A stretch of 12,069 nt of DNA from Candidatus Micrarchaeia archaeon (GTDB lineage: Archaea > Micrarchaeota > Micrarchaeia > Micrarchaeales > CABMGC01), in assembly GCA_049976845.1 (NCBI GenBank), contig JBMFHL010000019.1:1-12069 (forward strand), written 5' to 3'. Positions 1 to 12,069 of this stretch are shown one piece after another. Below the pieces are notes generated by a model. The model made no database searches. It was given only the letters and a program-made list of their open reading frames with translations, and was not told the DNA's origin. How positions within the stretch are numbered: the stretch's first letter is position 1; every line of letters begins with the position of its first letter. The position numbers and the translations under genes were made by a program.

Positions 1-1519
1 GGTACATCCCTGTTACTCCGTCTTCATTATTTGTTATTATTGCATCCCCTGTCCTTGGAGAGAACACCTGTTCGTTTACCCACATAAGGTATTTTGCTTC
101 TGCTTGTGCCTCAAGTGTCTGCGGAACATGCAAGTTCATTTCGTCTCCGTCGAAGTCTGCGCCATAAGGGTGAGTGGCGTCGAAATTTACCCTGAAGGTC
201 TTGCCAGGCATAACCCTAGCTCTGTGGGCCATTATTGAAATCCTGTGAAGCGAAGGCTGCCTGTTGAATAGGACAATATCGCCATCCATAAGCTGCCGCT
301 CTAGTATATCCCCTACAGCGATTGACTTTACTGCTTCTTCCCTTGCGGTGTCTACTATGCGGTGCCTTTTGCCATCCCTTGATATTATGCCAATCACTGT
401 TGGATACTCTGATCTTGATACAAGTTCCTTTGCTTTGCTGATATTCCATTCTGTTACATAAAATGGCACTGTAAGCTTCTTTGCTATTTCAATTGGCACG
501 CCAACCTCGTCTATGTCTATATAAGGGTCTACAGAGATTACGGTTCTTGCTGAGAAGTTCACCCTTTTGCCGCTAAGATTATATCTGAACCTTCCTTCTT
601 TACCCTTTAGCCTTTGGGCCAGTGTTTTAAGCGCTCTGCCGCTCCTGTGCCTTGCTGGCGGTATGCCAGGTGCTTCATTGTTGAAATACGTCGTAATATT
701 GTACTGCAGCAGCTCCCAGAGGTCGTCTATTATTATCTGCGGCGCTCCGGCATTTATATTCTGCTCTAGCCTCTGATTTATACGCATGATATCGACAAGC
801 TTGTGTGTAAGATCATCTTCGCTCCTCTCTCCTGATTCGAGCGTTATTGAAGGCCTCACATTTACCGGGGGAACAAGAAGGGATGTTAGTATGAGCCATT
901 CTGGTCTGCTTGTACTTGGATCTATTCCAAGCAGCTTCAAATCATCGTCACTGATTTTGCTCAGTCTTTCCCTTATCTCATCAGGCTTCAGCCTTCTATC
1001 CCCTATGTAGAAGTATGTTGGCGCCTCAAATTTTACCTTTTGCTGTACTGCACCGCAGTGCGGGCATTTCTTTATGCTTCTAAGCTTTTTCATGATCTGG
1101 TTTTTATCATTTACCTTGTCGCTTTCGCTTTCGAATATTTCATCGCTTCCGACTATTACCTCCTTGAGATCTTCGCGAACATCGCTTATCTGCTCTTCGT
1201 TGAGAAGCACCCTTCCGCATTCCTGACACGTAGACTGCAGCAGCATGTAGATTATTTTTGAGAATTCCGAGTGTATAACAGGCCTTATAAGCTCAATGTG
1301 GCCAAAGTGGCCTGGACAGATCTTAGCCCTAGCTCCGCATGTTTTGCAGACAAGCCCAGGGTCTATTACACCTAGCCTCTGATCTAGCAAACCGCCATCT
1401 ATAGGGTAGCCATCCTCGTTGTATGTATCTGGAACTGTAAGCTTGGCTACGCTGAGCCTCTTTATCTGCTCTGGTGAGAGCACACCAAATTTTATATAAT
1501 CTATCAATTCTGCTTGCAT
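1..1519 (-). CDS. rpoA1: DNA-directed RNA polymerase subunit A' (Rpo1N), 3'-truncated by the window edge (about 506 codons visible)
   Basis: Manual translation from ATG at 1519 gives MQAELIDYIKFGVLSPEQIKRLSV, Zn site CKTCG...CPGHFGH, LKGKEGRFRYNLSGKRVNFSARTV, NRQPSLHR and the catalytic loop ADFDGDEMNLHVPQ, which is in frame with the start. SD GGAGTGAT at 1524-1531 overlaps the rpoB' stop. Missing from the ORF track because there is no stop inside the window. Confidence 0.98.
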   Translation of the reverse strand, partial: MQAELIDYIKFGVLSPEQIKRLSVAKLTVPDTYNEDGYPIDGGLLDQRLGVIDPGLVCKTCGARAKICPGHFGHIELIRPVIHSEFSKIIYMLLQSTCQECGRVLLNEEQISDVREDLKEVIVGSDEIFESESDKVNDKNQIMKKLRSIKKCPHCGAVQQKVKFEAPTYFYIGDRRLKPDEIRERLSKISDDDLKLLGIDPSTSRPEWLILTSLLVPPVNVRPSITLESGERSEDDLTHKLVDIMRINQRLEQNINAGAPQIIIDDLWELLQYNITTYFNNEAPGIPPARHRSGRALKTLAQRLKGKEGRFRYNLSGKRVNFSARTVISVDPYIDIDEVGVPIEIAKKLTVPFYVTEWNISKAKELVSRSEYPTVIGIISRDGKRHRIVDTAREEAVKSIAVGDILERQLMDGDIVLFNRQPSLHRISIMAHRARVMPGKTFRVNFDATHPYGADFDGDEMNLHVPQTLEAQAEAKYLMWVNEQVFSPRTGDAIITNNEDGVTGMY

Positions 1520-1524
1520 TAATA

Positions 1525-3354
1525 TCACTCCTTCATCTTTATCTTTGGGAATATGTGCAGAGATTTTATCTCGTCAAGAAGCAACTTGAAGGCATAGCTT
1601 ATTTCCACTTGCTCTAGATTGTTGCTGCCACATATAGGGCATATGTCGATTTTCTTTATATAATCGTGGTAGCCTATATTGCCGCATTCCTTGCATATCA
1701 GCACAGTTGCCTTGTCGCTCTGCTCCAGAAGCCTCTCCTTTAGCAGGAGGCTTGCACCATATCCTACAAGTACATCCCTTTCCATCTCTCCGAATCTCAA
1801 GCCACCCTGCCTCGCTTTTCCTTCAGTTGGCTGATGGGTAAGTATCTGCACTGGACCGCGGCTCCTCACCTGCAATTTATTGCTTACCATGTGGTAGAGC
1901 CTGTTGTAATAGGAAATTCCTATGAATAGCTTAGATTTGAAAGGCTCGCCGGTTATGCCGTCATAAAGTACCTCTTCGCCATATTTTGCAAAGCCATGGC
2001 TTTCTACAATTTTTGAATACTCATTTATTCTGTCACTGCCTTTCTCGGCAAATGGCGTGCCGTCTATCTGCCTGCCATTCATTGCTGCAGCTTTTCCAGC
2101 AAGCTCCTCAAGCAAATGCCCAAAGGTAAGCCTTGAAGGTATACTGTGTGGATTAAGCAACAGATCAGGCACAATGCCGTCTTTTGTAAAAGGCATGTCT
2201 TCTTGAGGCACAAGCATTGCTATTACCCCTTTCTGACCGTGCCTGCTTGCAAATTTGTCTCCTATTTCAGGTATTCTTAAGCTTCTTATCCTCACTTTGA
2301 CGACTTTTGTTGCTCCTGTTGTTTCTGTGAAGACAACACTGTCAACTACACCATGTTCGCCTGCCTTGAGCGATGTTGAATCATCCCTTATCTTTTCTTC
2401 TAGACCTGTGGCACCAATGTTTTCTTCGAGGAATCTTGGAGGTGCGATCTTGCCAATTAATACGTCACCTTCATTTACAGGCATCTCTGGCTCTATTATA
2501 CCGTCGTCGCTCAGCTTTGAATAAGCAGATTCGCCAAGGTAGCCCTCAGCTGTTGCAGGAGGCAACTTGAATGTATCTTTTTGCCCTCCAGGATACCTTC
2601 TCTCTTCATCAGAATATGTTTTGTAAAACATGCTCCTGCCAAGGCCCCTGTCAACGGCAGCCTTGTTTACTACTATTGCGTCGGCCATATTATAGCCGTA
2701 GTATGTTGATAATGCCACTATAAAATTCTGTCCGCTTGGGTGCGTACTTATGTTCGCCATCTTGTATGGCGCCGTAGTTACAAGCGGCACTTGAGGGTAG
2801 AAAAGTATGTATGATCTGGAGTCAAATCTCAAGTTGAAATTTGTTGCATAAAGGCCTTCCCCCTGCTTAATGAAATTGGCGCTCATTGCATGCCTTGCAG
2901 CGCTGTTGTGCTCTTGGTACGGGCTTGAGCCTATTGTAAAACCGAAGATCGAATCTATATCCACTTCCAAGTGGGTTGTATCCTCTTTTATTTCGTTCTC
3001 GTAGAATGCAACAAGTGCATTTTCTTCTTCCTCTGCATCTAGATATTCTATTATGCCATGCCTCAGCAGGTAGTTGAAATCTATCTCTTTCTTCTTTACC
3101 TTTTCCAAGATGTCGCTTGTGAGCTTTGACTTGCCATTTTCTACTATTATATACGGCTTCCTCACCCTCCCTACATCTGAATTGACATGCACTGCATTTA
3201 CATTGCTAACGTATGCTACGTTTATCTCTCCGGAGATTAGCCCATTCCTCCTTGCATTCCTTATCTCTTGTGCTAGCTTCTCCCCGTCTTCAACATAGCC
3301 GATTATTCTGCCGTTGAGGTAAACATGACATTTTTCATCTAGTTTTTTTGCCAA
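1525..3354 (-). CDS. rpoB1: DNA-directed RNA polymerase subunit B' (Rpo2C)
   Basis: 609 aa with GDKFASRHGQKG, NPHSIPSR, GGLRFGEMERD and a C-terminal Zn ribbon CKEC...CPIC. TTG start preceded by SD GTGGTG. Confidence 0.98.
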   Translation of the reverse strand: MAKKLDEKCHVYLNGRIIGYVEDGEKLAQEIRNARRNGLISGEINVAYVSNVNAVHVNSDVGRVRKPYIIVENGKSKLTSDILEKVKKKEIDFNYLLRHGIIEYLDAEEEENALVAFYENEIKEDTTHLEVDIDSIFGFTIGSSPYQEHNSAARHAMSANFIKQGEGLYATNFNLRFDSRSYILFYPQVPLVTTAPYKMANISTHPSGQNFIVALSTYYGYNMADAIVVNKAAVDRGLGRSMFYKTYSDEERRYPGGQKDTFKLPPATAEGYLGESAYSKLSDDGIIEPEMPVNEGDVLIGKIAPPRFLEENIGATGLEEKIRDDSTSLKAGEHGVVDSVVFTETTGATKVVKVRIRSLRIPEIGDKFASRHGQKGVIAMLVPQEDMPFTKDGIVPDLLLNPHSIPSRLTFGHLLEELAGKAAAMNGRQIDGTPFAEKGSDRINEYSKIVESHGFAKYGEEVLYDGITGEPFKSKLFIGISYYNRLYHMVSNKLQVRSRGPVQILTHQPTEGKARQGGLRFGEMERDVLVGYGASLLLKERLLEQSDKATVLICKECGNIGYHDYIKKIDICPICGSNNLEQVEISYAFKLLLDEIKSLHIFPKIKMKE

Positions 3355-3365
3355 GCAAACACCAC

Positions 3366-4838
3366 TTAATCCTCTTTTATGCTCCCTATTTCCTTAAGTT
3401 TCTCTTCTGTAAATTTCTCGTCTGCACCTGTAGTTACCTTTGACATTATTGCAAGGTATTTGGTGAGTCCTACCTCCTGCCCTTCAGGGGATTCTGAGGG
3501 GCAGATCTTACCCCACTGCGTACCATGAACATCCCTTGCCCTAAAGTGTGGGTGCTTCTTCGCAAGAGGCGATTTTATACGCCTGAGATGCGCATACGTG
3601 CTCACCATATTTGTCCTGTCAAGCACTTGGGAAACGCCAGTCTGGCCTGCAACCCATGTGCCAGTTCCCATTGCATAAAGTATTTTTTCTGTAAGCGTGT
3701 CAGGGCTTATTATTGTCTGTATGCTCATCCTTCTGCCCCTTGCGCTTGTTCTTTCTATTTGATATTTGACATCTTTTACGAAGAACTTGAATGCGTATGC
3801 AAAGAGCTCCTCCATCAGCTCGCCAGCAAGCTTTATCCTCTTGTTTGCATAATGGTCTTTGTCGTCTTGCTTCAGGTATTTGTTTGCTACGAGCGATGCC
3901 CTCTTTGTTGCTTCTATTAAGTATTTCGCCTTTGCCTGCCTGTCCTCTAGGGTTATTCCTATGTGAGGCAATAGGTATGTGTCTATCTGCGTTTCGGCTC
4001 TCTTCTTCTGATATTCTTGGGCCTGGCCTGGTGCAGAATTCTTTCCTATTTCAAGCATTGCTTCGGATGGTCCAAGCTCTTTCGCATTGCTTATTTCTAT
4101 GTTATATAGTATATCATTTTTTACAACAGGCATTGATTCTACCGCCTTCAATATTTCTTGCACTGTCATGCCCAAAGCCCTTAAAAGCAGTATCAGATCT
4201 ATGTTCTTCGGGGCAGTAGGGAAGTTTACGTTAAATAAACCTTTTTGGTTCCTTGTGACAGCGCAACGCGCCCTAAAGCCGCTAGAAGTAGAAAATACTT
4301 TGCTTGTTACTTCAGCGCCGCCTTTCTCCTTTGTTGTCATTATTCTGTTTGGCGCAAGATCTTCTAATCCTATTAGCACTCTCTCTGTGCCTTTTATTAT
4401 GAAATAACCTCCAGGATCATTAGGATCCTCTCCGCTCTTGAGGAGTTGGCCCTTTGGCATGTTTCTCATGTGACAGATGTTGCTCCTCAGCATTATCGGA
4501 AGCTCGCCTATAAACACTTCGCCATAAGAAGCCTGCTTTTCTATGCCTCTTATCACTGGCACAAATTCGAGAAATATTGGCGCTGCATAAGTTAGATTCC
4601 TCAATCTTGCCTCATTCGGCATTATGTTCCTTCTTGAGCTGTCAGCCTCTATTATTGAAGGCTTGTCAAGCCTGAGCTTGCCCAGCTTTAGGGAAAAATC
4701 TTCCACATTTGGCTGTATTATACCTTGCTTTGCTATCACGCGCTGGATTCCAAAATCTAGGAAACGGTTGAAGCTTTCTATCTGCTGCTGCACCAGAGAA
4801 ACTGAGCTCAAGTACGATTCAAGTAGTTCATTAGCCAT
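3366..4838 (-). CDS. rpoB2: DNA-directed RNA polymerase subunit B'' (Rpo2N)
   Basis: Motifs EARLRNLTYAAP, DPGGYFIIKGTERV, DDKDHYANKR, TGVSQVLDR and WGKICPSESPEG. ATG at 4838 (MANELL) is preferred over GTG at 4847 because GTGGT at 4843-4847 then serves as its SD. Confidence 0.97.
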   Translation of the reverse strand: MANELLESYLSSVSLVQQQIESFNRFLDFGIQRVIAKQGIIQPNVEDFSLKLGKLRLDKPSIIEADSSRRNIMPNEARLRNLTYAAPIFLEFVPVIRGIEKQASYGEVFIGELPIMLRSNICHMRNMPKGQLLKSGEDPNDPGGYFIIKGTERVLIGLEDLAPNRIMTTKEKGGAEVTSKVFSTSSGFRARCAVTRNQKGLFNVNFPTAPKNIDLILLLRALGMTVQEILKAVESMPVVKNDILYNIEISNAKELGPSEAMLEIGKNSAPGQAQEYQKKRAETQIDTYLLPHIGITLEDRQAKAKYLIEATKRASLVANKYLKQDDKDHYANKRIKLAGELMEELFAYAFKFFVKDVKYQIERTSARGRRMSIQTIISPDTLTEKILYAMGTGTWVAGQTGVSQVLDRTNMVSTYAHLRRIKSPLAKKHPHFRARDVHGTQWGKICPSESPEGQEVGLTKYLAIMSKVTTGADEKFTEEKLKEIGSIKED

Positions 4839-4846
4839 AAAGACCA

Positions 4847-5089
4847 CTAACCTTTTACGACAAGTCTGTAGTATGCATACTTAGTTTTTGACTGGTAAGG
4901 TGGGTCTTCTCTATATATCCTCAATATCTGTCCGGATTTTGCCCCGAGCTTTTTTGCTTGCGGATCACTCTCGAATATCTTCGGCAATTCCTCCTTTGTG
5001 ATCTTCAGGGCTTCTAAAACCTTCTTGGTCTCCGCATCAGTGAGTATCTCATGCACCGGGACTAATAAATGTTCTCTCTTTGCTACCAA
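4847..5089 (-). CDS. rpoH: DNA-directed RNA polymerase subunit H (Rpo5)
   Basis: 80 aa with HLLVPVHEIL, LPKIFESDP and YYRLVV. Sits in the canonical position before rpoB. TTG start with SD AGGTGG 5 nt upstream. Confidence 0.97.
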   Translation of the reverse strand: MVAKREHLLVPVHEILTDAETKKVLEALKITKEELPKIFESDPQAKKLGAKSGQILRIYREDPPYQSKTKYAYYRLVVKG

Positions 5090-5152
5090 GCATCCACCTA
5101 AAATGAGCTCTAGCTAGCTAACTATACACTATCCTACAGGTCTTATTAATAT

Positions 5153-5180
5153 TATATAAAAAGGTTTATATATATTTTTC
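5153..5180 (-). promoter_or_regulatory. Putative BRE/TATA promoter of the rpoH-B''-B'-A' operon
   Basis: The minus strand reads GAAAAATATATATAAACCTTTTTATATA, i.e. purine-rich BRE-like sequence plus two TATA-like boxes 65-90 nt upstream of rpoH. Confidence 0.6.
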
Positions 5181-5243
5181 TATTCTTTGGTAATGCCAGT
5201 ATTACTCGCAATTGATTGGCTGGGCATTTTTTGAGACGATTGC

Positions 5244-6014
5244 CTATTGATAATAGGGGAGGTATTTATCGTTGCCTTCATTTAACACGTTCTGCCTCTG
5301 CATGCCTTTAAGTACGTCTTTATCTTTATCTATTTTCTCTGAAGATGCTCTTACTATCTCGCTTATTGAATTTTTCAATGAATTTTTCCTCACTTTTTCG
5401 TTGTATGTATCATCTGGAAGGTATTCACAGGCTTTCTGTATGTAATCGATTGCTTCTGAAACGCTTAGCGAATTTAATGCATTGAGGAATTCCCATTTTA
5501 TCATTGTACTCTTAAGCAGTTTTTCGGCCCCTTTGTCTAGCGACATTGACCAGAGAAACTTTTTTATTATTTTATTCATTTCTTCAAAGTCTGAAACTGC
5601 CATCCATGTGTTCAATATGTTTAAGATGCTTACCTCTGGAGGCTTATTGCCCTCTTGCAGATCTATAGGCATTTCATCATCTTCGTCTATGTTATTAATT
5701 ACTCTGTAATTTATGTTTATATTCTCTATATATTCTGTTACCGCCTCATTTATTGCCTCTAGCATTGCATGCAGTAGCAGTAATTTTGAGAGCGCTTCAT
5801 TATTTGGATCTGTCTTTATGCCTGCTTCGCCAAGTGAATTTATCGCATTTTGCATATCCTTTGGGCTTATTATATACTCAATTTCATCCCTTCTAAGCTC
5901 CGCTTCCTGTACGCCTTTGCCGCTGCATTTAGGATAAGTAAAGTCAGACAGGCTATTTAACGCAGTATCTACTATTTTTTTCAGCTCGCTTATATTGGAT
6001 TTTTTTGCTTCCAT
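5244..6014 (-). CDS. Hypothetical protein (256 aa, charged, likely alpha-helical, no recognised family)
   Basis: Long ORF filling the gap between rpoH and kae1, with K/E/I/N-rich composition. TATA-like GTATAAAT lies about 30 nt upstream of the ATG and no SD is evident, consistent with a leaderless mRNA. Confidence 0.8.
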   Translation of the reverse strand: MEAKKSNISELKKIVDTALNSLSDFTYPKCSGKGVQEAELRRDEIEYIISPKDMQNAINSLGEAGIKTDPNNEALSKLLLLHAMLEAINEAVTEYIENININYRVINNIDEDDEMPIDLQEGNKPPEVSILNILNTWMAVSDFEEMNKIIKKFLWSMSLDKGAEKLLKSTMIKWEFLNALNSLSVSEAIDYIQKACEYLPDDTYNEKVRKNSLKNSISEIVRASSEKIDKDKDVLKGMQRQNVLNEGNDKYLPYYQ

Positions 6015-6052
6015 TTAGACATATCAATTTCTGAATAAAAATATTTATACCT

Positions 6053-6075
6053 TGCGTAGATTTGCATACTACGCA
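6053..6075. promoter_or_regulatory. Perfect 7-bp inverted repeat TGCGTAG-N9-CTACGCA, candidate operator
   Basis: Read directly from the sequence. It lies between the divergent TATA-like boxes at about 6042-6049 (minus) and 6086-6093 (plus). Confidence 0.4.
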
Positions 6076-6136
6076 GCACTGGCGATTTATAGATAAATGC
6101 ATTGGTTAATAATAATTTTCCCAACTAAATAATTTT

Positions 6137-7117
6137 ATGCTTGTTATTGGGATAGAAAGCAGCGCACATACGTTTGGTGTAGGCATAGTGAAGGATGGAG
6201 AGATTATAGCAAATGAGAAAAGAACTTATGATGTAGGCAGTGGCGGCATGATACCGGCGAAGGTTGCAGAGTTCCATATTGAGAACGCCAATGAAATTAT
6301 AGGAAGGGCAATTAAAAAAGCAGGCATTGAAATCAATGAGATTGAAGGAGTAGGTTACACAAAAGGCCCTGGATTGGGCCCCTGCCTGCAGGTTGGCGAA
6401 CTTGCAGCTAAGACAATTGCAGAGAGGCTTGATATTGATATAGTGCCAGTTAACCACGGGGTTGCTCATGTTGAAATAGCTAAACATTATGCAAAACTGA
6501 AAGACCCTGTTGCACTTTATGTAAGCGGGGGAAACTCACAGATACTTAAAATTGAAGAGAACCCTTTCAAGCACTACCGTGTACTTGGAGAGACGTTGGA
6601 CATAGGCATTGGAAACATGCTTGACACATTCGCAAGAAGAGTCGGGCTTATGCCCGCATGGGGCTCAAGTGTAGCAAAAGCTGCGATTGGCGGAAGGTAC
6701 CTTGAACTGCCATATACTGTCAAAGGTATGGATTTTTCCTTTACGGGCTTGCTAACAAGATCAATAGAACTTGCGCAGGAGAAGAGAATTGGACTTAAAG
6801 ATTTGTGTTATTCTTTGCAAGAGACAGCTTTCAGTATGGTATGCGAAGCTACTGAGAGGGCGGTACTTCTCACCAAAAGCAAGGAGCTTTGCGTTTGTGG
6901 AGGGGTGGCTCAGAGTGATAGATTAAAAGAAATGCTCGCAATCATCGCTAAGGAGCATCACATCAAGTTTGGCTTTGCCCCAAATGAATTCAACGCGGAT
7001 AATGGGGGTATGATTGCGTTCGTGGCTGAAGGCTTACTTAAAAAAGGTTATAAAGAAAGTGTGCCAAATTGCGGCATAGAGCAGAGGTATAGAATTGACA
7101 GGGCAATACTCGCATGA
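6137..7117 (+). CDS. kae1: KEOPS complex tRNA N6-threonylcarbamoyltransferase Kae1
   Basis: 326 aa with GIESSAHTFGVG, GPGLGPCL, metal-binding HGVAH, LYVSGGNSQ, GETLDIGIGN, ELPYTVKGMDFSF and DNGGMIA. Confidence 0.97.
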   Translation: MLVIGIESSAHTFGVGIVKDGEIIANEKRTYDVGSGGMIPAKVAEFHIENANEIIGRAIKKAGIEINEIEGVGYTKGPGLGPCLQVGELAAKTIAERLDIDIVPVNHGVAHVEIAKHYAKLKDPVALYVSGGNSQILKIEENPFKHYRVLGETLDIGIGNMLDTFARRVGLMPAWGSSVAKAAIGGRYLELPYTVKGMDFSFTGLLTRSIELAQEKRIGLKDLCYSLQETAFSMVCEATERAVLLTKSKELCVCGGVAQSDRLKEMLAIIAKEHHIKFGFAPNEFNADNGGMIAFVAEGLLKKGYKESVPNCGIEQRYRIDRAILA

Positions 7118-7124
7118 TGGTAAA

Positions 7125-7715
7125 ATGATTATAGATGAAGGGGCAGAAGCAAAGATATACGAAGAAAGGGTTTTTGGAGAAAGGGTAATAGTCAAATTTA
7201 GGCTAAAGAAGAGATATAGAGAAAAGGAGCTTGATGAATCGATAAGATTGAGCAGGACCAGAATAGAAGCAAAGATGCTTTACAAAGCGCAGCTTGCAGG
7301 AATAGATTCGCCACGGCTTATTGCCCTAGGGAAATACAGTATATACATGAGCTATCTAAAAGGCAAACTGCTTAGAGACTGCAAAGCCACAGGCGCATTG
7401 CCAGAGAGGATTGGCAGCATGCTTGCAAGAATGCACAATGCAGATATCTCCCATGGAGATTTTACTACTGCAAATATAATGGTAATTGGCGGAAGGCCTT
7501 TTGTAATAGATTTCGGACTTGCACATATGACTAAGAGCATAGAAGACAAAGCGATAGACTTGCTGCTAATAAAGAGATCTGCAGGGAACAGTTTTTACAA
7601 GCGGCTTGAGCTTGCATACATGAGCAAGGCTAAGCAAGGCAAGGAAATAACAAGAAGGCTTGCAGACATAGAAAAGAGGGGAAGGTACCAAATACGTACT
7701 ATAGCCCCAGTATGA
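7125..7715 (+). CDS. bud32: KEOPS complex kinase/ATPase Bud32
   Basis: Motifs GAEA, IVKFR, RTRIEAK, HGDFTTAN, IDFGL and C-terminal IEKRGRY. ATG at 7125, 7 nt after the kae1 stop, is more plausible than TTG at 7095. Confidence 0.95.
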   Translation: MIIDEGAEAKIYEERVFGERVIVKFRLKKRYREKELDESIRLSRTRIEAKMLYKAQLAGIDSPRLIALGKYSIYMSYLKGKLLRDCKATGALPERIGSMLARMHNADISHGDFTTANIMVIGGRPFVIDFGLAHMTKSIEDKAIDLLLIKRSAGNSFYKRLELAYMSKAKQGKEITRRLADIEKRGRYQIRTIAPV

Positions 7716-7721
7716 ATCTAG

Positions 7722-7835
7722 CTACAACTTGCCTACTCTTCTCTTCTGCGCTCTTTTTATCCTCTTTCTTTTTTTCTTAACCCACTTCCAGCGCATTCTG
7801 CCTTTTTTCTTCCATTTTCTAGGTATACTTCCCAA
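7722..7835 (-). CDS. rpl41e: Ribosomal protein L41e (eL41), 37 aa
   Basis: Manual translation is [37 protein letters not shown], matching the archaeal L41e signature [17 protein letters not shown] start with SD GGTG at 7841-7844. Below the ORF-track length cutoff. Confidence 0.92.
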
Positions 7836-7867
7836 ATAAACACCGATGATTTCAACTTTAGATTTGG

Positions 7868-7888
7868 AATATAAGATTTTTATATATT
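7868..7888. promoter_or_regulatory. AT-rich TATA element(s) between the divergent eL41 and surface-protein genes
   Basis: AATATAAGATTTTTATATATT in an 80-bp divergent intergenic region, about 30-50 nt from both start codons. Confidence 0.55.
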
Positions 7889-7915
7889 GGCAGTCAAAGT
7901 AGTTTAGGTGCTTAT

Positions 7916-8680
7916 ATGCATAAAGGCATAGCTGCGTATATTGTTATAGGTATTATATTAGTTGTCGTGTTACTTTTTTGGCATTTTGACTTTAGTGTCG
8001 GGCATGCACTTACAACCACTACAAGCTTGAGAACTACCACCACTTTGAATACTACCACAATACCTGTAACCACAGTATTAAACACCACTACGACAAGCAT
8101 ACCTCCTATAGGCAGCTGCATTTCGCCAAACAAAACGGTAAGCTTATTGAACGGCAACTTTTCAACTGGGACCTATGAATATTGGAATACTTCTGGATAT
8201 GGATTTGGCAATTTGCCATTAAACATAACCTGGGCAGATAACAACAACTGCTATTACAACACCACTTGGCTAAATTACAATGGCAATTTCTTTGCTACTA
8301 CTTACCACTGCGGCATAATGGTCCAGACAGGAAACTTGACTTCAATGCCTTTCAAAGTTGTGCTGCCTTATCTGAACTTCAAGATTATATCGCCTTACAA
8401 TAATGAACTTTATATAGAGGTAATGAAGAACGGCAAGCCTGTAATAATAAGTCATTATAACACGTATAATGCGGCGGGGAACATACACGCTACGAGCAAT
8501 TTTGAGAATGCAAGCATTCCGTTGGCAATGTTTATGTGCCAGAACGTTAGCGTAAGGATAGTTGCAGGTGTCGCTGGCAATTTGGTCAATAGGCTGCAGT
8601 ACATAGCAGTAGGGGACTTTTACCAGAGTGTAACTCCTATTTCAACGCCAGGCATAATTGTTAACCAGACGATAATTTGA
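7916..8680 (+). CDS. Membrane-anchored extracellular (glyco)protein with a Thr-rich linker and a beta-rich domain
   Basis: N-terminal hydrophobic segment [18 protein letters not shown], poly-Thr stalk, 11 N-X-S/T sequons and 4 Cys. SD AGGTG at 7906-7910. Confidence 0.85.
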
Positions 8681-8698
8681 GCGTTGTTGGTGAAGTAT

Positions 8699-10150
8699 TT
8701 GATAAAGCTTTATAATACGCTTGGGCGTAAGCTAGATGAATTTAGGAGCATTGCTGACAAAGAGGTTGGCTTATACACATGTGGGCCTACAGTCTACTGG
8801 TATGCGCATATAGGCAACATGCGCACATATGTCCAGGAAGATATTCTCAAGCGCGTGCTTATTCACAATGGATATAACGTAAAGCACGTTATGAACATAA
8901 CCGATGTGGGTCACCTTGTAGGAGATTCGAGCATAGGAGAAGATAAAATAAAGCTTGAGGCTAGGAAAGAGCAAAAAAGCGCGTATGATGTCGCTAATTT
9001 TTACACTGGCGCATTCGTTGAGGATTTAAAGAGGCTTAACATTTTATTGCCTGACATAATGCCAAAAGCAACTGCACATGTCAACGAGATGCTTTCTCTA
9101 ATAAAGAGACTTGATGAGAAGGGGTATCTTTACAAGGTTAATACAGGCATGTATTTTGACACCTCGAAGTTCAAGAATTATGGAGAGCTTACAGGAATGA
9201 GCTTCGAGCAACTGAATAAAAATCTCAAAGCAGGGGCCAGAGTAGAGAGGGCTGCTGGCATAAAGAACATTACAGACTTTGCAGTATGGAGGTTTGGAAA
9301 ATCTGACGAAAAGGAAATGATCTGGGATTCGGAATGGGGTAGAGGGTTTCCAGGATGGCATATAGAATGCAGCGCAATGAGCATGAAGTATCTTGGGGAA
9401 CATTTCGACATACATTGTGGAGGCATAGACCATATACCAATACACCATACAAATGAGATTGCACAGTCTGAAGCAGCAACAGGTAAGAAATTTGTCAATT
9501 ACTGGCTGCACGTCGCCTTCCTCACAGTTGACGGAAAGAAAATGGCGAAATCGCTTGGAAATGTTTACACTGTACAAGATTTGATTGACAAAGGGTATTC
9601 CCCAATAGGGCTTAGGTATTTCCTAATGTCAAGCCACTACAGAAATGATCAAAACTTTACTTTTGAGGCGCTTAAAAACGCAGAAAACACAGTTTATAGC
9701 ATATACTCCTTTTTGGCAAGCCTTGGAGATGCGGGTGATGGGAGTAATAAATTAGAAATGCCTGTAGTCGGAGAATTGGAAAATTATCATAGGAGATTTT
9801 TTGAAGAGCTGGATAATGACCTAAATATGCCTAATGCACTTGCGGTAATGCACTCGCTAATAAGTTTTGAGAACAAAAGGATTGAAAATAAGCTCGTTAG
9901 CAATGAGGAGGCAAAAAAAGTAACTGAGATAATGCTTGATTTTGATTCTGTACTTGGAATGGATTTCAAATCAAACCTTAAAGGCATAGAGCTCCCGAAA
10001 GAAGTAAAGGAGCTTATAGATGAGAGGGAAAAGGCTAGAAAGGAGAGAAATTTTAAGAGAGCTGATGAAATAAGAAAGATTATAGAAGAGAGGTATGGTA
10101 TAACTCTGGAGGACTCAGAAAGAGGGGTTATTGCGAAGAAGAAGGGCTAG
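8699..10150 (+). CDS. cysS: Cysteine--tRNA ligase
   Basis: YTCGPTVY, HIGN, NITDVGH, PGWHIECSAMS, HHTNEIAQ, KMAKSLGN and the anticodon-binding segment ARKERNFKRADEIR. The likely start is TTG at 8699 (MIKLYNTL) with SD GGTGA at 8689-8693. Confidence 0.98.
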   Translation: MIKLYNTLGRKLDEFRSIADKEVGLYTCGPTVYWYAHIGNMRTYVQEDILKRVLIHNGYNVKHVMNITDVGHLVGDSSIGEDKIKLEARKEQKSAYDVANFYTGAFVEDLKRLNILLPDIMPKATAHVNEMLSLIKRLDEKGYLYKVNTGMYFDTSKFKNYGELTGMSFEQLNKNLKAGARVERAAGIKNITDFAVWRFGKSDEKEMIWDSEWGRGFPGWHIECSAMSMKYLGEHFDIHCGGIDHIPIHHTNEIAQSEAATGKKFVNYWLHVAFLTVDGKKMAKSLGNVYTVQDLIDKGYSPIGLRYFLMSSHYRNDQNFTFEALKNAENTVYSIYSFLASLGDAGDGSNKLEMPVVGELENYHRRFFEELDNDLNMPNALAVMHSLISFENKRIENKLVSNEEAKKVTEIMLDFDSVLGMDFKSNLKGIELPKEVKELIDEREKARKERNFKRADEIRKIIEERYGITLEDSERGVIAKKKG

Positions 10151-10643
10151 CTTCGGATTCAGAAGGAGTTTTTGGCTCACTGCTTTCCACTTCTTTTATG
10201 GCATCGTTGCTTGAGTCAATTGTGTCTTTGCTATCTAAAACTTGCCTGCCTCCGCGCTTCTGCTGTTTGCTTGTCCTTGCATTGGCAAAAAGTATGTCTA
10301 CATCCTCGTTTGCACTCGACTCGGTCCAGGATTTTATATAAGAGGCAATGTTGCGGAGGGGCTTAGAATACCTGTCGGTAAGCGAATATGCGTTATTCTC
10401 ATGCTTCAACAATCCTATCGAAACCCCAAAATCTAGGTATCTTTTCCATGTTGCAAGAGGAAGCTCGCTGCCACAATCTTTCAGCCTGAGCTCGCCCTTC
10501 TGCTTTACTGCGACGAGTGCCTTGGCGAATCTATAGGCTTTTGTCTCGTTATCAAAGTATATTTTTGCAACATCTTTGACATTTGGGTTCTTCATTTTTT
10601 CCTTAAGCGGCGCATCTTCAAATTCCCAGTATTTGATTGCCAT
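10128..10643 (-). CDS. Hypothetical protein, possible winged-helix domain with a disordered Ser/acidic tail
   Basis: 171 aa. ATG has an SD-like AGTGAT and an upstream TATA-like element. The segment LRLKD...LATWKRYLDFGVSIGLLKHENNAYSL fits a helix-turn-helix-wing pattern. The 3' end overlaps cysS by 23 bp. Confidence 0.75.
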   Translation of the reverse strand: MAIKYWEFEDAPLKEKMKNPNVKDVAKIYFDNETKAYRFAKALVAVKQKGELRLKDCGSELPLATWKRYLDFGVSIGLLKHENNAYSLTDRYSKPLRNIASYIKSWTESSANEDVDILFANARTSKQQKRGGRQVLDSKDTIDSSNDAIKEVESSEPKTPSESEASPSSSQ

Positions 10644-10733
10644 CTAATCACTAATTTGGTGCAGCATTAATCGTGTAATATTATTAGCAGATATTAAATT
10701 ATAAGATTGTATGTTGCAGGGCACTGTGGCACA

Positions 10734-11843
10734 TTAGATTGAAGACTTGTATATGAGCACTATAATGTCTCCGTCTCTGACAATATGACTTCCTCCTACT
10801 TTTTGATTTGCAAATTTTACGCTTGGACCAGTAACAAAAGCATGCTTGAACCCCCTTGCAGCGCTAGAGTGCACTTTCTCTGCAATATCGGATATGGAAC
10901 TACCTTCCCTTACTATCATAGGCTCAGGTGTTATTGAATTTGCCCTTGGCTTAAGGTAAATTCTTATCAGTTTTAGGCTTCTGAATATTTCTTCCTTCAA
11001 AAGCTCTAGATTCTCTTCGTTGAGGGCACTTATTGGTATTACTTTGAGCCCCGTAGCAGATTCAAGCTTCTCTTTTGCCTTCTTGTAATTTGGATTCAAA
11101 TCTATTTTATTAAGTGCGACTATGCCATTTATATAAATTATATTCTCGGAAACCGCATCTATCAGCTCGTCGACACTTGTATCTCCGAAGAATTTGACTG
11201 TTGCATTGTAAACCTTAAACTCCTCCAAAATTTTTTCCACCTCGTATCTCTCTGGTATGCTGTGACCGTTTGAGATTATGCTTATGCCCCCTTTGCTCTC
11301 GTCTTCTATCCTTATCTTAGGTCCCTCCGGGCTTATTTTTATCCCAAGCATCGAGAGTTCATTTAATATTGATTCTAGCTGCTCGCAATGTTCTGCATCT
11401 ATTACCAAAAGAACTAGATCTGCAACTTTTATTGCGCTTGCAATCTTTGCTCCTTCGCCTTTGCCTGTATGTGCACCCTCTATTAATCCTGGGATGTCAA
11501 ACAGCTGTATTTCTGCGTCTTTGAACTTCATCATGCCCGGTATTAGATCTACTGTGGTGAATGCATAATTCGCAACCTTCGACTCTGCATCTGTCATTGC
11601 TTGCAATATCGAAGATTTTCCTGAATTTGGAAATCCGACTAATGCGACTGTTGCATCGCCTGATTTTTTAACAGAGAAGCCTGTGCCATGGCTATGACTA
11701 CTTGTATTTATTGCCTTATTTACTCTAGAAATCTTCGCTCTCAATATACTAAGATGCTTGTTTGTTGCTTTGTTATATTTTGTATGAGAGTACTCTGCCT
11801 TTAGCTCTTCAAGCTTTTTCTGCAGGTTGCGTTTATCAGGCAT
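10734..11843 (-). CDS. drg: DRG/Rbg1-family OBG-type GTPase with C-terminal TGS domain
   Basis: N-terminal TKYNKATNKHL, G1 GFPNSGKS, G2 YAFTT, G3 DIPG, G4 NKID, G5 ISA and TGS segment GPSVKFANQKVG...DGDII. Start is uncertain among 11843, 11849 and 11852; GTGAT can serve as SD for 11843. Confidence 0.95.
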   Translation of the reverse strand: MPDKRNLQKKLEELKAEYSHTKYNKATNKHLSILRAKISRVNKAINTSSHSHGTGFSVKKSGDATVALVGFPNSGKSSILQAMTDAESKVANYAFTTVDLIPGMMKFKDAEIQLFDIPGLIEGAHTGKGEGAKIASAIKVADLVLLVIDAEHCEQLESILNELSMLGIKISPEGPKIRIEDESKGGISIISNGHSIPERYEVEKILEEFKVYNATVKFFGDTSVDELIDAVSENIIYINGIVALNKIDLNPNYKKAKEKLESATGLKVIPISALNEENLELLKEEIFRSLKLIRIYLKPRANSITPEPMIVREGSSISDIAEKVHSSAARGFKHAFVTGPSVKFANQKVGGSHIVRDGDIIVLIYKSSI

Positions 11844-11996
11844 TAACATCACTTGGTATCTGACGTTTATATGTGTTTATTTTGCACATATTTTGTATAT
11901 TTAAGTAGATAAATGTTTACTACTTATATTGATTTTTAGTATATAACTTAAATACCTGAGTTAGATATATTTAAAATGTTTTTGGAAGTGAATAAA

Positions 11997-12035
11997 ATGG
12001 CAAAGAAAGCAAAGGGAAAGAAGAGGAAGAAATAA
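11997..12035 (+). CDS. Putative basic micropeptide MAKKAKGKKRKK (19 aa if started at in-frame ATG 11976)
   Basis: SD-like GGAAGTGA at 11984-11991, TATA-like elements at about 11940-11954 and 11965-11976, and T-tracts right after the stop. Confidence 0.45.
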   Translation: MAKKAKGKKRKK

Positions 12036-12037
12036 GG

Positions 12038-12069
12038 TTTTTTTGATTTTTTCTTTTTTCCTTTTTTTC
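12038..12069 (+). terminator. Archaeal oligo-T terminator-like tract
   Basis: Four consecutive T6-T7 runs beginning 3 nt after the micro-ORF stop. Confidence 0.5.

Follow-up and report, generated by a model that had tools for sequence, protein, structure and literature searches.

In the passages of published work on which this comparison draws, the catalytic-loop motif NADFDGD of RNA polymerases is described as 'universally conserved' (PMC13198411) and as nearly invariant, though plant Pol IV has lost it and plant Pol V has it shortened to ADFDGD (PMC2605557). The first-pass annotation of the DNA considered here had stated that the Asn of this motif (E. coli beta' N458, yeast Rpb1 N479) contacts the ribose of the NTP, and the relevant passages agree (PMC7862312; PMC5737373). 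In Pol II, Asn479, Gln1078 and the 2'-OH are in contact via water (PMC7619134). Replacement of this residue by one with a smaller side chain leaves the enzyme active. In E. coli beta' N458S the selectivity between rNTP and 2'-dNTP at binding falls only about 4-fold, and it is R425, the Arg of NRQPSLHR, that is reported as the main determinant of this selectivity and the main sensor of the 2'-OH (PMC7862312). Yeast rpb1-N479S is viable with a lowered affinity for rNTPs, Pol IV and Pol V being substituted at the same site (PMC5737373), and the reported effects are mainly a reduction in NTP affinity and in elongation rate (PMC5737373; PMC3325174). The double mutant N479S/N1082S is also viable and N479, Q1078 and N1082 are interdependent, while L1081I in the trigger loop of Pol II is inviable in yeast (PMC3325174). 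Epistasis linking the trigger loop to the enzyme around it is described as widespread (PMC12391331).

Natural enzymes that lack the Asn before DFDGD include plant Pol IV and Pol V (NRPD1, NRPE1); both incorporate dNTPs more readily than does Pol II (PMC2605557; PMC5737373). These are extra, non-essential paralogues beside Pol I-III with many other diverged motifs, whereas the micrarchaeal variant described below belongs to the sole cellular polymerase. The string 'GADFDGD' was absent from the literature searched, as was the joint occurrence of 'NADFDGD' and 'DPANN', and among the papers on NADFDGD no title or abstract opening points to a natural variant of this kind.

The rpoA' locus and its catalytic loop

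The DNA analysed, referred to as the window, is a stretch of 12,069 nucleotides forming one end of contig C19 of a micrarchaeal genome (G000; 731 kb, 52 contigs, about 90% complete), with position 1 at the contig end. The rpoA' gene is interrupted by this end, and its remainder lies together with rpoA'' at the start of another contig (G000:C8, locus L113). The features on which the argument draws are as follows.

2..1528, minus strand: rpoA' (Rpo1N), first 509 codons; Pfam RNA_pol_Rpb1_1 (E 7.6e-93) and RNA_pol_Rpb1_2 (E 5.5e-63)
134..202, minus strand: catalytic loop and the strand before it, TFRVNFDATHPYGADFDGDEMN, from the translation
143..157, minus strand: DFDGD, the metal-A aspartate triad, intact in the translation
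161..163, minus strand: Gly codon GGC at the site of E. coli beta' N458 and yeast Rpb1 N479, from the translation and a phmmer alignment
242..265, minus strand: NRQPSLHR, intact in the translation; its Arg is the equivalent of beta' R425 and Rpb1 R446 (role from the passages in PMC7862312)
1525..3354, minus strand: rpoB' (C-terminal half of Rpo2); Pfam Rpb2 domains 4-7 and alignment to a PDB chain
2680..2685, minus strand: metal-B site, Ala-Asp (GYNMADA) in place of Glu-Asp, with the Ala codon GCC at 2683-2685, by alignment to P. furiosus Rpo2
3366..4847, minus strand: rpoB'' (N-terminal half of Rpo2); Pfam Rpb2 domains 1-3
4847..5089, minus strand: rpoH, the first gene of the operon; Pfam RNA_pol_Rpb5_C (Rpb5 C-terminal domain, E 1.9e-21)

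On the opposite strand, downstream, the genes include those for Kae1/TsaD, a Bud32-like kinase and CysRS.

The product of rpoA' has the architecture of domains 1 and 2 of Rpb1, both scoring far over their cut-offs (PF04997, 311.7 bits; PF00623, 212.6 bits). It resembles the canonical archaeal Rpo1N of Pyrococcus furiosus (PDB 8cro, chain A; residues 7-509 aligned, E 2e-198) in its Pfam domains, in NRQPSLHR, in DFDGDEMN and in its operon, and is unlike it in reading PYGADFDGD where P. furiosus has PYNADFDGD. The translation (window 2-1528, minus strand) contains ...HPYGADFDGDEMN, ...NRQPSLHRISIMAHRARVMPGKTFRVNFDATHPYGADFDGDEMNLHVPQ... and ...NRQPSLHRISIMAHRARVMPGKTFRVNFDATHPYGADFDGDEMN..., in which Gly replaces the Asn of the motif, and the phmmer alignment places this Gly opposite the Asn of PYNADFDGDEMN in P. 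furiosus. Of the features expected of an archaeal Rpo1N, the metal-A triad and NRQPSLHR are present and the motif Asn is missing. At nucleotide level the plus strand reads gcc at 161-163, giving GGC (Gly) on the coding strand, with Tyr at 164-166 and Ala at 158-160; the minus strand of G000:C19:137-166 is TAT GGC GCA GAC TTC GAC GGA GAC GAA ATG. The Gly is residue 453 when counted from the ATG at 1517-1519 and 456 from the GTG at 1526-1528. Both the assignment of GGC at codon 453 and the statement that NRQPSLHR and the three Asp residues are intact, made in the first-pass annotation, were thus upheld. Its further suggestion that the residues before the loop are remodelled stands for one position, a Cys to Asp change at -6 that is specific to the genus. 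The rest is not genus-specific: the family background upstream of the loop is already N[YF]C[AT]TxPY, and the His at -3 is also found in one Asn-type relative (L009). The named public records that share the context of the motif are labelled Micrarchaeota/Microcaldota.

Distribution of the glycine form

YGADFDGD was found in all seven genomes of the genus (genus g1, G000-G006), encoded by GGC, GGT or GGA, so that the Gly is fixed at this level, a point that the first-pass annotation had left to be checked. A degenerate pattern in which the codon was left free matched in 194 of the 248 genomes of the order. Counted by reading the rows, these 194 genomes, whose motif is otherwise canonical, comprise 175 with Asn (AAY), 19 with Gly (GGN) and none with any other residue; the intermediates reachable in a single step, Ser (AGY) and Asp (GAY), were not seen among them, the exchange of Asn and Gly requiring two base changes. 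The 54 genomes that did not match include motif variants (NADYDGD in L020 and L023; NGDFDGD in L029), and some presumably lack the gene owing to incomplete assembly. Two genomes in the tallies, G038 and G054, which are marked as unpublished, are both Asn-type with the trigger-loop Arg, and no conclusion rests on either.

Outside the seven genomes of g1, Gly is carried by G139 and G140 (g45) and by G216 and G218 (g57). Five further genera contain both states: g18 (Gly in G023; Asn in G042 and G043), g4 (Gly in G068 and G069; Asn in the others), g46 (Gly in G141 and G142; Asn in G143), g21 (Gly in G156; Asn in five others) and g30 (Gly in G035 and G221; Asn in G219 and G220). On an RpoA' tree of 50 sequences, made up of 30 loci and 20 regions picked as Gly-type or close kin, the state of the catalytic loop changes at least 9 times by parsimony.

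The situation in g30 was followed on a tree of full-length RpoA', in which G035 (Gly) pairs with G220 (Asn) and G221 (Gly) with G219 (Asn). A grouping of both Gly species was rejected (p-AU 2e-5), this group having been named after the first tree was seen. Gene-wide, 111 informative nucleotide sites follow the tree and 31 unite the Gly species. Between -55 and +77 nt of the codon 5 sites, together with the codon's own 2, unite the Gly species, as against 2 in line with the tree; this interval was picked after the data had been inspected and gives a hint only. Two independent double mutations would account for the rejection of a Gly clade, yet the sites near the codon unite the Gly species, so that recombination is no less likely than a second double mutation. 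From the pattern of these sites it appears that the Gly allele in g30 may have moved by short-tract recombination instead of arising twice.

The form is not confined to this order. An exact scan for YGADFDGD[EQ]M, with one genome per species across 185,579 species, returned 82 stretches, a lower bound since the scan demanded that the rest of the motif be exact. They fall into 27 clusters at 70% identity and, by sequence type, 64 are archaeal, mostly DPANN, and 18 bacterial (DGDQM). The bacterial stretches form one CPR-like group, with 17 in a single 70%-identity cluster and 1 beside it, and are labelled as Woykebacteria and other Patescibacteria. Most of the archaeal records carry the label Woesearchaeota, Micrarchaeota, Nanoarchaeota/Nanobdellota, Pacearchaeota or Parvarchaeota, all of these being raw counts; five records labelled as euryarchaeal form a cluster of their own. 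A few labels (Gammaproteobacteria, Nitrososphaerales and two 'Nanoarchaeia') are at odds with the sequence cluster in which they fall. A Woese/Pace-type family was also sampled, and of the 141 genomes taken 102 matched, with Asn in 97, Gly in 4 and Ala in 1. The Ser (AGY) form was represented by 4 stretches in a scan of a metagenome collection, one of them Woese/Pace-type and DPANN-like, one eukaryote- or virus-like and two very divergent. In the sampled lineages the Asn is replaced by very small residues only, often Gly, once Ala and very rarely Ser, and one-step intermediates were rare or absent across the scans made. The expectation that departures from Asn would be found mainly in specialised enzymes holds for plant Pol IV/V, both of which lack it according to the passages in PMC2605557 and PMC5737373, but does not hold more widely, as the change recurs in DPANN and in one CPR-like clade.

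The trigger loop and the metal-B site

Two further parts of the nucleotide pocket are altered in the partner subunits, which differ from those of P. furiosus in having the trigger loop TQMIIGSFH and, at metal B, AD in place of ED. The trigger loop of the genome's own RpoA'' reads GEPGTQMIIGSFH, and TQMII[G/S]SFH is present in all seven genomes of the genus, with 3 Gly and 4 Ser at the position of the Arg; the Gln and His of the loop are intact. The altered sites correspond to yeast L1081 (E. coli M932) and yeast N1082 (E. coli R933), following the numbering given in PMC3325174. The residue before the Arg is Ile in this genus only and Leu in 41 of 41 other sequences. In the wider family the trigger-loop pattern matched in 105 of 118 genomes and about 90 of the 105 have TQM[IV]LR[STA]FH; at the Arg position a reading of the rows gives about 90 Arg and 5 Lys and, outside the genus, 2 Gly (G060, G065) and 1 Gln (G070). 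The second family of the order has Gly (G039, G216, G218, G227), Gln (G143), Glu (G213-G215) or Lys at this position.

In RpoB' the sequence GYNMADA (G000:C19:2669-2697) aligns with GYNMEDA of P. furiosus Rpo2, the Asp being kept and the Glu replaced by Ala, and the Glu-Asp pair expected of an Rpo2 at the metal-B site is absent. Among 29 relatives in the order the Glu position is occupied by Ala (16), Lys (6), Ser (3), Gln (2), Gly (1) and Glu (1). In a sample of the phylum, in which 81 of 141 genomes matched, the metal-B Glu is present in 3 and missing in 78.

The catalytic-loop Asn and the trigger-loop Arg are both lost in g1 and g57 and also in a euryarchaeal-like group unrelated to these (G252, TQMTLSTFH); in other Gly-type lineages Asn, Asp or Lys takes the place of the Arg. 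The Arg is kept in Gly-type G068 and G069, in g45, in two genomes each of g46 and g30 and in both CPR genomes checked. An independent-pairs test on the tree gave no directional coupling of Gly in the catalytic loop with the loss of Arg from the trigger loop (7 pairs, median p 1), the trigger loop changing the same way in about 1.5-1.9 pairs and the other way in about 1.4-2.4. In the Woese/Pace-type family this position is Asn, Arg, Ser or Asp whatever the state of the catalytic loop. A general rule coupling Gly to loss of the Arg was therefore dropped, the pairs test giving it no support and the position varying in this way. Judged by their sequences, the catalytic-loop, trigger-loop and metal-B positions are unusually labile in DPANN polymerases, and we do not conclude that the changes compensate for one another.

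Interpretation of the substitution

We consider it likely that the window records a genuine, genus-fixed replacement of Asn by Gly in the single housekeeping RNA polymerase of a DPANN archaeon of the Micrarchaeota with a genome of about 0.73 Mb, and that the change is tolerated with weaker NTP binding or slower elongation. The functional part of this reading is modelled on two mutants, N458S of E. coli and N479S of yeast, and on the Asn479/Gln1078/2'-OH contact that water mediates in Pol II. By analogy with these, the Gly-type enzyme would still make RNA and would still reject dNTPs, chiefly through the Arg of NRQPSLHR. Loss of the Asn would leave one anchor fewer for the ribose of the NTP and for closure of the trigger loop; NTP binding would probably be weaker and elongation slower, and sugar selectivity might fall few-fold at most. 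The altered substrate selectivity or fidelity proposed in the first-pass annotation stays hypothetical. An ordered water could stand in for the Asn amide, which would fit the occurrence of small replacements only. The exchange would be tolerated because the active site of the phylum is already permissive, as seen in the near-general loss of the metal-B Glu. The trigger-loop residues changed in the genus (Leu to Ile, Arg to Gly or Ser) are those that work with the Asn in yeast genetics and may belong to the same picture; the viable N479S/N1082S double mutant offers a parallel to the natural double change of the genus. The swap would have arisen or spread many times in ultra-small and presumably slow-growing DPANN and CPR organisms, a recurrence that would fit tolerance under slow growth and in small populations.

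Against this reading, the functional argument proceeds by analogy from distant Ser mutants, and Gly removes more of the side chain than does Ser. Those mutants are moreover products of laboratory engineering or selection in enzymes that are otherwise canonical, whereas in the present case whole lineages have Gly as their wild type. Given the inviability of L1081I in yeast Pol II, it is unsafe to carry conclusions from one enzyme to another. The occurrence of Asn and Gly only, without Ser or Asp, could equally indicate selection for Gly and not mere tolerance.

Such selection might act through substrate choice, the Gly being favoured for an altered handling of sugar-modified or scarce nucleotides; possible reasons would be the use of nucleotide pools scavenged from a host or a lower sensitivity to chain-terminating analogues modified at the 3' or 2' position. 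We hold this to be unlikely, though several observations are consistent with it. The residue contacts the ribose hydroxyls according to the passages in PMC7862312, PMC7619134 and PMC3325174. The 194 order genomes have Asn or Gly only, lacking Ser and Asp intermediates despite the two-base step. Gly and Asn alternate among sister species within g30, where a Gly grouping is rejected (p-AU 2e-5) and a local excess of sites uniting the Gly species near the codon suggests an allele that moves by recombination. On the other hand, N458S is reported to shift selectivity only few-fold (PMC7862312), passage through a fitness valley by drift, in populations of small size, would fit the pattern too, and the interval near the codon was selected post hoc. 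It is rather improbable that the argument can be carried further, to an alternative pocket shared by DPANN and one CPR clade in which only water and the Arg would read the ribose; the 'universal' Asn would be dispensed with, the trigger-loop Arg would often be missing as well, and Micrarchaeota would also lack the metal-B Glu. Asn and Gly would then represent a selectable switch moved by short-tract recombination, changing sensitivity to sugar-modified nucleotides or tuning the enzyme to scavenged pools.

It might also be asked whether rpoA' encodes a specialised second polymerase in the manner of plant Pol IV/V or of viruses, or a decaying copy, and not the housekeeping enzyme, given that the change at the catalytic-loop Asn coincides with changes at the trigger-loop Arg and Leu and at the metal-B Glu, all of them 'invariant' active-site residues. 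This we regard as highly improbable. A search for a second copy, proposed in the first-pass annotation, gave one rpoA' match in G000 and one in each of its six congeners, with no extra paralogue beside a canonical polymerase of the Pol IV/V type; the genomes being 79-95% complete, this is strong and not absolute evidence. The gene lies in a canonical operon with rpoH and a split rpoB. Within the genus, rpoA' shows saturation at synonymous sites (pS about 0.7, but 0.30 for the closest pair) with pN of 0.01-0.11, and for the 15 of 21 pairs that allowed the calculation dN/dS lies at 0.016-0.046. The rpoA' of the genus is under strong purifying selection, and the stem branch of the genus in the RpoA' tree (0.12 changes per site) is not long in comparison with other branches. 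A sole rpoA' in the genome and the rpoH-rpoB''-rpoB'-rpoA' operon therefore identify the housekeeping polymerase, as had been proposed at the outset.

A public sequencing run was considered as a check at the level of reads. Only 5% of sampled words were present in it, and when it was compared with the window 38 of its 40 contigs were less than 90% alike. The run contains relatives and not the source organism, and is therefore silent on the codon at 161-163. That the Gly is a sequencing or assembly artefact, for which it can be said that the contig terminates within rpoA', is close to refuted: the genus has it in seven genomes, each assembled independently, through three synonymous codons, and the same motif occurs in the 82 further public stretches. 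Two base changes also separate it from Asn, from which the first-pass annotation had judged a single sequencing error unlikely.

If the Gly is read, as we prefer, as a tolerated and fixed change in the housekeeping enzyme, then an Asn deemed universal in textbooks is dispensable in nature, having been replaced repeatedly in the sole polymerase of whole lineages and alongside other 'invariant' residues of the nucleotide pocket. One practical consequence is that motif filters demanding NADFDGD or the ED pair would misflag such genes as defective. The Gly-type enzymes are natural, long-lived counterparts of the ribose-recognition mutants of yeast and E. coli, and they provide ready sequence sets with which to test the share of ribose recognition that is borne by the Arg and by water, the epistasis among the catalytic loop, the trigger loop and the metal-B site, and the idea that polymerases in ultra-small symbionts may be slower or less selective.

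Catalytic-loop variants and rpoA' gene structure

Departures from the NADFDGD motif of the rpoA' catalytic loop other than the Gly form of the window were also found among DPANN archaea and in metagenomes. NADYDGD was present in two loci from two genera of the order (L020 and L023) and NGDFDGD in one DPANN relative (L029), while an Ala form, YAADFDGD, was seen in a single genome of the Woese/Pace type (G393), another DPANN family that was sampled. A Ser form, YSADFDGD, was carried by four metagenome stretches (L141-L144), one of which looks like rpoA' of a Woese/Pace-type DPANN archaeon. It is possible that this Ser form is an intermediate between Asn and Gly. In the largest Gly-type Woese/Pace cluster (cluster 6: L031, L033, L037 and other members) the NRQPSLHR motif reads NRHPSLHR, and this replacement of Gln by His adjoins the ribose-sensing Arg.

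The open frame spanning rpoA' extends to 1194 codons in one relative (G019, locus L008) and to 1182 codons in another (G025), and in L008 the trigger loop lies inside the same frame as rpoA'. Because of these frame lengths and the position of the L008 trigger loop, rpoA' and rpoA'' appear to be fused in both genomes. A single in-frame stop was observed within the rpoA' match of three further relatives (TGA in G033 and G039, TAG in G026). Each such stop may be erroneous, may mark recoding or may mean that the gene is split.

The trigger loop of rpoA''

L113 (contig C8 of the window's own genome, G000), 1108-1146: trigger loop of rpoA'', GEPGTQMIIGSFH

Two substitutions relative to kin were found in this loop in all seven genomes of the genus: Leu is replaced by Ile at the residue equivalent to E. 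coli M932 and yeast L1081, and Arg by Gly or Ser at the one equivalent to E. coli R933 and yeast N1082. PMC3325174 describes L1081I in yeast Pol II as inviable.

Other genes of the window

6137-7117, plus strand: Kae1/TsaD gene
7095-7715, plus strand: small RIO/Bud32-like kinase gene
2680-2685, minus strand: metal-B site Ala-Asp (GYNMADA), within rpoB' (1525-3354)

Kae1 and Bud32 are the usual archaeal pair, and are here encoded by separate genes that overlap by approximately 20 bases.

At the metal-B site, P. furiosus has GYNMEDA with an 'invariant' Glu-Asp, whereas the aligned rpoB' of the window has Ala-Asp. A literature search on the DPANN RNA polymerase active site and trigger loop listed nothing on the metal-B site. 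The Glu was absent from 28 of 29 order relatives (Ala in 16, Lys in 6, Ser in 3, Gln in 2 and Gly in 1) and, in the phylum sample, from 78 of 81 matching genomes. Loss of the metal-B Glu looks like a phylum-wide trait of the Micrarchaeota.

Follow-up and report, generated by a model that had tools for sequence, protein, structure and literature searches.

Loss of the metal-B glutamate of RpoB' in the RNA polymerases of Micrarchaeota

In other RNA polymerases the glutamate of the ED pair in the GYNxED loop of the second-largest subunit helps to hold Mg-B through water. The pair has been termed invariant (PMC2605557) and described as "present in nearly all" (PMC2919709). In a 12,069-nucleotide stretch of a Candidatus Micrarchaeia archaeon genome (contig JBMFHL010000019.1; hereafter the window), the second-largest subunit instead carries alanine at the position of this glutamate. 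The locus thus raises the question of whether the missing carboxylate is an artefact, one half of a coordinated change in the active site, as an earlier note on this DNA proposed, a loss that has been compensated elsewhere in the enzyme, or one that the polymerase tolerates.

An intact RpoB' with alanine in the metal-B loop

The gene in question, rpoB' (Rpo2C; 1525–3354, minus strand), has a TTG start and encodes a 609-residue protein, the C-terminal half of the second-largest subunit. Open reading frames and Pfam matches place it in the usual operon order, rpoH-rpoB''-rpoB'-rpoA'. The first gene of the operon, rpoH (Rpo5; 4847–5089, minus strand), encodes 80 residues that match RNA_pol_Rpb5_C (E = 1.9e-21), and rpoB'' (Rpo2N; 3366–4847, minus strand) encodes the 493-residue N-terminal half of the split subunit, with Pfam Rpb2 domains 1, 2 and 3. 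The contig end truncates rpoA' (Rpo1N; 2–1528, minus strand) to its first 509 residues, which contain Rpb1 domains 1 and 2; contig C8 of the same genome carries the missing part of rpoA' together with rpoA''. RpoB' itself contains Rpb2 domains 4, 5, 6 and 7 in order, all above cut-offs (PF04566, PF04567, PF00562 (domain 6, E = 1.2e-125) and PF04560), and among solved structures it is closest to archaeal Rpo2 chains, with E-values from 1e-212 to 1e-196. A genome search returned one match only for RpoB' in the 731-kb source genome, a metagenome assembly of 52 contigs that is ~90% complete. RpoB' is an intact, single-copy protein of a Micrarchaeota (DPANN) genome. Its domain order, operon context, Mg-B aspartate and basic NTP-binding residues are those of archaeal Rpo2C, while the ED glutamate is missing.

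The translation of 1525–3354 (minus strand) contains STYYGYNMADAIVVNKA. Within it, the metal-B loop YYGYNMADAIVVN spans residues 218–230 (2665–2703, minus strand) and corresponds to the GYNxED loop with Ala replacing Glu; the span of 2668–2703 given in the earlier note covers 12 of these 13 residues. The reading of codon 224 (2683–2685, minus strand) as GCC, which encodes Ala and is two changes away from GAA or GAG, was correct in that note and is confirmed by the translation. Codon 225 (2680–2682, minus strand) is GAC, and the Asp that it encodes is the retained essential Mg-B carboxylate, the equivalent of Rpb2 D837 and β D814. The assignment of residue 224 to the metal-B ED position, that of Rpb2 E836 and β E813, likewise agrees with structure offsets and with published equivalences. 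Assuming ungapped stretches, A224 falls on yeast Rpb2 residue 836 (query 126–605 versus chain 738–1216) and on Thermus β residue 685 (query 207–430 versus chain 668–901), and a passage of PMC3533926 equates Tt E685 with Ec E813 and Sc E836.

The other catalytic residues of RpoB' are kept (R154, N222, D225, K367, K375, N401, S407 and R408). The basic NTP-binding residues, K367 and K375 in GDKFASRHGQKG, R408 in PSR and R154, are invariant in our alignment A2 and are the equivalents of Rpb2 K979, K987, R1020 and R766 in a yeast numbering derived from motif spacing and structure-match offsets rather than from a residue-level alignment. Adjoining the R766 equivalent, SPR has become AAR in the source RpoB'.

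Residue 224 in Micrarchaeota and in other archaea

The change is not confined to the source genome. Among 90 Micrarchaeota genomes, residue 224 is Ala in 40, Gly in 18, Ser in 11, Lys in 9, Glu in 6, Gln in 4, and Arg and Leu in one each. In the 120 closest database homologues, it is Ala in 66, Gln in 23, Ser and Lys in 14 each, and Gly, Asn and Glu in one each; a 96%-identical protein from a separate source also reads GYNMADA. Six species of the source genus encode Ala at codon 224, through GCC, GCA or GCT, and the seventh encodes Ser (TCT). The site varies freely inside Micrarchaeota, a pattern that the earlier note had set against its own reading: a rough tree of the 90 genomes requires 21 parsimony steps through eight residue types, with approximately three steps between Glu and non-Glu, and the variability of the site lies at the 76th percentile among 598 columns. 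This tree was built in Biopython by neighbour joining with BLOSUM62 and carries no support values, so that the number and direction of events on it are approximate and the Glu-bearing clade may have either retained or regained its Glu. By contrast with residue 224, D225 and G220 are unchanged in all 90 genomes, and Y221 and N222 are present in 86 and 87 of them, respectively.

Typical archaea do carry GYNxED, as had been claimed. Glu is kept in all 18 loci titled with non-Micrarchaeota taxa, and the pair is ED in 138 and DD in 4 of 150 cluster representatives, with the Asp present in all 150. Glu has also been lost in the I-plasma clade of the Thermoplasmatales (QD), in one korarchaeote (KD) and in Thermoplasmata/Euryarchaeota metagenome-assembled genomes (QD). 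In 19 other archaea 169 RpoB' columns are invariant; the source protein deviates at 16 of these, SPR to AAR included, and the least retained of the 169 in Micrarchaeota is position 224, where only 6 of 90 genomes have Glu.

The Glu loss is therefore old, deep in the phylum and tolerated. Because site 224 has drifted regardless of charge or size, the Glu side chain appears to have no job in the Micrarchaeota enzymes and, as it is absent across most of the phylum, it is not a defining feature of the Rpo2C family.

Published mutants are informative as to what such a loss might cost. According to the portion of PMC3533926 that deals with these substitutions, yeast Rpb2 E836A is viable, 6-AU sensitive and slow, with a severe fidelity defect, while D837A is lethal; a passage of PMC2525842 places rpb2-E836A among slow-growing mutants. 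For the E. coli enzyme, sections of a preprint (bioRxiv 10.1101/2024.06.20.599782) describe Asp814, and not Glu813, as suitably placed for coordination of Mg2+ #2, and describe E813 substitutions as less inhibitory for cleavage, with E813A and E813Q causing mild impairment.

We favor, with a probability of roughly 70%, a reading in which a single functional Micrarchaeota RpoB' serves a four-carboxylate active site that has lost a dispensable, water-mediated Mg-B ligand. The fifth carboxylate (the GYNxED Glu, Rpb2 E836 or β E813) would have been lost anciently across most of the phylum, and site 224 would then have drifted through Ala, Gly, Ser, Lys, Gln, Arg and Leu, and occasionally back to Glu. 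Normal two-metal catalysis would proceed with four carboxylates, the RpoA' DFDGD triad and RpoB' Asp225. To judge from the engineered E836A and E813A enzymes, Mg-B and the NTP would be held less precisely, which would make elongation slower and less accurate, a cost that would be bearable for cells that grow slowly, depend on a host and have ~0.7-Mb genomes. The slow, error-prone phenotype is extrapolated from the yeast and E. coli mutants, and undetected changes could offset it.

Catalytic loops, the RpoA' metal-A motif and TFS

Such offsetting is the core of one alternative, whereby another residue, another subunit or a different ion preference replaces the Glu, catalysis and fidelity are unimpaired and residue 224 is truly redundant. 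The losses in several unrelated archaeal lineages (QD, KD) do suggest that the change is readily accommodated, and the bridge helix offers a candidate site: the Asp of its DTA motif is absent in all 41 Micrarchaeota genomes examined, Glu-retainers included, and most of the 28 genomes outside the source genome's order have NTA instead. Bridge helix and trigger loop are rewritten in the order that contains the source genome, with 14 bridge-helix changes in the genus. This divergence does not track Glu loss, however, since the 28 genomes outside the order are near-canonical in both elements, yet 23 of them lack the Glu; families outside the order have lost it with bridge helix, trigger loop and SPR all near-canonical. 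Within RpoB', a single column, 95 (D to Y/H), follows the loss inside the phylum, a pattern that could reflect compensation or shared ancestry and is confounded by the latter. No RpoB' column shifts consistently across independent Glu-loss lineages. Of the columns that are conserved where Glu is present, only 163, 299, 353, 510 and 540 are altered in at least three of five independent non-Micrarchaeota Glu-loss representatives; the substitutions in these columns are all conservative (K/R, L/I/V, T/V, E/D) and none adds a carboxylate near 224. Moreover, the engineered E-to-A enzymes are viable without compensation. We consider a compensated active site unlikely.

A second alternative, that of the earlier note, couples the RpoB' change to one in RpoA', where GADFDGD replaces NADFDGD in the metal-A motif (143–163, minus strand). 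The RpoA' observation was accurate: the protein reads HPYGADFDGDEMN, with Gly456 encoded by GGC at 161–163. RpoA' retains the DFDGD triad (GADFDGDEMN) and the R446/P448 equivalent, NRQP (FNRQPSLHR). The Asn that is replaced is one that we take to contact the ribose, and the two changes were proposed to reshape the NTP/Mg-B pocket jointly, altering rate, cleavage or TFS dependence. Both are indeed present in all seven genomes of the genus, which also alters the NTP-approaching trigger-loop Arg (to Gly or Ser) and Leu (to Ile) along with the bridge helix, and the four N-to-G lineages all lie inside an order already Glu-less, so the earlier loss may have provided a permissive background. But the two changes do not co-vary, an outcome that the note had likewise named as telling against it. 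In 71 of the 85 genomes in which both motifs are readable, a non-Glu residue at 224 coexists with NADFDGD; among the 85 readable phylum loci the Gly variant is found only in this genus (7/7), L026 and L047, with L163 as an additional case. The four independent N-to-G lineages have A/S, L, E (GYNKEDS) and D (GYSMDDA) at 224, acidic in two of the four, and every one of them has closer relatives with NADFDGD. Glu loss is phylum-deep, whereas N-to-G is at the level of the genus, and Glu loss is independent of the RpoA' change. A co-adapted pair is, on these data, distinctly improbable. What survives of the proposed remodelling is that several pocket sites have changed in the genus: the Glu is gone, Asn has become Gly, the trigger-loop Arg and Leu have been replaced by Gly/Ser and Ile, respectively, and the 14 bridge-helix changes and SPR to AAR come on top. 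They did so stepwise and at different tree depths, not together.

The earlier note had also suggested inspecting the bridge helix, trigger loop and TFS in the same genome. The first two are changed, as described above, and a TFS gene was not found. PF01096 had no match in the ~90% complete genome, with control matches in four archaea, and a profile made from Micrarchaeota TFS found nothing in it at E ≤ 1; a sub-threshold TIGR01384 match proved to be ribosomal protein S27a beside S24e. Because the genome is ~90% complete, the absence of TFS from it is not proven. Across the phylum, about nine in ten of the genomes sampled yielded no TFS. Coupling of Glu loss to TFS loss inside the phylum was nonetheless rejected, as there are Glu-retainers without PF01096 matches (0/1, 0/2 and 0/3 genomes in families f6, f8 and f16, respectively) and TFS-bearing genomes without the Glu (G023, G025 and G027, all with Lys at 224). 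With the lineage TFS profile, one of the three f16 genomes (G106) gave a weak partial match (E = 2.9e-5) that contains two stop codons.

Finally, with a 52-contig, ~90% complete metagenome assembly one might fear an artefact of sequencing or assembly, or a decaying, pseudogenised gene. Either is vanishingly improbable here, as the frame of the sole copy is open over its full length and includes all Rpb2 domains, the Glu is missing from 119 of the 120 closest homologues, which come from many sources, and sister species encode the same Ala with differing synonymous codons.

Significance and relation to known polymerases

The roles of the two ED residues had been separated only by engineered mutants, and a phylum that mostly lacks the Glu represents a natural experiment, in which drift through eight residue types shows that the Asp alone of the pair is indispensable. 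Its natural variants (Ala, Gly, Ser, Lys and Gln at 224, and the nested bridge-helix, trigger-loop and N-to-G changes) are suited to tests of second-shell effects on Mg-B positioning, fidelity and cleavage. A missing Glu is also no sign of a dead polymerase, which is a caution for annotators and for motif-based screens. Together, the Glu loss and the mostly missing TFS raise the question of whether transcription in these reduced symbionts is unusually inaccurate. We entertain only tentatively the broader notion that in Micrarchaeota, and most of all in the order and genus of the source genome, the catalytic centre of the cell's only RNA polymerase has been stripped and rewritten stepwise, through the Glu and TFS losses in most of the phylum, the bridge-helix, trigger-loop and SPR changes in one order and the Asn and Arg substitutions in this genus. 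Should these changes serve a function instead of being just tolerated, the enzyme would be a natural example of a cellular polymerase in which Mg2+/NTP handling, sugar discrimination and proofreading are altered, and so stripped a catalytic centre may be viable only in an obligate symbiont. The variant is not described in the literature that we surveyed on the Micrarchaeota RNA polymerase active site, DPANN TFS and cleavage, and DPANN metal B, a survey limited to papers outside subscription.

The closest known systems are the canonical archaeal Rpo2/B' subunits, such as those of Thermococcus kodakarensis (4qiw_B), the Pyrococcus type (8cro_B) and Sulfolobus/Saccharolobus (2waq_B, 2pmz_B). These belong to the same family, with the same domain order and operon, are ~50% identical to the source RpoB' over the full length and share its other catalytic and NTP-binding residues; the source protein differs in having Ala for the GYNxED Glu and AAR for SPR. 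The engineered metal-B mutants, yeast rpb2-E836A and E. coli β E813A/E813Q and E813A/D814A, are altered at the same position as residue 224, and Glu to Ala is also the change in the source genus, which keeps the neighboring Asp. These mutants are laboratory constructs and defective, whereas the Micrarchaeota state is natural, ancient and common to most of the phylum. Pol IV and Pol V of plants are, like the source enzyme, cellular and multisubunit and carry many substitutions near the catalytic centre, in the bridge helix and in the hybrid-binding region (PMC2605557). They are, however, extra, non-essential paralogues that keep the ED pair, while the source enzyme is the cell's sole polymerase and has lost the Glu.

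Qde1 of Neurospora and the YonO-like proteins of phages and bacteria have a DxDxD triad and one D837-equivalent Asp, without an equivalent of E836 (PMC2919709), the same four-carboxylate arrangement that we infer for the source polymerase. Those enzymes are distant and single-chain, whereas the source enzyme is a split, multisubunit, DNA-dependent cellular polymerase in which the sets of Rpb1 and Rpb2 domains are complete. It does not belong with the single-polypeptide two-barrel enzymes, and its likeness to them is limited to the missing fifth carboxylate.

Ala224 of RpoB´ and its genomic setting

The RNA polymerase genes of the window lie on the minus strand, in the form of rpoH (4847–5089), rpoB´´ (3366–4847), rpoB´ (1525–3354; 609 aa, Pfam Rpb2 domains 4–7) and rpoA´ (2–1528), of which the contig end leaves only the first 509 codons. 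Another contig of this genome (C8, locus L103, 2–1036 and 1033–2088, plus strand) carries the remaining part of rpoA´ together with rpoA´´. Downstream in the window are genes for Kae1/TsaD, a Bud32-like kinase and CysRS on the plus strand and a DRG-type GTPase on the minus strand; interspersed among them are three ORFs with no Pfam match at E ≤ 0.001 (5244–6014, minus, 256 aa; 7916–8680, plus, 254 aa; 10128–10643, minus, 171 aa). The genome (731 kb, 52 contigs, ~90% complete) contains one RpoB´ match, whose nearest solved relatives are archaeal Rpo2 chains and whose named homologues are labeled 'Candidatus Micrarchaeota / Micrarchaeia / Micrarchaeaceae archaeon'.

Translation of rpoB´ gives the motif STYYGYNMADAIVVNKA, in which codon 224 is GCC (2683–2685, minus strand) and codon 225 is GAC (Asp; 2680–2682, minus strand), bearing out the claim of the earlier note that Ala replaces the Glu of GYNxED. 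Residue 224 maps to yeast Rpb2 836 and Thermus β 685 by phmmer offsets, assuming ungapped intervening stretches, a mapping based on these offsets and the common GYNxED motif and not on aligning it residue by residue with the yeast or E. coli chains. PMC3533926 gives Tt E685, Ec E813 and Sc E836 as equivalent positions. Of the seven genomes of the genus, six encode Ala, by GCC, GCA or GCT, and one encodes Ser. The 120 closest database proteins carry A (66), Q (23), S (14), K (14), G (1), N (1) and E (1), and one, P0077, reads GDNMADA. Ala encoded by different codons, together with the near-universal non-Glu residue in homologues, indicates at the sequence level that Ala224 is real and not an error.

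Distribution of the glutamate in archaea

The motif was read in 90 Micrarchaeota genomes from two samples, 31 relatives and 201 genomes spread over the phylum; 50 loci came from searches and 40 were fetched for families f4–f9, f12–f14, f16, f19 and f23–f25, leaving f10, f11, f15, f17, f18, f20–f22 and f26 out of the fetched set. Residue 224 is A in 40, G in 18, S in 11, K in 9, E in 6, Q in 4, and R and L in one each (Ala is 39/89, the rest being the same, when L031, from the unpublished genome G208, is removed), while Asp225 and Gly220 are each present in 90/90. Thus, constancy of the position does not hold within Micrarchaeota, where eight residue types and 21 steps on a neighbour-joining tree (76th percentile of 598 columns) were found. 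In 19 other archaea, 169 RpoB´ columns are invariant; the window protein differs at 16 of them, mostly conservatively (R/K, L/I/V), and position 224 is the least kept in the phylum (6/90). The E/non-E character requires three steps on the same tree. Five of the six Glu-bearers (families f6, f8 and f16) form a single clade. The remaining one, L047 (GYNKEDS, codon GAG), branches within a group of relatives that read GYNMQDA (codon CAG), a placement suggesting that Q reverted to E by a single base change.

The earlier note was correct that Glu is typical of archaea. It is present in all 18 loci titled as non-Micrarchaeota taxa in a species-genome scan that yielded 71 loci (ANME-2, Aenigmatarchaeota, three Hydrothermarchaeota loci, Methanobacteriota, Methanomicrobiales and relatives, Methanothrix, Desulfurococcales, Thorarchaeota, Altiarchaeales, Thermoprotei, Bathyarchaeia and Archaeoglobaceae); these exclude L163 ('Marsarchaeota') and L165 ('Acidoferrum'), whose titles are doubtful, their RpoB´ being 64% identical to the window's and near Micrarchaeota by identity. 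In 150 representatives of 50%-identity clusters the 224–225 pair is ED in 138, DD in 4, QD in 4 and SD, TD, KD or RD in one each. By cluster name, QD belongs to the Thermoplasmatales 'I-plasma' clade (78 members) and Thermoplasmata/Euryarchaeota MAGs, KD to an uncultured korarchaeote and TD to Anstonellales, an order of Micrarchaeota. From the 90-genome tally and these outside counts, Glu is the archaeal rule, lost in most Micrarchaeota and sporadically elsewhere.

The Thermoplasmatales clade with 'I-plasma', from acid mine drainage (cluster of P0128), reads NYNIQDA and has also lost Glu. Thermoplasmatales are the known hosts of cultured Micrarchaeota; the two RpoB proteins share only ~48% identity, so the loss is parallel and does not reflect gene transfer.

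Changes elsewhere in the active centre and TFS

RpoA´ reads HPYGADFDGDEMN, with GADFDGD (143–163, minus strand) as its metal-A motif, Gly replacing the Asn with which other polymerases contact the NTP ribose. The two motifs are both readable in 85 of the 90 loci. GADFDGD occurs in nine: all seven genomes of the window's genus (A or S at 224), L026 (Leu, GYDMLDS) and L047 (Glu). The other 76 have NADFDGD (one of these NSDFDGD), and 71 of them are without Glu. L163 is a fourth N-to-G lineage, with Asp at 224 (GYSMDDA). Each of the four has nearer kin with Asn, and N-to-G arose independently in at least three lineages beyond the window's genus, within the same order (L026, L047 and L163). The proposal that the RpoB´ and RpoA´ changes are coordinated therefore fails: 71 of 85 genomes combine a non-Glu residue with Asn, the N-to-G lineages carry A/S, L, E or D, and the two changes are independent. 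An acidic residue is found in two of the four N-to-G lineages, events too few to interpret. The metal-A loop is NADYDGD in several Micrarchaeota (L018, L021, L025, L049, L061, L062, L089, L090 and others) and NSDFDGD in L071.

The bridge helix of this genome, HTIGSRGSEVYKALLTARAGYLYRRVSNALQD, differs from that of Thermococcus at 14/32 positions, and its trigger loop is QMIIGSFHLAG versus QMTLRTFHFAG in the solved archaeal chain 36rp_C, the Leu and Arg adjoining the catalytic His being replaced by Ile and Gly. Both elements, which the earlier note proposed to inspect for compensatory changes, are thus diverged here. Of 41 genomes, the 28 from families outside the window's order have a near-canonical bridge helix and the trigger loop QMTMRTFHYAG, although 23 of these 28 lack Glu. 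Divergence is strong in 12 of 13 genomes of the window's order and is graded, with G019 (family f2) intermediate, its trigger loop being near-canonical, and the window's genus the most extreme of the 41 genomes. The conserved NxSPRN motif around the Rpb2 R766/β R678 equivalent, NSAARH in the window (RpoB´ residues 150–155; 2890–2907 region, minus strand), nests likewise: deep families read NSSPRI, whereas the window's order has LAR, AAR or VGR. These nested distributions reveal a stepwise history of Glu loss in the phylum, pocket rewriting in the order, and N-to-G with trigger-loop R-to-G/S in the genus; the active centre is thus rewritten stepwise in the window's order and genus. The two residues preceding the SPR-motif Arg in the order vary (LA, AA, VG or IG), and the Arg itself is Lys in five genomes.

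PF01096, the TFS profile, has no match in this genome and gave control matches in four model archaea. A single sub-threshold TIGR01384 match was rejected, as Pfam identifies it as ribosomal protein S27a beside S24e. Across the phylum PF01096 matches 20/201 genomes, 17 above cut-off. A lineage profile built from seven short (84–88 aa) Micrarchaeota TFS proteins, GDE hairpin kept, finds full-length TFS in only 11/201 genomes (E ≤ 8e-30), all within the window's order; this TFS is unusually short (84–88 aa), with a GDE hairpin rather than the usual SADE type. The profile picks up nothing at E ≤ 1 in the window's genome and gives only a weak, partial match with stop codons in one f16 genome. These tallies, and the 201-genome sample, include the unpublished G208 and G044, and TFS is scored 'not found' rather than 'absent' because the metagenome assemblies are incomplete. 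Three genomes (G023, G025 and G027) have TFS with Lys at 224, and the Glu-retaining families show no PF01096 match; TFS presence and Glu are therefore not linked within Micrarchaeota. In two Micrarchaeota proteins (L092:955–1623, plus, G118, 223 aa; L094:928–1623, plus, G029, 232 aa), a DUF6879 domain (PF21806) at the N-terminus is joined to a TFIIS-type zinc ribbon at the C-terminus, with the GDE hairpin kept; through this fusion a cleavage-factor ribbon may reach the polymerase pore subject to a different control.

A probable four-carboxylate polymerase

The published data separate the two residues of the pair. E836 is described as the fifth carboxylate, holding MgB via a water-mediated bond, and D837 as one of eight invariant residues (PMC2919709). 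Rpb2 D837A is lethal; E836A is viable, 6-AU sensitive and slow, with a severe fidelity defect that its authors ascribe to misaligned Mg-B and NTP (PMC3533926). In the bacterial enzyme, β D814 substitutions strongly inhibit RNA cleavage and E813A/Q do so less, and Asp814, not Glu813, is well placed for Mg2+ #2 (2024 preprint, 10.1101/2024.06.20.599782); E813A/D814A lowers basal exonuclease activity ~twofold, and D814 is salt-bridged to R1106 (PMC5856549). The R1106 equivalent, R408, is present in the window's RpoB´. In light of the E836A, E813A and D814 data, the best-supported account is that the window enzyme would be a normal two-metal polymerase working on four carboxylates, in which Glu, a helpful but dispensable second-shell ligand, has been lost at a cost that slow-growing, host-dependent cells would tolerate. 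Such an enzyme is predicted to be slower and less accurate, with weaker Mg-B retention. More broadly, what emerges is a polymerase with four carboxylates across the phylum, for the most part lacking TFS.

The Glu-Asp pair is described as invariant in PMC2605557, and a targeted search of the non-subscription literature, main texts only, returned no account of Micrarchaeota or DPANN having lost it. According to PMC2919709, E836 is found in nearly all two-barrel polymerases and is missing from Qde1 and YonO-like enzymes. The enzyme is a very well known one, of which the form lacking Glu is a new natural variant; no new kind of system is involved.
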